In this document: piece after piece, positions 1 through 64,000 of the stretch
Layout of the letters: every line of letters starts with the position of its first letter
Position numbering within the stretch: position 1 is the first letter of the stretch
Assembly (NCBI GenBank): GCA_963704165.1
Contig: CAVPHD010000004.1
Coordinates: 254,429 to 318,428, forward strand
Source: an uncultured delta proteobacterium
GTDB lineage: Bacteria > Myxococcota_A > UBA9160 > SZUA-336
Direction of reading: 5' to 3'
Length of the DNA: 64,000 nucleotides
The notes under the pieces: model-generated
What the model was told of the DNA's origin: nothing
The model's database searches: none
The model's input: the letters and a program-made list of their open reading frames with translations, nothing else
Position numbers and translations under genes: made by a program

Positions 1-702
1 GACGGACTGCGGCGTGCGGCGGACGTGCTCACGCACGTCACCGGCCAGCTCGGCTTCTGCGTGGCGCTCGAGAGCGAGCGCGTGCGTCTGAAGTGCCTGC
101 GCTTCGTGCGCGTCTCGAGCGAGCGCGTGATGGCGCTCCTGGTCTCGGAAGGCGACGTCGTGCGCACGCGTCTGCTCGACGAGCGAGAGTGTGACCAGCG
201 CAGGCTCGATCGCATTTCGGGCTCGCTCTCGCGGCTGGTCGCCGGCCTGACGCTCGAAGACGCCCGCGCCCGACTCTCGGCCGAGATCGACGGCGATCAC
301 GCGCAGCGCGACGCGCTCTGGCGAAAGCACCTCGCGCTCGGCCGGCTCGGGCTCGACGTCGAGATCGAGGCGGAGCTGTACGTCGGTGACCGCACGCAGA
401 TTCTCAACCAGCCCGAGTTCGAAGACGGCGCGCGGCTGCGCGAGCTGCTTCGCGCTCTCGACGAGAAGCAGCGCATGCTGGCGCTACTCGACAACGTCTT
501 GAAGGCCGGCGAGATGCGCGTCGTGATCGGAGAGGAGCTCGGCGATCCTCGTGTCGCGCGCTGTGCCGTGGTGGCGGAGCCGGTCGGCTCGGCACCCCTG
601 CGTGGCGGGCTCGGCGTGATCGGTCCGGTGCGCATGCGCTACGATCGGGTGATCCCGATGGTGCGCTACGTATCCGGGAAGCTCGGACCCGCCCTCGCCT
701 GA
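1..702 (+). CDS. hrcA: Heat-inducible transcription repressor HrcA (5' truncated by window edge)
   Basis: Frame open from base 1. C-terminal GxLGVIGPxRMxY motif (GGLGVIGPVRMRYDRVIP). Lies directly upstream of grpE-dnaK-dnaJ. Confidence 0.9.
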   Translation, partial: DGLRRAADVLTHVTGQLGFCVALESERVRLKCLRFVRVSSERVMALLVSEGDVVRTRLLDERECDQRRLDRISGSLSRLVAGLTLEDARARLSAEIDGDHAQRDALWRKHLALGRLGLDVEIEAELYVGDRTQILNQPEFEDGARLRELLRALDEKQRMLALLDNVLKAGEMRVVIGEELGDPRVARCAVVAEPVGSAPLRGGLGVIGPVRMRYDRVIPMVRYVSGKLGPALA

Positions 703-735
703 CACTTCACGGCGCGCGAGTCCGAAGGATAGGGA

Positions 736-1293
736 ATGAGCGACGCGAAGGGACCGAAGGTCGAGCTGCCCGAAGATCTGATGGCGGAACTCGAACACTC
801 TGGCGAAGCCAGACGGGAGTCCGCTCCGGAAGGGCCAGTCGTCGACGCGGCCGAGCTGGCCGACCTGAAGGAGCGCTATCTGCGCCTTGCCGCGGAGTAC
901 GACAACTTCCGCAAGCGGAATCTTCGCGAACGCCAGGATCTGCTCAACTACGCCAACGAGAGCATCGTCAAGGAGCTGTTGCCGGTCGTCGATAACCTGG
1001 AACGAGCCGTCGTCCACGGTCGCAGGGAGGAGCAGCAGGCCGACAGCGAGAATCTTCTGCAGGGGGTGGAGCTCACCCATCGGTCGCTCATGCAGATCCT
1101 CGGGCGCTTCGGCGTCGTCGAGATCGAGGCCGAGGGCAAGGAGTTCGATCCCCAAGTCCACGAAGCGGTGCGCCGAGTCGCGACCAGCGAGCATCCTCCC
1201 GGCACCGTCGTCGAGGTTCACCAGAAGGGTTACTTGCTGAAGGACCGACTGCTCCGCCCGGCCATGGTCGCGGTCGCAGGCGAACCGGGATAG
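736..1293 (+). CDS. grpE: Nucleotide exchange factor GrpE
   Basis: [38 protein letters not shown]-like [19 protein letters not shown]. Confidence 0.97.
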
Positions 1294-1340
1294 ATCGAGC
1301 CGAAGAGCCGACACACATCCCGGTGCGCGGATCGGGAGTG

Positions 1341-3203
1341 ATGGGAAGAGTCGTCGGAATCGATCTCGGCACCACGAACAGCTGCGTGGCGATCCTCGAG
1401 CGAGGGGAGCCGGTCGTCATCGCGAACAGCGAGGGCAGCCGCACCACCCCGTCGATCGTCGCCGCGAACATGAGTGGTGAGAGACTCTGCGGACAGATCG
1501 CAAAGCGCCAGGGGGTGACCAACCCGGCGAATACGGTCTACGCGGTGAAGCGCCTGATCGGCCGCCGCTTCGACGACGAGTGCGTCGAGCGCTTCCGCGC
1601 CGTCGCCCCATTCGAGATCTGCGAAGCACCGAGCGGTGACGCCTGGGTGAAGCTGCACGAGAAGGAGTGCAGCCCCGAGGAGATCTCTGCGCTCATCCTG
1701 AAGCGCATGAAGGAAACGGCGCAGGACTACCTCGGCGAGGAGGTGACCGAGGCCGTCATCACCGTGCCGGCCTACTTCAACGACGCACAGCGCCAGGCCA
1801 CCAAGGATGCCGGCCGGATCGCGGGCCTGAACGTGCTGCGCATCATCAACGAGCCGACCGCCGCGGCGCTGGCCTATGGGCTCGAGAAGGAAGGGCGCGA
1901 GACGATCGCGGTCTTCGATCTCGGCGGCGGAACCTTCGACGTCTCGATCCTGCGCATCGGAGACTCGGTCTTCGAGGTGCTCTCCACCAACGGCGACACG
2001 TATCTCGGCGGAGAGGACTTCGATCAGGTGATCATGAACTGGCTGGCGGACCGGTTCGCCGAGAAGAACCCGGGCAGCGATCTTCGTACCGATCCGATGG
2101 CGTTGCAGCGGCTCAAAGAAGCCGCGGAACGCGCCAAGCAGGAGCTCTCGTCTTCGGAAGAGACCGACGTGAACCTGCCGTTCATCGCCGCCGACGCCTC
2201 GAGCCCGAAGCACCTGACCGAGGTGGTCACGCGCTCCCAGATCGAGACGTTGGTCGCGGAGCTGATCGAGCGACTGGAAGCGCCCTGCGTGGCCGCGCTC
2301 GCGGACGCGGGCCTCGAGGCGAGCCAGGTCGATCGGGTGATCCTGGTCGGCGGAATGACGCGCATGCCGAGCGTGCAGGCGAAGGTCGAGCAGATCTTCG
2401 GCAAGGCACCGCATCGCGGTGTGAACCCGGACGAGGTCGTCGCGGTCGGAGCTGCGATCCAGGCGGGTGTGCTGAAGGGCGAGGCGGCGGACGTGCTGCT
2501 GCTCGACGTCACGCCGCTCTCGCTCGGCGTCGAGACGCAGGGCGGGATCATGACCAAGATCATCCTGCGCAACACGACGGTCCCGACCCGGAAGAGCGAG
2601 GTCTTCTCGACCACCGAGGACAACCAGAGTCTGGTTCGCATCCACGTCTTGCAGGGCGAGCGCGAACTCGCCGCCGACAACCAGACGCTCGGCCGCTTCG
2701 AGCTGATCGGCATTCCCCCGGCGCCGCGTGGCGTGCCGCAGATCGAGGTCAGCTTCGACATCGACGCGGACGGCATCCTGAACGTGAGTGCCAAGGAGCT
2801 CGGCACCGGTCGCGCGCAGCAGATCCGGGTCTCGGCCTCCGGCGGGTTGAGCCCGGACCAGATCGACCGGCTGGTCGAGGACGGCGCGACCCACGCGGAG
2901 AAGGACGCGGAGCGAAAAGCGGCGGTCGAGCTGCGAAACACGGGCGAGGGCCTGATCTACTCGGTGGAGCAGGCGCTCGATCTCTACGGTGCCCAGCTCG
3001 AGGCGAGCGAGCGCGCCGAGGTCGAGAGCGCCGTCGGGCGCGCGCGAAAGGCGCTGGCCGCCAGCGACATCGACGAGCAGCGCGTGGCCGTCGAGGATCT
3101 GCAGCAGCTCGCCTACCGGATGACCGAGGCGATGTACGAGCGGATCGACGGGGGCACCGCGGTCGCGGATCCGGCCTCGGACGACGAACTGATCGAGGAT
3201 TGA
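1341..3203 (+). CDS. dnaK: Hsp70 chaperone DnaK
   Basis: [50 protein letters not shown] at 1341 preferred over GTG at 1323. Confidence 0.97.
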
Positions 3204-3258
3204 GGCCGGCGGCCGGGCTTGCGCGGGACGATCGAGGCCATAGCCTAGGCGCGCCCCG

Positions 3259-4359
3259 ATGAAGCGCGACTACTACGAGATCCTGGGTGTGGCGCGGGAC
3301 GTGAGCCCGGAGGACCTGAAGAAGGCCTACCGAAAGCTCGCCCATCAGTTCCATCCCGACAAAAACCCCGGCAACCCGGAGGCCGAGGCCGAGTTCAAGG
3401 CGGCCAGCGAAGCCTATGCCGTGCTCTCGGACCCGGAGAAGCGCGCGCAGTACGACCGGGTCGGGCACTCCGCGTTCGGGGCCGGTCAGGGCGGCGACCC
3501 GTTCGCGGGCTTCGATCCGTTCACGAGCTTCGGCGATTTGTTCTCCGAGTTCTTTGGCGGCGACATCTTCGGCCGGAACGGCCGCGGCGGGCGGGGCCGG
3601 CGAGGGGCGGACCTGCGCTACGACCTCGAGGTCGATTTCGGAGTCGCCGCCCTCGGCGGCGAGCAGACGCTGAAGATCCCCAAGCACAAGGCGTGCGCCG
3701 CCTGCTCGGGTGTGGGCGGTGAGCGCGAGACCTGTCCGCGCTGCGGCGGCCGGGGCCAGATCGCGCTGCAGCAGGGCTTCTTCCGCATGGCGCGAACCTG
3801 CGACCGCTGCAGCGGGCTGGGCCAGAGCCTGAAGCGCGCCTGCGCGGAGTGCCGCGGCAAGGGACGGATCGAGACGCTGCAGTCGCTCACCGTGCGCATT
3901 CCCGAGGGCGTCGATACGGGGGTGCGGCTGCGGCTCCAGAGCGAAGGCGAGGCTGGCTACGACGGCGGCCCGCCGGGCGATCTCTTCGTCGTCATCCACG
4001 TCCGGGAGCATCCGCTCTTCGAGCGTGACGGCACGGATCTCCACTGCGAGATCCCGATCTCGATCGCGCAGGCGGCGCTCGGCTGCGAGGTCGAGGTGCC
4101 CAACCTCGACGGCAAGGAAACCGTCACGCTGAAGGCGGGCACGCAGTCCGGCGATCTCGTCCGCTGCCGCGGTCGCGGGCTTCCGAGGCTCGGTGGCGGT
4201 CCGCGTGGCGACATCGTCGCGCGAATCTTCGTCGAGGTCCCGTCGAAGCTCGACGCCCGCCAGCGCGAACTGCTCGAGGAGTTCGCGAGGATCACCGGCG
4301 ACGAGGTCTCGCCACGCCGACGGGGATTCCTCGACAAGCTTCGGGACCTGTTCGAGTGA
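3259..4359 (+). CDS. dnaJ: Chaperone DnaJ
   Basis: J domain (DYYEILG...HPDKN), G/F region, four CxxCxGxG zinc-finger repeats. Confidence 0.97.
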
Positions 4360-6317
4360 GCGCGCGGCCGCTCGCCCGGGCGGCGCTCGTGGCTGCGCTC
4401 GCGTTGTCGTGCGCGCAGCCGTCGGTCGTGCGCGAAGGTCGGGCGGTGGCCTACGAGAGCGCCGCGAAGTCCGATCTCGACGCCGCGCGGGCATGGCTCG
4501 CCAAGGGCGACCCGGCGCGTGCGGAGCAGGTTCTGGTCCGGTTCCAGACCGAGCTTGCCAAGAGCAAGCACGCCGACGAGGCGCTCTACCTGATGGGCGA
4601 GGCGCAGCTCGCCAGGCGAGAGCCCGCGCGCGCGGCTTCGAGCTGGCAACGACTCGTCGAGACCTACCCCAAGAGCCCGTACAACGTCGATGCCGCGATG
4701 CGCGCCGCCACGATCTACGGCGAGCTCGATCGGCCCGACGACGGGCGAAGGTTGCTCGAGCGCTCGAGCTTCGAGAGCGTGACGGCGCCGCGGCGCGCGC
4801 GCCTGTTCCGATTGCAAGCGGACCTCGCGCGCGCCTCGGGCGACTGGCCCGCGGCGGTGTACGCGCTCGCTCTCACGCGACGGGACTCCCGCAAGCCGGC
4901 CAAGCTCGCGGAGCTCGACGCCGAGATCGACGAACTCATCGATGGCCGCTTGCGCGAACCCGAGCTCGACGCGCTCGCACGCAAGCTGCCGCGTGGGCCC
5001 GTCAGCGATCGGGTGAACCTGACGTTGGCGAGCCGCGCGCTCGCGCGCAACGACACCGCGACCGCGCGCAAAGCGCTCGCGCGCCTGCCGAGTCAGCTCT
5101 CGGACGGCGATGCGGCCGCTCGCGATCGTCTGCTCGCGCGTGCCTCGGACCAGGGCGCCGGGGTCGGAGCGACACTCGGGCTGGTTCTTCCACTCTCGGG
5201 TCCATACGAGAGGATTGGCGAATCGATCCTGCGCGGGTTCGTCCTCGCCTCGGAGATCTACGGCGAGACGCCCTCGCGGCTCCGGCTGCTGGTCCGGGAT
5301 TCGGGCGGCGATGCCGACCGCGCGGCCGAGGCCACGCGCGAGCTCGCGGCCGCGGGTGTCGTCGCGGTCGTCGGCCCGGTGCGCTCGAGCGAGACCGCCG
5401 CCGCCGCAGTGGTCGCCGAGGAGGCGCGGATACCGCTGCTCAGCTTCGCGCGTCGCGACGAAGTGGCCGATCTCGGTGAGTTCGTATTTCGCCTCGGCCT
5501 CACACCCGCGGACCAGGCGTTCGAGCTCGCGCGCTTCTGCGCGGAGCAACGCGGTTGCCGCCGCTACGCGATCCTGTATCCGGACGACGACTACGGAACG
5601 AGCTTCAAGAACCGCTTCTGGGATGCGATCGAGGCCAACGGCGGAAGCGTCGTCGCGATCGAGAGCTACCCACCCGGCTCCGTCGATTGGCAGAGCCAGA
5701 TCAAGCTCCTCGTCGGGCTCGAGCCGCTTTCCCCCGGTGAGCGCGAGCGCGTGAAGGAGCGCGACAAGCTGCGCAGGAACGCGGTCGCGAACGCCGAGCG
5801 CTTGGCCGCACCCGAGCTGATGGGTCTTCCACCCTACGTCGATTTCGACGCGATCTTCATCCCCGATGACGCCGCGAGCGTCGGATTGATCCTGCCCCAG
5901 CTGCGCTTCTTCGACGTTCGCGACGTGGTGGTTCTCGGCGGCAGCGGCTGGAACGACCCGGCGCTGGTGAAGATCGCTTCGCGCGAGGCGACGCGTTCGG
6001 TGTTCACCGACGAGTTCTTCGCGGACAGCGCGCGACCCGAGGTGGCGGAGTTCGTGCGCCGGTTCAGCGAGAGCTTCGGCAACACGCCGGACGCGTACGC
6101 CGCCGAGGGATTCGACGCCGCCGTGGTCCTGCGTGCCGCGCTGATCGACGGCGAAGGGGCCGACGGTCGCTTCGTTCGCGATCGACTGCTAGCACTACCC
6201 GTGCGTGCCGGCGTCACCGGACTCGGATCGTTCGACGCCGCGGGCAGCGCCCGCAAGTCACTCGAGTTCCTGACCGTGCGCGGTTCCGCCATCGTCGCCA
6301 CGACGCCTCCGGAATAG
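4356..6317 (+). CDS. Lipoprotein with TPR N-terminus and periplasmic-binding-protein C-terminus (LpoA/LppC-like PBP activator)
   Basis: Lipobox ALSC; TPR-like helices ([11 protein letters not shown]); [21 protein letters not shown] and VAVVGP type-I PBP motifs. Confidence 0.75.
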
Positions 6318-6375
6318 GCGCTGCGCGCAGGTCTGCGCATCAAGATCCGAAGATCGCGAGTCGATTTCCTATCTC

Positions 6376-8778
<2,403 letters not shown>

Positions 8779-8825
8779 CGGGGCCGGGCGCTGCGCGCCG
8801 CGATCGCCGCGCCTAGTATCGGCGC

Positions 8826-9839
8826 GTGGACCTGCGAACCCTGGGCGAGTTCGGGCTGATCGAGGCCATCCGAAGGCGCGCGCGCGTCGATCGGCGTGTC
8901 TGGCGGCTCGGAATCGGCGACGATGCGGCGATCCTGCGCGCGCGTCCGCGAGAGGACCTCGTTCTGACGACGGACGCGCTGGTCGAGGACGTGCACTTCC
9001 GCTGGATCACGACGGACGCGCGCTCGCTCGGTGAGAAGTCGCTCGCCGTGAATCTCTCGGACATCGGCGCGATGGGCGCGAAAGCGCTCGGATGTCTGCT
9101 CACCCTCGGCGTGCCCGGGAGCGTCGAGTCGTCGCAGCTCGACGGCTTTCTCTCGGGTCTCCTCCGGCTCGCACGTGCGAGTCACTGCCCGCTCGTCGGA
9201 GGAGACACCGTGCGAGCTCCGCAGTGGCTGATCAACGTGACCGTCGTCGGCGCGGTCACGAGCGGCCGCGCATTGCTGCGCTCGGGCGCGCGCGCGGGCG
9301 ACCGGATCTTCGTCACCGGGGACCTCGGCGGCGCGGCGGCGGGGTTGGCGCTCCTCTCCGGTCCCGGTGTTTCGACGGCCGCCGAGCGACGCCTGGCCGC
9401 ACGTCAGCTGCGGCCGCGTCCGCCATTCGGCGCCGGCTCGGCGCTCGTGCGCGGTCGGCTCGCGCGCGCCGCGATCGACGTCTCGGACGGGCTCGTCCAG
9501 GACCTGGGCCACGTCGCGCGGGAGAGCGGCGTGGCCGCGCGCGTCGATGTCGAGCGCGTCCCGATCGCGAGCGGACTCGCGCGCACTGCCTCGCGGTTGG
9601 GTCTCGATCCACTCGGCCTCGCGCTCGCGGGGGGCGAGGACTACGAGCTGCTCTACGCGTCGCCCCCGGAACGGGGAACGGCGGCTTCTCATGCCCGCAA
9701 GCTCGGCTGCCGCGTCACGGAGATCGGAGTTTTCACCCCGGGCTCCGGTGTGCATTTCGTGCGCGCCGGGCGCAGATACGAGCCCGAAGCTGCCGGTTTT
9801 CAGCACTTCAAGCCGGCCCGCGCAGACTCCGAGAAGTAG
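8826..9839 (+). CDS. thiL: Thiamine-monophosphate kinase
   Basis: [48 protein letters not shown]. Confidence 0.95.
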
Positions 9840-9883
9840 CGAGATGGCCGCATTTCGCGGCGAACTTGCGTTCGGAAGGGCTC

Positions 9884-11134
9884 GTGCGGTTCGACCTCTC
9901 CCAGAAGCTCGTACTCGGCTTCACCACGGCAATCGCCATCGGTGCTGGAATCACTCCGGCTCTGCACTGGCTCGGCGTGCCCGGGTGGGGCGCGTTCTTC
10001 GTCGTGATGCTGCTCGGGATCGGGCTGGGCTGGGTCTACGCGGGACAGATCACCGCGAACTTCCGCACGCTGCGCGGCTGCACCGAGCGGATCAGCCGCG
10101 GCGACCTGACGGCCGAGATCGACATCGAGGCCGGGCGCCGATTTCCGGACGAAACCGTGGACCTCGCGCGTTCCGTCGGTGGGATGCTGCAGAAGCTCCG
10201 CGAGCTCGTCGATCACATCCAGCGCGCGGCCGAGGAGGTCGCACAGTCCTCGCGTGACGTCGCGACCTCGTCGCAGAGCGTGAACAGCACGAGTCACGCA
10301 CTCGGCGCGACCATGGAGACCGTCTCCTCCGGCGCCGGACAGCAGCAACGGGACGTCGAGCAGATCCGAGCGCGCATCCACGACATCGCCGACTCACTGC
10401 GCGCGAACGCCGATGCCGCACGCCGTGCGTCGTTGCTGACGAGCGAGGCCAGCCAGAGGGCGACCGCGGGCGTGGACGTCTCGCGGCTTTCGCAGGCGAA
10501 GATGGAGAGCCTGTTCGAGCGAATCGAGCAGGCGGGGCACCGGGTCGAGAGCTTCGAGGGCAAGATCCACTCGGTCCATCGCGTCACCGAGATGATCTCG
10601 AGCGTCGTCGAGAAGACGCACCTGCTCTCGCTCAATGCGTCGATCGAGGCGGCGCGTGCGGGAGACGCGGGCCGGGGTTTCTCGGTCGTCGCCGAGGAGA
10701 TCCGCAAGCTCGCCGAGAGCGCGGGCAGCTCCGCCGAGCAGATCGAGGATCTGATTCGCGAGCTCGAAGAGGAGTCGAAGCGGATTTCGCAGGCGACGCT
10801 CGCGATGCGCGACGACGTGCGCGGTGGCCGACAGGACCTCGAGGCGATCTTCGTCGCGCTCGAGAAGGTCCAGGGTGCGGTCACCGAGGCCTCGAATCGC
10901 GCCGAGGACATCTTCCAGAAGGCCGGCAGCCAGGCCGCGGACTCCGAGCGCATGGTCGGCGACGTCGAGCGCGTGGCGATGGTCGTCGGGCAGAACGCCA
11001 AGGCGATGAACGAGATGCGCGGCGGACTCGCCGCCCAGACACGCACGATGGAACAGCTGGTGCGCGAGGCCGCGCGCCTGTCGGACATGTCGGTCGAGCT
11101 CGGCGAGGTCGCTCGCCGGTTCCGGACCCGGTAG
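9884..11134 (+). CDS. Methyl-accepting chemotaxis protein, DifA-like (two TM helices, no periplasmic sensor, HAMP, signalling domain)
   Basis: GTG at 9884. Two closely spaced hydrophobic helices, then HAMP, then [32 protein letters not shown]. The longer ORF start at 9092 overlaps thiL. Confidence 0.92.
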
Positions 11135-11148
11135 GCGAGGGCGGGAGC

Positions 11149-11616
11149 ATGGAAAAGACCCCATGGCTGCGCTTCGAAGTCTCCGGGCAGGCGTACGCGA
11201 TTCCGCTCGCGTCGGTCGTCGAGGTCACGGGTGCCGTTCGTCCGCACTTGATCCCGCGCATCCCGCTCGACATCGGCGGGGTTCTCAACGTGCGCGGCGA
11301 ACCGCTGCCCGCGGTCGACGGCGGCGCGCTGCTGACGGGATCGAGCTCGAAAGGACACCGTCACGTGTTGGTTCTCGAGCGCAGCGCGCTGCGGATCGGC
11401 GTGCTGGTCGGACAGGTGCGACGGATCGAACGCGAGCTCGCGACGGAGCCGCAGGCGCAAGGCTCGGCGGAAGCCGAACTCGTGCGTTGGGTGAATCAGG
11501 ATGATTCCGCCCTGGGGCTGGTCGACCCCGAAGGGCTGATCGAACGGGCGACGATGCTGCTCACGGATCAACGCAAGCAGCCGGGAGGACAGGAGTCATG
11601 GCACACCGGATTCTGA
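11149..11616 (+). CDS. cheW: CheW coupling protein
   Basis: [23 protein letters not shown]...[22 protein letters not shown]. Confidence 0.9.
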
Positions 11617-11972
11617 TCGCGGACGACGCTGCATTCATGCGTGAGATGCTGCGCGACATACTGACGGACGGGGGCTACGAGATCGTGGGCGAGGCCGCCG
11701 ACGGCAACGAGGCCGTCTCGGCCTTCGCCAAGCATCTCCCCGACCTGCTGACACTGGACATCGTGATGCCGCGCAAGAGCGGCCTCGAGGCGCTGCGCGA
11801 GATCACCGCGGCGCATCCGGGCGCTTGCGTGGTGATGTGCAGCGCACTGGGCCAGGAAGCGCTCGTGATGGAAGCTCTCGAGGCCGGTGCGCGCGACTTC
11901 ATCGTCAAGCCCTTCAAGCCGGACCACGTTCTCGAGGTGGCGCAGAAGGCTCTCGCGAAGTCCGACGACTGA
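11598..11972 (+). CDS. cheY: CheY-like single-domain response regulator
   Basis: ILIADD, TLDIVMP, MCSALGQ, FIVKPF. Confidence 0.95.
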   Translation: MAHRILIADDAAFMREMLRDILTDGGYEIVGEAADGNEAVSAFAKHLPDLLTLDIVMPRKSGLEALREITAAHPGACVVMCSALGQEALVMEALEAGARDFIVKPFKPDHVLEVAQKALAKSDD

Positions 11973-11985
11973 CCCGGGACCTCTC

Positions 11986-13583
11986 CTGAACCTCGAGAAG
12001 TACAGGACGCTCTTCGTCGACGAGGCGGGTGACCATCTCCAGGAGATGGGTCGCGCGCTCGCGGCGCTGTCCGCCGGCGACGAACCGGTCGAGAGCGCGA
12101 TCGACACGCTCTTCCGCATGGCCCACTCGATCAAGGGCATGGCGGCGTCTCTCGACTACGATGCGGTCTCGTCGCTCGCACATCGGCTCGAGGACTGGAT
12201 GGAGCCGCTTCGCGCGGGCGCCGACTTCGATCGTTCGCAACTCGATCTGCTCGCCGAGGCGATCGCCGCGCTCGAAGAGATGGTCGCCTGTGTAGACGAG
12301 AACGGTGTTCCCGCCGAGGCGCGCGAGGATCTGCTCGCGCGGCTCGCGCAGAAACGCGAAGACGCGACCGCGATTCAGCCCGGGCTCAAAAAAAAACTTC
12401 CGAGACCGCGGCAGCGCCGCTCCCACGCACGGTTCGCGTTCGCACGGAGGCGATCGACCGCTTCCTGGCCGCGGTAGGCGTGCTGATGCAGGGCCAGGCT
12501 CGCCTGGAGGAACTGCACCGGGAGGCGCCCTACTGGACCGGACACGGCGCGTTCAACGACGAGCTGGACCAGCTCGCGCGCGTCGTCCGCGACCTGCGCC
12601 GCCATGCGCTCGACATCCGAATCACTCCTGTGCGGCGAATTCTGGAGCGCTTGCCGCGCGTGGCGCAGGACCTGGCCCGCGAGCTCGGGAAGCTCGTTCG
12701 CGTCGAGTTGGTCGGGGAAGAGGTCGAGGTCGATCGGGCGGTGCTCGACCACCTCGACGATTCGCTTCTGCACCTCGTCCGCAACGCGATCGACCACGGT
12801 CTCGAGACCGAGGCGGAGCGACGGGCCGCGGGCAAGGATCCCGTCGGGACGCTGCGCATGCGCGCGTCGCGCGTGGCCGGCCGGCTGCAGATGCGGCTCG
12901 AGGAGGACGGGCGCGGGATCGAGATCGAGAAGGTCCGCCGGCGCGCCATCGAGCGCGGTCTCCTGCTCGAGATGGTGGCCGAGGATCTGCCGCCGGGTCG
13001 GATTCTCGAGTTCATCTTCGAGCCCGGAATCTCCACACGCGACAGTGTCAGCGACATCTCCGGCCGGGGCGTCGGACTCGACGCCGTGAAGCGACAGATC
13101 GAAGCCCTCGGTGGAACGATCTCCGTCGAGAGCAGCCCCGGAAAGGGAACCGCGTTCCTGCTGGACCTGCCCTCGATGGTCGCGTTGCAGCGGGTGCTCG
13201 TGCTGCAGGTGGCGGGTGAGCGCGTCGCGCTGCCGATCTCGACCGTCGAGGCGGTGCTCTCGGTCGAGGAAGCGGCGATCGAGCGGGCCGGTGTCGACGC
13301 CTTCTTCATGCTGAAGGAGGAGCCCCTGCCGCTCGTCGATCTGGGACCGCGACTCGGCGTGGCCAGGACTCGCGCGACGGGCGGCTGTGTCGTCGTCGTG
13401 GAGGCGCGCGGCTTCAAGCTCGGTCTGCTGGTGGACCGCGTGATCGACGACCTCGAAGTCTTCGTGCGCGAGACGCCGCCACCCCTGCGCGAGCTGGCAC
13501 CGCTCGGCGGCGTCGCGATCCTGCGCGACGGCACACCCGTCTTCCTGCTCGAGATCATCTCGCTCGTGGAGAACTTTCCATGA
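11986..13583 (+). CDS. cheA: CheA histidine kinase, split by a -1 frame change at the A9 run 12388-12396 (Hpt 11986-12477; dimerisation, kinase and CheW domains in the -1 frame)
   Basis: Hpt LFRMAHSIKGMAA. The -1 frame after the A run reads KTSETAAAPLPRTVRVRTEAIDRF, then HLVRNAIDHG, EDGRGI, FEPGIST, SGRGVGLDAV. Start is probably CTG at 11986. Confidence 0.92.
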
Positions 13584-14134
13584 GCGATGCGTCCGATCGG
13601 CTCGCCGAGATCGCGAACATCTGCGCGGGCCACGCCTCGAGCGCGCTCGCGGAGCTGCTCGACGCGACGCTCCTGTTCGAGCCGCCGACCGTCCATCGGC
13701 TCGCCGCCGGTCGGCCGCTCGATACGCTCTTCGACCGCGAGGACCGCGTCGCCGCCGTCTTCGTCGAGCTCGAGGGCGTGTTCTGCGCGGAGGCCGCGAT
13801 CCTGCTTTCCGCGACCGCGGTCGAGGAAGTGCTCGCGCGCGTCGCCGGCAAGAGCGCGGACGAAACCTCCGAGGTCTCCGCGCTCACGGTCCTCGCAGAA
13901 GTCGGAAACATCGCGCTCTCCGCCGCAGCGAATGCGCTCGCTCTGCTGCTCGGCGGGCGATCCCTTCCCTCGGTGCCGCGCGCGGGCTACGCGCGTCAGG
14001 GCAGGTTGACGATGCATGAACTCTCGCGCAGCTCGCCCGACGCTCGCACGGTGGTGGTCGTGGAGCTGGTCGAACGCGCGGGTCCGCTGCGTCTGCATTT
14101 CGCGATCGCGCCAGCGGACGAGGCGATCGACTAG
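13580..14134 (+). CDS. cheC: CheC-like phosphatase
   Basis: Two ExxN motifs (LAEIANICAGHASSAL; LAEVGNIALSAAANAL); position after cheA. Confidence 0.88.
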   Translation: MSDASDRLAEIANICAGHASSALAELLDATLLFEPPTVHRLAAGRPLDTLFDREDRVAAVFVELEGVFCAEAAILLSATAVEEVLARVAGKSADETSEVSALTVLAEVGNIALSAAANALALLLGGRSLPSVPRAGYARQGRLTMHELSRSSPDARTVVVVELVERAGPLRLHFAIAPADEAID

Positions 14135-14145
14135 ACTCTCTCGCG

Positions 14146-14895
14146 ATGGATCGCGATCGGCTCAACGCACTCCTCGAGAGCTTCGCGCGCGGCGACCTCC
14201 AACGCGAAGAGTTCATGGAGACGCTCGCGAAGCTTCCGTTTCAGATGCTGGGCGACGCGCGCGTCGATACGCATCGCTCGCTGCGAACCGGTTTTCCCGA
14301 AGTCGTTCTCGCCACCGGCAAGACCGCCGATCAGATCGCGCGGATCGTACGCGTGCTTCGCGACGCCGGCGGCGACGTTCTCGTGACGCGCGCGACGGCC
14401 GAGCAGGCGAGAGAGCTGTCCGGCACCGTTCCAGAACTCCAGTACCTGTCGGAGGCCCGCTTGATGGTGCTCCGACAGACGCCGCTCGTCGTTCGTGGGC
14501 GCGGGGTGATCGCGGTGGTCTCGGCCGGGACGTCCGACCTGCCCGTCGCCGAGGAGGCGGCCCTCATCGCAGAGCACTTCGGGAACAAGGTAGAACGCAT
14601 CTACGACGCGGGCGTGGCCGGACTGCACCGGTTGCTCGCGTCGCTCGACGTGCTGCGCGGCGCCTCGGTGGTGATCGCGATCGCGGGCATGGAGGGAGCC
14701 CTCGCTTCCGTCGTCGGCGGACTCGTGGCCGCGCCGGTGATCGCAGTGCCGACGAGCATCGGCTATGGTGCGTCCTTCGGTGGTGTCGCGGCGCTGCTCG
14801 CGATGCTCAATTCCTGCGCCGCGAACGTCACGGTGGTGAACATCGACAATGGCTTCGGAGCCGCGTACGTCGCGTCGCTCATCAACCGCGCCTGA
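14146..14895 (+). CDS. larB: Nickel-pincer cofactor biosynthesis protein LarB (PurE-like)
   Basis: RTGFPEVV, SAGTSDLPVAEEA, DAGVAGLHRL, AGMEGALASV, VPTSIGYG, VNIDNGFGAA. Confidence 0.93.
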   Translation: MDRDRLNALLESFARGDLQREEFMETLAKLPFQMLGDARVDTHRSLRTGFPEVVLATGKTADQIARIVRVLRDAGGDVLVTRATAEQARELSGTVPELQYLSEARLMVLRQTPLVVRGRGVIAVVSAGTSDLPVAEEAALIAEHFGNKVERIYDAGVAGLHRLLASLDVLRGASVVIAIAGMEGALASVVGGLVAAPVIAVPTSIGYGASFGGVAALLAMLNSCAANVTVVNIDNGFGAAYVASLINRA

Positions 14896-14902
14896 ATCCG
14901 GC

Positions 14903-16085
14903 GTGCGCGGCGATCGCGTCCTTCATTTCGACTGCTTCTCTGGCGCGTCTGGCAACATGCTGCTCGGCGCGCTCCTCGACGTCGGTGCACCGGCAGCTTC
15001 GGTGCGAAAAGCGATCGCAGGACTCGGGGTCGGGCCGGTCCGGATGAAGCTCTCTCGCGTCGAGCGCGGCCCGATCAGCTCCCGCTACGTCGCGTTCTCG
15101 GCCCGAGAGCACGACCATCACGGCCGGACCTTTCGCACGGTCCGCGCGATCCTGCGCAAGGCTCGTCTCTCCGAGCGCGTGCGCGAGCGCAGCCTCGACG
15201 TCTTCGAGCGACTCGCGCGTGCCGAGGGCCGAATTCACGGCGTTCCGATCGAGCGCGTGCACTTCCACGAGGTCGGAGCGATCGACGCGCTCGGCGACAT
15301 CGTCGGGGTCTGCGCTGCCGTGGAGTCGCTCGACGTCGCGCGCATCAGCTGCTCGCCGCTGCCCCTCGGGCGTGGCGCCGTGGCGACCGAGCACGGAACG
15401 ATCCCGCTTCCCGCACCGGCGACGCTCGAGCTCTTGCACGGTGTGCCCACCTTGCCGCTCGACGTCCGCTGGGAGACCGTCACGCCGACCGGCGCCGCAC
15501 TGCTGACGTCGCTCAGTCGACGAATTCGGCGCGATGCCCGCGCTGCGCACGCTCGCCCAGGGCTTCGGCGCGGGCGACGACCGCAAGGGCCCGCTTCCCA
15601 ATGTGCTGCGAGCGGTGCTCGGAGAACTCGAGCCGGGTCTCGGGCGCGATCACGTCGCCTTGCTCGAGACGAATCTCGACGACATGAGCCCGGAACACAT
15701 GCCGTTCCTGATGGAGCGTCTGCTCGACGACGGCGCCTTGGACGTCTCGCTCGTTCCGCAGCTGATGAAGAAGGGCCGGCCGGGCCAGCTTCTGCGCGTG
15801 CTCGCCAGACCCGCGGATGCCGATCGGCTCGCGCGCCGCGTGCTCTCGGACTCGAGCGCCCTCGGTGTGCGCGTTCAGATCGTTCCGCGACTCCTGCGTG
15901 CGCGCAGCGCGCGCACGGTGGCGACCCCGTACGGCGCGATCCGCGTCAAGCTCGCCGGACTCGAAGGCAAGGAGATCAGCGTGAAGCCCGAGTACGAGTC
16001 GTGTGCGCGAGCGGCGCGGCGTCACGGTGTGCCGATCGCGAGAGTCACGCGAGCGGCGGATCGCGCCGCGCGGGAGCTCGAATGA
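14903..16085 (+). CDS. larC: Nickel insertion protein LarC, frameshifted near 15515 (one extra base)
   Basis: FDCFSGASGNM, HFHEVGAIDA, PLPAPAT, TPTGAALL; continues in the +1 frame as VDEFGAMP...LETNLDDMSPE...MKKGRPG...KPEYE. Confidence 0.9.
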
Positions 16086-16843
16086 AGGCCGACGGAACCG
16101 CCTTTCGACTCGGCGACCCGCGCGGTGGCGCCGCGCCCGCCGTGCTCTGCGTCCACGGTCTCACCGGCACGCCCTACGAAGTTCGGCCCCCGGCCGAAGC
16201 GCTGGCCGAGGCCGGGTTCTTCTGCGAAGGACCGGTCCTTCCCGGCCACGGCACCCGCCATCAAGATCTGGCTTCGACGCCGCGCGACGCCTGGGTCGGA
16301 GCCGTCGTTGCCGCACACGACTCCCTCGCCGATCGACACGAACGTGTGTACGTCCTCGGTCTCTCGCTGGGCGGACTCCTGGCTCTATCGCTCGCGCAGC
16401 GACGGGCGGTTTCGGCCGCGGTCGTGCTGGCCGCTCCGATCGACCTCGGGCCGTTGATTCGGAACGCCGTGCCCTGGCTCTGGCCGCTCGTGCGATCGCT
16501 TCCGAAGACGCCCGCGATCTTCGACGACGCCGCACGGGAGCGTCATCCGGGTTACGACCGGATGCCGATGCGTGCGGTGAACGAGCTGATCCGTCTCGCG
16601 CGCGAGGTCGAACGCGATCTGCGCGAGGTGCGCGCCCCGGTTCAGCTCATCTTCAGCCGACGTGACCCGACCGTTCCCGTTCACAACGCCGAGCGGATCC
16701 TATCCGCGCTACCGCCCGGCGATCGAGAACTCCACTGGCTCGAGAATTCCGCACACGTGCTGCCCGTGGATCGGGAGCGCGACCTGGTCGCCCGCCGAGT
16801 GGTCGAGTTCCTGCTTCGGCAGGAGAAAACTGCGAGTGGTTGA
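16082..16843 (+). CDS. Alpha/beta hydrolase (carboxylesterase/lipase-like)
   Basis: LCVHGLTGTP, LPGHGT, nucleophile GLSLGG, DPTVP, SAHVL triad spacing. Confidence 0.9.
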   Translation: MKADGTAFRLGDPRGGAAPAVLCVHGLTGTPYEVRPPAEALAEAGFFCEGPVLPGHGTRHQDLASTPRDAWVGAVVAAHDSLADRHERVYVLGLSLGGLLALSLAQRRAVSAAVVLAAPIDLGPLIRNAVPWLWPLVRSLPKTPAIFDDAARERHPGYDRMPMRAVNELIRLAREVERDLREVRAPVQLIFSRRDPTVPVHNAERILSALPPGDRELHWLENSAHVLPVDRERDLVARRVVEFLLRQEKTASG

Positions 16844-16868
16844 CGGCAGCGTCCGGGCTGGGAATCCT
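16840..16868 (+). promoter_or_regulatory. Putative sigma70 promoter of the histone gene
   Basis: TTGACG-N17-AATCCT about 40 nt upstream of the ATG; weak -10. Confidence 0.4.
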
Positions 16869-16907
16869 AGGACACGAACCACGAACGGTTCCGGGGGCGA
16901 AGACGTA

Positions 16908-17120
16908 ATGGCGGAGATTCCCGCGGCCGCAGTGAAGCGGCTGCTGACCAAGCATGGCAGTGAACTGAGAACGTCCGGGACGGCAGTCGAGCTGGCCGTG
17001 GCCGCAGCTGAAGAGTACATCGCGCGGCTCGCCCAAGAGGCGAGCGCATCGGCTCAGCGCGAGAAGCGCAAGACGATCATGGACGACGACATCAAGAAGG
17101 CCCGGCAGGTCGTCGGCTAG
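16908..17120 (+). CDS. Histone-fold protein, archaeal HMf-like singlet
   Basis: MAEIPAAAVKRLL...RTS...(33 aa)...RKTIMDDDIKKA matches the HMf pattern ELP...R...RVS...RKTIxxED. Confidence 0.85.
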   Translation: MAEIPAAAVKRLLTKHGSELRTSGTAVELAVAAAEEYIARLAQEASASAQREKRKTIMDDDIKKARQVVG

Positions 17121-18471
17121 GGGTCGCCTTCGACTCTCGATCGCTCCGCTCCGCGAGCGCCTCGATCACGCGAATCCAGCGTGGCTCGCCGCCGTCGAGA
17201 AAACTGCGAAAGCGGATTCCCGCGAGCACGCTGGCGTAGCCCGGAAGCGTCACGCGCGACATCACGTCGCCTTCGACCTCGATCGGAGCGAACGGGGAAG
17301 GCAGGTCGATCCGGTAGCGCTCGACCGCGCCCGGCAGGATGTCTCGACGCGTGCGCAGACAGACTCCACCGCGAGCGACGAGCTCGGTGAGTTCATCCCA
17401 GTTCTCCGCGGTGGAATCGGTATGCACCACGAGGCGCGCCGGGAAGCGCCGGTATCGTCGATGGGCTGCGTGGTCGAGGAGGTCGAGCAGCGGCTTCTCG
17501 AGTTCTTCCCAACGAAGCGGCTTTGCGACGTAGAGAGCCGCACCCGCATCGCGCGCGGCCGATCGATTCGCGTTGCTCTCGCGTTCGTCGATGAGCACGA
17601 TCGGCAACGTCTCCAGCCCCGGAAGCTCGCGAAATCGCATCGCCAGCTCGAAGCCATCCGCCCGACCCAGACGCACGTCGATGAACAAGAGCGGGTAGCT
17701 CGTCTCGCGGAACGCGGCGAGTCCGCGGGCGGGATCGCGAAGGAGGTCGAGTTCGATCGACCGCTCGGCCAGGTGGCTCTGCAGGCCGGCGAGCGCCTCG
17801 GGTGAGGATGTGACCGCAAGCACCCGGCGTACGCGCTTGGATGAAATCGGGCGTGCATCGCCGGGCGGAGATGGTGCGGGCACGAGTGCACTGCGTGCGG
17901 CTCGCTCGCGCATCGCCGATCCGATGGAGAGCGCGAGGTCATTCGCGGTTTCGAGACTCGCGAGCGGTCGGTAGCGCCGCTCGCTCGGGTCCGTGAGCGA
18001 GCGCGCGGAGAGCTCGCCGCTGCTCGGCAGCAAGAGCTCGCGAGGCGAACGCACCTCGATCGCCCCCGCCGTCTCGTCGAGAAAGCGAAGTCGAGCGCCA
18101 CCCGCGGCCAGCTCCGTCGGCGCGCGCACGCGTTGGAGCCACACGAGTGCCTCGCCGAGGTCCCGAAGTGCGGATGCCCAGGCACGCCGCAGGACGGCCT
18201 CGATGTCCGCGGCCGACTCGCAGCGCGTGACGTCGAGGGCGGGTAGGTCGAAGAAGATCGCCGGGTGGAACAGCTTCAGCCGGTTGTGGCCCAGGGTGTA
18301 GAAACGCACCCGCTCGATCACGATCGGCCGAGGGGAGAGTGTCTCGAGCGGCGTGGGCCCGAGCGGCAGCGAGCCCTCGGCCGACGTGGCCCCGCGAGCA
18401 AGCTCCACGCTGAGCCCGAATGCGCGCAAGCGCTGCACCAGGAACTCCGCGTGACGTTCGGCGAACGACAT
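17092..18471 (-). CDS. Unknown N-terminal domain + receiver domain + PilZ-like domain
   Basis: LLFIDVRLGRADGFEL...YVAKP receiver; RRYRRF RxxxR followed by ARGGVCL PilZ-like strands. Confidence 0.75.
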   Translation of the reverse strand: MSFAERHAEFLVQRLRAFGLSVELARGATSAEGSLPLGPTPLETLSPRPIVIERVRFYTLGHNRLKLFHPAIFFDLPALDVTRCESAADIEAVLRRAWASALRDLGEALVWLQRVRAPTELAAGGARLRFLDETAGAIEVRSPRELLLPSSGELSARSLTDPSERRYRPLASLETANDLALSIGSAMRERAARSALVPAPSPPGDARPISSKRVRRVLAVTSSPEALAGLQSHLAERSIELDLLRDPARGLAAFRETSYPLLFIDVRLGRADGFELAMRFRELPGLETLPIVLIDERESNANRSAARDAGAALYVAKPLRWEELEKPLLDLLDHAAHRRYRRFPARLVVHTDSTAENWDELTELVARGGVCLRTRRDILPGAVERYRIDLPSPFAPIEVEGDVMSRVTLPGYASVLAGIRFRSFLDGGEPRWIRVIEALAERSDRESKATPSRRPAGPS

Positions 18472-18567
18472 CCCGCCTTCGCTCCCCCGGAGTCTCCATC
18501 GGCGAGGCTCCGGGGGGGCTGAAGGCTTGGACTGGGACTCGGCCTTGGGCCCGAATCCCGGCTCGAC

Positions 18568-20488
<1,921 letters not shown>

Positions 20489-20518
20489 GGTGCCGTTCTC
20501 CCTCTCGCGTTCGGTTGG

Positions 20519-20545
20519 TTGGCACTCTCGAAGTCGGAGTGCCAG
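20519..20545. promoter_or_regulatory. CIRCE element (HrcA operator) upstream of groES
   Basis: TTGGCACTC-N9-GAGTGCCAG versus consensus TTAGCACTC-N9-GAGTGCTAA; 30 nt upstream of groES; hrcA is in the window. Confidence 0.9.
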
Positions 20546-20578
20546 GCGCGGGCGAAGGTACGGCCGTCGCGATCGAAG

Positions 20579-22438
20579 TCAACGCCCCGCAGGGAGCGGC
20601 GGAAGGCCTTCGAGTCGCTTCAGAATCGCCTCCGGGCGCGAGAACGGCCCGCGAGGAATCGCCCGCTCGAGCGCGGTCCGTGCGCGCGGCAGATCGCCGA
20701 TCGCCTGGTAGGCGATCGACTCGAAGAGACGGAGAGACTGCGTCGAACGCGGCTCGGCTTCGATCCCGCGTCGGATCGCCTCGGCAATTCCCGCCGGGTC
20801 GTTCTCGCGCGCGTGAACGTCCGCGAGCTGCCCGTAGGCTCGAACGAAGAGCGGCTCGCGCTCGATCACGGCTTCGATCAGTGCGCGGCCATCGGCCATT
20901 CGCCCGGCGTCGAGCGCGGTGACGGCGCGCACGAGGAGCCAGTCCGGCTCGTCTCGCAAGACCTCGTCGGGCGAGGGCAGCGCTCGCCGCAGGCGCGGTG
21001 AGTTCGGGGGCAGGAGGATGGTCGCGACCAGATCCGAATAGACCACTCGCCAACCGTGCCGCGGACTCGAGAGTGCGTCGGCGAGTCGGCCCGAGCCGTA
21101 GGGGATCAGGGCGGCATCCACCGGGTACTGCGCCAGCCTCGCGGCGAGCCCATCGCGTGCCGCGCTGAGCGCGAGGTAGTCGAGATAGGTCTTGTCGTCG
21201 TAGAGCGTGTTTGCGCGGCCGTCGATGAAGACCTTGAACTCCGGAGCGTGAAGCATCACGTAACCGCCCCAGTTGTAGTGATTGAGCAGGCGAGGGCCGG
21301 GATCGAGGGCGCGCAGGTAGCGAAGCGCCGCGCGCGGATAGAGCTGTGACTCGGTCCAGCGCTCCAGCAATCCCGGAGTGAGTCGGACGTCGCGCCACAA
21401 TCCGCCGGCGATCAGAAGCGCTGCGAGGGGTGCTGCGGCCAGAATGCGCCCGGCGAGCGGGGCCGGCACACGCCCCAGGACTTGATCGCGAATCGCCGTG
21501 AGCAGCCCGGCGAGCAGCGGCAGCGCCGTGAGCGCGAAGAGGGGAATGAACCGGCGCGAGGTGAGCGCCATCGCGCAAGAGACTCCCGCGAGCAAGACGA
21601 GGTAGACGTCGCGCTGCCGTCGGCGAAGCTCGAGAACCGCAGCGGCGACGGTCGCGCCGAGCAGCCAGGTGAATCGGCCCGAGAAGCCGCGCACGTCGAG
21701 GCTGAAGCCGGGTGGTTGCCACTCGAGGATCTCGCGAAACGGCGAGCTCGAGTCGAGATAGGCGACGGGATACTCGAGGATCCGCCAGCCCCACGGGTTG
21801 CAGAGGAACGCGAGTCCCGTGAGCGTGACTCCGATCCAGAGCCGCGCGTCGATCGAAACCCTCCGCGCCGAGACCGACGCGCGGGCGGTCTCGACCAGAG
21901 CGAAGAGGCCGATCGCGCCAAAGCCGAATACGAAGCCACCGTGCAGATTGCACCAGAGCGCCATCAGCGGCGGCCAGAGCCAGGGCGCCCATCGCTTCTG
22001 GCGCGTCCACAGAACGAAAGCGACGAAGAGCAGGGTCAGCTCGTGCGGGCGGATGTCGAGAAACCAGTGCGAGGTCGCTGCGGCCGCCCAAAGAGCGCCG
22101 CCAGCGCCCAACGCGGAGCCGCAATGCCGCCGCGCGACCTCGAACCCGGCTGAGAACGTCGCCAGCAGCAGTCCGAGGTTCGCCCATGCGACGACCTGCG
22201 GATCGATTTCGTAGGCGAGCCAGTAGCCGACACCCCAGACCCACTCGTGATGCATCCACGGACGGCCCGCGAAGGTGAACGAGAAGTGATCGACGGTCGG
22301 CAGTTGCAGGCCCTGCCAGATCTCGCGGCCGGCAGCGAGGTGCCACCAGAGGTCCGAGCCCGCAACGGAAGGCTGAAACCAGGCCGCGGCGCCGAGGATC
22401 GCCGCCAGGGCTGCGACCCAGCGATTGATTTTCGCCAT
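20579..22438 (-). CDS. Polytopic membrane protein with DLWWHL loop (GT-C-like hypothetical family) and C-terminal TPR
   Basis: About 11 hydrophobic segments; SDLWWHLAAGREI, WCNLHGGF, FIDGRANTLY; TPR-like helical tail. ATG at 22438. Confidence 0.7.
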   Translation of the reverse strand: MAKINRWVAALAAILGAAAWFQPSVAGSDLWWHLAAGREIWQGLQLPTVDHFSFTFAGRPWMHHEWVWGVGYWLAYEIDPQVVAWANLGLLLATFSAGFEVARRHCGSALGAGGALWAAAATSHWFLDIRPHELTLLFVAFVLWTRQKRWAPWLWPPLMALWCNLHGGFVFGFGAIGLFALVETARASVSARRVSIDARLWIGVTLTGLAFLCNPWGWRILEYPVAYLDSSSPFREILEWQPPGFSLDVRGFSGRFTWLLGATVAAAVLELRRRQRDVYLVLLAGVSCAMALTSRRFIPLFALTALPLLAGLLTAIRDQVLGRVPAPLAGRILAAAPLAALLIAGGLWRDVRLTPGLLERWTESQLYPRAALRYLRALDPGPRLLNHYNWGGYVMLHAPEFKVFIDGRANTLYDDKTYLDYLALSAARDGLAARLAQYPVDAALIPYGSGRLADALSSPRHGWRVVYSDLVATILLPPNSPRLRRALPSPDEVLRDEPDWLLVRAVTALDAGRMADGRALIEAVIEREPLFVRAYGQLADVHARENDPAGIAEAIRRGIEAEPRSTQSLRLFESIAYQAIGDLPRARTALERAIPRGPFSRPEAILKRLEGLPPLPAGR

Positions 22439-22460
22439 TCTTTCGGCTAGCGTCGATCCC

Positions 22461-22489
22461 CGAAAGTCATTCACCGCCGAGGACTTTCG
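22461..22489. repeat. Perfect 8-bp inverted repeat CGAAAGTC-N13-GACTTTCG in the divergent intergenic region before lexA
   Basis: Read directly from the sequence. Confidence 0.8.
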
Positions 22490-22539
22490 CAGGTTAGAGT
22501 AGGAAGGCGCGCCCCGGTCCCGGGGCTACGGGGGTTCGA

Positions 22540-23142
22540 ATGCATCTCACCAAGCGACAGAAAGAGATCTTCGATTTCATCTGCGAGTACTTGGAACGAG
22601 AAGGGTACGCACCCAGCCTCGAGGAAATCGGCGAGCGCTTCGGGCTCTCGTCGGTGGCGACGGTTCACAAGCACGTGCAGAACCTCGTCGAAAAGAATCT
22701 GCTGCGGAAGGCCTGGAATCGCAGTCGCTCGATCGAGGTCGTTCGCGACGAGCCGGCGCCGACGAGTATCGAGATCCCTCTGCTCGGGCGCGTCGCCGCG
22801 GGACGGCCGATCGAAGCGATCGAAGTTCCGGACACGATCGCCGTCCCGCCCGACATGGTCGCGCGCCGAGACTGCTTCGCACTTCGGGTCGCCGGTGACT
22901 CGATGATCGATGATCACATCGTCGACGGCGACGTGGTCGTGCTCGAAGCGCGCAAGACGCCGCGCACGGGAGAGACGGTCGTCGCGCTGATCCGAGGCGA
23001 GGAGTGCACACTGAAGCGCTTCTTCCAGGACGGGGGAAAGGTACGGCTCGTGCCCGCGAACGCGATGCTCTCGCCCATGGAGTTTCCGGCCGAGGACGTC
23101 CAGGTGCAGGGCGTCGTGATCGGGCTGGTCCGAAACTTCTGA
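22540..23142 (+). CDS. lexA: SOS repressor LexA
   Basis: LTKRQKEI...PSLEEIG...SVATVHKH, cleavage site VAAG, catalytic GDSM and CTLKR. Confidence 0.96.
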   Translation: MHLTKRQKEIFDFICEYLEREGYAPSLEEIGERFGLSSVATVHKHVQNLVEKNLLRKAWNRSRSIEVVRDEPAPTSIEIPLLGRVAAGRPIEAIEVPDTIAVPPDMVARRDCFALRVAGDSMIDDHIVDGDVVVLEARKTPRTGETVVALIRGEECTLKRFFQDGGKVRLVPANAMLSPMEFPAEDVQVQGVVIGLVRNF

Positions 23143-23173
23143 ACCGGATCGAGCGTTCGAGGCTGCGACGATC

Positions 23174-23524
23174 GTGCTGATCACCCGCCGCATGGAGTTC
23201 TCGGCCTCGTATCGCGACGGATCGGGCGCCACGTCAGGGCACAATTGGGAACTCGAGGTGACGCTCTCGGGTCCCGTCGACGAAGAGACCGGGATGGTGA
23301 TCGACCTCAAGGACCTCAAGGAGGTCATGGAGCGCGAAGTCGAGGCACGCTTCGACCATCGGTCCCTGAACGACGACACGCCGTACTTTCTCGACCGCCC
23401 CCCGACGCCCGAGGGCTTTGCCGTGCTGATCTTCGAGCTGCTCGACAAGGCCCTGCCCATCGGCCTCCTGCACCGCATACGGCTCAGCCCGACGCGTGAC
23501 CTGACGGTCGAGGTAGACCGGTGA
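23174..23524 (+). CDS. 6-pyruvoyl-tetrahydropterin synthase/QueD-family protein, copy 1 (degenerate zinc site)
   Basis: [36 protein letters not shown]. Confidence 0.85.
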
Positions 23525-23907
23525 TCCGCACGATACGACGCTACGGGTTCTCGGCTGCGCACGTGCTCGCACGTTCGGATTGGAGCGACGCGCGAAACCA
23601 GAGCGTATACGGGAAGTGTGCGAACCCGGCGGGACACGGTCACAACTACCGGATCGAGCTCACGCTCGAGAACGTCAGCGCGCCGGGAAGTGCGATCGAC
23701 GAGATCGTCGAGCGACGCCTCATCACGGAACTCGACGCGCGCCTGCTGAACGAGCAGGTCGCGGCCTTCGAGCGTGTCGTACCGACGGCGGAGAACATCG
23801 CGCGGCACATCTGGGATACGCTCGGCTCGGCGCTCGCGCCGACGCGCCTGGCCAGTGTGCGCCTGATCGAGACGAGCAAGAACTCGGTCGAGTACTTCGG
23901 GAGCTGA
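23521..23907 (+). CDS. 6-pyruvoyl-tetrahydropterin synthase/QueD-family protein, copy 2
   Basis: [31 protein letters not shown]. Confidence 0.9.
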
Positions 23908-23915
23908 CGGCACAG

Positions 23916-24470
23916 ATGAGCAGGGTCGAGGAGTTGATCGAAGAGCTGCTGCGCGAGATCGGCGAGGATCCCGCGCGCGAGGGACTTCAGCGCACGCCCG
24001 GCCGCGTGGCTCGATCCTTCGAGTTCCTCACGCAGGGGTATCAGCTCGATCCTCAGAAGATCCTGAACGAGGCGGTCTTCGAGGAGTCCTACAACGAGAT
24101 GCTGATCGTGAAGGACATCGACTTCTACAGCCTCTGCGAGCACCACATGCTGCCCTTTTTCGGTCGGGCGCACGTGGCCTACGTGCCCAACGGTCGGATC
24201 GTCGGCCTTTCGAAGATCCCGCGGCTGGTCGAGATGTACTCCCGGCGGCTGCAGGTGCAGGAGCGGCTGACCAACGACATCGCGAACGTGATTGAGAAAG
24301 TTCTGCAACCGCGAGGAGTTGCGGTGATCATCGAAGCCCAGCACCTGTGCATGATGATGCGCGGAGTGCAGAAGCAGAACTCGTCCGCGATCTCGAGCGC
24401 GATGCTCGGGGAGTTCGAATCCGACTCCAAGACGCGGGCCGAGTTCGTGCATCTGATCCACAAGTCCTGA
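23916..24470 (+). CDS. folE: GTP cyclohydrolase I
   Basis: [46 protein letters not shown]. Confidence 0.97.
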
Positions 24471-24611
24471 AGCGCTCGAATCGACTTACGGCGGGGTGCG
24501 TCAGAGCCGGCGTGTCAGGTTGGAGTCGGGGCGAAATTGCCTGTCGAAGAGAGCCCATCGAGACCTGGCAAGTCCTTGTACGCCGAGGTGCGGAGGCTTC
24601 GATCTTCTTTC

Positions 24612-24640
24612 TTGACAGGGAGGCTCAAGTCTCATAGGGT
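24612..24640 (+). promoter_or_regulatory. Putative sigma70 promoter about 260 nt upstream of the sigma factor gene
   Basis: TTGACA-N17-TAGGGT. Confidence 0.65.
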
Positions 24641-24899
24641 CGGCGACGAAAAGCAGGCAGCGGAGCCCTGCTCTTCGGAACCGGCCCCCCCTTCGGCACG
24701 TCTCGCGAGATCGCCGGAGTGTGTGTGGAGCCGTTTTTTTGCACTTAGATTTTGACACGCTGCGTCGAGTGCAGGCGAAGCGAGAGGTCGGTAGCGGTGC
24801 TGCGGGGGTGGCACTGCACGAACCACGAAAACCGAACTCGGCCGCGAGGCATCTCAAGATGGCCCCGCGAGATCCGGGCAGGAGACGAAGGCAAGCATC

Positions 24900-26348
24900 A
24901 TGAGCCAGGGACGCTGGACCGAGACAAAGACGACCGATCGGGAGCACTCGAACGTGGACCCGGACGAGGAGGCGGCGCGCAATCGCAACACGCTGCTCTC
25001 CTACTTCAACGACATCGCGAGCATTCCGACGCTGACGAAGGATCAGGAGGTCATGCTCGCGAAGGAGATGGAGTCCGCGACTCACGAGATGCGCTCGGGC
25101 ATCCTCTCTGTCTCGTTCACCTGGCGAGAAGCGATCGACATCTGGCGTGGACTCCAGACCGAGAACCGAGTGACCGCGAAGATGTCCGAGGCCTACGGCT
25201 CCGGAACCCCGGAAGGTGAGGAGCGCGGCGAGAAGCTCGACAAGTGCCTGAAGAAGGTCGAGGCGCTGCTCGCGAAGTACGACGACCTCGCGGCTTCCGG
25301 GAAGGAAGACAAGGCCGGACTCGACAAGCTCGGCGTGAGCATCCAGAAGGCGCTACGCGAGGCAGATCTCTCGATGCAGATCTTCGAGCGCATCCGGCGC
25401 AAGCTGCGCGGAGCCCGCGACACGATGGCGAGCTACGAGCGGCAGATCCGCGATCTGAAGTCGCCCAAGCGTGCGCCGAAGACCGAGAAGGGGAAGGTCG
25501 ATCGCGAGCGCGATCTCCGCACGCTGCGCAAGCAGCTTCGCGAGGTCGAGTTGTCGATGGGCGTCCGCGCACCCGACTTCATCCAGCTGATGGATACCGT
25601 CGATCTCGCCTACGACCGGCTGATGTTCCACAAGAACAAGTTCGTCCAGCACAACTTGAAGCTCGTGATCGCGATCGCCAAGGACTACCGCAACATGGGG
25701 ATCGCGTTCCAGGACTTGATCCAGGAGGGAAACCTCGGGCTGATCCGCGCGGTCGAGAAGTTCGACTACCGGCGTGGCCACAAGTTCTCGACCTACGCCC
25801 TGTGGTGGATTCGGCAGGCGCTCATCCGCGCGATTCAGAACCAGTCGCGGACGATCCGCATCCCGAGCCACATGCACGACACGCTGCTCAAGTACTACCG
25901 AACGTACAACGCGCTCTCGAAGCGACTCGGTCGAGAGCCGAAGACGTCCGAGCTCGCCAAGGAGCTGAAGATCACGGTCGAGCAGACCGAGCGGCTGCAG
26001 AAGATGACGCGCGAGCCGGTCTCACTCGAGACTCAGGTCAAGGGAACTGACTCGAAGGTGCTCAAGGACTTCGTGAAGGATCCCGGAACGGTCTCGCCGC
26101 TCGAGAGCCTCGATCGCCTGCGACTCGAGCGCGCAACCGAGGAGTCGATCTCGCAGCTGAACGAGCGAGAGCGGAACATCCTGCGCTGGCGCTTCGGAAT
26201 GAAGGGCGAGCAGGACCATACGCTCGAGGAGATCGGCGAGAAGCTGGGCCTGTCGCGTGAGCGTGTTCGCCAGCTCGAGGCCCGCGCGATCGAGAAGCTG
26301 CGCCACTCCTCCAAGCAGCGGCTGCTCGAGGCCTTCGCCGAACTCTGA
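24900..26348 (+). CDS. RpoD-like sigma70 factor lacking region 1.1 (group 2-like paralog)
   Basis: Region 1.2 [12 protein letters not shown], long non-conserved region, [36 protein letters not shown], region 4 TLEEIG...SRERVRQLE. Confidence 0.93.
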
Positions 26349-26377
26349 GTTCGCGGCGCACGCAATCGGGACGCAAG

Positions 26378-26418
26378 AGCCCCTGGACGCCCATCTGGCC
26401 TCCAGGGGCTTTCTCTTT
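26378..26418 (+). terminator. Intrinsic terminator after the sigma factor gene
   Basis: AGCCCCTGGA/TCCAGGGGCT stem followed by TTCTCTTT. Confidence 0.75.
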
Positions 26419-26608
26419 GGCGAGATTGGCCGCTCGAGTGGGAAAAAGGCGCCACATTCCCACAGAGGGCACCACCTATATGCAGGGAAGAGCCTCTCGT
26501 GGAGTGGGGTTCCAGCCCCAAAAAAGGCTTGGATTCCAGTCTTGGGTATGAGAGGGTTCGAAAGCGCTCGTGGCGCCGAGGGAGTTTATGAGTTCAAAGG
26601 GAGGGGAA

Positions 26609-29572
26609 ATGGTCGCTCTACGACTTTTCGCGCTGATCCTACTGACGGGGTCTTTGGCCCTGTCTGCGCGTGCGGACTTGTTTCCGTACGAGAACGTGGG
26701 AACTGGCGGAGACAACAATACGATCGATTCGAATGCGCTCTCGTGTGATACCGGCGAAGGCTGTTACACGACGACGGGTGCGCGCTGTTCAGACAACCCA
26801 AACCAGCTCTGCAACCTGCAGATCGTTCCCGCGGGACGCTGCACCTACGGCAGCCTGACCAGCGGCGTCGGTCCGGGCGGCACGAGCTGCGTGTTCCCGC
26901 ACTGGGCGGGACGCTGCACCGGCAATACGAAGGTCGGCTGCTTGAGCAACGCTCAGTGCGCCGATGCCGGCGGTACCTGCGACCTCACGATCTCGGTGTT
27001 CGGTGAGCTCGCGGCCGGGTACGCCGGAGAGTGCAACTGCCAGGGCACGAACTCCGCAGGCGCCGACTTCGAGATCGCGGTCTGCGGCAGCGGCCTCTCG
27101 GTCTGCTCCGATGGCGATTCCGATCGCGACGTGGGTGGCTGGGGCACGGGGCTTGGCGTCGAGCTGAAGACCGGTGGTCCGGGCTCCCAGACGTTCGCGA
27201 ACATGGGACCGGCCATTACCGGCGAAGCGACACCGAAGAGCACCCCGCCCTTCGCGATCGAGAACCCGCCGACCAACTTCGACCCGCAGCGCGATGCCGG
27301 TAGCATCGCCCGCACGCCGGCGCAGGGTACGGGACCGATTCACCCGGTCCGCACTACCGACGCGCGCGAGCTCGGTCCGTACGTCCATCCGACGATCGGC
27401 ACCTCCGTCGACGTCCGGAAGATGAAGTCGCACGGAGACTCCTACTGGAGCGACACGGGGTTCGCCTCCGCGGCGGTCACCGGTACGTACAACACGCACA
27501 TCGTGACCTACCCGTGCGATCCGCCCGTCGGTTGGACGCCCGGTGCAGTGGTCAGCGGCGGTTTGTACTGCCACCAGGTTGCGATCAGCGGCATGAGCTT
27601 CCTCTGGGGTTCGGATCTCACCCCGGCTCAGGTCACGGCGTACACGTCGGGTGGGCAGCGCGTCTGCCCGCCGAACTGCAACAAGGACTTCAATCTCTCG
27701 ACGATGGAGCTCCAGGCCTTCGTCGATGCCGGTGCCGCCGATCCGAACGCGGGCATCCAGCTCGCGATCCAGAGCGGCGAGGAAGCGGCCGGTCGTCAGG
27801 CGGGAACGCGTGACGTCATCGGCGTTGCCGCGATCACCTCCCTCACTTGGCTGATCGACACCGACATCCGCTGCAAGATGGGCGGTTGGGGCAACGCACC
27901 CGGCGTCGTCGGGCGCTGCAACAACGGTCCGCGCGTCTGCACGCCGGGCACCGCGGGCGACGCGGCTTGTGCGGTCGCTCCGAGCAACGGCTCGAGCTGC
28001 CGACCCTGTGTCGGTCCCTTTGATGCAGGCACCAACCCGCTCGGTCTCCCGATCGGCTACAACACCCATGGCCGCGCCGAGCTCGATCTCGTCGCCGGCA
28101 AGCGCATCGGCAGCATCCCCGGCCCGACGGCCGGGGTGCGGGTCCCGCTCTTCGTCGTCGGCACGACCGGCAACGCGGCGGCGGACTTCCGCGATATCGC
28201 AGGCCAGGGCGCGCCAGATGTCGATCTCTCGGACCTCGGTCCGGTCGATCCGGGTGGTGCGGCGTTCGCCAGCGGCGTCGGTACGGGTGGGTCGTTCCCG
28301 AACGGAACGCCTCTGAACATCGCCGAGCCCTGCTGCCTGAGTGCCGGCGCCATCGCGTGGTCGGCTGAGGCAGGCGGCGAGGTCGTCCCCGGATCCGAGG
28401 ACGGCTTCAGCTATCGCTACGACGCCGGCGGCGGAGACGTGCACCTCAGCGATTGGGCGCTCGTCTACGACAAGGGTCCCGGTCCGGACGGTATTCCGGG
28501 CTGCATCGGCGACAACGTCAACGTGCTGAACGGAAGCGCGGCCTGTAATTCGCGCCTCGGCAAGACGCCGGATGGTGCGAAGACCAACGGCTACTACGCC
28601 ACGGGTCAGGACGACCGCGCGCTTCGCCACACCGTTGGTGCGGCACTGCTCCCGGCCGTGTCGTCCCGGTTCCAGTACCGCGACGCCTCTCCGGCGGTCA
28701 TGACGTACTTCGGGACGGCGCAGAATCCGCCGACCATCAACACGGCCGCGGCGTTCACCCTGCGTGACGTCGCCGTCTTCGTGCCGCGCAGTGCGGACAT
28801 CCTGGTGAAGACCAACACGACGGCGTGCCCGCTGACGAGCAGCGGTCCGGTCTGCACCCCGGCGGGGGATCCGTGCGCCGGCCTCGGTGGTGACACCGAC
28901 GGCGACGGGGTCTGCAACGACAACGACAACTGTCCGTCGATTGCGAACGCGGGCCAGACGAATGGCGACGGCGACACGCTCGGTGACGCCTGCGACAACT
29001 GCCCGACGGTGACCAACGAGGCGCAGACCGACGGCGACGTCGATACGGTCGGCGACGCCTGCGACAACTGCCCGACGGTGGCGAACACCAACCAGGCAGA
29101 CGGAGCGGCGGGTCTCGAGATTCCGCCGGACGGCGTTGGCGATGCGTGCGACAACTGCACCCGGGTCAACAACCCGCGCGTGGCCTCGAACTTCCTCTCG
29201 ACCAACCAGTGGGCGACGCTCACCGGCGGCCAGAGGGACGACGACCACGACGGCTACGGCAACAAGTGCGACGCGGACTTCACCGCGGCGGGCTTGTTCG
29301 TCGGATCGGGCGATCTGGCGCAGTACCGCATCAGCAGCGGCAAGAACCGCACGGGTGACACCTGCGGTACGGTCGGCACGCAGCCCTGCGCTCGGTACGA
29401 CCTGGATGAGGCCGGACTGTTCCTTGGCTCGGGCGATCTCGCCCTCTACAGGGGTCTCAGCGGCAAGCAGGCAGGTCCGCGCTGCGCCACGTACTGCACG
29501 GGAACGGGCTCGGCCACGCTCCCCTGCACGGCGGGTACGGCAGGATCCTGCACGCACGTTTTCAGTCCGTAG
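26609..29572 (+). CDS. Large secreted Cys/Gly-rich protein with thrombospondin type-3 repeats and dockerin-like C-terminus (987 aa)
   Basis: GGAGGGG RBS and ATG at 26609; signal peptide ...LALSARA; DTDGDGVCNDNDNCP and repeated GDACDNCP; twin CDADF...GDL / YDLD...GDL repeats. Confidence 0.85.
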   Translation: MVALRLFALILLTGSLALSARADLFPYENVGTGGDNNTIDSNALSCDTGEGCYTTTGARCSDNPNQLCNLQIVPAGRCTYGSLTSGVGPGGTSCVFPHWAGRCTGNTKVGCLSNAQCADAGGTCDLTISVFGELAAGYAGECNCQGTNSAGADFEIAVCGSGLSVCSDGDSDRDVGGWGTGLGVELKTGGPGSQTFANMGPAITGEATPKSTPPFAIENPPTNFDPQRDAGSIARTPAQGTGPIHPVRTTDARELGPYVHPTIGTSVDVRKMKSHGDSYWSDTGFASAAVTGTYNTHIVTYPCDPPVGWTPGAVVSGGLYCHQVAISGMSFLWGSDLTPAQVTAYTSGGQRVCPPNCNKDFNLSTMELQAFVDAGAADPNAGIQLAIQSGEEAAGRQAGTRDVIGVAAITSLTWLIDTDIRCKMGGWGNAPGVVGRCNNGPRVCTPGTAGDAACAVAPSNGSSCRPCVGPFDAGTNPLGLPIGYNTHGRAELDLVAGKRIGSIPGPTAGVRVPLFVVGTTGNAAADFRDIAGQGAPDVDLSDLGPVDPGGAAFASGVGTGGSFPNGTPLNIAEPCCLSAGAIAWSAEAGGEVVPGSEDGFSYRYDAGGGDVHLSDWALVYDKGPGPDGIPGCIGDNVNVLNGSAACNSRLGKTPDGAKTNGYYATGQDDRALRHTVGAALLPAVSSRFQYRDASPAVMTYFGTAQNPPTINTAAAFTLRDVAVFVPRSADILVKTNTTACPLTSSGPVCTPAGDPCAGLGGDTDGDGVCNDNDNCPSIANAGQTNGDGDTLGDACDNCPTVTNEAQTDGDVDTVGDACDNCPTVANTNQADGAAGLEIPPDGVGDACDNCTRVNNPRVASNFLSTNQWATLTGGQRDDDHDGYGNKCDADFTAAGLFVGSGDLAQYRISSGKNRTGDTCGTVGTQPCARYDLDEAGLFLGSGDLALYRGLSGKQAGPRCATYCTGTGSATLPCTAGTAGSCTHVFSP

Positions 29573-29582
29573 GGCAATGGTT

Positions 29583-29632
29583 CTCCTGGGTCAGATTTCC
29601 AGCGGGAAATCGGTGGAAATCTGACCCAGGAG
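29583..29632. repeat. Perfect 19-bp inverted repeat with 12-nt spacer, followed by T5 (possible terminator and/or operator)
   Basis: CTCCTGGGTCAGATTTCCA at 29583-29601 and its exact reverse complement at 29614-29632. Confidence 0.9.
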
Positions 29633-29743
29633 GTTTTTCGATGTGGTAGGCTGCGCTTCAAGGTGCAGCGCAGGGGCTCGAAGCAGATGTCGCATCGACG
29701 GTTTCTGGCAGAGTCCAAATTCACTGGAGGGAAGGAACTAGGT

Positions 29744-30280
29744 ATGAGAAAGCTAATGGCAGTGGTCGCGGTCGCGGCCGGATTGATGCTCGGTTCGGTT
29801 GCGAACGCAGCCCAGATCGACATCTTTCTGACCCAGACCAGCGCGACCGATTGGGATCTGACGGTCGACAACAACGGCGGCGTGGACCTCGGCGCGGTCA
29901 ACGTGTGGGTGTCGAACAACCTGACCGCGATGACCCTGAATCCGCTCAACGCGGGGATCAGCATCGGCGACAGCTCGTTCAACTACGACGCGTTTCCGCC
30001 CGACAGCTTCGTGATCATCAGCAACGCCAGCGCGGCGGGCACGATCGCGGCGGCGGGTGCGCAGGACGTCCTGTTGGCGTCGTTCACGGGCACCGGCGGT
30101 CCGGTCGTGTTCCAGGACAGCACGTTCGTTGGATCGGACACCGCGTTCGACAACAACCTGGTGGCGATCGGCGATTACTCGCTCACGGTGGTCCCGACCC
30201 CGCCCGTGCCGGAACCGGCGTCGATGGTTCTGCTCGGCCTCGGTCTCGCGGCGTTCGGTCTGGTTCGCCGCTCGGCCTGA
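29744..30280 (+). CDS. PEP-CTERM (exosortase-targeted) protein
   Basis: Signal peptide ...SVANA; C-terminal VPEPASMVLLGLGLAAFGLVRRSA. Confidence 0.93.
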   Translation: MRKLMAVVAVAAGLMLGSVANAAQIDIFLTQTSATDWDLTVDNNGGVDLGAVNVWVSNNLTAMTLNPLNAGISIGDSSFNYDAFPPDSFVIISNASAAGTIAAAGAQDVLLASFTGTGGPVVFQDSTFVGSDTAFDNNLVAIGDYSLTVVPTPPVPEPASMVLLGLGLAAFGLVRRSA

Positions 30281-30314
30281 TTCTCTGTCTCTGAGATCGC
30301 CCGGTGATCTCGAA

Positions 30315-30346
30315 AGGGGCGGTGTCGCGAAAGCGGCACCGCCCCT
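30315..30346 (+). terminator. GC-rich hairpin after the PEP-CTERM gene (terminator or stabiliser)
   Basis: AGGGGCGGTGTCGC-GAAA-GCGGCACCGCCCCT; weak U tail. Confidence 0.7.
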
Positions 30347-30449
30347 CTGATTTCTGCGACGCTGCACCGCGCGTCTTGACCTTGCCCCCGGTGCGTGTTC
30401 AGATCGAAGCGGTCGTCGATGAACGACTCGCACACAGGAAGGGAACGCC

Positions 30450-31508
30450 ATGCTCCGCAGCTCGTTCATTCTGATCTCCGCGACGTTCGCGCTCTCGCTT
30501 GCGGGATCCTCGAGCGCCGCGGTCACGGTCTTCCAGGATCCGAGCTGCACGCTGCCGTGCACGGCGGGAACTCCCGGCGCGCCGCCGGCGGCGGTGGTCG
30601 TTGGCGGGCCGTCGGTCGCGCTGAACCTCTTCTACCAGGGAGGCTCGGTCGCCTCGACCGGCAATCCGTGCCTGTCCGGCAACGGCGAGGAGACCTGCGG
30701 CTGGGACATCCACGTCTCGACGAGCGGCCCCGGCGTCGTCTTGCAGAGCTTCACGCCCGACACGAACCCGGGCTCCGACATCGTCGCCGCGATCACGGGG
30801 AACGTCCTGCGTGCGAACGGCGGCCTGCCGACGACGGGTGAGCTCGGAATCCGCCGGATCGGCACGCTCGTCGTCGGCGCGACCGCGCCGGGCTCGGTGA
30901 CCGTCTCCGGAAACCTGTACGTGACGGCCAGTCTTCAAGCCGCGCCGGTGACGAGCGGAAACACGCTCGCGGTCGCCGCGGCCGGCGGACCCGACACGGA
31001 CGGCGACGGCGTCGACGACGCGAGCGACAACTGCCCGACGGTCGCGAACCCGACCCAGCTCGACCTGGACGGCGATCTGGTCGGCGACCTCTGCGACAAC
31101 TGCGTCGAAGACTCGAACCCGCGCGTGGCCGGGGACTTCCTCTCGACCAACCCGTGGGCGACGCTGACCGGTGGCCAGAGGGATGACGACCACGACGGCT
31201 ACGGGAACCGCTGCGACGCGGACTTCACCGCGACGGGCTTGTTCGTCGGCTCTGCGGATCTGGCCCAGTTCCGCGTCAGCAGCGGCAAGAACCGCACCGG
31301 CGACACCTGCGGCACGGCCGGCACGCAGCCCTGCGCGCGCTACGACCTCGACGAGTCGGGGCTCTTCCTCGGCTCGGGCGATCTCGCCGTCTACCGGGGG
31401 CTGAGCGGAAAGCAGGCGGGGCCCCGGTGCGCGGCCTGCACCGGAACCGGATCCGTCCCGCTCCCCTGCACGGCGGGCACGGCGGGATCCTGCACGCACA
31501 CTTTCTAG
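30450..31508 (+). CDS. Secreted protein: beta-rich N-domain, TSP3 repeats, dockerin-like C-terminus
   Basis: Signal peptide; [15 protein letters not shown]; C-terminal ~135 aa nearly identical to that of 26609..29572. Confidence 0.85.
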
Positions 31509-32974
31509 CGCCGCGCGGAGAGCTCGAACTGGCTGATCTTCCCCTGGGCCTCGAGCTCCTTCATCCGCTCGTTGAACCAGAGCCCGATGGTGAGCCCGCG
31601 CTCGCGCTGTAGCAGGCGATCGCGCGTCCCCGCGAACTCCTGCTCGATCCGCGCGGGATCGGGCTCTTCTCGGGCGAGCAGCGAGACGACGTAGAGGTTC
31701 TCGCCGTCGCTGAAGACGCGATTCGCGCTCGGCCGGACCTGCGTGAGCGCGAATGCCTCCTGCTTCAGGTCCGCGACCCCGGAGAGCCCGGGCACGCTCG
31801 GGTCGCGGATGCCGAATGGGGCCGTGACGCCGACGGGAAGCCCGAGGCCGTCCGCCGCGGCCACGAACGGCTTGCCCTCGGCCAGCTCGACGATCAGCGT
31901 GTTCGCGGCGGCCCGGGCGGCGTCGGCGGCCCGATCGTCGCGCAGGATGTCGATCGCCAGAAGCTCCGCGACCTCCTCGAAGGGGGTCTGGCTGCCGGCG
32001 TCGTGGCTCTCGACCCAGATCAGGTGCACGCCGCGCTCGGTCCTCACGGGGCCGCTGGGCTTGCCGGGCTCGAGCGCGAACGCGGTCTCGTCGAACGCCG
32101 CCATCATGCGGCCGCGCGGAAAGCTGCCGAGGTCGCCGCCGTCCTCGCGTGTCGCGGCGTCGGCCGAGAGCTCCCGGGCGAGGTCCGCGAAGCTCTCTCC
32201 CGCCTCGAGCCGGCCTCGCGCCGTGATCGCGTGCGCCTCGGCATCCTCCCCCGTGAAGAGAATGTGGCGCGCGTGCACCTGCTCCGGTTTCGAGAAGTCG
32301 GCGATGCGCAGCTGGTAGGCACCGCGAACACGATCGGGGTCGTTCGCGACGAGCGCCTTCGCGTCGTCGGGTGTGATGACGACCCGCTCGCGAAACGCGC
32401 TCTTGCTCGCGGTCGCGTAGCGAAGGCTGATCCGCGTCTCGGCCCGCAGGATCTCGTCGCGCACCGCAGCGTCGGAAATCAGCACCGGCGAGGCGACCAG
32501 GCGCGAGAAGTTGCGCAGCAACAGGTCGCGCCGGTGCTGTGCGGCGTACTCGCGCGGCCCGAGTCCGGTGCGCGAGATCTGCCGTTCGGCCAGCTCTCGA
32601 TCGAACTTCCCGTCGCGGAGCAGGCCGGGCGTGCTCTGGAAGTCGGCCTTGAGTGACTCGTCCGAGACGCCGAGCCCGAGTGACTCGGCTTCCTGCGACA
32701 ACACGTAGCGGCGCACGAGGGATTGGCGCGTCTGCTGGTCGATCATCGCCGAGAGCTGATCCGCGTCGATGCCCTGCTGGCTGAACTCGCGGAAGGCCTG
32801 CTCGTTCTGCTCGCGGAAGAACTCGAAGACGTCGCGCGGGATCGACTGGCCGTTCACCTGCGCGACGGGTGCGGTCGAAGGATCGGAGCCCTCCGGCTGG
32901 CCGAAGAAGAACGCGAACACGACGAGCACGCCGATGATCGCCAGGTTGCGCAGCCAGATTCCGATCCGCCCCAT
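31505..32974 (-). CDS. ppiD: PpiD-like periplasmic chaperone (SurA-N + parvulin PPIase)
   Basis: N-terminal [43 protein letters not shown]. Confidence 0.9.
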
Positions 32975-33037
32975 CTCGATCTCCCCTCCGAAGTCGCGGC
33001 AAGCTGCCGTTTTCCGAGCTTTGCACAAGGCTCGTGC

Positions 33038-34187
<1,150 letters not shown>

Positions 34188-34214
34188 GGCCCGACAGCGA
34201 GAAAGCGGGAAGTC

Positions 34215-35112
34215 TTGAGCGAGCAGCTGCGTCGCTACGCTTATCCGCTCGTCTATCTGCTGCTGGCATCGCTTTCGGCGATCGGAATGGCCTCGCAGCG
34301 CGGCCCCGCCCCCATCGGCTTCGGGCCCCGTCTGGTCTTGAACCTGACCTTGCCGCTCGAGCGGATGGTCGCCCTGCCGGTTCAGGAGCTCGGCGATCTG
34401 TGGGGGGACTACGTCGCGCTCGTCGCCGTGCGCGAGGAGAACGGCAAGCTGCGCGGGCAGCTCGCGCGACTCGAGGACGAGAACCACCAGTACCGCGAGG
34501 CGATCCTGTCGTCGCGAGCGCTTTCAGAAGCTCGCGAGCTTCCGCGCTCAGCGCGAGATCCCGATGGTGCCGGCGAACGTGATCCACCACGATCTCTCGC
34601 CCTGGTTCCAATCGCTGATGATCGACCAGGGCGCCGCGGCCGGGATTCGGCCGGGAATGCCCGTGATCACGGACGCAGGCGTCGTCGGGCTGATCTCCGG
34701 AACGACGCCCGGCGCCGCCAAGGTGATGCTGATGATCGACCCGCAGAGCCGTCTCGACGCCTATGTGGAGCGGACTCGGGCGCGCGGAACCGTCCGCGGC
34801 GTGGCGGCGCCGGTCTGCGACCTCGACTACGTGACTCGCCAGGAAAACGTCGAGGAGGGCGATCTGCTCCTGACGTCCGGCATGGGTGGGGTCTATCCGA
34901 AGGGCTTGCGGGTCGGTCGAATCGCGGCTGTCGATCGAAGGACCTCGGGGCTCTTCCTCGGCGCGAAGGTCGTTCCCGCGGTCGATTTCGCCCGGCTCGA
35001 CGAGGTCTTCGTGATCCTCGAGCAGCGCCAGATCCCCGAGGAGCACGAATTCTCCGCGGCGGACGAGGGGCTCTGGCCGCCGCCGCCCGCGGCTTCGGAA
35101 GCCCCGCCTTGA
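34215..35112 (+). CDS. mreC: MreC, one apparent extra base (~34515)
   Basis: TM, coiled coil REENGKLR, then in the +1 frame IDQGAAAGIRPGMPVI, GDLLLTSGMGGVYPKG. Confidence 0.92.
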
Positions 35113-35647
35113 CGGCCCTCGCGAAGCTCGTCGGGGTCGGGCTGGCCCTGCTTCTAGGTCAGGTGCTCGCCCGCCTGCTCCTGCCGACCGAGATCCGACC
35201 CGATCTGATCTTGATCTTCGCGCTGGCGATGGGACTTCGAGGTGCCGGGCTGCAGGGCCTGATCCTGGCGTTCGGGGCGGGCTTCGTCGATGGACGTGCT
35301 CTCGGGCGCACCCCAGGGGCTGTTCGCGCTTCTGTGCGGAACGGCCTGCGCGGCGACTCGGCTCTTCGACAAGGCGCTCTACCTGCGGGCCGCCGCGCCC
35401 TGGGCGACCTACGTCGGCGTCTACGTCCTCGCCAACTGGGTTCTGCTCGGCGTCGCCCAGCGCTTGTTCGCGCCGGCGGGTGCCTCCGAGTGGGCCGATC
35501 TGCTGGTTCGGGCTCCCGGCACGGCCCTCGCCACCGCGCTCGCCGCCGCGCCGCATGCTCTCGGTGTTCCGGCGCCTGCTCAGCGAGTCCGATCTCAAGG
35601 GCGGTTGGACGGTCCTCGCCTCCCACGGACCGCGCGGCCGCTCGTGA
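35109..35647 (+). CDS. mreD: MreD, two apparent extra bases (~35289, ~35554)
   Basis: TTG overlapping the mreC stop; PDLILI...AFGAGF(V)MDVLSGAPQG; restored frame ends at TGA 35645-35647, overlapping the mrdA GTG. Confidence 0.8.
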
Positions 35648-37506
35648 ACCGGCTCACCACGGGAGCGCCACCCTCGGACGGGATGATCGAACGTCGGCTG
35701 ACCGGCGCTGCGCTGCTCGTCGTCGCGGCCTGGATGCTCCTGCTGACGCGTCTCTTCTACCTGCAGGTCGTGCAGGGCGACGTCTACAAGGTTTCGGCAG
35801 AACGAAACAGCGTGCGAACACAGCGCGTCCTGGCGCCCCGGGGCGCGTTGCTCGACCGGTACGGCGAGATCCTGGTCGACTCGCGCCCGGCCTTCGAGGT
35901 TCGCGTGGTGCCGAACGAAACCGACGACGTGCCGGCGACGCTGACGCGCATCGCCGGGCTGACCGGCCGCGACCTCGAGGTGGTGAAGAAGAGCTATCGG
36001 ACGTGCCGCGCGGGCGCGCGCGCTTCCAGCCGCAGCGCGTCGCGCACGATCTCGATCGCGACTCGCTCGCGCGCATCGAAGCGCGGCTCTGGGCGCTCGG
36101 CGGTGTGCTCACGCAGGTCACGCCCGTACGCGGCTACCGCTACGGGTCGAGCGCGGCTCACCTGCTCGGCTGGCTCGGCGAGGTCGGCCCCGAGCAGCTT
36201 CGCGAGAAGGAGTTCCAGAGCTACCGGCTCGGCGACGTGATCGGGCGGGGCGGGATCGAACGCCTGCTCGACGCCGATCTGCGCGGGCCGCCCCGGCGGT
36301 CGGAACCTGCTCGTCGATGCACACGGCAAGGAGTTGAAGCTGCTCTCGCGGGTCGAGCCGCAGCCCGGGCGCAACGTCGTCCTCACGCTCGACCACGAGT
36401 TGCAGCTGACGGCGGAGGCCGCGCTGGAACGGAGTGGAAACACCGGCGCCATCGTCGCGCTCGACCCCGGAACGGGAGAGGTGCTCGCGCTCGCGAGTCG
36501 GCCCGCGTTCGATCCGAACGGATTCGCCATCGGAATCGAGCCAGAGGTCTGGCGCGGATTGTCCTCCGACCCGGATAAGCCGTTCATGAATCGCGCTCTC
36601 CAGGGACAGTATCCGCCCGGCTCCACCTACAAGGTGATCACCGCGATCGCAGGTCTCGAAGAGAAGCTCGTCGACGAACACACGACTGTGTACTGCGGGG
36701 GGTCGTTCCGATTGGGCCGGCGCACCTATCGCTGCTGGAAGAAGGAGGGGCACGGGACGGTCGACTTGAACAAGGCGATCGTCCAGTCGTGCGACGTCTA
36801 CTTCTACAAGCTCGGGCTCGAGCTCGGCGTGAATCGACTCGCGTACTACGCGCGTTCGCTCGGGCTCGGTGCCCGTACGGGAATCGAGCTCGGAGGGGAG
36901 ATGCCCGGACTCGTGCCGACCAAGGAATGGCGCCTGCTCCGCGACGGAACGAGTTGGGTCGAGGGAGACACCGTCTCGGTCTCGATCGGGCAGGGCGCGA
37001 ACCTGTGGACGCCACTCCAGCTCGCGGCTGCGTACGCCGCGATCGCGAACGGCGGGACGCGTCATCAGGTGCATCTGCTGAAGCGGATCGAGGAGCCCGA
37101 CGGGACGCTGGTGCGAAGCTTCGAGCCCGAGTCGTTGGGGGAAGTGCCGGTCTCCGCCGCGACGCTCGAGCGGGTCCGAAAGGGCCTCTCGGACACCGTC
37201 AATTCGCCGCGCGGAACCGGCGGCGCGATGCGGAATCTGCCCGGAGGCGTGCTCGCGGCCGGCAAGACCGGAACCGCGCAGGTCGTCGCGATGGCGCAGG
37301 GCGAGCGTGTCGATTCGAAGGACCTGGCCCGACAGCATCGCGACCACGCCTGGTTCGTGACCTACGCGCCCGTCGAGAACCCGAGAATCGTCGTTGCCGT
37401 GCTCGTCGAGCACGGCGGTCACGGAGGAAGTGCGGCCGCGCCACTCGCACGCGATGTCGTGGTTCGCTTCCTCGAGCGAGAGGCGGAGATGCATGCCGGG
37501 AATTGA
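35644..37506 (+). CDS. mrdA: Penicillin-binding protein 2, compensating frameshifts (~36000, ~36286)
   Basis: RLFYLQV, APRGALLDR, YPPGSTYK (SxxK), SCD, KTGTAQ. Confidence 0.93.
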
Positions 37507-38602
37507 CCGCCGACTGATTCAGAACTTCGAATGGCCGTTGTTCACGATGTCGGTCGTGGTCGCGGTGATCGGGATCGTGAATCTCGTCTCCGCCTCGCCC
37601 GATCCGACGGTCTCGGGTCTACCCGACACCGCGTTGCGCCAGCTCGTCTGGCTGGGGATCGGCATCGTGCTGATGCTCGCGGCGCTCGTTCCCGACTACC
37701 GAACGCTCGAGCGCTTCGCGTTTCCGATCTACGCCGCGGTCGTGGGGCTCCTGGTCGCCGTCCTGCTCGGCGGACGGATCGTGAACGGTTCCCAGCGCTG
37801 GCTCGAGCTCGGCCCGTTCAACCTGCAGCCGTCGGAGCTCGCGAAGCTCGCGATGATCCTGATCTTCGCGCGGATTCTGGCGCGACGAAGTCCGAGCGCG
37901 CCGGTCGGACTTCGCGAGTTGATCGTGCCCGGCATCCTGATCGCGATTCCGGCGGCGCTGATCCTGAAGCAGCCCGATCTCGGAACGACGCTCGTGATTT
38001 GCGTCGTCTCGGCGAGCTTTCTCGGACTCACGCGCGTGCGGGTCTGGTCCTTCGTGCTGCTCGCCGCCATCGGGATCGCGGGCGCCACCGTCGCCTGGAT
38101 GTTCTTCCTGCACGACTACCAGAAGGAGCGCGTGTTCACGTTTCTGAATCCCGAGCGCGACCCGCTCGGCGCCGCGTACCACGCGATCCAGAGCCAGATC
38201 GCCGTCGGCTCCGGGGGGCTCTTCGGGAAGGGGTTCGGACAGGGCTCGCAGAGCCAGCTCGATTTTCTTCCGGAGCAGCAGACCGATTTCGTCTTCTCGG
38301 TGCTCGGCGAGGAGTGGGGTTTCGTCGGCAGCGCGATCGTGCTCGTGCTCTACCTCGGCATCCTGATCCGCGGGCTCATGATCGCCCACTCGTCCAAGGA
38401 TCAGTTCGGCTCCTACCTCGCGGTTGGCGTCGTCGCGCTCTTCTTCTGGGCGGGACTCATCAACGTCGGCATGGTGATCGGTGTGCTGCCGGTGGTCGGC
38501 GTGCCGCTGCCGATGCTCTCGTACGGCGGCTCGTCCCTGCTCACGTTCATGATCGCGCTCGGCCTGCTGATGAACGTATCGATGCGCCGCTACATCTTCT
38601 GA
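37493..38602 (+). CDS. rodA: Peptidoglycan polymerase RodA
   Basis: GSQRW, LQPSELAK, KQPDLGT, LPEQQTDF, GVPLPMLSYGGSS. Confidence 0.96.
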   Translation: MPGIDRRLIQNFEWPLFTMSVVVAVIGIVNLVSASPDPTVSGLPDTALRQLVWLGIGIVLMLAALVPDYRTLERFAFPIYAAVVGLLVAVLLGGRIVNGSQRWLELGPFNLQPSELAKLAMILIFARILARRSPSAPVGLRELIVPGILIAIPAALILKQPDLGTTLVICVVSASFLGLTRVRVWSFVLLAAIGIAGATVAWMFFLHDYQKERVFTFLNPERDPLGAAYHAIQSQIAVGSGGLFGKGFGQGSQSQLDFLPEQQTDFVFSVLGEEWGFVGSAIVLVLYLGILIRGLMIAHSSKDQFGSYLAVGVVALFFWAGLINVGMVIGVLPVVGVPLPMLSYGGSSLLTFMIALGLLMNVSMRRYIF

Positions 38603-38618
38603 CCGCTACAATCGAATC

Positions 38619-39302
38619 GTGAGGCGACCCAGGTCAGAAAACGTCGGGGCGTTCTTCGACGTCGACAAGACGATCCTCGCCGAGAACTCCGGCACCGCCT
38701 ACCTGAAGGCTCTGTACGAGCGCGGAGAGATCGACTGGAAGACCGTGCTCGCGGGTCTGGGCTCGTACCTCCGCTACAAGCTGAATCTGCTCGACATCGA
38801 GCGCTGGACCGAGCGGAACAGCGGCGCCTTTGCCGGTCGCAGCGAGTCCGCGACGTCCCGCGAAGCCGCGGAGCTGTTTCGAACCGCGCTCCTGCCGTCG
38901 ATCTACCCGGAGGCCGAGGCGCGCGTCCGCTGGCACCTCGCGCAGGGACACCTGGTGGCGTTGGTCTCGGGATCGACGAAATTCGTGCTCGATCCGATCG
39001 CCGAACACCTGGGCGTGAAGCACCTGCTCTGCACGCAGCTCGAGACGAGCGACGGTGTCTTCACCGGGCGCGTCGTGCGGCCGATCTGCTTCGGCGAGGG
39101 GAAGATCTACTGGATCCAGCAGCTGATCGAGCGCGAGTATCTCGACCTGGCTCGAAGCTGGTTCTACACCGACTCGATCACCGACCTGCCGCTGCTCGAT
39201 CTGGTCGGCCATCCCGTGATCGTGAATCCCGACCCGCTGCTGTATCGCAAGGCGCTGCAGCGCCACTGGCCGGTGCGATTCTTCCCGCACCCATCGCGCT
39301 AG
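38619..39302 (+). CDS. HAD-IB family hydrolase (SerB-like)
   Basis: FFDVDKTI, LVSGS, FGEGK, YTDSITDLPLL, VNPD. Confidence 0.9.
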   Translation: MRRPRSENVGAFFDVDKTILAENSGTAYLKALYERGEIDWKTVLAGLGSYLRYKLNLLDIERWTERNSGAFAGRSESATSREAAELFRTALLPSIYPEAEARVRWHLAQGHLVALVSGSTKFVLDPIAEHLGVKHLLCTQLETSDGVFTGRVVRPICFGEGKIYWIQQLIEREYLDLARSWFYTDSITDLPLLDLVGHPVIVNPDPLLYRKALQRHWPVRFFPHPSR

Positions 39303-39326
39303 CGGGAATCCCGGCGGCGCGCGCGG

Positions 39327-39650
39327 CTAGAGAGCCGGGGCGATCATGGCCTTGATCTTGTCCTTGGGCTGCCGGCCCACGAGCTGTCCGACGACCGCCC
39401 CGCCCTTGATCACGAGCAGCGTCGGCATGGCGCGGACCTGCATCTTCGCCGCGGTGCCCGGATTCGCGTCGACATCGACCTTCACCACGCGCAGCTTCTC
39501 GCCGTATTCCTCGGCCAGCTCCTTGACCGTGGGTGCGAGCTGCCGGCAGGGTGCGCACCACTCGGCCCAGAAGTCCACGAGCACGGGTACGTCGGACTTC
39601 AGCACGCTCGCCTCGAACGTGGCATCGGTCACGTCAAGAATCTTCGCCAC
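39327..39650 (-). CDS. trxA: Thioredoxin
   Basis: VLVDFWAEWCAPCRQL, VDVD, MPTL; GTG at 39650. Confidence 0.95.
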   Translation of the reverse strand: MAKILDVTDATFEASVLKSDVPVLVDFWAEWCAPCRQLAPTVKELAEEYGEKLRVVKVDVDANPGTAAKMQVRAMPTLLVIKGGAVVGQLVGRQPKDKIKAMIAPAL

Positions 39651-40008
39651 GTCGATCCTCCTCGGCAGGGATGGCGACAGCATAGAACCTGCCGCGTTCG
39701 TTCGCATCGCGTGGGACGAAGACGAGCACGGGATGGTTTCCGGCGCGCGCGATCGCGGCTGCGCGCGCTCGCGTCGAATGCTCGTTCACTCCGAAGACGA
39801 GCACACCCGATCCCGGGTAGGTCGGCTCGGACGCTCGCGGGTGCTTCGGCATGACCTCGGGAGCCTCCACCAGAACGACCTCGCGGGTCCCGGCCAGGCG
39901 CTCCGCCTCTTCGAGATCGACGACGCGAAACGAGGATGGGGGCGCTGGACACGCGCCAAGACCCGTCGTCATCAGGGCGAGCAACAGCGCACGGGCCGGC
40001 GAACGCAT
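39634..40008 (-). CDS. Small putative lipoprotein, possibly a degenerate rhodanese fold
   Basis: Lipobox LGAC; VVDLEEAERL...VVLVE resembles a rhodanese N-terminus; no active-site Cys. Confidence 0.5.
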   Translation of the reverse strand: MRSPARALLLALMTTGLGACPAPPSSFRVVDLEEAERLAGTREVVLVEAPEVMPKHPRASEPTYPGSGVLVFGVNEHSTRARAAAIARAGNHPVLVFVPRDANERGRFYAVAIPAEEDRRGEDS

Positions 40009-40080
40009 TTCGCCAAGCCTACAGAAGGCCGCCTCTCGGTGCTTGCCGCGCCTGCCCGCGGGCGCGAAGATGCAGCGTCG

Positions 40081-40617
40081 ATGGGCCGGATTCTTCTTTC
40101 CGAGGGCGATATTACGGCGCTCGCCGTGGACGCCATCGTCAACGCGGCGAACACCGACCTGCAGCTCGGCTCGGGAGTTGCGGGTGCGATTCGCGAGCGC
40201 GGCGGCGCTTCGATTCAGGCGCAATGCGATGCGAACGGCCCCATCGCGCTCGGCGGGGCCGCCCTCACCGGCGCGGGTGAGCTTCCGGCCCGATACGTGA
40301 TCCACGCGGCGGCGATGGGACGCGGTGCGACGGTGAGCGAGGATTCCCTGCGCGCCGCGACGCGGGCGAGCCTCGAGCTCGCGAACGCGCACCAGCTGCG
40401 CTCGATCGCGTTCCCGGCGATCGGTACCGGCGTCGGCGGCTTTCCGGTGCAGCGCTGCGCAGAGGTCATGCTCGAGGAGGTCCGCGCCCATCTCTCGCGT
40501 CCGACCAGCCTCGAGACGGTGCACTTCGTGCTGTTCGGCGAGCCTGCGTATCGCGTCTTCGAGCTCGCCGACGACGCGGAGCGTGTGCGCGCGACCCTGG
40601 CAAGGTTCGCCCGTTGA
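40081..40617 (+). CDS. Macro domain protein (ADP-ribose binding/hydrolase)
   Basis: EGDIT...VDAIVNAAN...GSGVAGAI, VIHA, SIAFPAIGTGVGGFP. Confidence 0.93.
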   Translation: MGRILLSEGDITALAVDAIVNAANTDLQLGSGVAGAIRERGGASIQAQCDANGPIALGGAALTGAGELPARYVIHAAAMGRGATVSEDSLRAATRASLELANAHQLRSIAFPAIGTGVGGFPVQRCAEVMLEEVRAHLSRPTSLETVHFVLFGEPAYRVFELADDAERVRATLARFAR

Positions 40618-41405
40618 CGCTGATCGCCCACGGTCTCGCGACCGCGCTGTACCTGTTTGCCGCGTTTCTCGGCTGGACACGGAAGGACTCGGGTGGCGGC
40701 CGGCGCGGCGTTCCGTGGGTGATCGCGCTTGCAGCCGCGATCCACGCCGTCGGGTTCTACGGGCTGCACGTGCAAGACCCACCGGTGCCGCTCTCGAGCC
40801 TTCCGGCGGCGCTCTCGCTGGTGGGCTGGTCCACCGCGTTCGCGGGGCTCGTGATGATGCGCAGCCCGCAGCTCCGGCGGTTGGGGGGCTGGGTCGGATT
40901 CGCCGCCGCGGCGTACACGCTGCCGGCCGAGCTCGGCCTGCAAATCATGGCGCCAGCGACCGGGCCGGGGCGCGAGCCCGGTGGCTGGTCGCACGCCCAC
41001 GTCTTGTTCGGCACGACGGGCTTCGCGCTGCTCGCGCTCGCGAGCATGGGCGCGCTCGGCTACCTGGCCAAGGAACGCGCACTGAAGCGGCGGCGCGGCT
41101 TCGCGCTCTCGCTGCCCGCCCTCGAGAGCCTCGACCGCGGCGAGCATCTGACGCTCACGCTCGGTTTCGCCCTGCTGACGCTCGGCGTCGCCAGCGGTTT
41201 CGGCTGGGAAGTGAACCAGGGCCACGACCTCTGGACGCAGCACACCGTGTTTCTCCTGATCGCATGGTGCGTGTACCTGATCCCGGTCGGGGCTCGGGTC
41301 GTGCGGCAGCAGCACGGGGCCTGGCCCGCGCGTGTCGTGCTTTTTAGCTTCGCGTTTCTCGCGTTCGCGTTCCTCGGCATCCGCATGCTCGGAGCGGTGC
41401 TGTGA
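40614..41405 (+). CDS. Cytochrome c assembly (CcsA-like) membrane protein heading the hem operon
   Basis: About 8 TM; WSHAHV, PALESLD, Trp-rich W...W segment; typical position before hemA. Confidence 0.75.
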   Translation: MTLIAHGLATALYLFAAFLGWTRKDSGGGRRGVPWVIALAAAIHAVGFYGLHVQDPPVPLSSLPAALSLVGWSTAFAGLVMMRSPQLRRLGGWVGFAAAAYTLPAELGLQIMAPATGPGREPGGWSHAHVLFGTTGFALLALASMGALGYLAKERALKRRRGFALSLPALESLDRGEHLTLTLGFALLTLGVASGFGWEVNQGHDLWTQHTVFLLIAWCVYLIPVGARVVRQQHGAWPARVVLFSFAFLAFAFLGIRMLGAVL

Positions 41406-42673
41406 ACCTCTTCATCGTCGGAATGAACTTCCGAACCGCGCCGGTTGCCGTGCGCGAGCGCTACGCGGTTCCGCCTGCGCAAGTCGTCGAGCGCGACGCG
41501 AAGCTCGTTCGGAGCGTGGGGCTCGACGAGGGCGCGATCCTCTCGACCTGCAACCGAACGGAGCTTCTCGGCGCCTCGCGCGCGGGCGAGTCGGCGCTGG
41601 AACGCATGCACGGATTTCTGCGCGAAGAGCTCGGCGACGGATCCGCGGCTCCGGGGCACGTCTACGAGCTGCGAGACGGTGACGTCGTGCGGCACCTCTT
41701 CCGCGTGGCCGGCGGACTCGACTCGATGGTTCTCGGCGAGGCGCAGATTCTCGGCCAGCTGAAGCAGGCCTACCGCGCCGCGGTCGAAGCGCGCAGCACC
41801 GGCCCGGTGCTGAATCGTCTGTTCCAGCACGCCTTCCGCACCGCGAAGCGCATCCACAGCGAGACGGGACTCGGCGCTGCGACGGTGTCGGTGGCGCGCG
41901 TCGGTGTGCAGCTCGCGCGCGAGATCTTCGAGAGCTTTGCGGGCAAGCGCGTCTTGCTGCTCGGCGCGGGCGAGATGGCGGAGTCGGCGCTGCGCGGACT
42001 CTGCGAGGCCGGAGCGACCGATCCTTGCGTCGTCAATCGAACGCTCGCGACCGCGGTCGAGCTCGCGGGTCGTTTCGGTGGCACCGCGCGACCGCTCGAT
42101 GCGCTCGGAGAGGAGCTCGAACTCGCCGATGTCGCCATCACGTCCGTTCAAGTCGATCGACCGATCGTCGGTCGGCCCGAGCTCGAGCGCGCGCTCGCGC
42201 AACGGCGCGGTCGTCCGCTGCTCCTGATCGATCTCGGCATACCGCGAAACGTCGATCCCGCGGTGCAGGAGCTCGAGAACGTCTACGTCTACGATCTCGA
42301 CGACCTCGAGGCGACGGCGGAGCGCGGCCGCGCGAGCCGTGAAGCCGCGGCCGATCAGGCGAGTGCGATCGCGCGAACCGAGGCGGATCGCTTCCTGCGC
42401 TGGGTCGAAGTCCTGCCGCACGCTCCGACGATTCGCGAGCTGTACGCGCGAATGGACGCGCTCGCGCTCGAAGAGGTACGCCGGACCGTGTCGCGCCTGG
42501 GTGCGCCGTCCGAAGGCATGCAGCCCGAGTTCGAGCGTCTGGCGCGCGCGATCGTCGCCAAGCTCATGCACCGTCCGCTCGAGGAGCTTCGACACGAGGC
42601 GTCGATCGGCGCCGCACAGTACTATGCCGGGGCGCTTCGGGAGCTCTTCGGTCTCGAAGAGGAGGACCCGTGA
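41402..42673 (+). CDS. hemA: Glutamyl-tRNA reductase
   Basis: TAPVAVRE, LSTCNRTE, GLDSMVLGEAQILGQ, GAGEM, DLGIPRNVD. Confidence 0.97.
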   Translation: MNLFIVGMNFRTAPVAVRERYAVPPAQVVERDAKLVRSVGLDEGAILSTCNRTELLGASRAGESALERMHGFLREELGDGSAAPGHVYELRDGDVVRHLFRVAGGLDSMVLGEAQILGQLKQAYRAAVEARSTGPVLNRLFQHAFRTAKRIHSETGLGAATVSVARVGVQLAREIFESFAGKRVLLLGAGEMAESALRGLCEAGATDPCVVNRTLATAVELAGRFGGTARPLDALGEELELADVAITSVQVDRPIVGRPELERALAQRRGRPLLLIDLGIPRNVDPAVQELENVYVYDLDDLEATAERGRASREAAADQASAIARTEADRFLRWVEVLPHAPTIRELYARMDALALEEVRRTVSRLGAPSEGMQPEFERLARAIVAKLMHRPLEELRHEASIGAAQYYAGALRELFGLEEEDP

Positions 42674-43578
42674 CGCACCTCAGGCTCGGCACGCGGGCGA
42701 GCCAGCTCGCGCTCGCACAGGCGGAGACGATCGCGAAGCTCTTGCGCGGAAACGGCCACGAGGTCGAGATCGTGAAGATCACGACGACCGGCGACAGGCT
42801 GGAAGGGCCCGTCTCCGAGCACGGTGGCAAGCAGGTCTGGGTCCAGGAGATCGAGACCGCGCTCCTGCAGGGCGGCATCGACCTCGCCGTGCACTCCGCC
42901 AAGGATCTGCCGATGCAGCTCGCCGACGGGCTCACGGTCGGTGCGTACCCGCAGCGCGAGGATCCCCGCGACGCGTTCGTCGGCGCGCCCGGAATGCGCT
43001 TCACGGCACTCCCCCCCGGAGCTCGGATCGGGACCGGATCGACGCGGCGGATCGCGCTCCTGCGCGCGCTCAGGCCCGAGCTCGAGCCGGTGCCGATTCG
43101 CGGCAACGTGCCGACGCGAATCGCGAAGATCGCGTCGCTCGAGCTCTCGGGCGTGATTCTCGCCGCCGCGGGGCTGGTGCGGCTCGGACTCGAGGATCAC
43201 ATCCTCGACCCGCTCGACCCCGAACGGTACGTGCCCGCCGGCGGGCAGGGAGCGCTCGCGATCGAGATCCGGATCGACGACGACGACGTTCAGCAGGTCG
43301 TGAGCGAGCTCGAGGACGGGGACGTCGCCGCTCAGGTTCGCGCCGAGCGCGCGTTCCTGTTCGAGCTCGGTGGAGACTGCAAGAGCCCGATCGCGGCCTA
43401 TGCGTCGATTCACGGCGTGCGCCTGCGCTTGCGAGCACTCGTGATGTCGCCGGACGGACGCGAACGGGTCGAGGGAACGGCCGAGGGCGAGCTGTCCGCG
43501 CCGGAGATGCTCGGAGCAACGCTCGGTCGCGAGCTTCTTGCCCGCGGCGCGCGAAGGCTGATCGAGGGACGCGGTTGA
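42670..43578 (+). CDS. hemC: Porphobilinogen deaminase
   Basis: GTRASQLALAQ, TTGD, AVHSAKD, IRGNVPTR, AERAFL...GDCKSPI. Confidence 0.97.
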   Translation: MTHLRLGTRASQLALAQAETIAKLLRGNGHEVEIVKITTTGDRLEGPVSEHGGKQVWVQEIETALLQGGIDLAVHSAKDLPMQLADGLTVGAYPQREDPRDAFVGAPGMRFTALPPGARIGTGSTRRIALLRALRPELEPVPIRGNVPTRIAKIASLELSGVILAAAGLVRLGLEDHILDPLDPERYVPAGGQGALAIEIRIDDDDVQQVVSELEDGDVAAQVRAERAFLFELGGDCKSPIAAYASIHGVRLRLRALVMSPDGRERVEGTAEGELSAPEMLGATLGRELLARGARRLIEGRG

Positions 43579-45107
43579 GTGGGCACGTGCTGCTCGTCGG
43601 CGCAGGGCCGGGGGATCCCGATCTGCTCACCGTGCGCGCGCTTCGCGAGCTCGAGCGCGCCGAGGTCCTGCTCTACGACGCGCTGATCGATCCCGTCATT
43701 CTTTCGCTCGCGCCCGGGACCTGCGAGCGCATCGACGTGGGCAAGCGTGGCGACGGCTCCAAGGGCATCGAGCAGGACAAGATCGCGGATCTCATGATCG
43801 AGAAGGCGCGTGTCGGCCATCGCGTCGTTCGTCTGAAGGGTGGCGATCCGTTCGTCTTCGGGCGTGGCGGCGAAGAGGTGACACGATTGCGTGACGCCGG
43901 CATCTCCTTCGAGATCGTTCCCGGAGTCAGCTCGGCGATCGCGGTGCCCGCGTACGCGGGGATCCCCGTCACGGATCGGCGGCTGTCGTCATCTCTCGCG
44001 ATCGTCACCGGACACCGGGGCGCCGACGAACACGACCACCGGATCGATTGGGAGGGGCTCTCGCGCAGCGCCGAGACGCTCGTGATCCTGATGGGCACGG
44101 CCTGGGTCGAGGACATCGTCGCCCGCGTTATCGCGGGCGGCCGCGATCCCGCCACTCCGGCGGCTGCGATCGCCCGCGGAACGACTCCGCGACAGCGCGT
44201 CGTCGTCGCTTCGCTCGAGGACCTGCCTTCCCGAATGCGCGCGGCCGGACTCGAAGCGCCCGCCGTGATCGTGATCGGCCAGGTCGTCGAGTTCCGCGAT
44301 CGCGCGGCCTGGTTCGAGCATCGGCCGCTGTTCGGCAAGCGCGTGCTGGTTGCGCGCGCCCGCGAGCAGAGCACGGAGCTCGCTCTCGAACTGCGGCGTC
44401 GCGCGGCCGAACCGGTGATCGTGCCGCTGCTCGAGTTCGTGCCCACCGCCGACCCCGCTTCGCTCGCGGCGACGTTGGCGCGCGCGTCGGCGTACGACTG
44501 GATCGTCTACACCTCGGCCAACGCCGTGCGGTTCGCGAGGCCTCGACAGGAGCTGCCAGCGAGCACGCGTATCGCGTGCATCGGCGAGGCGACCGCGCGC
44601 GCGGCACGCGCTTCGGGCCTGCGCGTCGATCTCGTCCCCACGGGCGAGAGCACGCCCGAGCGCCTGGCGACGGCACTCGAAAGCGCGCAGCCGCTCTCGG
44701 GTCTGCGAGTCCTGCTGCCGCGCGCGGAACTCGCGCGCGACACGTTGCTTCGCGCGCTCGAAGCTCGAGGCGCGCGCGTCGATGCCGTCGAGGCGTATCG
44801 AACGCACGCACCCGAAGATGCGGGCGCGCGGCTCTCGGCGGAGCTCGCGTGCGGTCTCGATGCGGTGGTCCTGACGAGCCCGTCCAGCGTCACCCACCTC
44901 TTCGATCGGCTCACTCCTGCGCAGCAGGCTTCGCTCTGCGGCCGTGCGGCCTTCGCGTGCATCGGCCCGACCACGGCCGCGGCGCTCGCGGCCACGCTCG
45001 CGGGCCGGCCGGCGCGAACATGGACGGCTTCACTCCAGACCACGACCGCCCTCGTCGATGCACTCGAACGCGGGTTTGCGGAGGAGGAATCGCATGGCCT
45101 TTCCTGA
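43575..45107 (+). CDS. Fused uroporphyrinogen-III C-methyltransferase / synthase (CobA-HemD)
   Basis: [29 protein letters not shown]; then [23 protein letters not shown]. Confidence 0.95.
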
Positions 45108-46068
45108 GCAGCGGCAACGCCGCCTGCGCCGGACGCCGGCGCTTCGCGCGCTCGCGCGTGAAACTCGCCTGCATCCCGGAGATCTGATCGACGCGCTCTT
45201 CGTCGTCGAAGGAAGCGCGGTCCGCGAGCCGATCTCGTCGATGCCGGGCGTGCTGCGGCTGTCGGTGGATCAGCTCTCCGAAGAGGCGAAGCGAATCCTC
45301 GACCTCGGCCTCGGCGGTGTGATCCTGTTCGGAATTCCGGCGCACAAGGATCCGCTCGGTACGAGCGGATACGACCCCGAGGGGATCATCGCGCGTGCGA
45401 TCCGGACGATGAAGCGATCCACTCCCGAACTCGCCGTCATCGCCGACGTCTGCCTGTGCGAGTACACGGATCACGGACACTGCGGCGTGTACGAGAACGG
45501 CGCGGTGGTGAACGACGAGACGCTGCCATTGCTCGCGAGAACAGCGGTCGTCGCGGCCGAAGCCGGTGCGGACGTGATCGCGCCGAGCGACATGATGGAC
45601 GGGCGTGTCGCGGCGATCCGGAGCGCGCTCGACGCGTCGCACTTCACCGAGACGCCGATCCTTTCCTACGCGGCGAAGTACGCCTCCGCGTTCTACGGCC
45701 CCTTCCGCGAGGCTGCGGAATCGACCCCGAAGAGCGGCGACCGGCGCGGCTACCAGATGGACGCCGGGAACGCGCGCGAGGCGCTGCGCGAGATCGCGGC
45801 CGACATCGAGGAGGGCGCGGACATGGTGATGGTCAAGCCCGCGATGCCCTGCCTCGACGTCGTGCGGCAGGCTCGCGAACACTTCGACGTGCCGGTATTC
45901 GCGTATCAGGTGAGCGGCGAGTACAGCATGCTGCAAGCTGCGATCGAGCGAGGCTGGCTCGAGGCCCCGCGCGTCGTCGATGAAAGCCTGCTCGCGATCC
46001 GACGGGCGGGCGCGGATCGCGTCGTCACCTATTTCGCAAAGGACTTCGCGAGGCGATACCGTGGCTGA
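45094..46068 (+). CDS. hemB: Delta-aminolevulinic acid dehydratase
   Basis: [47 protein letters not shown]. Confidence 0.97.
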
Positions 46069-46249
46069 TCTCGTCTACAAGGTCGTGGAGTCGTCCTCGG
46101 TCACCGAGGAGGAGCTCGAGCGGATCATCAACACGTACGTCGCAGAGGGATGGGTCTTCGACGGCATGCAGTTCGCGATGCGCGACTCGTCGAAGCGTCC
46201 CTCGATGGCGTTTCTGCTCTTCACGCGTGCCCCCGACGCCTCGAGCTAG
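46061..46249 (+). CDS. Small conserved-looking protein (DUF4177-like)
   Basis: YKVV...LERIIN...EGW...F pattern; GTG overlaps the hemB stop. Confidence 0.6.
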
Positions 46250-46252
46250 CGC

Positions 46253-47546
46253 GTGCGTGCCGTGCTCGCGCTCTCGGCGGCCGTCGTCCTCGCCGCGTGC
46301 ATCACCGGAGCGAACCGCGTTTCGATCGAGCCGCACCTCGACTGGTCGATCGCGAACGGCGAGGCTCGCGCGGGTGGGCCGAGACTCGGCCTCGGCGCGA
46401 TCCGTCGACGTGCGCCCGGCGTCGACTCTCGAGAGCGAGCGCCCTGCGCTCGAGCTGACCTGGTGGGGGATCGCGCGCGAGGGTGTCGAGCGCAGCGGCG
46501 ACGACACGTTCGAAGAGCCCGTGATCGATGCTTTGCGTGCGGATCTGCTCGCGACGCTCGAGCGTTCGGGGACGTTCGCGGCCGTGGAGCCCGTGGCCTT
46601 CGATCCTCGCCGGGCCGGAGCGTGGCCCGACGGCGTGGACCCGGACTTCGTTCTCGTCGGCGAGCTCGAGGAGTTCCGGGGATCCCAGTGGCACAGCTTC
46701 GTCGTGACACCGTTTCGCGTCGGGTTCGTGCGCGATCGCTGGGGTGCGCCCCGGGGCCGCGTCGCGCTCCGTTTCGAGCTCTGGTCCCGAGACGGCCGGG
46801 TCGCCGACGGACGCGTTTCAACGCGAAGGGAGCGGACGCAAGGCGGTCTCGCGGATGCGGTGCTCGAGGCCCTCGCCGTGAACCACGAGGCGCTGGCTTC
46901 ACGGCTCGATGCCCACCTTCGCCCTCGCGATCGGCCGCTGCGCGAGCTCGAGGTCCGCGTGCTCGACGCGTGCGCCGTCGGGACCGACGGCGTCCGGCGG
47001 CTCTTCGCCGAGATCAACGCCGTCTTCTCGCGCGAGGCCGAGATCCTATGGGTCGCGCGGCCGGAGACCTGGACGCCGCGGCCGGCGGCACGCGACCTCG
47101 ACGCGCTGCTCGAAGCGGTGAAGCGCGTCGATCCTCCACCCGGAGGCGTCGTGCTCGCGCTCGCGCCGGAGGAGCAGGTGCGCGACTTCTCGTTCGGTGC
47201 GCGGCGAACCGGTCTCGCGGTTCCGCTCGGTCGTCACGCCGTCGCGCTCTGCCCGGAGAAGGGCGAGGCGAGCGTGGGGACGGCGGCTCACGAGCTCGCG
47301 CACCTCTTCGGCGCGGTGCACGTTCGCGAGTCGTCGTCGATCATGAATGCCACTTCCGAGTTCGACGCCCGCTTCTTCGACCCGCTCAATCGCCGGATTC
47401 TGCGCGAACTTCGCGTGCGCGATTTCGATCGCCCTCTCGACGCCACCGTGAGCGCGCGGCTCTCCGCGATCTACCGCGCGGCCGAGCGTCACCCCGACCG
47501 GGTCGATCGGGCCGCGATCGAGAGCGCGCTGCGCACGTTGCCATAG
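46253..47546 (+). CDS. Lipoprotein with C-terminal metzincin zinc-peptidase domain, one apparent extra base (~46403)
   Basis: Lipobox LAAC; HELAHLFGAVH plus Met-turn SSIMN. Confidence 0.8.
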
Positions 47547-47578
47547 CGGGCGCCCCGCGCGACTCCGCCTGCGCGAAA

Positions 47579-48541
47579 TCAGAGCTGGGTGGAGAGCTCG
47601 GCGAGAAGTTCGAGCGCGGATTCGATCTCGGCGGCCTCGGCGCCCGGGACCTGCACGCGAGCGATCAGGTGGGTCATGCCGATCGCTTCACGGTAGCTCG
47701 CGATTCCGTCGGCGACCTCGGAGGCTCCGCCGACGAGCGCGAAACTCGAGACGTCGGATTCCGCGGCGCGGCGGATGCTCGCGGCCCTGGATCCGGCGAG
47801 CGCCGCGGTCTGGGCGGAGAGCGCGTCCCGGACGCGTGCGGCGAGCGCGTCGTCCTTGCAGATGAAGACCGTGCGCATGACCGGCACGGCCAGGGCTTCC
47901 GCGGGTGCTGCCGTGCTCGACACGCTCCGGTGTCGCTCGTGGTTCTCGACGAGCGTCTCGAGCGACTCGATCGGCGAGGCCAGATACGGCAGGCCCAGTC
48001 GCCCGGCCTGCTCGACGGCCTTCGGGCCGAACGCAGCGACCCAGAGCGGCGGGTGCGGCCGTTGGACCGGGAGCGGTGCGAGTCGAACGGCTTCGCCGCC
48101 GTCGCCGTCGGTCGTGATCGGCTCACCGCTCCAGGCGCGCACCATTTGTTCGAGGGCCGCTTGAAAACGATCTCGCTTCTCGCTCGGGGGCACGGCGAAC
48201 GCCGCGAACAGGTCGGAGCGAAAGCCGCGTCCGATGCCCAGGATCACGCGTCCCTCCGAGAGTCGATCGAGCACGGCGACGTCTTCCGCGACCTGGAGCG
48301 GGTGACGTACCGGCAGCAAGTACGACGTCGTCCCGAGCTTCAGGGTGCGGGTGTGTGCTGCCACCGCGGCGAGCAGGAGGAGTGGCTGAGGCAGGGCTCC
48401 CCGGGCGCTGAAATGGCTTTCGGGAAGCCAGAACGACGCGAACCCGAGTGACTCGGCGCGCTCGCCCTGCGCGACGAGCGGACCGGCGGCTCCGTGGATG
48501 TCGGGCCGCCAGGGCGTGAGACCGACGTGGAGCCGACTCAT
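47579..48541 (-). CDS. LLM-class flavin-dependent oxidoreductase
   Basis: AESLGFASFWLPESHF, VAEDVAVLDRLSEGRVILGIGRG. Confidence 0.92.
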   Translation of the reverse strand: MSRLHVGLTPWRPDIHGAAGPLVAQGERAESLGFASFWLPESHFSARGALPQPLLLLAAVAAHTRTLKLGTTSYLLPVRHPLQVAEDVAVLDRLSEGRVILGIGRGFRSDLFAAFAVPPSEKRDRFQAALEQMVRAWSGEPITTDGDGGEAVRLAPLPVQRPHPPLWVAAFGPKAVEQAGRLGLPYLASPIESLETLVENHERHRSVSSTAAPAEALAVPVMRTVFICKDDALAARVRDALSAQTAALAGSRAASIRRAAESDVSSFALVGGASEVADGIASYREAIGMTHLIARVQVPGAEAAEIESALELLAELSTQL

Positions 48542-49876
48542 CGGCCCTCGAAGAGCCGCGGCAGCAGCGCTCGCACCGGATTGACCCGCACGCCGAGTTG
48601 CTGCGAGACGCCGGAGAGCAGACCGAGCACGCGTCCGAGCAGGAAGACGTGAGGCGGGACGCTCGCGAGCGGGTCCTCACGAAGAAGTCCGCCGATCTCG
48701 GAGCCGAGCACCGGAACGACCGAAGCGAAGCCGTCCGAGTCCGCGCGTCGCAGCGCCGAGGTGATCCGCTCCGCGATCTCCTCGATGGTGCGTGCGGCGG
48801 GATCTCGGGTTTCGAGCCCGAGTGCGATCAGTGCCGCGGCGGTGCCCGTCGGATCGCGCGCGAGCAGGCTCTGGATCAGCGCGACCGCACCCGAATGAAA
48901 GCTCGCCGGCACTTCCTGCACGATTCCGAAGTCGACGAAGCAGAGCTCGAACTCGCCGTTTCGGCCGGGCAGAACCAGCAGGTTGCCGGGGTGCGGGTCG
49001 CCGTGGAAGAAGCCGTGCTCGAAAACCTGTGCGGCGTAGGCGTCGAGAAGTGTGTCGAGCACTCGCGAGCCATCGACCCCTGCACGCTCGAGTCTCGCGC
49101 GGTCGGTCACCCGAATGCCGGGAAGATACTCGCTCACCAGCACTCGCTCGCGCGTGAATTCCGGAACGCACCAGGGAATTCGCACGCGGTGATCGCCGGC
49201 GAAGTTGCTGCGCCATTCGCGAAGCGCTCTCTTCTTCGAGCCGGAAGTCGAGTTCGCGGTCGAGGCTCTGTTCGAGCTGGTCGAGCAGGATCGAGAAGCC
49301 GAGCGCCCCCTCGATGCTCTGGATCGCGCGGGCCGCGAGACGAAGCGTACCGAGGTCGGCCTGGAGCACGCCGCGCACGTCGGGTCGCTGGATCTTGATG
49401 GCCACCTCGCGTCCATCGAGGAGCGTCGCGCGGTGCACCTGCGCGAGCGACGCCGATGCGATCGGTCGGCGCCAGATGCGCGCGAAGAGGGCTTCGGGCT
49501 CGGCGCCGAGTTCCTCGCAGAGAACGCGGCGAACGTCCGCGTACGGCAGCGGGTGCGCTCGGTCCTGAAGCCGGGCCAGCCGCTCGATGTAGACGGGCGG
49601 GAGCACGTCGGCGCGCGTCGCCAGGAACTGCCCGGCCTTGAGCAGCACGCCGCCGAGATCACTCGCGGCGTCGTTCAGCGTAGATGCGGAGATCCGGTCC
49701 CAGCGGCGGCGCGCGATACCGACGACGCCGCGCAGAACGCCACGATCGAGCCAGTGCAGGCCCTTGTAGCCGATGTAGATGCCCGCGATCGTGCTGCCCG
49801 TGCGCGCGGCGCGGCGCAATCGTTCGCGCCGACCGAGCTCGACGCTCGACGCCGCGGGGGCCGCGGGCTGCGTCAC
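48538..49876 (-). CDS. ABC1/UbiB-family atypical kinase, one apparent extra base (~49213)
   Basis: LKAGQ, PIASASLAQVHRA, VAIKIQRP, ELDFRLE; in the shifted frame FFHGDPHPGN, VDFG. Confidence 0.9.
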
Positions 49877-49895
49877 GACGAATCCTCGGAGTTCT

Positions 49896-51260
49896 TCACC
49901 AAAGCTTCGGGGGCTCCTCCGGGCAACTCCACGATCCCTCGAGACCCCGTTCCGCGAGTTTGGCTGCGAGCGCCCGATCTTCGGCCGTGGGCTCCGTGCG
50001 AGCCGCGACGTCGGGCGAGTCCCAGGACTCCATGGCCTCGCCAGCCTCGACGTCGACCATGTCTTCGTCGGCGAACTCGTCGGGATCGGCGGCCGCGAAC
50101 TCGTACGGCGGGCTGTACTGACACTGGACCCAGAGCACGCTCGCGAACTCGAGGGCATAGGAGTCCCCGTAGTTCGAGTACGCGAAGCGGTCGTCATCGT
50201 CGCGGATCAGGCCGATCGCCGGGCGTGGAACCGCTTCGAGGTACTTGGGGACGAGATCCTCGAGCGTCTCGGGATAGGTGCTGAGATCCTTCTTGTACGT
50301 CTCGAGCGCGACCAGGAGATCGAGTGCGGTCTCGTCACGCGCCGCGCGCTGGAGCGCTGAAGCGATTTGCGCGGAGCCGAAGATCGCCGCGAGCAGGAGC
50401 GCTCCAGCCGTGAGTCGGAACAGGCCGGAACGTCGGCCTTCTTCCGCGTCGCGTGGCGCGAACACCAGGCACACGAGCGAATGGAGTGCGGCGATGAAGG
50501 CGACCGCCGTCCAGCCGCTCGGTGCGGTGAAGATGAGCCAGCCCGAAGCGAGACCGACGACGACCGCGACAAGCTCGCCGAGCGCGAACCCGGGCGCGCC
50601 TCCGACGCGATTGCGAATCCAGACCGCCGCGCCGCCGGCCGCGTGCGCCGCAGCGATCGTCGCGCCGACGAGCAGGAAGCCCACGAGCGTCACGATCGGC
50701 CACGGACTGATGTTGAACGGCATGTCGCCGTTGGTGCCCGTGACCTCGGTGGAGAGCACGAAGATCGAAGCGGCCGCGGCCCCGACCGCGAGCGCGGTCA
50801 GCGCGACCGATCTCCGCACCAGTCCCCGCAGCAGCGAGGGCGAGAAGACGATCAGACTCGTGATCGCGGTGAACGAGATCACCACCGCGCCAAATCGCCA
50901 CTCGAAGAACCGCCAGACCTGCTCCGCTCGATAGCCGTACCAGACGAAGATGCACATCGTGAGCGCCAGGAAGAACACGTAGGCACGAGCGACCGCGCTT
51001 CCCCGGAAGAGCGTGAACGACGCGGCGAAGAGCGCGAGCGGCGGCCCGCAGAACAAGGCAAAGGGTACGAGCGCATCGGGAAGGCTCGAGCGCGCCATCG
51101 CGGTGAGACCGGTGAACGGCAACCAGCGCACGAAGCTTCCCCAGGGATGCCACCACTCGAGATCGTCGAGGTACTCGGACGCGGACGGTCCGGCACCGAA
51201 GCCGAAGTAGTACACGCAGGCGAGCGCCGTCACGCCCGCGAGGAAGACGAGCCGAACCAC
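49896..51260 (-). CDS. Polytopic membrane protein with soluble C-terminal domain
   Basis: About 10-11 hydrophobic segments, then LETYKKDLSTYPETLEDLVPKYL and an acidic insert. Confidence 0.7.
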   Translation of the reverse strand: MVRLVFLAGVTALACVYYFGFGAGPSASEYLDDLEWWHPWGSFVRWLPFTGLTAMARSSLPDALVPFALFCGPPLALFAASFTLFRGSAVARAYVFFLALTMCIFVWYGYRAEQVWRFFEWRFGAVVISFTAITSLIVFSPSLLRGLVRRSVALTALAVGAAAASIFVLSTEVTGTNGDMPFNISPWPIVTLVGFLLVGATIAAAHAAGGAAVWIRNRVGGAPGFALGELVAVVVGLASGWLIFTAPSGWTAVAFIAALHSLVCLVFAPRDAEEGRRSGLFRLTAGALLLAAIFGSAQIASALQRAARDETALDLLVALETYKKDLSTYPETLEDLVPKYLEAVPRPAIGLIRDDDDRFAYSNYGDSYALEFASVLWVQCQYSPPYEFAAADPDEFADEDMVDVEAGEAMESWDSPDVAARTEPTAEDRALAAKLAERGLEGSWSCPEEPPKLW

Positions 51261-51386
51261 CGGAACCCTCCGTCAGAGACGCGCACACGCGCGTGAGCTG
51301 ATCCCGCGGGCACGAGCGCCCGCGAAGCTCCAGCCATCCGCCGCGATTCTACCGCGAAGCCGGGCGAAGCTCTTGCGGAATCGGCC

Positions 51387-51776
51387 CTACTTCCGTCGGG
51401 TGACGAGCGAGAGCTCCGGAGAACGCTCGGTGCCCTTGCGCTCACCCGAGATCGAGATCCGGAGCTCGAGATCGTTGTCTGCGAGCAGCTTGCTCACGAC
51501 CTGCGTCAGGTCGATCGTGCGCAGCCAGGCGCCGAACTCGGCCGACATCCGCTCGATCATCTCGGACCGGAGCTCCGTGCTCTGACGGTTCGCGTAGTCG
51601 ACCCAGTCTCGCGGCACGGAATCGGAGAAGGCCCTTCGGACGGCGTCCTCGGTCGCGAAGAAGCTCGAGAAGCCCATCTGGGCGGTGCGCCGGATGGCCT
51701 CGTGGAGCAGGGCCTCGAAAAGGCCCGCCCGACCCTGCGCGTCCCGCTCGAAGTCGTCGTCCCGGTCTCGACCCAT
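51387..51776 (-). CDS. Hypothetical helical protein
   Basis: Fills the gap between genes; typical codon usage; no recognised motif. Confidence 0.65.
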   Translation of the reverse strand: MGRDRDDDFERDAQGRAGLFEALLHEAIRRTAQMGFSSFFATEDAVRRAFSDSVPRDWVDYANRQSTELRSEMIERMSAEFGAWLRTIDLTQVVSKLLADNDLELRISISGERKGTERSPELSLVTRRK

Positions 51777-51841
51777 CTGCGCATGATAGCAGGGGGGAGT
51801 TGGAGCGGCCGCGATTGTAACGCGACGGCCCCCCGTGATAG

Positions 51842-52267
51842 ATGGGGCGTGTGGTCCCAGTTTGCGACGTCATGAAGAAGAACGTGGTGCGGATCTCCGC
51901 GGACGACACGCTTTGGATCGTCAAGGAGATCATGGATCTCGGCAGCGTCCGACACATCCCGGTGGTGGACCGTGGGACGCTGGTCGGTGTGGTCTCGCAG
52001 CGGGACCTGCTGCGCGCCTCGCTCTCGAACATCATCGGGATCTCCGCCGAAGAGCAGAAGATCTTCCTCGAAGGCGTGCAGATCTCGGAGGTGATGTCGG
52101 TTCCGCCGCGCACCATCGCACCGGACGAGGGCATCCAGACCGCGGCGCGAATGATGGCCGAGAACAAGATCGGTTGCCTGCCCGTGGTCGACGGTCGCGA
52201 GATCGTCGGCATCCTGACCGAGACCGACGTCCTGCGATACTTCGCGATGCTTCCGGCGCAGGGCTAG
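51842..52267 (+). CDS. CBS-pair domain protein
   Basis: VCDVMKK, RHIPVVD...GVVSQRDL, GCLPVVD...GILTETD. Confidence 0.93.
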   Translation: MGRVVPVCDVMKKNVVRISADDTLWIVKEIMDLGSVRHIPVVDRGTLVGVVSQRDLLRASLSNIIGISAEEQKIFLEGVQISEVMSVPPRTIAPDEGIQTAARMMAENKIGCLPVVDGREIVGILTETDVLRYFAMLPAQG

Positions 52268-53688
52268 ACCTCGAGCGTCGCCCAGCGTCCCTTTCTGAAG
52301 CGCCAGAGCAGCAGCGTCGCCTTCATCGCGTAGTCGAGCACGAGCATGCTCCAGACCACCTGCACCCGCGCTTCGAAGACGTACGCGGCGAGCGCCGCCG
52401 GGAGCAGTCTGCACAGGAACAGGCCCGCAAAGATCGCGAAGAGCGGGAAGCGCGTGTCGCCCGCGCCGCGCAGCGCGCCGCCGATCGTGAACTCGATCGC
52501 CATCAGAGGCTGCACCAATCCGAGCGTCCAGATGAAGTCGACCGTGAGCTCGATCACCCGCGGGTCGGTGCTGAAGACGCCCGCGAGCGCGGGTGCAGCG
52601 GCGATCGTCGCGGCGCCGAGCACGCTCATCGAGAGGATCGCGCCCCACATCGACCGCCAGGTCGAGCGCTCGGCGAGCTTCGGCTCACCCTCGCCGAGGT
52701 GCTGTCCGACGAGCGTCGCGGCCGCGGTCGCGAAGCCGATCCCGGGAAGAAACGAGAACGACAGGATCTGGGCGCCGACGTTGTACGCGGCGATCGCGGC
52801 CGTCTCGTAGCCGCCGAGCACGCGCATGAACGTGAGCAGACCGGTCTGGAAGATCACGCCCTCGAAGGCGGCCGGATAGCCGATGCGGAGGATGCGCCCG
52901 AGAACCGCTCGGTCGGGCCACGGACTCGCTCCCGATGGCTTGACCGCGAGTCGGCCACTCTGCCAGAGCCACCAGAACACGGGCAGCTGCAGCGAGACCG
53001 CGATCGTCGAGGCGATTCCCGCCCCCGCGACTCCGAGCGCCGGAAAGCCGAGTCGTCCGTAGATCAACGCCCAGCAGAGCCCGACGTTGAGCAGGTTCGC
53101 GAACGCTCCGATCCAGAGCGGTGTCCGCGTGTCGCCGGCCGACCGCAGCGCGGCGCCGAAGACGATCGCGAGCGTCATCGGCACGTTCCCGACGATCGTC
53201 CAGTACAGATACACACCGCCGAGCGCGACGACGTTCTCGTTCACGCCGTAGAGCGAGACCGCGAAGTCGGAGAGCGGCAGCAGGACGACGGTCGAGATCG
53301 CGCCGATCGCGGAGCCCAGCCACAGACCCTGACGCAAGCTCGCATCGACGAGCTTCGAGTTCCCGGCGCCGACCGCGCGCGAGAGCAGCGCGACCAGCCC
53401 CGTCGGTGCCAGCGTCGCGAGCGACTGCACCAGCCAGAAGAATTGGTTTCCGATGCCAACCGCCGCGAGCGCGTCGGCGCCGAGGTTTCCGACCATCGCG
53501 AAGCTCACCCAGCGCACGAGCGACTGGGTCAGGAACGACAGAATCGTCGGCCACGCGAGCTCCCAGACGCCGAGCGACGCGGGCGAGGCCGACGGGGGAG
53601 AGGATCCTTCCTCGTAGAGGTCGACGAGATCGGATGCGAGCTCGGGAGCGATCTCCGGCTCGCCGGAGGTGTGGCGCGTCCCGCTCAC
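52264..53688 (-). CDS. MATE family efflux transporter
   Basis: ELAWPT, ALAAVG, RSAGDTRTP, LRGAGDT; about 12 TM. Confidence 0.92.
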   Translation of the reverse strand: MSGTRHTSGEPEIAPELASDLVDLYEEGSSPPSASPASLGVWELAWPTILSFLTQSLVRWVSFAMVGNLGADALAAVGIGNQFFWLVQSLATLAPTGLVALLSRAVGAGNSKLVDASLRQGLWLGSAIGAISTVVLLPLSDFAVSLYGVNENVVALGGVYLYWTIVGNVPMTLAIVFGAALRSAGDTRTPLWIGAFANLLNVGLCWALIYGRLGFPALGVAGAGIASTIAVSLQLPVFWWLWQSGRLAVKPSGASPWPDRAVLGRILRIGYPAAFEGVIFQTGLLTFMRVLGGYETAAIAAYNVGAQILSFSFLPGIGFATAAATLVGQHLGEGEPKLAERSTWRSMWGAILSMSVLGAATIAAAPALAGVFSTDPRVIELTVDFIWTLGLVQPLMAIEFTIGGALRGAGDTRFPLFAIFAGLFLCRLLPAALAAYVFEARVQVVWSMLVLDYAMKATLLLWRFRKGRWATLEV

Positions 53689-53804
53689 GGCGCGCGGGTT
53701 ATCTCACAGGCGTGTGCGCGCGTCAAAATCCTCTGATTGACACGGGTTTCGCGATCTTCTAGGAATCGGTCGTCGGCGACTCGCCGGCGGGGGGAGGCGA
53801 AGAA

Positions 53805-55349
53805 ATGGCGTTGCTCCAGCCGGTGACTCCGCGCGAGCTTCACGGCCGCCGCAAGCTCGAGGTGTTCTCGCCTGCGACGCTCGAGCGGCTCGGCGAGATC
53901 GAGGTCGCGAGTCCCGACGACGTGCGTGCAGCCGTGGCGCGCGCGCGTGCCGCGCAGCCGGACTGGGCGGCCCGGAGCTTCGACGAACGCGCTCGGTTCC
54001 TGCTCCGCGCGCGCGATCTGCTCGTCGAGCGCGCGGACGAGATCGCCGACGTGATCTGCCGCGACACCGGCAAGCCAAAGCTCGAGGCGATGACGTCGGA
54101 GATCCTCGGGGCCTGCGACGCACTGACGTTCTACGCCAAGAACGCGAAACGTCTGCTCCGCGACGAGAAGAAGAGTCTTCACCTGATGAAGACGAAGAAG
54201 CTCGTGCTCTCGTACCGGCCGATCGGCGTGATCGGAATCATCACGCCCTGGAATTTCCCGTTCCTGCTCTCGCTCAACCCGGCCGTTCAGGCGCTCGCAG
54301 CCGGGAATACGGTCGTGCTCAAGCCCTCGGAGATCACGCCCTTCGTCGGTCTCGCACTCGCCGCGCTCTTCGCGGATGCGGGGCTGCCCGAGAACGTCTT
54401 CCAGGTCCTGATCGGGGATGGAGCGACCGGGGCCGCGCTCGTCGACGCCGGTTGCGACAAGATCTCGTTCACGGGATCCGAACGCACCGGGCGGAAGATC
54501 GGCGAGACCTGCGGGCGTGCGCTCGTACCGTGCACGCTCGAGCTTGGCGGCAAGGATCCGATGATCGTCTGCGACGACGCCGACATCGAACGCGCCGCGC
54601 GCGGTGCGGTCTGGGGTGCGTTCACGAACTCCGGCCAGGTGTGCATGTCCACGGAGCGGGTCTACGTGGTCGAGAAGGTCGCGCAGGCGTTCACCGACCG
54701 CGTCGTCGCGCTCACGCGCGAGCTGCGGCAAGGACCGGAGGCCGAGGGCGACGTCGATGTCGGCGCGATCACGAGCCCCGCCCAGCTCGAGATCATCGAG
54801 CGGCACGTCTCCGACGCCGTGGCCAAAGGTGCGAAGATCCTGACCGGGGGTCGGCGCAATCCGGCGTATCCGGGGCTCTTCTTCGAGCCGACCGTGCTCG
54901 TCGACGTGAATCACGACATGGCGATCATGCGCGACGAGACGTTCGGTCCGTGTCTTCCGATCCAGGTCGTGAGCGACGAGGAAGAGGCGCTGCGACTCGC
55001 GAACGACTCCAGCTACGGGCTGCAGGCGAGCGTCTGGACGCGGGACACGTGGAAGGGAAAGCGCCTTGCGAATCGGATCTCGGCGGGCGGCGTGGTCGTC
55101 GACGATTGCATCGTCACCTACGGAATCACCGAGAGCCCGTTCGGCGGCGTGAAGGAGAGTGGACTGGGGCGCGTGAACGGAGAGCTCGGTCTGAAGAGCT
55201 TCTGCAACGTGCAGTCGGTCGTGCTGCCGCGAATTCGCGGGAAGTCGGAGATGCTCTGGTATCCGTACAGCGCGAAGACGCTTCGCCTGGTGAAGCGAGC
55301 GCTCTCGCTCTTGTACCGGTCACCGCTCGGCAAGCTGCTCGGAAACTGA
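53805..55349 (+). CDS. Aldehyde dehydrogenase
   Basis: ITPWNFP, VLKPSE, FTGS, LELGGKDP, NSGQVC, ETFGP, PFGGVKESG. Confidence 0.96.
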   Translation: MALLQPVTPRELHGRRKLEVFSPATLERLGEIEVASPDDVRAAVARARAAQPDWAARSFDERARFLLRARDLLVERADEIADVICRDTGKPKLEAMTSEILGACDALTFYAKNAKRLLRDEKKSLHLMKTKKLVLSYRPIGVIGIITPWNFPFLLSLNPAVQALAAGNTVVLKPSEITPFVGLALAALFADAGLPENVFQVLIGDGATGAALVDAGCDKISFTGSERTGRKIGETCGRALVPCTLELGGKDPMIVCDDADIERAARGAVWGAFTNSGQVCMSTERVYVVEKVAQAFTDRVVALTRELRQGPEAEGDVDVGAITSPAQLEIIERHVSDAVAKGAKILTGGRRNPAYPGLFFEPTVLVDVNHDMAIMRDETFGPCLPIQVVSDEEEALRLANDSSYGLQASVWTRDTWKGKRLANRISAGGVVVDDCIVTYGITESPFGGVKESGLGRVNGELGLKSFCNVQSVVLPRIRGKSEMLWYPYSAKTLRLVKRALSLLYRSPLGKLLGN

Positions 55350-55356
55350 GGCGACG

Positions 55357-56403
55357 TTGCTGCTCGCGGACCTCGCGGCCGCGCTCTCGCTCGAATTCGA
55401 GGGTGACGGATCGGTTTCGCTCGACGGGGTCGCGAGTCTCGAAGACGCCGGACCGAGCGAGCTCGCCTTCGTCACCGGTGCCAGGTACCAGGGCGCGTTC
55501 GCCGCTTCGCGAGCGGGCGCGTTTCTGCTGCCGCCGGGCTTCGACGCGCTCGACCGGCCCTGTCTGCGCTCGCCGGCCGCCTATGCGGACTTCGCGCGTG
55601 CGATCGACCTGTTCCACCCGAGGCGCCTCCCCGCGCCGGGCATCCACGCGAGCGCGGTCGTCGCCTCCGACGCGGTGATCGGGGCCGAAACGTCGGTCGG
55701 AGCTTGCGCCGTCGTCGGGGCGGGAGCTCGGATCGGCGCGCGAGTTTGCATTCACCCACACGTCACGGTGTATCCCGACGTCGAGATCGGCGACGACAGC
55801 GAGATCCACTCCGGCGCGCAGCTTCGAGAGGGTGTGCGAATCGGCAAGCGCGTTCTGATCAACAACGGTGCGGTGATCGGCGCGCCCGGCTTCGGCTTCA
55901 CCACGCGCGCAGACGGCGTTCGCGTGCGCATTCCGCACGTGTGTCCGGTCGAGATCGGTGACGACAGCGAGATCGGTGCGAACACCACGATCGACGCTTC
56001 GCATCCGGGACACCTGCGACGCGGGCACGCGCAGGTTCGCACCCGGATCGGCGTCGGCGTGAAGATCGACAACGGCGTGCAGATCGCCCACGGCTGCGAG
56101 ATCGGCGACCACTCGACGCTCTGCGCCCACGTCGGGCTCGCGGGCAGCACCGTGATCGGGCGCTTCGTGTACGTCGGCGGCAAGGCGGCGAGCGCGGGGC
56201 ACCTGACGATCGGAGACCTCTCGCTCGTCGGCGCGATGGCCGCCGTTTCGGGTGATCTCCCGCCGGGTTCGCAGGTTCTGGGCGTCCCCGCGATCGAGCG
56301 TGGTCTCTGGGCGAAGGTCATCGCGGCCCAGAAGCGTCTGCCAGAGCTCCTGCGCCGCGTCCGCGGGATCGAGAAGCGTCTCGACCGAGACGGTGGGGAC
56401 TAG
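55357..56403 (+). CDS. lpxD: UDP-3-O-acyl-glucosamine N-acyltransferase
   Basis: LpxD N-domain; hexapeptide repeats; IGAPGFGF, KIDNGVQIAH, AGHL. Confidence 0.88.
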   Translation: MLLADLAAALSLEFEGDGSVSLDGVASLEDAGPSELAFVTGARYQGAFAASRAGAFLLPPGFDALDRPCLRSPAAYADFARAIDLFHPRRLPAPGIHASAVVASDAVIGAETSVGACAVVGAGARIGARVCIHPHVTVYPDVEIGDDSEIHSGAQLREGVRIGKRVLINNGAVIGAPGFGFTTRADGVRVRIPHVCPVEIGDDSEIGANTTIDASHPGHLRRGHAQVRTRIGVGVKIDNGVQIAHGCEIGDHSTLCAHVGLAGSTVIGRFVYVGGKAASAGHLTIGDLSLVGAMAAVSGDLPPGSQVLGVPAIERGLWAKVIAAQKRLPELLRRVRGIEKRLDRDGGD

Positions 56404-56409
56404 GCCGAC

Positions 56410-57219
56410 GTGGAGATCGCGGGGGTCGCGCTGGCTCGACTGCGGGAGCGTTTCGTCGCCGACGGCGAGGTCGTGACGCCCGAAGTGCTTCAGGCGCTGC
56501 GCGCCGATCGGCGCGGCGGAGCTCGCGAGCTCGCGGAGTCCCTCTCGGCGCGAGCGCGTCGCGAGGAGGTGGAGCGGTGCCGCCTTGCCGGGCTCTTCGC
56601 GCTCGAGCGCGAGCTCGCCTCCGAGGGCTACGCTCGGATCGCGGGGGTCGACGAAGTCGGTATGGGACCGCTCGCGGGCCCCGTCGTCGCGGCCGCCGTG
56701 ATCCTTCCCGCGGACGCATGGCTGCCCGGTCTGGACGACTCGAAGCGGCTCTCGCGTGTCGCGCGCGAGCGACTGGCGGGCGAGATCGAGCGCATCGCCG
56801 TCGGCGTCGCGCTCGGGTCGGTCGAGCCGGGCGAGATCGACCGCGTGAACGTGTACCGGGCCGGCTTGCTCGCGATGCGGCGCGCCGTCGACGGGCTCGC
56901 GAGCCCTCCCGACGTCCTCGTCGTCGATTCTCGCCGCGTTCCGGGCGTGGCGTGCCGCCAGGAGTCGCTCGTCGGCGGGGATTCCCGAGTGGCCGCGATC
57001 GCAGCGGCCTCGGTCGTCGCGAAGGTCTGGCGTGACGCCCGCATGGCAGAGCTTGCGCGACACCATCCCGGGTACGGCTTCGACCGACACTCAGGCTACG
57101 GAACGCCCGAACACCTCGAGGTTCTGGCGCGGCTCGGGCCGAGCCCGATCCACCGCCGCTCGTTCGAGCCCGTTCGCGCCTCGGCTGCGCGGTTCGGGGA
57201 TTCATGCCGCACGTCGTGA
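56410..57219 (+). CDS. rnhB: Ribonuclease HII
   Basis: AGVDEVGMGPLAGPVVAAA, LDDSKRL, GDSRVAAIAAASVVAK, HRRSF. Confidence 0.95.
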   Translation: MEIAGVALARLRERFVADGEVVTPEVLQALRADRRGGARELAESLSARARREEVERCRLAGLFALERELASEGYARIAGVDEVGMGPLAGPVVAAAVILPADAWLPGLDDSKRLSRVARERLAGEIERIAVGVALGSVEPGEIDRVNVYRAGLLAMRRAVDGLASPPDVLVVDSRRVPGVACRQESLVGGDSRVAAIAAASVVAKVWRDARMAELARHHPGYGFDRHSGYGTPEHLEVLARLGPSPIHRRSFEPVRASAARFGDSCRTS

Positions 57220-57577
57220 TCGAGGGCGTCGTGGATCTGACGGCGTTCGCGCGCGACTGGCGGCCGTTCGTGCTCCGGCGCGGAGCGGACATCCTGCGCG
57301 CGGATCACCTCTACCTGTCGCCCGACGCTCGCGCCTGTCTGATCGACGCGCTCTGCGTCGAGGCCGGTCGCAAGCAGCCCTTCTACGTGAAGCTCTCCGT
57401 GCACGATCGTGGCAGCGCGACGGTTCGCATCGATCCGATGACGCACCCGGAGCGGAGCCCCGGCGTACACGATCTGGTCGCGCATGTCGGCGCGCTGCTC
57501 CTGCGCGCGACGCCGGGAGGGCGAATCGGCACGACCAACGTCGTGGTACCATCCCAAAGCGACGGAGGTGAACCGCG

Positions 57578-57581
<4 letters not shown>
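57204..57581 (+). CDS. Hypothetical protein
   Basis: Overlaps the rnhB stop and the cysK start, suggesting operon membership; no motif recognised. Confidence 0.65.
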
Positions 57582-58527
<946 letters not shown>

Positions 58528-58531
<4 letters not shown>

Positions 58532-59148
58532 AGCCGGGCGCGAAGCGGGGTGAGCGAAGCCGCAAGCGCATCGTCGACTCCGCACGCGAGGTCTTCTTCG
58601 AGCAGGGCTTCGAGCGCGCGAACCTCGACGAGGTCGCTCGCCGCGCGGGCCTGGCGAAGGGCACGATCTACCGCCACTTCGAGAGCAAGGCCGAGCTCTA
58701 CGTCGAGATCCTCGTCCAGAACGCGGACACGTTCATCCAGCGCATGGTCCGTGTGATCGACCCGGAGCTTCCCGCCGCCGATCAGATCCGGCGGCTCGCA
58801 CGCTTCTACTTCGATCACTACACGACGCAGCTCGAGTACTTCCGGATCTTTTGGGCGATCGACAACCAGCGACTGATCGGGCAGCTCCCGCCCAACCTCG
58901 TCGAGCTCGTGACCGAGGTCTGGAAGCGCGCGCTGCTCCTGCTCTCGGAGGTGATCGAACGCGGCGTCGCGCGCGGTGAATTCGAGCCGTGCGATCCCTG
59001 GCTCAGCGCGAACGTGGTCTGGATCGGGGCCAATGCGGTGATCCAAACGCTCGAAGTTCCCGAGCGCCGCGCCCTCTGGGAGCGCGACGTCCCGCTCGTC
59101 TACCACGAGGCGATCGAGCTCTTCCTGCGCGGCCTCGCCAAGCGCTGA
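58528..59148 (+). CDS. TetR family regulator (probable CTG start)
   Basis: [10 protein letters not shown]...[21 protein letters not shown]; no ATG/GTG/TTG in frame before the HTH. Confidence 0.88.
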
Positions 59149-59167
59149 TCGGACAAGCGGGCCTGCG

Positions 59168-59196
59168 TTGACAAGCCGAGAACCGTCGGGGAAACT
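59168..59196 (+). promoter_or_regulatory. Putative sigma70 promoter of acp-fabH
   Basis: TTGACA-N17-GAAACT. Confidence 0.6.
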
Positions 59197-59279
59197 GAAA
59201 CGCGCTGAATGTGACCGTGAGTCATGTTTGGAGCGAGAGTGGGACGGCGCCGTCAGCTGCGCCTGGGGAGGAGAGGACA

Positions 59280-59522
59280 ATGGATCTCGGTGAGCGGATC
59301 TTTGCGATCGTTGGCGAGCAGCTCGGTGTCGAGAAGGAGACGCTGGTCCCCGAGGCGAACCTCCTCGATGACCTCGGCGCGGATTCACTCGACGTCGTCG
59401 AGCTCGTGATGGCGATCGAGGAGGAGTTCGGCATCGAGGTCCCGGACTCGGACGCGGAGAACATCCGCACCCTCGGCGACATCATGACCTACATCGAGGC
59501 GCGCGTAGAGACCGCTGCTTGA
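59280..59522 (+). CDS. acpP: Acyl carrier protein
   Basis: DDLGADSLDVVELVMAIEEEFGIEVPD; strong RBS. Confidence 0.95.
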   Translation: MDLGERIFAIVGEQLGVEKETLVPEANLLDDLGADSLDVVELVMAIEEEFGIEVPDSDAENIRTLGDIMTYIEARVETAA

Positions 59523-60511
59523 GCGTCCTGATCCGCAGCACCGGCTCCGCACTTCCGGAGCGGGTGATCTCGAACGCCGACCTCGAGAAGATGATCGATA
59601 CGAATGACGAGTGGATCGTCACGCGTACCGGTATCCGCGAGCGGCGCATGCTCGCGCCGGAAGAAGCGACGAGTGACATCGTCACACGCGCCGCGGAGCG
59701 TGCGCTCGAGCAGGCGCAGCTTTCGGCGGCCGACCTCGACCTGATCATCGTCGCGACCTGCACGCCCGACACGTTCACGCCGGCGACGGCGAACCACGTG
59801 CACCGGAGCCTGTGCCGCGGGCTGACGATTCCGGCCTTCGACGTGAACGCCGCCTGCTCCGGATTCGTGTACGGCCTCGAGGTCGCGACGAGCATGCTGA
59901 AGTCGGGGAGCTACCGGCGCGTGCTTCTGGCGGGCGGTGAAGGCTTGACGCGCTTCATGGACTACGAGGAGCGATCGGTCTGCATCCTGTTCGGCGACGC
60001 CGCGGGCGCGGTCGTACTCGAGCGAAGCGACGAGCCCGGGGGCGTGCTGGCCACGACGCTGAAGTCCGATGGTCAGTACAGCGACCTGATCCAGATTCCC
60101 GGCGGTGGTGCTCGCAAACCGATTTCACCGTACGTGCTCGCTCAGCGCGAAGCCTTCGTGCGCATGAACGGCCCGCAGGTCTTCAAGGTTGCGGTGCAGT
60201 CGATGGAGCAGGTCGCGCGCGACACGCTCGCGAAGGTCGGCTGGGGCATCGAGGACGTCGATTGGGTGATCGCGCATCAGGCGAACCAGCGGATCCTGCG
60301 CGCGGTGGCCGATCGTCTCGAGGTTCCACCGGAGAAGATGCCGACGAACCTCGACGTGCGTGGCAACACGTCGGCGGCGTCGATCCCGGTCCTGCTCGAC
60401 GAGTGCAATCGGGCCGGGCGCTTCGAGCGCGGGGACAAGATGCTCCTGGTCGCGTTCGGCGGTGGCCTCACCTGGGGCGCGGCGGCCGTGGAGTGGAATC
60501 AGGGTCGGTAG
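59519..60511 (+). CDS. fabH: Beta-ketoacyl-ACP synthase III
   Basis: RTGIRERR, NAACSGF, LFGDAAGA, HQAN, GNTSAASIP. Confidence 0.96.
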   Translation: MSVLIRSTGSALPERVISNADLEKMIDTNDEWIVTRTGIRERRMLAPEEATSDIVTRAAERALEQAQLSAADLDLIIVATCTPDTFTPATANHVHRSLCRGLTIPAFDVNAACSGFVYGLEVATSMLKSGSYRRVLLAGGEGLTRFMDYEERSVCILFGDAAGAVVLERSDEPGGVLATTLKSDGQYSDLIQIPGGGARKPISPYVLAQREAFVRMNGPQVFKVAVQSMEQVARDTLAKVGWGIEDVDWVIAHQANQRILRAVADRLEVPPEKMPTNLDVRGNTSAASIPVLLDECNRAGRFERGDKMLLVAFGGGLTWGAAAVEWNQGR

Positions 60512-60521
60512 CGCGCACGCA

Positions 60522-60734
60522 TCAGCGTCGAGCTCGCCAGACGGCGACGATACCGACGATCAGGAAGGCCGCCGCCATCAACCACGTCACCTTGCCGTCG
60601 AGGTGTGACTTGACCCGCTCGGCCGTGTAGTCTCGGATCGCCCCCGCGGGTGGTGTTTCGAGCAACACGGGCAGCGAGTAGAGCAGCGTCAGTACGACGA
60701 AGAGCGCGAAGCCAGCGACGACGACGAGCGTCAT
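60522..60734 (-). CDS. Small two-TM membrane protein
   Basis: Two hydrophobic helices and a basic C-terminus; fills the gap. Confidence 0.5.
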   Translation of the reverse strand: MTLVVVAGFALFVVLTLLYSLPVLLETPPAGAIRDYTAERVKSHLDGKVTWLMAAAFLIVGIVAVWRARR

Positions 60735-60840
60735 TCGGGGGAGCATGCTCGTCGAACGCGCCGGTGCGGGGCCTCTCTGCACGGCGCAGAGATACGCGGC
60801 CTTGTCCTGCGTCGCAAGTCCCGCGAGATTGGGGATCGAC

Positions 60841-61968
60841 ATGCATTTCGACTGGACCGAGATCCTGAAGGACGTCGACGCGCAGCTCGAGGCCGCGGAT
60901 CTGGTCGCGCGCGAAGACGTGGGACTGGATCCGGACCAGATCGAACGGCACGCGCGTGCGATCGCATCGGGTGAGCTCGGGAAGAGCTCGAGTGTCGTGT
61001 CCGGAGCGCTGAGGCTCGCCGGTCGCGAGGACGTCGAGAACATCGAGAACGCAACCGCAGGGGAGCGCGCCGAGTTCGATGCGCTCGGACGCGATGCGAT
61101 CACCGCCGGACGTGTCGCCGTCGTGGTCCTGAACGGCGGCATGGCGACGCGCTTCGGCGGCGAGGTCAAGGGGATCGTCGAGGCGGTCGGCGGCCGTACC
61201 TTCCTCGAAGTCAAGCTCGCGCAGGCGCGCAAGTTCGGCCGGGTGCCGTTCCTGATCATGAACAGCTTCGCGACCCACGCGCGCACGGTCGAGTTCCTCG
61301 CCGGCCACGAGCTTCGGGACATCGCCGAAGTCTTCCTGCAGAGCGTCAGCCTGCGTCTGACACCGAGCGGTGATCTCTTTCGCGACGCATCGGGCCGCGT
61401 CTCGCTCTACGCGCCGGGCCACGGCGATTTCCCCGGGAGCCTGCGCCGCTCGGGCCAGCTCGCCCGCCTCGGTGAGCTCGGGGTCGAGACACTGCTGCTC
61501 TCGAACATCGACAACCTCGGCGCGGAGCTCGATCCGCTCCTGGTCGGATTCCACCTCGCGCGGGAGAGAGAGCTGACCGCCGAGCTTGCAGAGACCTTGC
61601 CGGGAGACGTCGGCGGCGCGCCCGCGTTCGTCGACGGGCGGCTGCAGATCGTCGAGGGCTTCCGCTTCCCGCCGGGCTTCGATTTCGCAACCGTCCCATT
61701 CATGGCGACCAACACGTTCGCGATCTCGCGAACCCTGCTCGATCGCGAGTATCCGCTCTCTTGGTACTACGTCGAGAAGACGGTGGACGGACAGACGGCG
61801 GTGCAGATGGAGAGGCTGGTGAACGAACTCTCGAGCTTCGTCCCGACCCGCTATCTGGTCACGCCTCGCGGCGGACCGCGTGGACGCTTCTTCCCGATCA
61901 AGACGCGTGACGACCTCGAAGCGTTGCGTTCGGACGCGTCCCTCGTGCGGCGATTCTCCGGGCTATGA
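60841..61968 (+). CDS. UTP--glucose-1-phosphate uridylyltransferase family (UDPGP-type nucleotidyltransferase)
   Basis: VVLNGGMATRFG..VKG, LIMNS..TH, APGHGD, SNIDNLGA, ATNT. Confidence 0.85.
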   Translation: MHFDWTEILKDVDAQLEAADLVAREDVGLDPDQIERHARAIASGELGKSSSVVSGALRLAGREDVENIENATAGERAEFDALGRDAITAGRVAVVVLNGGMATRFGGEVKGIVEAVGGRTFLEVKLAQARKFGRVPFLIMNSFATHARTVEFLAGHELRDIAEVFLQSVSLRLTPSGDLFRDASGRVSLYAPGHGDFPGSLRRSGQLARLGELGVETLLLSNIDNLGAELDPLLVGFHLARERELTAELAETLPGDVGGAPAFVDGRLQIVEGFRFPPGFDFATVPFMATNTFAISRTLLDREYPLSWYYVEKTVDGQTAVQMERLVNELSSFVPTRYLVTPRGGPRGRFFPIKTRDDLEALRSDASLVRRFSGL

Positions 61969-61977
61969 TGAGCCGAG

Positions 61978-64000
61978 ATGCCGAAGAAGCTCTTGCTCGT
62001 GGACGCGAGTTCAAGCGTCTTCCGCGCGTTCTTCGCGATCCCCGCGCTCGCGAATAGCGCGGGCGTTCCGACCAATGCGACACTCGGCTTCACGACGATG
62101 CTGCAGAAGCTCCTGCGTGAGAGCCGTCCCGACTACGTCGCCGTGGTCTGGGACGCACCCGGGCCGAAGCGGCGCAAGGCGATCTACCCGGACTACAAGG
62201 CGACACGCGACGCGGCGCCCGAGGCGCTGCGCGCCCAGTTCCCGTGGATTCGCAGGATCGTCGACGCCTACCGGCTCTCTGCTCTGGAGTACGAGGGAGA
62301 GGAAGCCGACGACGTGATCGCGACGCTCGCGCGCTCGGCGGAGCGCGCGGGGATCCAGGTCGAGATCGCATCGACGGACAAGGATCTGATGCAGCTCGTC
62401 TCCGAGAACGTGACGCTCGTCGATACCATGCGCGACCGCCGTTTCTCGCCGGAGGCGGTCGAAGCGCGATTCGGCGTGCCGCCGGCTCGGATGCTCGACC
62501 TGCGCTCACTGATCGGGGACAGCTCCGACAACATCCCCGGCGTGAAGGGAATCGGCGAGAAGGGCGCCGCGCAGCTGCTCCGCGAGCACGGATCGCTCGA
62601 TGCCTTGCTCGCCAACCCCGATGCGATCGCGCAGAAGCGAGCACGCGAGGCGCTTCGAGAGGGAGCCGAGATGGCGCGGCTCTCCCGCGAACTCTCGCGC
62701 CTCCGCGAAGATCTGCCGGTCGAGTTCGATGCCGAGGAGATGGCGATTCGCGAGCCCGATTCGGCGGCGCTCGCCGAGCTCTTCCGCGGCCTCGAGTTCA
62801 AGCGCCTGCTCGACGATCTCGGCGCGACGGCACCGGACGCGCGAGCGGACGACCCGACGCAGACGCACGCGACCGATACGCGCGTGGTCGTCGGCGGAGC
62901 CGAGCTCGCAGCACTCGTTCGCGCACTCGAATCCGCAGCGACGCTCGCCATCGAGGCCGTGATCGAGCCCGATGATCCGATGCGCGGGGAGCTCGTCGCA
63001 CTCGCGCTCGCGGGATCGACCGACGCTGGCGCACTCGTTCCGCTGCGCGGAGACGACGGTGCCGAGGCGCTCGACTCCCTTCGCGGTCTGCTCGAGGCGC
63101 GCGAAAGGGTCTTCGTCGGCGGCGACCTCAAGCGCGCGGCGATCGCGCTCGCGAGGAACGGCGTGACGATCACGGGAGCGCTGCGCGACGTCGCGGTGGC
63201 GGCCTACGTCGCGAATCCGGCGCAGCCCGTCGGTCGACCCGACGCGCTCGCACGCGCGTATCTCGCGCGCAGCTTCACTCCCGAGGCGGAGCGCTTCGGA
63301 ACCGGCGCGAAGCGGCGGTCGTTCGACCAGGTTCCCGCCGCCGAGCTTGCGGAGCACTTCGCCGCGCTCGCCGCGCTCGATCACGCGCTTCTGTCCGCGC
63401 TCGAGGCCGACCTGGACCAGAGCGAGCAACGCGCGATCTACGAGGAGCTCGAAGTCCCGCTCGTCGGGGTGCTCGCGCGCATGGAGCTCGCGGGCGTCCG
63501 CATCGACCTCGCGAAGCTCGCCGAACTCGGAAAACGCCTCGAACACGAGCTGGCCGAGTCGCGGCGCCGCATCTACGCGCTGGCCGGGGAGGAGTTCAAC
63601 ATCGGGTCACCCAAGCAGCTGCAAGCGATCCTCTTCGACAAGCTCGCGCTCCCGCCGACCAAGAAGACGAAGACGGGATTCTCCACCGACGAATCGGTGC
63701 TCGAGGAGCTCGCGCTCGCGCACGAGCTTCCCGGGGAGATCCTCGCCTACCGCCAGCTCGCGAAGCTCTCGAGCACCTACGTCGAGGCGCTGCCCGAGCT
63801 CGTGCATCCCGAGACCGGGCGCATCCACTGCACGTTCAATCAGACCGTCGCCGCGACCGGTCGTTTGTCTTCGTCGAAGCCGAACCTGCAGAACATCCCG
63901 ATCCGAACGCCCCTCGGACAAGAGATCCGCGCCGCGTTCGTCCCCGCGGAGGGGCGTCTCCTGCTCTCGGCCGACTACAGCCAGATCGAGCTCCGGATCC
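61978..64000 (+). CDS. polA: DNA polymerase I (3' truncated by window edge)
   Basis: ATG 61978 in an uninterrupted frame: LLLVDASS..FRAFF, EADDVI, DKDL, GDSSDNIPGVKGIGEK, FNIGSPKQL, TGRLSSSKPNLQNIP, SADYSQIELR. Confidence 0.96.
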   Translation, partial: MPKKLLLVDASSSVFRAFFAIPALANSAGVPTNATLGFTTMLQKLLRESRPDYVAVVWDAPGPKRRKAIYPDYKATRDAAPEALRAQFPWIRRIVDAYRLSALEYEGEEADDVIATLARSAERAGIQVEIASTDKDLMQLVSENVTLVDTMRDRRFSPEAVEARFGVPPARMLDLRSLIGDSSDNIPGVKGIGEKGAAQLLREHGSLDALLANPDAIAQKRAREALREGAEMARLSRELSRLREDLPVEFDAEEMAIREPDSAALAELFRGLEFKRLLDDLGATAPDARADDPTQTHATDTRVVVGGAELAALVRALESAATLAIEAVIEPDDPMRGELVALALAGSTDAGALVPLRGDDGAEALDSLRGLLEARERVFVGGDLKRAAIALARNGVTITGALRDVAVAAYVANPAQPVGRPDALARAYLARSFTPEAERFGTGAKRRSFDQVPAAELAEHFAALAALDHALLSALEADLDQSEQRAIYEELEVPLVGVLARMELAGVRIDLAKLAELGKRLEHELAESRRRIYALAGEEFNIGSPKQLQAILFDKLALPPTKKTKTGFSTDESVLEELALAHELPGEILAYRQLAKLSSTYVEALPELVHPETGRIHCTFNQTVAATGRLSSSKPNLQNIPIRTPLGQEIRAAFVPAEGRLLLSADYSQIELRI

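Follow-up and report, generated by a model that had tools for sequence, protein, structure and literature searches.

A conserved out-of-frame A9 run between the phosphotransfer and kinase domains of a Myxococcota cheA gene as a probable programmed recoding site

To our knowledge, conserved recoding is rare in bacterial chromosomal genes, where it comprises prfB, dnaX and a handful more, and we know of no case in chemotaxis or two-component signalling. Among mobile elements, the IS3-family transposases undergo -1 frameshifting at A_AAA_AAA or A_AAA_AAG, at sites which are usually accompanied by a 3' structure. The tau and gamma products of dnaX arise in Escherichia coli through a -1 frameshift at A_AAA_AAG and in Thermus thermophilus through transcriptional slippage on an A9 run, and a two-ORF 'reversed' dnaX exists in Chlorobi-type genomes (PMC1088944, PMC3711429). 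Poly-A slippage also fuses two ORFs in Shigella mxiE, magnesium-chelatase and DUF111 (PMC1088944, PMC3711429), and poly-A cassettes in E. coli cause 10% shifting with A7, 40% with A9 and 63% with A11 (PMC3711429). As for CheA itself, the kinase is split in Rhodobacter sphaeroides between CheA3 (P1-P5) and CheA4 (P3-P5), encoded by separate genes with their own starts, and E. coli produces from an internal start a CheA-short that lacks P1 (PMC6829392, PMC3591291).

The cheA gene considered here sits within a che cluster of the 64,000-nucleotide stretch of DNA that was analysed (the window), all features of this cluster lying on the + strand. A methyl-accepting chemotaxis protein gene (9092..11134; Pfam MCPsignal, E 1.4e-28), the first listed of the cluster, is followed by cheW (11149..11616; Pfam CheW, E 6.6e-17) and by the response regulator gene cheY (11598..11972; Pfam Response_reg, E 1.7e-28), the stop codon of which (TGA, 11970-11972) stands 13 nt ahead of the cheA start, while downstream a CheC/CheX-like phosphatase gene (13580..14134; Pfam CheC, E 1.2e-11) overlaps the cheA stop. 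An Rfam scan of positions 11000-14500 returned no credible match. The encoded CheA is of the P1-P3-P4-P5 type without P2, its domain order being intact and its domains divided between two frames. The 0-frame ORF (11986..12477), which is what standard decoding would yield, encodes P1, an Hpt domain (nt 12001-12279; Pfam 5.5e-17, residues 39-131 of P0001) with the phospho-accepting motif AHSIKG, then Lys-Lys-Lys and a 26-aa Arg-rich tail. It reads ...IQPGLKKKLPRPRQRRSHARFAFARRRSTASWPR* at the run and ends at TAG 12475-12477, after 163 codons counted from CTG 11986, and the 163-aa stand-alone Hpt protein announced by the original prediction was thus borne out by translation. The -1-frame part (12396..13583; translation, Pfam) reads ...KKTSETAAAPLPRTVRVRTEAIDRFL..., remains open to 13583 and encodes the linker, the P3 dimerisation domain (12426-12614; Pfam H-kinase_dim, 6.8e-06), the P4 domain (12759-13172; Pfam HATPase_c, 3e-15) and the CheW-like P5 domain (13194-13571; Pfam CheW, 9.8e-18). 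Joined, the two parts give a computed product of 533 aa, where about 532 had been claimed. An exact-protein look-up found no protein on record identical to that of the kinase ORF.

Two details of the 0-frame ORF deserve mention. The start is probably a non-canonical CTG (11986..11988), the codon that precedes the conserved NLEKY. Seven congeners have CTG there, four have TTG, and other genera have GTG or ATG; one ortholog (L005) carries an in-frame TGA 4 codons ahead of the start codon, with no canonical start in between. At the other end, the TAG stop (12475..12477) arises from the kinase-frame Val codon GTA (12474-12476). GTA accounts for 2.4% of the Val codons of the genome, yet it is found at the TAG site in all 11 genus loci, and also in 11/11 true metagenome matches. 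This origin of the stop in a rare codon was counted toward a two-product logic.

The A9 run lies in the linker between P1 (Hpt) and P3, at positions 12388..12396, flanked as CTC-AAAAAAAAA-CTT at 12385-12399; read in the 0 frame it gives AAA AAA AAA, and its last 7 nt (12390-12396) form an in-phase A_AAA_AAA heptamer. It had been described as the longest A/T run noticed, and it is indeed the sole 9-mer A/T run in the window, where none of 100 dinucleotide shuffles contained one, and the sole run of at least 9 in the 3.87 Mb genome, which holds seven A/T runs of length 7, three of length 8 and one of length 9. The avoidance of AAA was likewise found as claimed, this codon making up 7.2% of Lys codons. 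By rough arithmetic, however, a single A9 or T9 in 3.9 Mb is not very unlikely from base composition, so that the case rests on the conservation of the run and not on its rarity.

Conservation was assessed in the genus (the window and 10 congeners) and in the class (146 orthologs). In all 10 congeners holding the locus, a run was present at the same site, with the Hpt and kinase parts in the same -1 relation. Ten of the 11 genus loci (the window and nine congeners) have A9, and the CTC-A9-CTN context and the frame break are identical in nine other species of the genus; in the tenth congener, a CTC to CCA substitution has lengthened the run to A10 and leaves the frame relation unchanged. When metagenomes were scanned with any 6-13 nt permitted in place of the run, 11 true matches came back, all of them exactly A9. 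Across the class, 125 of 146 orthologs require a -1 shift at a run of A7-A11 (A9-A11 in 48 of the 125), and these shifted loci span 10 of 11 families and 47 of 64 genera. A conserved A run with a broken frame in the same linker is what the original prediction had proposed to look for in orthologs, and the lack of a conserved A tract in relatives, which it had named as part of the refuting evidence, was not what we found. The heptamer A_AAA_AAA is in 0-frame phase in 125/125 shifted orthologs, including all 64 A7 runs, and the 3' boundary of the run was kept in phase through at least 14 changes of run length on the tree. Ribosomal frameshifting accounts for this strict 3'-end phase no less well than transcriptional slippage does.

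The loci that depart from this rule are informative as well. Three orthologs have an in-frame run followed 1-8 codons later by a -1-frame stop, and two orthologs of a single genus (L119 and L152) require a +1 or -2 shift. Another 16 are in frame and have no run, and none of these 16 has Lys-Lys in the linker; the lysines of the linker are therefore dispensable for the protein. As these same 16 orthologs lack the site, the free P1 product is not indispensable either.

Both halves of cheA are under purifying selection as judged from dN/dS, which is 0.06-0.32 at dS 0.36-0.71, and by comparison of sequences the site is shown to be real, conserved and always out of frame, with selection acting on both of its sides. 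In codons 10-33 after the run, substitutions fall 5, 1 and 12 times at kinase-frame positions 1, 2 and 3, a pattern by which the stretch between the run and P3 evolves as kinase-frame coding sequence. The kinase frame contains no NTG or ATH codon from 32 codons 5' of the run down to 12480, where its first ATG/GTG/TTG, a GTG, lies inside the conserved P3 helix, and at 52 of the 125 loci P3 is not preceded by any start codon. On this codon evidence, translation enters the kinase part from further upstream and not at a start codon of its own; an independent start placed 5' of an intact P3, as in a split CheA, was not found.

The conserved class-wide run, the selection on both halves, the missing kinase start and the absence of Lys-Lys from run-less orthologs argue together for programmed recoding, and we consider it very probable that the A9 is a recoding site which yields both free P1 and full-length CheA. 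The slippage in the Hpt-to-kinase linker that had been predicted is thus strongly supported by the out-of-frame run, the purifying selection and the absent kinase start. Under this reading, standard decoding would give the 163-aa free P1 (Hpt), ending at the TAG, and a fraction of expression events would shift to the -1 frame at the run and so produce the 533-aa kinase (P1-P3-P4-P5), whose junction would read ...GLKKK-TSETAAAPLPRTVRV... and whose junction peptide would be GLKKKTSETAAAPLPR. The kinase frame would be accessible only through a -1 shift or through one A added to the mRNA, and both the transcriptional and the ribosomal route yield the same protein. A single gene would therefore supply a phosphotransfer domain and a full kinase in a ratio fixed by the efficiency of slippage; we infer this efficiency, as well as the identity of the slipping machine. 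Judging by studies of liberated E. coli P1 and of Rhodobacter CheA3/CheA4, the free P1 described here could be trans-phosphorylated by the kinase core and act as a donor to CheY, or as a competitor or sink; the phosphate sink or shuttle function of the original prediction is likewise putative.

Among the described systems, this locus resembles dnaX in logic: from an interdomain poly-A tract in a chromosomal gene would come two products of unequal length with a common N-terminus, and orthologs differ in run length and in the presence of a hairpin. Recoding would be needed for the long product in most cheA loci and for the short product in the three with an in-frame run and an early -1-frame stop, a reversed arrangement which resembles E. 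coli dnaX; the A9 studied here equals the Thermus site in length. The gene is nevertheless a chemotaxis histidine kinase and not a replicase, its short product comprises an entire phosphotransfer domain, potentially active in trans, its heptamer is A_AAA_AAA instead of A_AAA_AAG, the genus has neither an SD-like nor a hairpin stimulator, and its recoding is predicted from sequence. With OrfA/OrfAB of IS3 it has in common the A_AAA_AAA heptamer, the -1 relation and the need of recoding for the long fusion, but IS3 is a mobile element and cheA a conserved housekeeping signalling gene. The longer functional protein of mxiE, magnesium-chelatase and DUF111 likewise depends on slippage at an A run; these are different genes, with no role proposed for their short product. 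A split CheA similarly spreads one kinase function over two polypeptides, with a P1 that is phosphorylatable in trans; unlike in Rhodobacter, the second product would here require a change of frame and the full-length kinase would also be made, and the short product, P1 alone, is the opposite of the E. coli CheA-short, which has no P1. No prior report of recoding in any cheA was found in the literature searched, a check that the original prediction had recommended, and cheA and chemotaxis were absent from the portions consulted of the Atkins 2016 review, from Antonov 2013 with its supplements and from Sharma 2014. The cheA site would join the known cases of dnaX-like recoding.

Other explanations of the broken frame were weighed against programmed recoding. 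The simplest holds that the homopolymer was miscalled, the true run being an in-frame A10 (or A7) and cheA one ordinary ORF. The assembly indeed has 12 contigs, 84% completeness and private indels, its larC is split near 15507-15535 where nine congeners have it intact, and its ftsH is broken at a G10 run; since this assembly makes homopolymer errors, the run length in this genome is inferred from relatives. These relatives, however, show the same CTC-A9-CTN break in nine other species and in 11/11 metagenome matches, many of these being short-read assemblies, and 125 orthologs share the frame break, the record titles being those of short-read Myxococcota MAGs. The under-call that had been raised as an alternative can therefore be set aside, with the run out of frame in every congener and A9 invariant in independent metagenome assemblies, and we regard a miscall as extremely improbable. 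Most other frameshifts in the window had been said to differ in kind, which holds for the one that was examined, larC, as its break is without a homopolymer. Phase variation at the DNA level (a contingency switch), or decay into a pseudogene, is scarcely more credible: homopolymers are hypermutable, and three orthologs have an in-frame run, two need +1 and 16 have lost the run, but 125 of 130 run-bearing loci share one out-of-frame state, A9 is found everywhere in the genus and the metagenome matches bar the one substitution-derived A10, and beyond the break dN/dS stays at 0.1-0.3, with dS reaching 0.7. Neither run-length polymorphism nor coexisting ON and OFF states were observed among close strains. 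Recoding would be unnecessary if the kinase were truly split, as Rhodobacter CheA3/CheA4 are, and its core began on its own, for instance through termination-reinitiation at GTG 12480 or ATG 12486; the TAG, which the genus retains, lies 3-9 nt before GTG/ATG codons of the kinase frame, cheA itself apparently starts at a weak CTG, and Rhodobacter shows that split CheA proteins can function in trans (PMC6829392, PMC3591291). Such a start would, however, remove the first ~20 residues of the H-kinase_dim match, RTVRVRTEAIDRFLAAVG, which are invariant in the genus and the codons of which vary almost only at kinase-frame third positions, one locus (L011) has ACC in place of the ATG, and the start-free stretch upstream of 12480 and the 52 loci with no start ahead of P3 tell against it as well. 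We hold this arrangement to be very unlikely.

Whether the ribosome or RNA polymerase slips is a finer question, on which the transcriptional slippage of the original prediction turned out to be only one of two live options, the ribosomal heptamer being in phase in 125/125. For this genome, and given recoding, we take RNA polymerase slippage adding one A to some transcripts as the likeliest main route, at about even odds. The RNA-DNA hybrid is about nine long, and this match with the nine-long run, together with the lack of a conserved 3' stimulator, favours the polymerase; the A9 at the frame junction also falls within the range, from about 8-9 upwards, expected of A/T homopolymers in programmed transcriptional slippage. 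A ribosomal -1 slip, or sliding on the in-phase A_AAA_AAA, would probably contribute. The same site and products could also result mainly from the ribosome, through a -1 tandem slip on A_AAA_AAA or through sliding on AAA codons read by tRNA-Lys(UUU), with transcriptional slippage minor, a reading which we rate as a serious possibility somewhat short of even. In its favour stand the heptamer phase kept in 125/125 orthologs despite at least 14 run-length changes, the enriched hairpins of the A7/A8 relatives, the tRNA-Lys(UUU) encoded in this genome, where AAA is a rare codon, and the IS3 element of the same genome, which carries GCA_AAA_AAA_TGG (C2:111842-111848, minus strand) between its OrfA and OrfB frames in a -1 relation, a heptamer predicted by homology to be a -1 ribosomal frameshift site. 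E. coli ribosomes do slide on poly-A (PMC4363877). The third frame in this genome is moreover open for 273 codons past the run, so that transcripts minus one A would give a long junk fusion, a cost under bidirectional RNA polymerase slippage that argues against heavy use of it. On the other side, the genus has neither a conserved 3' structure nor an SD-like 5' element, two A's beyond the heptamer are retained in all genus sequences although the surrounding linker varies, and the L119/L152 genus needs a +1 or -2 shift, beyond a -1 slip; the phase of the run could also be merely inherited, since indels are forbidden on both sides.

The small hairpin that was noted at the outset, GCGGC-AGC-GCCGC (12408..12420, + strand), is present 11 nt after the run, but it is weak, not conserved and not above background. 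RNAalifold on 14 family sequences predicted no conserved pairing within 27 nt of the 3' end of the run and showed little covariation, the single-sequence fold after the run has z = -0.56, and the best local hairpin here, at -9.6 kcal/mol, is weaker than at control places in the same genes; on these three grounds, its role as a stimulator was rejected. Upstream, inspection by eye of 30 nt in the genus sequences revealed no conserved SD-like element (GGAGG or AGGGAG-like). Hairpin enrichment was found only behind the A7 and A8 runs of other lineages (A7 median -21.9 vs -15.6 kcal/mol; p 1e-19, uncorrected, for the 3' hairpin in A7/A8 relatives), where the hairpins are at canonical spacing, as in L126 with its 9-bp stem 5 nt after the run, and A9/A10 loci did no better than controls. 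A third-frame stop within 30 codons, which would limit junk products, was found at 33 of 48 long-run loci and at 17 of 77 short-run loci. Raw counts thus show both associations strongly; with phylogenetically independent pairs, run length was not significantly associated with the hairpin or with the third-frame stop (p about 0.25-0.6), as only seven supported independent contrasts were available; within-genus contrasts in four mixed genera were consistent with the hairpin rule in two and ambiguous in two.

These observations allow a broader reading, which we put forward tentatively and consider rather unlikely as a whole. The site would be an ancient, class-wide means of setting how much free P1 is made relative to full-length CheA, served by two interchangeable decoders, the ribosome where A7/A8 is followed by a hairpin and RNA polymerase where A9-A11 stands without one, as in this genus; in other parts of the class, an early stop in the third frame often comes after such long runs. 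The site would have been lost repeatedly, and free P1, as a working component of signalling that the kinase core phosphorylates in trans, would feed or drain CheY. If this were true, slippage efficiency, and hence chemotactic gain, could follow the supply of lysyl-tRNA(UUU) or nucleotide pools.

From a practical point of view, hundreds of Myxococcota genomes will have such cheA genes labelled by annotation pipelines as pseudogenes, or as a stand-alone Hpt accompanied by a truncated kinase. For the choice between ribosome and RNA polymerase in the same frame change, the clade supplies a natural series, with A7 and a hairpin at one end, A11 and no hairpin at the other, and besides these the reversed loci with an in-frame run and the loci that have lost the site altogether. 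If confirmed, recoding at this site would mean that a cell can make a histidine kinase together with a surplus of that kinase's own phosphotransfer domain in free form, in a ratio written in the mRNA. It would then provide a natural test of split-kinase models, which predict ultrasensitivity and bistability (PMC3591291), and would represent a new design principle for chemosensory pathways.

The sequence on which the original prediction rested was confirmed: cheA carries CTC AAA AAA AAA CTT at 12385-12399, its nine A residues (12388-12396) lying in the linker between P1 and P3. Translation and Pfam matches placed the Hpt domain (P1) in the 0 frame, which reads ...IQPGLKKKLPRPRQRRSHARFAFARRRSTASWPR* and stops at TAG 12475-12477, and H-kinase_dim, HATPase_c and a CheW-like domain in the -1 frame (...KKTSETAAAPLPRTVRVRTEAIDRFL...), which ends at 13583. 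Merged at the run, the two frames yield a 533-aa P1-P3-P4-P5 CheA without a P2 domain. This is the only A/T run of nine or more in the 3.87 Mb genome, where AAA accounts for 7.2% of Lys codons, and shuffled versions of the window contained no A/T run of nine. The gene belongs to a cluster ordered MCP-cheW-cheY-cheA-cheC/X. Its candidate start, CTG 11986-11988, lies 13 nt past the cheY stop; the same position is CTG in seven congeners and TTG in four, while other genera have GTG or ATG there. In one ortholog (L005), an in-frame stop lies four codons upstream of this position with no canonical start in between, and the pattern suggests that a weak or coupled start has been conserved. A second CheA paralogue, in frame, lies outside the window (C5:230227-231375; 36% identity, open frame of 929 aa), so the genome has at least two chemosensory kinases.

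Whether the cheA break is an assembly error is a legitimate concern for this genome, assembled in 12 contigs at 84% completeness. Within the window, larC (Pfam Ni_insertion, formerly DUF111; 14849-16085), downstream of larB (14146-14895), is split near 15507-15535, where no homopolymer occurs; one frame covers profile positions 1-205 and a different one covers 199-374. In nine congeners the larC ORF is intact (414-426 aa), and this split is thus a private indel or an assembly error and not conserved recoding. Further along, an ORF at 16662-17120 matches Pfam CBFD_NFYB_HMF (4e-12) and Histone (6.8e-11) and may encode a bacterial histone-like protein. Beyond the window, a G10/C10 homopolymer (C9:47321-47330) interrupts ftsH within the conserved GAGLGGGHDEREQTLNQ motif, almost certainly through a miscall, which means that this assembly does make homopolymer errors. 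For cheA, however, the run occupies the identical linker position, with the same -1 relation between Hpt and kinase, in all ten congeners that hold the locus (CTC-A9-(C/G)NN in nine; CCA-A9 in one, an A10 by substitution with the frame relation unaltered). These congener genomes are Myxococcota MAGs, several of them assembled from short reads with megahit or SPAdes. JGI metagenome contigs were also scanned with a pattern that left 6-13 nt free between GCTC and conserved sequence downstream. All 11 true matches had exactly A9, at least one of them being a MAG contig that had been counted before; one further match, the twelfth, was spurious. Recurrence of the same run in congeners and metagenome contigs indicates that the cheA break is real and its length fixed in the DNA, which argues against phase variation.

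The comparative evidence indicates that translation of the kinase part depends on ribosomes coming from the Hpt frame. Between this genome and seven congeners, dN/dS ranged over 0.06-0.32 in the Hpt part and 0.10-0.28 in the kinase part, at dS of 0.36-0.71, and such low values in both parts show that cheA is not a pseudogene. From the last upstream stop to GTG 12480, the kinase frame contains no ATG, GTG or TTG, and its 32 codons ahead of the run specify no Met, Val, Leu or Ile, so that NTG and ATH codons are absent there. GTG 12480 itself falls some 20 residues into the Pfam match to the dimerisation domain. The stretch ahead of it, PLPRTVRVRTEAIDRFLAAVG, is almost invariant across the genus, and its variable columns (5/1/12 on kinase-frame codon positions 1/2/3) indicate translation in the kinase frame by ribosomes that must have entered from the Hpt frame. 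A split gene with reinitiation was rejected, as in 52 of 125 shifted loci across the class no start codon precedes P3. Lys-Lys is absent from the linker of all 16 in-frame orthologs that lack a run, which implies that the linker lysines are there for the nucleotides and not for the protein. Programmed recoding at the cheA A9 is, in our judgement, very probable.

Normal decoding gives P1 followed by KKK and a 26-aa Arg-rich tail, which overlaps the conserved start of P3. The tail varies at 11 of 23 positions vs 5 of 23 in the kinase frame, as expected of an overlapped frame. Its TAG arises from a kinase-frame Val codon, GTA, which makes up 2.4% of the genome's Val codons; among 585 Val codons in the cheA genes of the genus, 20 are GTA and 11 of these fall at the TAG site, where GTA is also present in all 11 true metagenome matches. 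Retention of a rare codon at this one site suggests that termination there is under selection.

A cheA ortholog was found in 188 of 225 genomes of the class that were searched, and, with 118 further loci added, Hpt and kinase frames were typed by tblastn in 146 loci. The conserved A run and broken frame anticipated for orthologous linkers were borne out in 125, all needing a -1 shift; 16 were in frame with no linker A run above 3, three were in frame with a run (A8, A10, A10), and two, from two species of one genus, needed +1 or -2 at A7. Run lengths in the 125 shifted loci were A7 (64), A8 (13), A9 (19), A10 (28) and A11 (1); A_AAA_AAA stood in 0-frame phase in every one, and the run ended exactly on a 0-frame codon boundary in 122. 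Loci of the shifted type are spread over 10 of the 11 families and 47 of the 64 genera. A FastTree tree built from the kinase part requires at least 12 changes between shifted and in-frame states and at least 14 between short and long runs. In-frame forms are scattered among shifted forms in the window's family, and repeated loss is the simplest history because other families have the same site. Where the run is in frame (L053, L096, L148), a -1-frame stop follows 1-8 codons past it, a reversed arrangement in which slippage would yield the short product. In L119 and L152 (genomes G088 and G089, one genus of another family), CAA AAA AAG GCC TGA puts the kinase in the +1 frame with respect to Hpt. 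This gene is beyond repair by a -1 ribosomal slip; the transcript would have to lose one A, or a +1 or -2 event would have to occur.

Insertion of one A by transcription, or a -1 ribosomal slip, would give an identical protein. Given programmed recoding, we rate transcriptional slippage at about an even chance of being the main route at this A9, and a ribosomal route as a serious possibility, a little below that. The maintained heptamer phase is in line with the ribosomal route, as are the hairpins: the best one starting 2-10 nt past the run was stronger than those at six control positions of these genes for A7 (medians -21.9 vs -15.6 kcal/mol; Mann-Whitney p 1e-19, uncorrected for relatedness) and A8 (-19.6 vs -15.9 kcal/mol; p 6e-4). 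The genome's own IS3-family transposase (C2:111842-111848, minus strand, outside the window) likewise has A_AAA_AAA, within GCA_AAA_AAA_TGG_TGA, between OrfA and the -1-frame OrfB; by homology this junction is a classical -1 frameshift site, its heptamer identical to that of cheA. By contrast, hairpins were not enriched behind A9 and A10 (p 0.19 and 0.84), which favours RNA polymerase in long-run lineages such as this one; the window's best hairpin reaches only -9.6 kcal/mol, and RNAalifold gave no conserved structure in the first 27 nt past the run. Also counting for RNA polymerase are the two A's beyond the heptamer, retained in every genus sequence in an otherwise variable linker, the early third-frame stop (33 of 48 long runs vs 17 of 77 short), the genus beyond reach of a -1 slip, and the A9 of Thermus dnaX, of the same length (PMC1088944). 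For scale, shifting on poly-A cassettes in E. coli was 10% with A7, 40% with A9 and 63% with A11 (PMC3711429). Only seven supported phylogenetically independent contrasts bear on the run-length trends, consistent in direction and not significant, and of four genera with mixed run lengths two fit the hairpin rule and two were ambiguous. The third frame of this genome (12305-13219) stays open for 273 codons past the run, its congeners closing after 19-106, so that loss of one A from a transcript would lead here to a lengthy fusion of Hpt to junk sequence; all three points caution against leaning on route trends.

In the literature searched, recoding was not reported for cheA or for any other chemotaxis gene; the texts covered included Antonov 2013 and its supplements, Sharma 2014 and the accessible portion of the Atkins 2016 review. 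The heptamer at the cheA site is that of IS3 elements, and its logic is that of dnaX: two products per gene, poly-A, and orthologs that between them show both decoders and both arrangements, E. coli dnaX having the reversed arrangement of the three in-frame loci with a run. The CheA kinase core phosphorylates P1 in trans, and liberated P1 serves as a substrate in E. coli. In Rhodobacter, P1 of CheA3 is phosphorylated by CheA4 (PMC6829392), and altered input-output behaviour has been predicted for split kinases (PMC3591291). By analogy with these systems, excess free P1 could act as an extra CheY phosphodonor, a competitor of tethered P1, or a sink. More modestly, the site and the weak CTG start might between them simply throttle CheA synthesis relative to cheW and cheY, which lie upstream; a role for the short product is favoured, though not proven, by the conserved 0-frame stop and by the three reversed loci.

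What the first reader, a model, noticed from the sequence alone, without database searches (positions are those of the whole stretch)
16908..17120. Stand-alone bacterial histone with full archaeal HMf spacing but no tetramer interface
Seen: 70 aa, MAEIPAAAVKRLLTKHGSELRTSGTAVELAVAAAEEYIARLAQEASASAQREKRKTIMDDDIKKARQVVG. Compared by eye with HMfB as recalled, it keeps the DNA-contact and fold residues: R11 (R10), R21-T-S (R19), R54-K-T-I (R52-T54) and D61 (D59). The 33-residue R-to-R spacing is identical, so helix 2 is full length, unlike the shortened one in Bdellovibrio-type histones. The four-helix-bundle residues are replaced: L46 by S48, H49 by R51, L62 by K64. Net charge is only about +2. 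It has its own putative promoter. Inference: an archaeal-geometry histone that cannot stack into a hypernucleosome the usual way, and may bind, bridge or coat DNA by another mode.
Basis: partly seen in the sequence, partly recalled or inferred. Interest (0 to 1): 0.8.

Follow-up and report, generated by a model that had tools for sequence, protein, structure and literature searches.

The report
Full-length histone in uncultured Myxococcota
A small, strongly conserved bacterial gene encodes a full-size, archaeal-style histone, not the shortened kind so far described in bacteria, yet it lacks the residues archaeal histones use to build nucleosome-like stacks, so it probably organises DNA in a different, still untested way.

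Summary
The 70-aa ORF at 16908-17120 (+) is real, under strong purifying selection (dN/dS 0.04-0.11) and a confident histone fold (Pfam PF00808 above cut-off; AF2 pLDDT 96). Helix α2 is 28 aa and α3 is 11 aa. It therefore fails the defining features of the described stand-alone bacterial histones (α3 class: HBb, HLp), and its best sequence and fold matches are HPhA, HMfA, H3 and NF-YB. DNA-contact and fold residues are invariant in 93 relatives. The equivalents of the HMfB tetramer core (L46, H49, L62) are polar and variable. The gene is single-copy and syntenic (larB-larC-hydrolase-histone, convergent with RR-PilZ-groEL-groES) in about 95 of 151 genomes of one uncultured Myxococcota class. 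One family of that class has an empty site there and carries a stand-alone HBb-type histone elsewhere. Related full-length histones occur in Acidobacteriota and Verrucomicrobiota, and the nearest outgroup is archaeal. One family member is listed, undiscussed, in a published supplementary table. The most likely function is a dimeric DNA-binding nucleoid protein without canonical tetramerisation. I rate it a new variant of a known kind.

The parts
16908..17120 (+). Gene for the 70-aa full-length histone-fold protein (P0001), stop codon included. Predicted helices: α1 residues 6-16, α2 residues 24-51, α3 residues 59-69.
   Evidence: dN/dS is 0.04-0.11 against close orthologues. There are 93 relatives at 61-96% identity.
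16840..16868 (+). Conserved promoter-like element: TTGACG (16840-16845, a -35-like hexamer that overlaps the TGA stop codon of the upstream hydrolase gene), a 17-nt spacer, then AATCCT (16863-16868, a weak -10-like hexamer).
   Evidence: Conserved in the upstream alignment of 20 loci. It occurs once in the window against 0.01 expected by chance. The σ70 consensus scan did not call it. Function is inferred.
16893..16897 (+). G-rich Shine-Dalgarno-like run (GGGGG) 10 nt upstream of the ATG.
   Evidence: Read directly from the sequence. A G-run is kept at a similar position in relatives. This is an inference.
16082..16843 (+). Upstream co-directional α/β-hydrolase gene (Hydrolase_4 / Abhydrolase_6). 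It is part of the conserved syntenic block.
   Evidence: Present next to the histone gene in 38 of 80 loci.
14146..16085 (+). larB (AIRC domain) and larC (Ni_insertion domain, split over two reading frames here). These are conserved upstream neighbours.
   Evidence: LarB is present in 72 of 80 loci and LarC in 75 of 80.
17092..18471 (-). Convergent response-regulator/PilZ gene. Its 3' end overlaps the histone gene by 29 nt in this window.
   Evidence: Present in 51 of 80 loci.
18568..20488 (-). groEL-groES, the conserved downstream convergent neighbours.
   Evidence: GroEL is present in 62 of 80 loci.

Best explanation
The gene encodes a homodimeric histone-fold DNA-binding protein of full archaeal/eukaryotic size. 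It serves as a nucleoid-associated protein in one uncultured, class-level lineage of Myxococcota.

Each dimer is expected to present the standard histone DNA-binding ridge: the L1-L2 sites with R21, R54, K55 and T56, and the α1-α1 site with K10, R11 and K15. Through that ridge it would bind and bend roughly 30 bp of DNA without sequence specificity.

The positions that form the four-helix-bundle dimer-dimer interface in HMfB and H3 (L46, H49, L62) are small, polar or basic here, and they vary across the family. The dimers therefore most likely do not assemble into canonical tetramers or hypernucleosomes. The expected behaviour is closer to the dimeric bacterial histone HBb (bending or coating), but with a larger DNA footprint per dimer.

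Shown here: the gene is real and constrained, it is a full-length histone fold, the DNA-contact residues are conserved, the tetramer signature is absent, the gene was inherited vertically, and its distribution complements that of the stand-alone HBb-type histone.

Inferred, not shown: DNA binding, dimer-only state, nucleoid role and abundance.
For: Fold and size:
- PF00808 and PF00125 both score above their cut-offs.
- The AF2 model has pLDDT 96, with α2 of 28 aa and α3 of 11 aa.
- Foldseek best hits are Cse4/H3, NF-YB, HPhA (TM 0.90, rmsd 1.1 Å) and HMfA (TM 0.91). No α3 histone appears in the top 50.
- The family profile's best PDB hits are HPhA, HmvA, the M. kandleri histone and H3.

DNA-contact and fold residues: K10, R21, R54, K55, T56 and D61 are invariant in 93 sequences, and R11 is present in 92 of 93. 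Their roles are described in PMC6136690.

Tetramer core:
- Position 48 is S/A/N.
- Position 51 is K/R/Q/A/N/E, with no conserved His.
- Position 64 is K/R in 86% of sequences.
- Archaeal-type controls in the same alignment show L/F/I, H and L at these columns.
- In Bd0055, mutating the equivalent three residues to the archaeal ones (S45F, A48H, I61L) is enough to confer DNA wrapping (PMC10627809). These positions therefore decide tetramerisation.

Constraint and inheritance:
- dN/dS is 0.04-0.11.
- Synteny is conserved in about 75 of 80 loci.
- The gene is present in 95 of 151 genomes of the class, essentially one copy per genome.

Functional equivalence with HBb-type histones:
- Families f5 and f9 lack the gene.
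- The four f5 genomes examined have an empty site of 67-94 nt in the same block. In the one f9 genome examined (L100), about 3.4 kb separates groEL from larC with no match to the 70-aa histone.
- These families instead carry a stand-alone 62-63-aa HBb-type histone at another locus.
- Genomes with the 70-aa type lack the stand-alone HBb type.
Against:
- Codon usage gives no sign of very high expression. The gene's CAI is at the 10th percentile, against 99th for HU and GroEL. The index is weak in this genome, because ribosomal proteins score only about the median.
- The genome keeps two HU/IHF genes and a ZZ histone, so this protein need not be the main nucleoid organiser.
- Net charge is modest (+2).
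Confidence: 0.6

Rival explanations
1. The protein does oligomerise on DNA and wraps it in a nucleosome-like or other superhelical assembly. It would use a non-canonical dimer-dimer interface, for example salt bridges between K/R51, K/R64 and E/D52, E67, in place of the HMfB L46/H49/L62 bundle.
For: - α2 and α3 are full length, so the helices that form a four-helix bundle are physically present.
- D61, the equivalent of HMfB D59, is invariant. G17, a possible equivalent of HMfB G16, is present in 89 of 93 sequences.
- HLp shows that a bacterial histone can tetramerise and wrap about 60 bp through a non-HMfB interface (PMC12701072).
- Positions 52 (E/D) and 53 (K/R), and positions 66 (R/K) and 67 (E), are conserved charged pairs close to the would-be interface.
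Against: - The three core positions are among the most variable in the family (entropy 2.0, 2.8 and 1.7 bits). That is atypical of an obligate interface.
- Position 64 is basic in 86% of sequences, which would put like charges together across a symmetric bundle.
- The Bd0055 mutagenesis shows that these positions are decisive for wrapping.
- By the criteria of Henneman et al., failure at the dimer-dimer interface predicts no hypernucleosome.
Confidence: 0.2
2. It is not a general chromatin protein. Instead it is a specialised histone-fold factor, in the manner of NF-Y, TAF or CENP histone folds: a sequence-specific regulator, or a protein-protein scaffold that acts with a partner.
For: - NF-YB is among the best fold and sequence matches, and PGAP names some relatives 'NFYB/HAP3 family'.
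- The codon-usage proxy is low.
- HU/IHF and a ZZ histone co-exist in the genome.
- Authors in the field note that some prokaryotic histone folds may have non-chromatin roles (PMC11390915).
Against: - No partner histone-fold gene lies nearby. The neighbours are larBC, a hydrolase, RR-PilZ and groESL, none with an evident functional link.
- All non-specific DNA-backbone contact residues of nucleosomal histones are invariant.
- The distribution complements that of the stand-alone HBb-type nucleoid histone.
- The NF-YB resemblance is generic to full-length histone folds.
Confidence: 0.13
3. It is an artefact: an archaeal contaminant contig binned into a bacterial MAG, or a chance ORF in GC-rich DNA.
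For: - The closest outgroup histones are archaeal.
- High-GC DNA generates many spurious ORFs.
Against: - The gene lies inside a 645-kb contig, between bacterial larBC and groESL.
- The same arrangement recurs in about 75 of 80 loci, including complete 4.5-Mb and 5.8-Mb chromosomes.
- dN/dS is 0.04-0.11.
- The gene is present in 95 of 151 genomes of the class.
Confidence: 0.01

Closest known systems
Archaeal nucleosomal histones (HMfA/HMfB of Methanothermus fervidus, HPhA of Pyrococcus horikoshii)
   Same: - Same length and helix geometry (α2 about 28 aa, α3 about 11 aa).
- Same R-to-R spacing of 33.
- Same DNA anchors (R10, R19, K53, T54) and the R52-D59 clamp.
- Best sequence and fold matches, with TM about 0.9.
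   Different: - The host is bacterial.
- The dimer-dimer core L46/H49/L62 is replaced by S/A/N, K/R/variable and K/R.
- Loop L1 is 1 aa longer.
- It scores below the NCBIfam archaea_histone cut-off, 39.4 against 50 bits.
- It forms a separate starred clade.
HBb / Bd0055 'bacterial dimer' α3 histones (PDB 8FVX, 8CMP)
   Same: - Bacterial, stand-alone, single-domain proteins.
- Shared RKT[IV]M..D L2 motif.
- Neither has the tetramerisation His or the hydrophobic pair. Ser sits at the L46-equivalent position in both.
- The two types have a complementary distribution within the same Myxococcota class, which suggests the same cellular role.
   Different: - HBb has an α2 shorter by 4 residues and an α3 of only one turn. 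The query has 4 more residues in α2, 1 more in L1, and an 11-aa α3.
- The sprocket Arg (R19), not conserved in bacterial singlets, is invariant here.
- The two fall in separate starred clades.
Face-to-face (FtF) histones HLp (Leptospira perolatii, 9QT0) and HTkC
   Same: Both are prokaryotic histones that handle DNA without the HMfB-type hypernucleosome. FtF histones also occur in Myxococcota (PMC11390915).
   Different: - FtF histones are α3-truncated and form a torus-shaped tetramer through both faces.
- The query has a full α3, clusters apart from HLp and 9F2C in the tree, and does not reach the top PDB profile hits with them.
Tailed archaeal histones P0151/P0161/P0291 (uncultured archaeon, 125-kb contig)
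   Same: - Nearest non-bacterial relatives, inside the same starred clade.
- Full-length fold.
- They also lack the H49 and L62 equivalents, having E/N and G/A instead.
   Different: - Archaeal genomic context (L21e, RpoF, archease, RtcB, Nre).
- Acidic C-terminal tails and negative net charge.
- No 1-aa insertion in L1.
Full-length histone-fold proteins of Acidobacteriota (Vicinamibacterales) and Verrucomicrobiota, annotated by PGAP as 'histone-like protein'
   Same: - 70-72 aa, with the same 1-aa-longer L1.
- Same LPxAxVKR ... RKTI.D.D signature.
- Same starred clade.
- Tetramer signature also absent.
   Different: - Only 40-50% identical.
- Different genomic context. In Acidobacteriota the gene overlaps an RNase H gene.
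- Different residues at positions 48, 51 and 66 (H/Y, A and W in the Verrucomicrobiota-like group).

Membership tests
Histone-fold superfamily (Pfam CBFD_NFYB_HMF / Histone) | Scores above the Pfam gathering threshold and has a helix-loop-helix-loop-helix fold with a long central α2. | tested here: met
   PF00808 scores 49.7 bits against 21.4, and PF00125 scores 44.4 against 26.4. The AF2 model has pLDDT 96 with helices H6-16, H24-51 and H59-69. Foldseek TM to histones is 0.86-0.91.
Archaeal nucleosomal histones (HMf type) | Full-length α2 and an α3 of about 10 aa. | tested here: met
   α2 is 28 aa and α3 is 11 aa. The alignment to HPhA has no gap in α2.
Archaeal nucleosomal histones (HMf type) | DNA anchors R10 and R19, the L2 K53-T54 pair, and the R52-D59 clamp. 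| tested here: met
   R11 is present in 92 of 93 sequences. R21, R54, K55, T56 and D61 are present in 93 of 93. Criteria come from PMC6136690.
Archaeal nucleosomal histones (HMf type) | Dimer-dimer (four-helix-bundle) residues L46, H49 and L62, together with D59. | tested here: not met
   Position 48 is S52 A14 N11 among 93 sequences. Position 51 is K28 R23 Q10 A10, with no His among the six commonest residues. Position 64 is K45 R35. Only D61 is kept. Archaeal-type controls show L/F/I, H and L at these columns.
Archaeal nucleosomal histones (HMf type) | A small residue (G16) at the hypernucleosome stacking position. | tested here: inconclusive
   HMMER aligns G17 (present in 89 of 93) with the Gly of HPhA. 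MAFFT instead places the 1-aa L1 insertion at that column.
Archaeal nucleosomal histones (HMf type) | Curated family score (NCBIfam archaea_histone) and an archaeal host. | tested here: not met
   It scores 39.4 bits against a cut-off of 50. The host is bacterial. Published surveys state that the class is exclusive to archaea (PMC11390915).
α3 histones, 'bacterial dimer' subfamily (HBb/Bd0055) | α3 helix truncated to 3-4 aa. | tested here: not met
   α3 is 11 aa, residues 59-69. The definition is in PMC11390915.
α3 histones, 'bacterial dimer' subfamily (HBb/Bd0055) | α2 shorter than nucleosomal histones by 4-5 aa. | tested here: not met
   The query needs a 4-aa gap in α2 when aligned to the HBb-type protein of the sister family, and none when aligned to HPhA.
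α3 histones, 'bacterial dimer' subfamily (HBb/Bd0055) | Clusters by sequence with HBb. This category was defined by sequence clustering. | tested here: not met
   The α3 clade (HBb, HLp, 9F2C, the f5/f9 histones and the ZZ C-terminal domain) has support 100/97*. The query falls in a separate clade with support 100/98*. HBb is not among the top 60 PDB profile hits.
Face-to-face (FtF) histones (HLp, HTkC) | α3-truncated fold that forms a torus-shaped tetramer through conserved R48 and N52 (FtF numbering). | tested here: not met
   α3 is full length, and the query is separated from HLp and 9F2C in the tree. Tetramer formation itself is not testable with these tools.
DUF1931 pseudodimeric histones | Two histone folds in one chain, lacking the DNA-binding residues. 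| tested here: not met
   It is a single 70-aa fold with all DNA-binding residues present.
NF-YB/HAP3 transcription-factor subunits (the PGAP name given to some relatives) | Obligate heterodimer with an NF-YC-type partner, and recognition of CCAAT boxes through NF-YA. | not testable with these tools
   PF00808 finds no second full-length histone-fold gene in the genome. The only other histone-fold gene is a ZZ-type α3 histone. Partner binding cannot be tested here.

The most novel reading that the evidence does not exclude
These proteins are a third, so far undescribed structural class of stand-alone bacterial histones: a 'full-length' or nucleosomal-geometry class, beside the FtF and bacterial-dimer classes.

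Under this reading the class was acquired from archaea. It then spread to at least three bacterial phyla (Myxococcota, Acidobacteriota, Verrucomicrobiota). Within one Myxococcota class it displaced the HBb-type histone as a principal nucleoid protein. It would organise DNA by a mode not yet seen for a full-size histone dimer: either coating or bending without tetramers, or wrapping through a new interface.
Probability: 0.4. Interest if true: 0.8.

Novelty: new variant of a known kind. Interest (0 to 1): 0.65.

Why it matters
Current surveys make two generalisations. One is that nucleosomal-type (full-length) histones are exclusive to archaea. [quoted passage not shown] Only two bacterial histones, HBb and HLp, both of the shortened α3 type, have been studied in detail (PMC11390915, PMC10627809, PMC13260811).

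This family is a clear counter-example to the second generalisation. It is bacterial, inherited vertically across a whole class-level lineage, full length, and related to further full-length histones in two other phyla.

It also offers a natural experiment. Within one bacterial class, closely related genomes carry either the full-length histone or the HBb-type histone in the stand-alone role, always alongside a ZZ histone. Comparing the two could show which properties of a histone dimer (size, DNA footprint, ability to tetramerise) matter for bacterial chromatin.

Because the family keeps every DNA-contact residue but has lost the tetramer core, it would also test directly whether a full-size histone dimer alone bends, coats or wraps DNA.

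The protein is only 70 aa, so it is easy to synthesise and to study in vitro or in E. coli, even though the hosts are uncultured.

Tried and rejected

2. Codon-usage proxy for abundance. The histone gene sits at the 10th CAI percentile, but ribosomal proteins score only about the median, so the index discriminates poorly. I treat it as weak negative evidence only.

3. σ70 consensus scan. It found no promoter. Phylogenetic footprinting later found a conserved TTGACG-17 nt-AATCCT element.

4. 5'-UTR inverted repeat GAACC-N6-GGTTC. It is not more stable than shuffled sequence (z = +1.1), so I dropped it.

5. Positional orthology of the two histone types. This is rejected. The HBb-type gene of family f5 is not in the larC-groEL block, and that block has an empty site in f5.

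6. Polarity of gain versus loss. A GroEL tree with outgroups leaves the deep branches of the class as a polytomy, so this is unresolved.

7. Published category. I tried to find how Schwab et al. classified the family, but no UniProt accessions were available for members. The supplementary JSON holds only accessions and is truncated.

8. My early statement that this is the only histone-fold gene in the genome, based on PF00808, was wrong. A ZZ-type α3 histone was found with an HBb-type query.

10. Contamination or a spurious ORF is rejected on synteny and dN/dS.

Full report
**Observation**

It matches Pfam CBFD_NFYB_HMF (49.7 bits against a cut-off of 21.4) and Histone (44.4 bits against 26.4). 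It scores below the curated NCBIfam archaea_histone cut-off, 39.4 against 50 bits.

Against solved structures, the best sequence match is the archaeal nucleosomal histone HPhA (1KU5). That alignment has one 1-residue gap in loop L1 and none in α2, so the 33-residue spacing between R21 and R54 equals that of HPhA. A profile of the family again ranks HPhA, HmvA, the M. kandleri histone, H3 and HMfA first. HBb and HLp are not in the top 60.

**Structure**

An AlphaFold2 model built from a 93-sequence alignment is confident (mean pLDDT 96). It has helices at residues 6-16, 24-51 (28 aa) and 59-69 (11 aa). Foldseek against the PDB returns only full-length histone folds at the top: Cse4/H3, NF-YB, HPhA (TM 0.90, rmsd 1.1 Å) and HMfA (TM 0.91).

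The published definition of the bacterial and archaeal 'α3 histones' is an α3 helix of 3-4 aa and an α2 shorter by 4-5 aa. [quoted passage not shown] Hocher et al. call the short α2 'diagnostic of bacterial singlet histones'. They also note that the sprocket arginine R19 is not conserved in bacterial histones (PMC10627809). This protein fails both α3 criteria and keeps R19, as R21.

**A bacterial, vertically inherited gene**

The family has 105 clusters at 63-99% identity in the large protein collection. A scan of one genome per GTDB species found 124 loci. Nearly all are labelled Myxococcota, Deltaproteobacteria or Myxococcales MAGs, and they include complete chromosomes of 4.5 and 5.8 Mb.

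Isolate names such as UBA9160, UBA6930, SZUA-336 and PRO3 suggest the GTDB class UBA9160. That assignment rests on my memory and was not tested.

In about 75 of 80 loci the gene lies in the same block: larB-larC-(α/β-hydrolase)-histone, convergent with (response regulator-PilZ)-groEL-groES. Pairwise dN/dS against orthologues with unsaturated dS is 0.04-0.11.

A profile search of 151 genomes of the window's class finds a strong single hit (E of 1e-27 to 1e-40) in 95 genomes, in families f1-f4, f6-f8, f10 and f11. The misses within those families are mostly low-completeness genomes. Families f5 and f9 have none. Of about 320 genomes from the rest of the phylum, none has a strong hit; four have only weak matches (E of 5e-7 to 1e-3) to other histone-fold types.

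**Complementary distribution with an HBb-type histone**

The weak hits in family f5 are a different protein of 63 aa (MSDSxEVIVVASKVK...GRKTVLDRDIP). It matches HBb/Bd0055 structures at E = 1e-14 and HLp at 2e-8. Compared with it, the 70-aa protein has 4 extra residues in α2 and 1 in L1, besides the long α3.

This stand-alone HBb-type gene occurs only in f5 and f9. It lies at another locus. In the four f5 genomes examined, the larB-larC-hydrolase / RR-PilZ block is intact, but only 67-94 nt lie where the 70-aa gene would be.

Most genomes of the class, including the window's own, also encode a longer ZZ-type histone, with an N-terminal Cys/His zinc finger and a C-terminal HBb-like fold. The window's copy is 173 aa and lies on contig C3. 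The Pfam model had missed it. The window's genome also has two HU/IHF genes.

So the class always has a ZZ histone, and the stand-alone slot is filled by either the 70-aa type or the HBb type. This argues, by inference, for equivalent cellular roles.

A GroEL tree with outgroups could not resolve whether f5 is basal. Gain versus displacement is therefore undecided.

**Interface and DNA-contact residues**

Henneman et al. give the relevant HMfB residues (PMC6136690):
- Dimer core: A24, L28, L32, I39, A43.
- Fold clamp: R52-D59.
- DNA anchors: R10 and R19.
- Dimer-dimer interface: H49-D59 hydrogen bond plus L46 and L62.
- Stacking position: G16.

In 93 family members K10, R21, R54, K55, T56 and D61 are invariant, and R11 is present in 92 of 93. 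The three tetramer-core equivalents are among the most variable positions:
- Position 48: S52 A14 N11.
- Position 51: K28 R23 Q10 A10, with no conserved His.
- Position 64: K45 R35.

In the same alignment, archaeal-type histones show L/F/I (22 of 28), H (15 of 28) and L (11 of 28) at those columns. The α3 histones show S/N, S/A/N and a gap. The G16 equivalence depends on where the aligner places the extra L1 residue, so that criterion is inconclusive.

Hocher et al. showed that changing exactly these three positions in Bd0055 to the archaeal residues suffices to make it wrap DNA. That supports reading their absence here as loss of canonical tetramerisation.

Net charge is +2 for the query and as the family median, within the range of archaeal-type and α3 histones.

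**Wider relatives and origin**

An exhaustive profile search of 1.84 billion representatives gives only 419 hits at E ≤ 1e-3. The family itself collapses to about five representatives. Below it lies a tier of other full-length folds that share the LPxAxVKR...RKTI.D.D signature.

A follow-up search and cluster look-up name these as Acidobacteriota/Vicinamibacterales (one on a 5.5-Mb contig) and Verrucomicrobiota proteins. PGAP annotates them 'histone-like protein', 'histone' or 'NFYB/HAP3 family'.

In a maximum-likelihood tree:
- All α3 histones (HBb, HLp, 9F2C, the f5/f9 proteins and the ZZ C-terminal domain) form one clade (100/97*).
- All 47 full-length sequences of this kind form another (100/98*), apart from the HPhA-containing archaeal-type background.
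- The Acidobacteriota/Verrucomicrobiota group (99/99*) sits, with weak support, inside a Myxococcota grade.

Among the near-basal members of the full-length clade, a well-supported subgroup (P0151, P0161, P0291) carries acidic tails. P0291 lies on a 125-kb contig with archaeal markers (L21e, RpoF, archease, RtcB, Nre). Another near-basal member, P0138, has bacterial-looking neighbours.

The simplest reading is an archaeal origin followed by spread among bacteria. The tree is short (71 columns) and its rooting is uncertain.

The 1-aa-longer L1 is shared by the Myxococcota, Acidobacteriota-like and Verrucomicrobiota-like groups, but not by the archaeal relatives.

**Transcription signals**

A σ70 consensus scan finds no promoter. 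However, the 64-nt intergenic region holds TTGACG (16840-16845, overlapping the upstream stop codon), 17 nt, then AATCCT (16863-16868). This is conserved in relatives down to about 67% protein identity and is unique in the window against 0.01 expected.

This supports an own promoter by phylogenetic footprint only. A small 5'-UTR hairpin is not significant.

**Expression**

A CAI computed from the genome's ribosomal-protein cluster puts the histone gene at the 10th percentile, HU at the 79th and 99th, the ZZ histone at the 96th and GroEL at the 99.5th. Ribosomal proteins themselves sit at about the median, so the index is weak. I count this as weak evidence against very high abundance.

**What is known**

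The library holds no paper that describes full-length histones in Myxococcota, Acidobacteriota or Verrucomicrobiota. [quoted passage not shown]

One member of this family (UBA6930, DKAI01000097.1-5, 70 aa) is listed in Supplementary Table 1 of Hocher et al. It is not discussed there, and singlets longer than 65 aa were excluded from their α2 analysis. Schwab et al. have an 'undefined' category that includes bacterial proteins. I could not determine whether this family is in it.

An earlier agent of this scan reached the same reading for a relative in another genome. I treat that as a repeat, not as independent evidence.

**Verdict**

The most likely function is a homodimeric, non-specific DNA-binding nucleoid protein of full histone size that does not form canonical tetramers (confidence 0.6). 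The rivals are a non-canonical wrapping oligomer (0.2), a specialised non-chromatin histone-fold factor (0.13) and an artefact (about 0.01).

I rate it a new variant of a known kind: bacterial histones, but a full-length class outside FtF and bacterial dimers. It has been catalogued but not described, and it is readily testable in vitro.

Noticed in passing
Own genome contig C3, about 162018-162539 (-), which is L104 619..1140 (-). Not in the window.: A 173-aa ZZ-type histone, with an N-terminal Cys/His zinc-finger domain and a C-terminal HBb-like α3 histone fold. It is present in most genomes of the class alongside either stand-alone histone type. Its codon adaptation is at the 96th percentile, far above that of the 70-aa histone gene.
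   Followed up: partly
window 14849-16085 (+): larC (Ni_insertion, PF01969) is split over two reading frames. Model positions 1-198 lie in the frame that starts at 14849, and positions 206-374 lie in the frame of 15534-16085. This could be an assembly frameshift or a real or programmed one. From memory, Lactobacillus plantarum larC1/larC2 is joined by a programmed frameshift.
   Followed up: no
L108 and L109, 6001-6219 and 6216-6881: In Acidobacteriota (Vicinamibacterales-type) relatives, the full-length histone gene overlaps a downstream RNase H gene by 4 nt. That suggests translational coupling of a histone with RNase H.
   Followed up: no
L106 10001-10279 (P0291); also P0151 and P0161: The nearest archaeal relatives are histones with acidic, low-complexity C-terminal tails, on a contig with archaeal markers (L21e, RpoF, archease, RtcB, Nre). 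They also lack the H49 and L62 equivalents.
   Followed up: partly
L092-L096 (family f5 genomes) and L105 548-736 (family f9): A stand-alone 62-63-aa HBb-type 'bacterial dimer' histone fills the stand-alone slot in the two families of the class that lack the 70-aa gene. The larC/groEL block there has an empty site of 67-94 nt (L099, L101-L103).
   Followed up: yes
L090 and L091 (other classes of the phylum): Other histone-fold architectures occur in the same phylum: a tandem doublet of HBb-like folds (L090) and another ZZ-like long form (L091). L087 holds a full-length fold with a roughly 40-aa C-terminal extension.
   Followed up: no
window 17092-17120: The convergent histone and RR-PilZ ORFs overlap by 29 nt at their 3' ends in this window. 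The overlapping C-terminal part of RR-PilZ is not conserved in relatives, so the annotated end of that ORF may be an over-extension.
   Followed up: no

Follow-up and report, generated by a model that had tools for sequence, protein, structure and literature searches.

Described PTPS systems

Animal PTPS (rat 1B66/1GTQ, human 3I2B) is the top sequence and fold match of the two proteins described here, c1 and c2. Its active site is inter-subunit, within a double ring: in the dimer of trimers, each site is bordered by three adjacent monomers (PMC7546909), and the title of Burgisser 1995 names an "intersubunit catalytic triad motif". The motifs GKCxNPxGHGHNY, PTxEN and ETxxN are common to animal PTPS and c2, and the motifs TGMV and DH to animal PTPS and c1. 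The animal enzyme is a homohexamer with all residues on each subunit, whereas in c1 and c2 the residues are divided, so that no more than half of the sites could be complete.

E. coli QueD and A. baumannii QueD2 (PTPS-I; 4NTK, 7V0F; PMC9894224) form a T-fold double ring, as PTPS does. The active site spans both rings: in QueD2, His68'' comes from the opposite protomer, links the rings and becomes a Zn ligand, and the analogous His71 of E. coli QueD, the equivalent of rat His89, is likewise written His71'' (PMC9894224). Human Glu81, on the same helix, is at the trimer-trimer interface (PMC9597361). Ring size varies in the superfamily, between trimer and tetramer (PMC9894224). Unlike the present pair, QueD and QueD2 are homo-oligomers with the motif Cx3HGH or Cx4HGH that make carboxy-tetrahydropterin for queuosine; the queuosine genes are absent here.

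Bacterial PTPS-II comes with one or two domains, and the enzyme of Synechococcus sp. PCC 7942 (Kong et al. 2006, FEBS Lett 580:4900, as cited in PMC5227711 and PMC5041015), the dual-domain case, is active in vitro (PMC5041015). According to these citations, it is a bacterial enzyme of the Cx5HGH type for tetrahydrobiopterin, with two PTPS modules acting together. Its modules reside in one polypeptide, whereas c1 and c2 are encoded by two overlapping genes in non-phototrophic Myxococcota. Another parallel is offered by pairs of an enzyme and a catalytically dead paralogue, such as the eukaryotic tRNA-guanine transglycosylase heterodimer (reference 17 in PMC9894224). In such pairs a catalytic subunit is joined by a degenerate paralogue, arisen by duplication and needed for a working enzyme. 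The fold is unrelated, and no donation of catalytic residues by the dead paralogue is known, whereas c1 would donate two of the three residues of the triad.

Full-text literature searches and PDB matches yielded no two-gene, heteromeric or tandem PTPS and no trans-complementation between PTPS modules. Complementary degeneration was not found described or examined as trans-complementation in dual-domain PTPS either, the work of Kong et al. being known to us through the papers that cite it. Thus c1 and c2 appear to be a split, reciprocally degenerate form of the known dual-module bacterial PTPS-II, apparently undescribed.

The lexA-c1-c2-folE locus

The window, that is, the whole stretch of 64,000 nucleotides that was analysed, contains two PTPS genes that lie head to tail on the plus strand in different reading frames. 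Gene c1 (PTPS-II copy a) occupies positions 23174..23524 and encodes 116 aa; gene c2 (PTPS-II copy b) occupies positions 23521..23907 and encodes 128 aa. Both start with GTG. Their matches to PF01242 (77.3 bits for c1, 80.1 bits for c2) are far above the gathering cut-off of 22.4 bits, and all motifs quoted in the preliminary description, where the genes had been recognised as tandem PTPS genes from the sequence alone, were found. Both proteins score under the NCBIfam cut-offs for QueD (TIGR03367) and for general PTPS. There are no other PF01242 genes in the genome.

The two genes overlap by four nucleotides. In the sequence GTGA (23521..23524, plus strand) the start codon GTG of c2 shares bases with the stop codon TGA of c1. 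A GAGG box inside the end of c1 (23510..23513, plus strand), 7 nt 5' of the c2 start, reads as the likely ribosome-binding site of c2. The overlap had been pointed out before and is indeed present, but it is limited to the family of the window, and in other families it is replaced by short gaps.

The pair is preceded on the same strand by lexA (22540..23142, 200 aa, matching PF01726 and PF00717), with 31 bp between the end of lexA and the start of c1. It is followed, after 8 bp and again on the plus strand, by folE (23916..24470, 184 aa), encoding GTP cyclohydrolase I (PF01227, 265 bits; TIGR00063, 255 bits). A sigma-70 gene begins after folE at position 24900. FolE makes dihydroneopterin triphosphate, the substrate of PTPS. 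The folE gene of the cassette gives the one PF01227 match in its genome and, no other gene for GTP cyclohydrolase I having been found there, it must serve folate synthesis too.

The order lexA-c1-c2-folE is observed in 30/30 loci from the same class in a search of genomes of the phylum. Additional Myxococcota loci were drawn from a species-representative collection. Across 80 loci from Myxococcota and other phyla, folE comes after copy b in 79. Beyond a-b-folE no further conserved neighbours, such as sepiapterin reductase or glycosyltransferase genes, were found within 2.5 kb.

Division of the catalytic residues

The closest solved structures for both proteins are human 3i2b and rat 1b66 PTPS. 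The AF2 model of c1 has pLDDT 94 and a Foldseek TM of 0.91 to human PTPS 3i2b; the respective values for c2 are 89 and 0.80. The order of strands and helices in both models is as expected for a T-fold PTPS. Residues were assigned from HMMER alignments to rat 1b66, the rat number being the chain index plus 4.

In c1, His23 is replaced by Tyr (FSASY), His48 by Ser (SGHNW) and Glu133 by Pro, and Cys42 is missing, as it falls within a deletion of approximately 16 residues in the beta1-beta2 insertion. All four residues are retained in c2 (FSAAH for His23, IETSKN for Glu133). His50 is retained in both proteins, as are Glu107 (TPEG in c1, PTAEN in c2) and Asp88 (FDH in c1, LDAR in c2). The adjacent His89 is retained in c1 and substituted by Ala in c2 (LDAR), Asp61-His62 of c1 corresponding to rat Asp88-His89. 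The TGMV loop is retained in c1, and c2 has lost the TGMVxxL segment by a deletion of seven residues; in the AF2 model this loop, which the preliminary description took to be contributed to a neighbour's site, follows beta2, at the strand end distant from the Zn ligands. The losses in c1 alongside retained TGMV and FDH, and the retained pocket of c2 alongside DA for DH and the deleted GMV segment, had all been reported from the sequence alone, and the alignment to the rat protein reproduces them.

Thus the three Zn histidines (rat 23, 48, 50) are together in c2, and only His50 is left in c1 of the window. The triad Cys42-Asp88-His89 is contained in neither polypeptide alone, and the full set is obtained only from c1 and c2 together. 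Mutagenesis of rat PTPS is said to have shown Asp88 and His89 to be essential. The PTPS-II motif Cx5HGH (CxxxxxHGH; PMC5041015) is present in c2 as CANPAGHGH; c1 has no Cys and reads TSGHNW.

Conservation of the two copies

Residues were counted in 47 distinct Myxococcota pairs and 58 distinct pairs from other phyla, 105 in total. In copy b of the Myxococcota pairs His23, Cys42, His48, His50, Glu107 and Glu133 are all conserved in 47/47; Asp88 is retained in 18/47 and His89 in 32/47. In copy a, it is Asp88, His89 and Glu107 that are conserved in 47/47, with His50 in 46/47, His48 in 40/47, His23 in 9/47, Glu133 in 4/47 and Cys42 in 2/47. The check proposed earlier, whether the reciprocal loss recurs in orthologues, therefore has a clear outcome: it does so in 47 distinct Myxococcota pairs, and is not due to chance.

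Metagenomic homologues display the same division. All 120 homologues of c1 have TGMV and Asp-His; Cys at the aligned position 42 was observed in one of them, which resembles an alignment quirk, and in all but three of the 120 Glu133 is replaced by Pro or Gln. Among the homologues of c2, the pocket is present in 120/120 and His89 in just 3/120. A column-by-column map lists positions 16-17, 21, 25, 41-42, 47, 108 and 133-134 as retained in copy b and lost in copy a, and positions 51, 54, 68-69, 72, 87-88, 120-121, 131 and 136 as retained in copy a and lost in copy b.

Within the genus of the window dN/dS is 0.25 for c1, 0.35 for c2 and 0.14 for folE; the value for c1 indicates purifying selection, this gene being constrained rather than decaying. 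Copy b of the genus has no His89, and the loop has been lost in a part of the genus; in copy b the decay of the loop accompanies that of Asp-His. Copy a varies at His48 within the genus, and the window has lost this residue. Copy b of sister genera in the family retains Asp88-His89.

Fused relatives

A profile search over 1.84 billion representatives produced many two-module proteins of approximately 270-290 aa and some three-module proteins of approximately 380-420 aa. Carriers include Nitrospirota, Ardenticatena (Chloroflexota) and one cyanobacterium. As a large tree with the fusion domains had too little resolution, the modules were typed by their scores with copy-a and copy-b HMMs. The order a-then-b was obtained for 65 of the 88 scored two-domain proteins; c1 and c2 have the same order as the modules of these fused relatives, and c2, like the C-terminal module, holds the pocket.

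Among 59 fully aligned two-domain proteins the pocket is intact in the C-terminal module of 55 and in the N-terminal module of 14, and the reverse pattern was never observed. A split of the c1/c2 type is found in 25 of the 59, and 14 of these 25 are fully reciprocal. In 16 of the 59 the N-terminal module lacks both the pocket and Asp-His, and the C-terminal module is complete. All 13 three-domain proteins have the Zn and Cys residues (HCHH) in their last module, 10 of them together with Glu133, and Asp-His is present in most upstream modules. In the fused proteins only some 7-12 residues connect the final strand of the first module to the opening strand of the second.

One protein, P0242, encoded on JGI 3300027987 Ga0259480_10000119, contains c1 and c2 in a single open reading frame. 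Its locus (a membrane-TPR protein, lexA, the fusion, folE, sigma-70) is syntenic with the window, and its junction is one inserted A away from the usual overlapping stop and start. This fusion could be an assembly error, and alone it is weak evidence.

A candidate hetero-oligomeric enzyme

We propose, with a probability of roughly 0.6, that c1 and c2 form one hetero-oligomeric PTPS, a T-fold double ring in which the pocket belongs to c2 and Asp-His is contributed in trans by c1. The working pocket would be that of c2, with Zn bound by His23, His48 and His50, Cys42 as the catalytic base and Glu133 as the pterin anchor. The pocket of c1 itself would be unable to bind Zn or pterin. Located across the ring-ring interface from c2, c1 would insert Asp88-His89 into the c2 pocket and thus complete the Cys-His-Asp relay. 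The reciprocal sites, formed by the c1 pocket and the c2 Asp-His, would be dead, so that only half of the potential sites would work. With FolE encoded directly downstream, the predicted route leads from dihydroneopterin triphosphate to 6-pyruvoyl-tetrahydropterin and a biopterin-type pterin. Whereas the residue pattern, its conservation, the cassette and the lack of the queuosine pathway are observations, we infer the physical association of c1 with c2, the trans-complementation, the product and the stoichiometry.

If copy a faces copy b across the ring-ring interface, the comparative pattern can be described in terms of two types of sites. All components of site X, which consists of the copy-b pocket and the copy-a Asp-His, are invariant; site Y, which consists of the copy-a pocket and the copy-b Asp-His, decays on both proteins. 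This is what one would expect if the proteins shared sites in one particle and only X were needed. Such a pattern would be hard to explain if c1 and c2 acted apart.

One alternative, which we consider unlikely, is that c2 alone is the enzyme, a homo-oligomer that either dispenses with the Asp-His relay or uses other residues in its place, and that c1 is non-catalytic and shares no sites with it. The c2 pocket is complete in 47/47 pairs, as such an enzyme would need. Moreover, Asp88 and His89 of copy b vary even in phyla whose copies are otherwise intact, so the dyad may be dispensable for copy b, and the 16 of 59 fusions that retain a complete C-terminal module next to an N-terminal module devoid of pocket and Asp-His can be read in the same way. 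However, c1 has Asp88-His89 without exception, in 105/105 pairs and in 120/120 metagenomic homologues, although the pocket of c1 itself is destroyed, and a dyad without a pocket to serve should drift. Furthermore, c2 in the genus of the window has also lost the conserved TGMV loop, and c1 evolves more slowly than c2. The roles that one could imagine for a non-catalytic c1 are those of a regulator, a stabiliser or a binder of a pterin intermediate.

It is still less probable, indeed very unlikely, that c1 and c2 are separate homo-oligomeric enzymes for consecutive or different pterin reactions, c1 having acquired a new activity. In the Myxococcota copy a retains Glu133 in only 4/47 and Cys42 in 2/47 and has mostly lost His23, and c1 of the window keeps one of three Zn histidines, its substrate pocket being gone. 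This speaks against an independent enzyme, even though copies a and b are old, separately conserved orthologous groups and two activities are conceivable in Acidobacteriota, where both copies have the full catalytic set.

Returning to the heteromer, all comparative evidence gathered here supports the assembly predicted in the preliminary description. However, the term "obligate" used there holds only for the genus of the window, because c2 of the sister genera retains Asp88-His89. Copy b with a full catalytic set may work alone in those genera and, as it is still complete there, the origin of the c1 degeneracy is by itself no proof of trans-complementation.

The subunits could be arranged as stacked rings (a3b3) or as mixed a-b rings, the latter being suggested by the short-linker fusions. 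Homotypic rings, a stacked on b, would fit the geometry known from the literature. On the other hand, a linker of 7-12 residues, together with the position of the chain ends at the pole, remote from the ring-ring interface, in the T-fold topology, suggests that a and b are neighbours within a ring. A three-membered ring cannot alternate two subunits; topological reasoning suggests four-membered rings for the two-module chains.

We also note that c1 retains Glu107 and His50, for which the heteromer model has no need. Glu107 of c1 may be a helix cap.

If the heteromer is confirmed, two gene products would share the catalytic triad of a T-fold enzyme. How heteromers become irreversible could then be tested directly in a small, easily expressed pair.

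Candidate product

The QueD motif Cx3HGH (CxxxHGH) occurs in neither c1 nor c2. The same is true of the PTPS-III motif ExxHGH, which is typical of genomes devoid of FolB; in neither protein is the third residue ahead of HGH a Glu. QueC, one of the preQ0 genes (QueC, QueE) that accompany QueD, is missing in the genome of the window, as it is in 12/12 genomes of its genus and in 65/71 of its class, which makes a role in queuosine synthesis unlikely. FolB is present in the same genome and in 64/71 genomes of the class and, given also the lack of ExxHGH, a bypass of FolB is unlikely. Class members without the pair have a different, single PTPS of the ExxHGH type, and a few genomes have a classical QueD as a third gene. 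The earlier assignment of a biopterin-type product rather than a QueD product, made on the Cx5HGH motif of c2, is thus strengthened by the distribution of QueC and FolB.

We therefore regard as remote the explanation that the pair serves queuosine, as QueD (carboxy-tetrahydropterin synthase), or folate, as a PTPS-III bypass of FolB. With the motifs absent, QueC missing and FolB present, both variants were rejected; in addition, both proteins are below the TIGR03367 cut-off, and class genomes that have QueD or an ExxHGH-type PTPS have a separate gene for it. What speaks for this explanation is that c1 and c2 are both publicly annotated as "6-carboxytetrahydropterin synthase", that they are the sole PF01242 genes of the genome, and that the adjoining folE, with no second gene for GTP cyclohydrolase I found, must feed folate as well. 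The annotation is probably wrong in hundreds of genomes of Myxococcota, Acidobacteriota and other groups.

Among known users of biopterin, phenylalanine hydroxylase was found in 7/71 genomes of the class and in none of the genus, and NO synthase in 0/71. PCD (PF01329) is present in 69/71 genomes, with or without the pair, and thus is uninformative. The cassette points to a widespread bacterial biopterin-type pathway without a known consumer enzyme.

Age and spread of the cassette

That a single two-domain gene has been split by a sequencing or assembly indel near 23515-23530, an alternative raised in the preliminary description and favoured by the abundance of two-domain PTPS and by the syntenic fused frame one base away from the overlapping arrangement, is of negligible probability and was rejected, since separate reading frames are found in 105 distinct pairs (47 Myxococcota and 58 from other phyla, in independent assemblies), the overlap of four nucleotides recurs across the family of the window, and the genes have conserved termini at the junction, VEVxR before the stop of c1 and M/V-I-R at the start of c2.

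The cassette a-b-folE is found without lexA in approximately 60 loci of Acidobacteriota (Terriglobia, Acidoferrum and others), Methylomirabilota and Chloroflexota. One locus of Nitrospirota has a single two-domain reading frame 5' of folE. Thus lexA precedes the cassette in Myxococcota, but not in Acidobacteriota and the other phyla. In the latter both copies usually have the full catalytic set: in the 58 pairs the only variable catalytic positions are Asp88 (54/58) and His89 (48/58) of copy b, besides Glu133 (57/58).

In a tree of 169 sequences all copy-a proteins group on the same side of a branch supported by an SH-aLRT of 89, and hence the duplication is older than the spread of the cassette. 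By these sequence comparisons copies a and b are old orthologous groups common to Myxococcota, Acidobacteriota and other phyla. The earlier suggestion of subfunctionalisation after duplication agrees with the complementary losses, but the duplication is not lineage-specific, as these groups are shared with other phyla.

It is the degeneration, not the duplication, that is specific to Myxococcota, and it looks stepwise. The Asp-His of copy b seems to drift first, in several phyla. The pocket of copy a then appears to be lost throughout the Myxococcota class. Finally, in the genus of the window, copy b seems to have dropped His89 and, in part, the loop, and His48 of copy a to have become variable. 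Tentatively, the a-b-folE cassette may be a record of the stepwise locking-in of an obligate heteromer whose product feeds an unknown pterin-dependent process, although we would rather doubt than assert this. The position of the cassette directly behind lexA in Myxococcota suggests that this process might be related to damage or light. If the scheme is true, the loci form a series in which one type of T-fold site dies piecewise on two proteins and, if it is confirmed, they include clear evolutionary intermediates between subunits that are wholly redundant and subunits that complement each other obligately.

A separate observation concerns position 76. It is occupied by Lys in copy a (frequency 1.00 in other phyla and 0.77 in Myxococcota) and by Asp in copy b (1.00 and 0.98, respectively). 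The equivalent human residue, Lys77, is within 6 Å of Glu81, a residue of the trimer-trimer interface (PMC9597361). We take this Lys/Asp difference as no more than a hint of a hetero-specific contact.

Annotation, substrate supply and pterin consumers

In public annotation both genes of the tandem pair, c1 (copy a, predicted donor of Asp-His, 23174-23524, plus strand) and c2 (copy b, with the Zn/Cys pocket, 23521-23907, plus strand), are named 6-carboxytetrahydropterin synthase (QueD). Since QueC is absent and the Cx5HGH motif is present, this label is probably wrong, and it probably represents a systematic misannotation of the whole PTPS-PTPS-folE cassette.

The folE gene of the cassette (23916-24470) is the only GTP cyclohydrolase I gene (PF01227) found in the window's own genome, and the same holds for most genomes of the family. 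Thus one FolE must supply the PTPS branch as well as the synthesis of folate.

Candidate consumers of the product were considered in 71 genomes of the class. Aromatic amino acid hydroxylases occur in seven of them, none from the genus to which the window belongs, and NO synthase was found in none of the 71. Pterin-4a-carbinolamine dehydratase is present in 69. Among these genomes, the cassette is accounted for by no known biopterin-dependent enzyme, and the pterin pathway appears to be an orphan.

Class members without the pair (loci L039-L042 in G128, G051, G138 and G223, and genomes G088, G098, G113, G123 and G153) encode one PTPS, about 145 aa long, that has an ExxHGH motif, has no Cys and resembles PTPS-III. 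FolB is also missing from several of these genomes, as expected if such proteins bypass FolB.

Gene order and lexA

In all examined Myxococcota loci (L003-L032, L049-L058, L129) the cassette is directly preceded by a co-directional lexA gene, which in the window occupies positions 22540-23142 of the plus strand. No lexA was observed upstream of the cassette in any compared locus from Acidobacteriota or other phyla. The window, L129 (the only syntenic relative for which the surroundings were read more widely) and, where visible, the examined loci all have a gene for a membrane-TPR protein followed by lexA, the cassette and sigma-70. It is conceivable that the supply of pterin or folate precursors is under SOS control.

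Residue variants and fusions of the two copies

In two of the 47 distinct Myxococcota pairs (L021 and L052) copy a has a Cys, either regained or retained, in the Cx3HGH-like arrangement FGRCAAQHGH; this sets them apart from the remaining 45. At position 76 (rat PTPS numbering) the typical residue of copy a is Lys (K49 of c1; frequency 1.00 in other phyla and 0.77 in Myxococcota), and that of copy b is Asp (D57 of c2; 1.00 and 0.98, respectively). The equivalent human residue, Lys77, is listed as being within 6 Å of Glu81, which sits at the trimer-trimer interface (PMC9597361). The Lys and Asp residues may form a hetero-specific salt bridge.

In L129 (positions 3001-3822; JGI 3300027987 Ga0259480_10000119) c1 and c2 form a single ORF of 273 aa. 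Its junction, GGAACGATGATT, differs from the usual stop/start overlap, GGACGATGA, by one inserted A; the fused ORF reflects either a natural fusion of very recent date or a mistake in the assembly.

PTPS proteins of approximately 400-420 aa with three modules (P0241, P0244, P0249, P0257, P0274, P0275, P0286, P0287) were found in Ardenticatena maritima (Chloroflexota), in a cluster that includes one from a cyanobacterium, and in other sources. In them the Zn/Cys pocket is confined to the last module, and Asp-His is kept in most upstream modules. One such chain could form a whole three-membered ring.

Follow-up and report, generated by a model that had tools for sequence, protein, structure and literature searches.

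The window analysed here, a 64,000-nt stretch of DNA from an uncultured Myxococcota bacterium of soil and freshwater, contains between positions 26609 and 31508 three secreted-protein open reading frames, hereafter A, B and C, all on the + strand and all with an N-terminal Sec-type signal peptide, as read from the sequence (Table 1). The genes are not tightly coupled: they are separated by gaps of about 170 nt, and a strong hairpin lies 3′ of B. The sequence-only reading of this locus had described three co-directional secreted proteins, the outer two ending in TSP3 repeats plus a twice-repeated motif and the middle one made of a single β-rich domain with a PEP-CTERM end. Our analysis bears out this description: the Pfam TSP_3 model is significant in both A and C, which share 78–88% identity in their C-terminal parts, and B combines a confident β-sandwich (pLDDT 86) with a significant PF07589 match.

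Table 1. Features of the A-B-C locus (positions refer to the window).
Feature	Position	Strand	Basis
Gene A, 987-aa secreted protein	26609..29572	+	ORF; orthologues in same position elsewhere
Signal peptide of A, MVALRLFALILLTGSLALSARA	26609..26674	+	Read from sequence
TSP3 calcium-binding repeats of A	28841..29170	+	Pfam PF02412, 30.5 bits; aligns with TSP3 region of C
Dockerin-like Cys-rich tail of A	29171..29569	+	88% identity to C tail; member of alignment A3
Gene B, 178 aa: signal peptide, one cohesin-like domain, PEP-CTERM	29744..30280	+	35 homologues; AlphaFold pLDDT 86.1
Cohesin-like β-sandwich of B	29816..30193	+	Foldseek against PDB: top 41 all cohesins
PEP-CTERM sorting signal of B, VPEPASMVLLGLGLAAFGLVRRSA	30203..30271	+	PF07589 and TIGR02595
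Terminator-like hairpin 3′ of B	30315..30346	+	14-bp stem, 11 G-C pairs, T-rich tail
Gene C, 352-aa secreted protein	30450..31508	+	ORF; AlphaFold pLDDT 88.9; 244 homologues
Cohesin-like N-domain of C	30525..30980	+	Top 27 Foldseek matches are cohesins
TSP3 repeats of C	30987..31115	+	Pfam TSP_3, 34.4 bits; PDB sequence matches
Dockerin-like Cys-rich tail of C	31116..31505	+	DDDxDGxGNxC loop, two loop-helix segments, Cys-rich end

Protein A consists of a 740-aa Cys-rich N-region followed by TSP3 repeats and the shared tail. No known family was found for the N-region, the Pfam search of A returning TSP_3 alone. The ATG taken as the start of A lies downstream of a GGAGGAG-like site that is kept in the orthologue of genome G022, and same-position orthologues of A are present at five other loci (L008, L009, L011, L027 and L028). 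The TSP3 repeats of both A and C score above the Pfam cut-off (PF02412, 25 bits), and those of C match COMP and thrombospondin-2 among PDB sequences (E 6e-20). Like the type 3 'calcium wire' of thrombospondin and COMP, they are DxDxDGxxDxxDNC repeats with disulfides, a likeness significant for both Pfam and PDB sequences; unlike in these proteins, there are only two to four repeats, which lead into the tail, and no lectin-like C-terminal domain.

The start codon of B agrees with its homologues, which begin at MRKL. Its predicted domain was compared with the PDB by Foldseek, as the earlier reading had proposed, and cohesins account for every one of the best 41 matches (E 4e-5 to 4e-3, probability 1.0, TM to target 0.50–0.57). 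In protein C, the order is N-domain, TSP3 repeats, tail; the N-domain, already noted as β-rich and cohesin-like, is predicted with a pLDDT of about 90, and the top 27 matches of a whole-protein query, the result of which is dominated by this domain, are likewise cohesins (TM to target up to 0.69 with 2vo8 and 2xdh, rmsd 3.4–4.4). Both domains are thus predicted to have the nine-stranded flattened β-sandwich of jelly-roll type that characterizes cohesins. The Pfam Cohesin model (PF00963) matches neither B nor C, either with hmmscan at E≤1 or when the genome is searched in six frames at E≤10, and no relationship was found between B and the N-domain of C by sequence comparison. We judged the assignment by fold, giving no weight to the strand motif that had been matched by eye: of the weak cohesin assignment proposed earlier, the part that stands is the fold of both domains, not membership of the Pfam family. 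Note that the cohesin fold is a common jelly-roll, and fold likeness alone does not prove dockerin binding.

The C-terminus of B is that of a PEP-CTERM protein: it comprises the PEP motif, a transmembrane helix and a basic cluster, it goes with an N-terminal signal peptide, and it scores above the cut-offs of PF07589 (29.7 bits, cut-off 20.7) and TIGR02595 (23.7 bits, cut-off 16). The genome encodes 11 PEP-CTERM proteins, and the exosortase whose presence was to be checked is represented by three genes of the EpsH family (PF09721, 185.6, 153.8 and 32.6 bits, on contigs C10, C1 and C12, respectively).

A and C are 78% identical over their last 178 residues (E 1e-87) and 88% identical over the 130-aa tail. 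The tail is about 125–130 aa long, has seven to eight conserved cysteines and is devoid of any hydrophobic segment. Its twice-repeated motif represents a genuine internal duplication, the copies agreeing at about 14 of 24 positions, and AlphaFold predicts a loop and then a 10-residue helix in each (the helices span residues 268–277 and 309–318 in C). The loop ends carry invariant aspartates (D34/D48 and D77/D89 in alignment A3), and the predicted helices begin two residues ahead of the invariant Asp; the loops have 15 and 13 residues, not 12, and calcium-ligand position 5 is unconserved. The genome-wide count called for by the earlier reading gives six to seven copies, carried by A, C and four other secreted proteins. 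In a public protein library clustered at 50% identity, 504 clusters contain the tail, 304 of them at E≤1e-10, and nearly all are from Myxococcota metagenome-assembled genomes. It nearly always occupies the extreme C-terminus of proteins of 85–1584 aa with diverse cargo (glucose/sorbosone dehydrogenase, FG-GAP/VCBS, esterases, Kelch, DUF11 and others); tandem or internal copies also occur, three in P0037 and two in a 959-aa protein of this genome. Given these numbers of copies and clusters, the shared tail and its duplication are far beyond chance, and their distribution suggests that the tail behaves like a portable C-terminal tag. In genome G048, one gene pair carries a CHRD domain with a PEP-CTERM end and with the tail, side by side, so that the two ends look like alternative surface-address tags. 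With more than 500 clusters and neither a Pfam nor an NCBIfam model, the tail represents a sizeable undescribed domain family.

How close is the tail to a dockerin? The Pfam Dockerin_1 model matches neither the tail nor B or C, even in six frames at E≤10, and the tail profile retrieves nothing from PDB sequences at E≤10. When the A3 tail profile is aligned with a dockerin profile by hhalign, however, both loop-helix segments fall in register over 67 columns (E 1.1e-4, probability 55.9%). With a single dockerin, that of Xyn10B, the register is the same and the score weak (E 0.024, probability 2%), and with the G017 dockerin alone the match is not significant (E 0.18). This last protein is the syntenic orthologue of C in the sister genus g7 (BLASTP 2e-20 to C). 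It shares the N-domain and TSP3 repeats of C and then carries, in place of the tail, a Dockerin_1 domain scoring above the cut-off (36.2 bits); upstream of its gene lies one for a PEP-CTERM protein, downstream a surA-like one. Two other genomes, G029 and G052, also combine a C-like N-domain and a Pfam dockerin within one ORF, and G020 contains variants homologous to the tail (probability 98.9%), the loops of which are, by eye, nearer the dockerin pattern.

Like type I dockerins (PF00404), the tail consists of tandem duplicated D-rich loops, each followed by a predicted α-helix starting at an invariant Asp, and it is a C-terminal module of varied secreted cargo, placed where an orthologue has a true dockerin; the in-register profile alignment points the same way at an intermediate probability. 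It differs from them (i) by its length, about 125 aa versus about 60; (ii) by its 13- and 15-residue loops; (iii) by its seven to eight conserved cysteines; (iv) by an extra N-terminal hairpin/loop and a C-terminal CxxC...C...C knot; and (v) by escaping the Pfam model. The dockerin likeness noticed in the sequence-only reading holds for the duplicated loop-helix architecture and for the position taken by a dockerin in the G017 orthologue, not for Pfam membership. Tail-rich genomes contain zero to three Pfam dockerins and tail-less genomes of the same family 5–14, so the two distributions are partly complementary. In one Myxococcota lineage, canonical dockerins appear to have given way to the tail, and this would make the family a natural experiment in the evolution of plug–socket specificity.

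The A-B-C order is kept in seven further genomes of the genus as well as in G020 and G022, while G017 keeps B and C, and in the four metagenome contigs rpoD stands on one side of the cassette and surA/mreBCD on the other. No full-length B turned up in 4 of the 12 genomes of the genus, these being draft assemblies, nor in G048, which contains 55 tails. The identity between the A and C tails of one genome is 88%, about 66% or 49%, compared to 38% between orthologous tails of different genera. This pattern suggests that the A and C tails evolve in concert, as they would if a single co-evolving partner had to accept both.

The three-gene set resembles, in a Gram-negative host, the plug-and-socket system on which clostridial cellulosomes are built. 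Gram-positive cellulosome producers have anchoring scaffoldins with a single cohesin, namely Ruminococcus flavefaciens ScaE, attached by sortase (LPXTG), and Clostridium thermocellum OlpA, OlpC and SdbA, attached by SLH domains; the cohesins of OlpA and OlpC (4dh2 and 3ul4) occur among our fold matches. Like these, B is small and secreted, combines one cohesin-fold domain with a C-terminal surface sorting signal and is encoded near proteins ending in a duplicated calcium-loop/helix module; unlike them, it belongs to a two-membrane host, has a PEP-CTERM/exosortase signal instead of LPXTG or SLH, shows no Pfam-level sequence similarity and is associated with non-cellulolytic cargo. Cohesin and dockerin are found in one chain in the ScaA/ScaB-type adaptors of Acetivibrio cellulolyticus and R. 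flavefaciens (PDB codes 3ghp, 3l8q and 4uyp). C resembles them in having a cohesin-like domain at its N-terminus and a dockerin-like module at its C-terminus, so that it could bridge anchor and cargo, but it has only one cohesin, a TSP3 linker rather than an X-module, and a derived Cys-rich plug. Non-cellulosomal cohesins of known structure come from Archaeoglobus fulgidus (2xdh) and Clostridium perfringens (2jh2, 2vo8 and 2w1n). A passage of a review (PMC5244752, citing Peer et al. 2009) places non-cellulosomal cohesin and dockerin modules across bacteria and archaea and states that their function outside cellulolytic clostridia "is not known". The present modules also occur in an organism that does not degrade cellulose, with the difference that they belong to one conserved cassette, which includes an exosortase sorting signal and a family of derived plugs specific to the lineage.

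Those computational checks proposed in the sequence-only reading that we ran all came out in its favor, and the dockerin of the G017 orthologue adds an independent line of support. Taken together, these data support the overall interpretation put forward there: the cassette is most likely a cohesin–dockerin-type docking system adapted to a double-membraned bacterium. In the form that we favor, with a probability of roughly 0.55, B would be an exosortase-sorted cohesin anchor, C an adaptor with both a cohesin and a dockerin-like module, and A and the four other tail proteins tagged cargo. B would be exported by Sec, held by its PEP-CTERM helix and passed to exosortase, which would sort it to the cell surface or matrix, where it would present one cohesin-like socket. 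The tail would be the plug, a calcium-binding and disulfide-stabilized module made of a TSP3-like loop and two loop-helix segments behind the TSP3 repeats, through which A, C and the other four proteins would be held non-covalently. Since C has both socket and plug, it could bridge B and cargo as an adaptor or chain extender. In this scheme, we infer the binding of the tail to a cohesin-like domain, its need for calcium, the pairing of sockets with tails and the action of exosortase on B. In the literature that we searched, no paper mentioning PEP-CTERM together with dockerin was found, and to our knowledge the use of exosortase substrates at the Gram-negative surface is poorly understood. The cassette comprises a small cohesin with a PEP-CTERM end, an adaptor uniting cohesin and plug, and a defined complement of tagged cargo, and it offers a compact, testable link between this question and that of non-cellulosomal cohesin/dockerin function. 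If the binding proves true, the disulfide-stabilized pair could serve as an orthogonal docking tool.

A rather less probable account, to be taken seriously nonetheless, sees the tail as a self-standing module for calcium-dependent attachment to a non-protein ligand, such as exopolysaccharide, LPS or the surface of a mineral or plant, or else as a stabilizer of the TSP3 array, with B and the N-domain of C being generic β-sandwich surface proteins, for instance of matrix or floc, and the genes being neighbors owing to a shared envelope or matrix role. Such a view would agree with the TSP3 repeats and their Cys-rich, calcium-binding tail making up an extracellular module complete in itself, as in thrombospondin and COMP, with the separate transcription signals of the genes and with the fact that the tail, B and C all fall short of dockerin or cohesin membership at the sequence level. 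It would also accommodate G048, where 55 tails coexist with no detectable B-type or C-type domain, and the weak match of B to the flocculation-associated PEP-CTERM protein PepA (NF033554), sub-threshold at 24.1 bits for a cut-off of 80. It leaves unexplained, however, the true dockerin at the tail position of a C orthologue, the specific matches of both β-sandwiches to cohesins rather than to assorted Ig/CBM folds, and the within-genome concerted evolution of the A and C tails. Docking might also take another form than a 1:1 tether, which we consider doubtful: C would polymerize head to tail from B as a base into a surface filament or lattice capped or decorated by A and the other tail proteins or, more generally, the tail would be a sorting tag in trans, anchorless proteins plugging into B in the periplasm and leaving with it via the exosortase pathway. 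Finally, a C-terminal secretion or sorting signal following the logic of the T9SS C-terminal domain, read by a dedicated export/processing machine and not by a cohesin-like receptor, would suit a tail that is confined to one lineage, nearly always forms the very end of secreted proteins that are unrelated in every other part and in one gene pair swaps with PEP-CTERM on the same cargo domain, but is very improbable for a large, disulfide-rich, predicted calcium-binding module without hydrophobic segment, which has tandem and internal copies unusual for a cleaved signal, no conserved candidate processing gene seen adjoining its genes, and canonical dockerins at the same position in orthologues.

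The three genes of the cassette, A, B and C (see the table), each encode a protein with a Sec-type signal peptide at its N-terminus, as judged by eye from the sequences. Apart from TSP_3 (A and C) and PEP-CTERM (B), both scoring above their Pfam cut-offs, no family was found in the three proteins by Pfam and NCBIfam scans; matches to MtsC, Omp28-seleno and PepA, which lay far below their cut-offs and were due to the TSP3 repeats or to the sorting signal, were rejected. The last 178 residues of A and C are 78% identical (E = 1e-87), and the identity to A reaches 88% over the final 130 residues of C. The sequence-only reading had described three co-directional secreted proteins, the outer two ending in TSP3 repeats plus a shared motif and the middle one in a PEP-CTERM anchor; the open reading frames and signal peptides, the Pfam matches and the A–C tail identity bear this description out, and only the start of B had to be refined. 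The Cys- and Gly-rich N-region of A is kept in all A orthologues; no relative of it was found in Pfam, NCBIfam or PDB sequences, its sole PDB match (9mg8, a de novo designed Ala/Glu-rich repeat protein) being a compositional artefact.

Features of the cassette and its surroundings (window positions)
Feature	Position	Strand	Size or remark
Gene A	26609-29572	+	987 aa
N-region of A	26675-28840		~720 residues
Gene B	29744-30280	+	178 aa
Terminator-like hairpin, strong, directly after B	30315-30346		14-bp stem, 11 G-C pairs
Gene C	30450-31508	+	352 aa
Final 130 residues of C	31116-31505
Convergent surA/ppiD-like chaperone gene	31505-33076	-

The structure of B predicted from an alignment of 32 homologues is a confident β-sandwich, preceded by the signal peptide and followed by the PEP-CTERM helix (mean pLDDT 86.1, pTM 0.73). 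When this model was compared with the PDB by Foldseek, ranks 1–41 were occupied by cohesins only (best E = 4e-5, probability 1.0), with TM-scores normalised to the target of 0.50–0.57. The model of C, which relies on 67 sequences (mean pLDDT 88.9), consists of a β-sandwich (residues 26–177), a coil-like TSP3 stretch and then the tail, i.e. the Cys-rich C-terminal module shared with A, where two 10-residue helices are predicted (residues 268–277 and 309–318). Cohesins fill ranks 1–27 of the corresponding fold search (TM-score to the target up to 0.69), the matches including the non-cellulosomal cohesins of Archaeoglobus and C. perfringens. At the sequence level, hhalign revealed no relationship between B and the N-domain of C, nor between B and A, and the Pfam Cohesin model matched neither B nor C, both in a protein scan and in a six-frame genome search. 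A weak Cohesin match on contig C2 (positions 2672–2932) lies inside an unrelated enzyme, whose sequence reads like that of an FAD-binding oxidase, and was therefore treated as spurious.

When 1.84 billion representative proteins were searched in full with HMMER, the tail was detected in 504 clusters (304 at E ≤ 1e-10), almost always at the extreme C-terminus of proteins of 85–1584 residues and occasionally in tandem copies. The N-terminal cargo to which it is fused is diverse (glucose/sorbosone dehydrogenase, FG-GAP/VCBS, esterases, Kelch, DUF11, CHRD) and comprises many regions without an assigned family. Among species-representative genomes, the tail is nearly confined to metagenome-assembled genomes labelled Myxococcota, Myxococcales or Deltaproteobacteria. 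Its alignment displays, from N- to C-terminus, an invariant GGQxDDDxDGxGNxCD loop and two homologous loop–helix segments, each bounded by invariant Asp residues, with 7–8 conserved cysteines overall; no match to the tail was found in Pfam, NCBIfam or, using the tail profile, PDB sequences. The window's own genome (G000) encodes five tail-bearing proteins, one of which has two tails, plus one decayed remnant. The latter is a gene encoding a 256-residue protein (G000:C3:555510-556280, i.e. L018:7511-8281, - strand) that comprises a signal peptide, TSP3 repeats and a tail broken off after its first half, followed by unrelated sequence; it overlaps the end of the neighbouring ORF on the opposite strand. 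Another gene on the same contig (L016:1494-8267), directly upstream of and convergent with a gene for a 509-residue tail-bearing protein, encodes a secreted giant of 2257 residues that, by eye, starts with a C-type-lectin-like region and contains a TSP3 motif and many Ig-like repeats; its internal Pfam Cohesin match is non-significant (E = 1.7).

Dockerin_1 does not match the tail, even at E ≤ 10, in a Pfam scan and a six-frame genome search. Profile–profile alignment places both loop–helix segments of the tail in register with both segments of dockerins, with an E-value of 0.024 against the Xyn10B dockerin alone (sequence checked against 1ohz and 2ccl) and of 1.1e-4 against a small dockerin profile (probability 56%), a tie that is suggestive but not conclusive. 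The syntenic C orthologue of genus g7, which shares the N-domain and the TSP3 repeat with C (BLASTP E = 2e-20) and lies between an upstream PEP-CTERM gene and a downstream surA-like gene, carries a Pfam-significant Dockerin_1 domain (36.2 bits) exactly at the position of the tail in C. A C-like domain and a dockerin are also combined in similar proteins of two other compared genomes (G029 and G052), and canonical dockerins in this class, too, directly follow a TSP3 repeat, as ...GDACxCGD.... Within the same family, tail-rich genomes contain 0–3 Pfam dockerins versus 5–14 in tail-less genomes. Finally, the tail variants of genome G020 are homologous to the tail (probability 98.9%), and their loops DFDYNNAGAVIDSTDFNQIK and FDHNGLGAVVDSTDFNLAK look nearer to the dockerin pattern by eye. 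Because of the in-register profiles, the dockerin of the g7 orthologue, this complementary distribution and the G020 variants, we conclude that the tail is putatively equivalent to the dockerin in function and has probably descended from a TSP3–dockerin fusion, of which it would be a derived form reinforced by disulfides. Outside the window, G000 encodes a 795-residue secreted CotH kinase-family protein (G000:C4:76934-79321, i.e. L030:1934-4321; Pfam 122.9 bits). It has a TSP3-like lead-in within the chain, and its canonical CECGD-type dockerin scores slightly under the Pfam cut-off (17.5–22 bits); at least one ordinary dockerin-like module thus persists in this genome alongside the derived tails.

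The A-B-C order is conserved in four metagenome contigs, where the cassette is flanked by folE–rpoD on one side and, on the other, by the convergent surA/ppiD-like gene followed by mreBCD–PBP2–rodA. A further seven genomes from the genus have it too, and so do, with diverged tails, G020 and G022. The A and C tails of one genome share 88%, ~66% or 49% identity, versus 38% for orthologous tails between genera, the pattern that would be expected if both had to fit the same co-evolving receptor. Since neighbouring genes are separated by about 170 nt and a hairpin follows B, the three genes probably do not form one tight operon; the hairpin suggests separate transcription of C or attenuated read-through. 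C and the convergent chaperone gene, a neighbour kept in all the cassettes examined, overlap by 4 nt at their stop codons (31505-31508). In G022, two tandem B-like genes lie between A and C (L028:2887-4396, contig C118), the second with an atypical C-terminal signal, LPEPALVSLLSLSILAALASRSSHRRA, missed by Pfam. G000 also contains, near a contig end, a frameshifted partial copy of B (G000:C3:340-1252, L029, - strand), near-identical over residues 30–130, the remainder, including a broken PEP-CTERM, being in another frame; it looks like a recent pseudogene duplicate.

Considering the cassette as a whole, we favour, with a probability of about 0.55, an arrangement of anchor, plug, adaptor and cargo. 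B would be a socket sorted by exosortase, its subsequent fate being inferred; the tail would be a plug binding in a calcium-dependent manner; C, which possesses both socket and plug, would be an adaptor; and A and the other tail-bearing proteins would be cargo, with presumed rules for which socket takes which plug. The parts themselves, their predicted folds, their distribution and their conservation are results of the analysis. G000 contains three exosortase-family genes and encodes 11 PEP-CTERM proteins. Among known systems, Gram-positive cellulosomes offer the nearest parallels, with their anchoring scaffoldins that have a single cohesin (ScaE, OlpA, OlpC, SdbA) and their adaptor scaffoldins that combine cohesin and dockerin; the loosely characterised cohesin/dockerin modules outside cellulosomes are also close. 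In the literature searched, PEP-CTERM was not found mentioned jointly with dockerin, or with cohesin and dockerin, and exosortase and cohesin co-occurred in a single paper only, as separately treated topics. The cassette stands apart from these systems in that it has a PEP-CTERM/exosortase anchor signal in a double-membraned bacterium, its putative plug is a 125-residue Cys-rich derivative fused to TSP3, and its cargo is not cellulolytic.

Alternatively, the tail could be an autonomous calcium-dependent module for adhesion or stabilisation, unrelated to B and C. This we deem rather unlikely, although it is supported both by the failure of sequence-level family membership and by genome G048, which has 55 tails and where sequence searches detected neither a B-type nor a C-type domain. 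That the tail is a secretion or sorting signal is highly improbable, given its tandem and internal copies and the dockerin present in a C orthologue. Two loci of G048 deserve mention. At the first (L084:7175-9292, contig C39), a gene for a 233-residue protein that consists solely of a signal peptide, TSP3 and tail is followed by genes for two small PEP-CTERM proteins (254 and 180 residues), one of which bears a weak partial likeness to B (hhalign probability 82%, 47 columns). At the second (L085, G048:C24:218500-222000), the products of two adjacent genes have homologous CHRD domains; one product ends with PEP-CTERM and the other with TSP3 and tail. The same cargo domain is therefore found with two alternative C-terminal address modules, which, under the favoured arrangement, would agree with the two ends serving to address proteins to the surface, one directly and the other indirectly.
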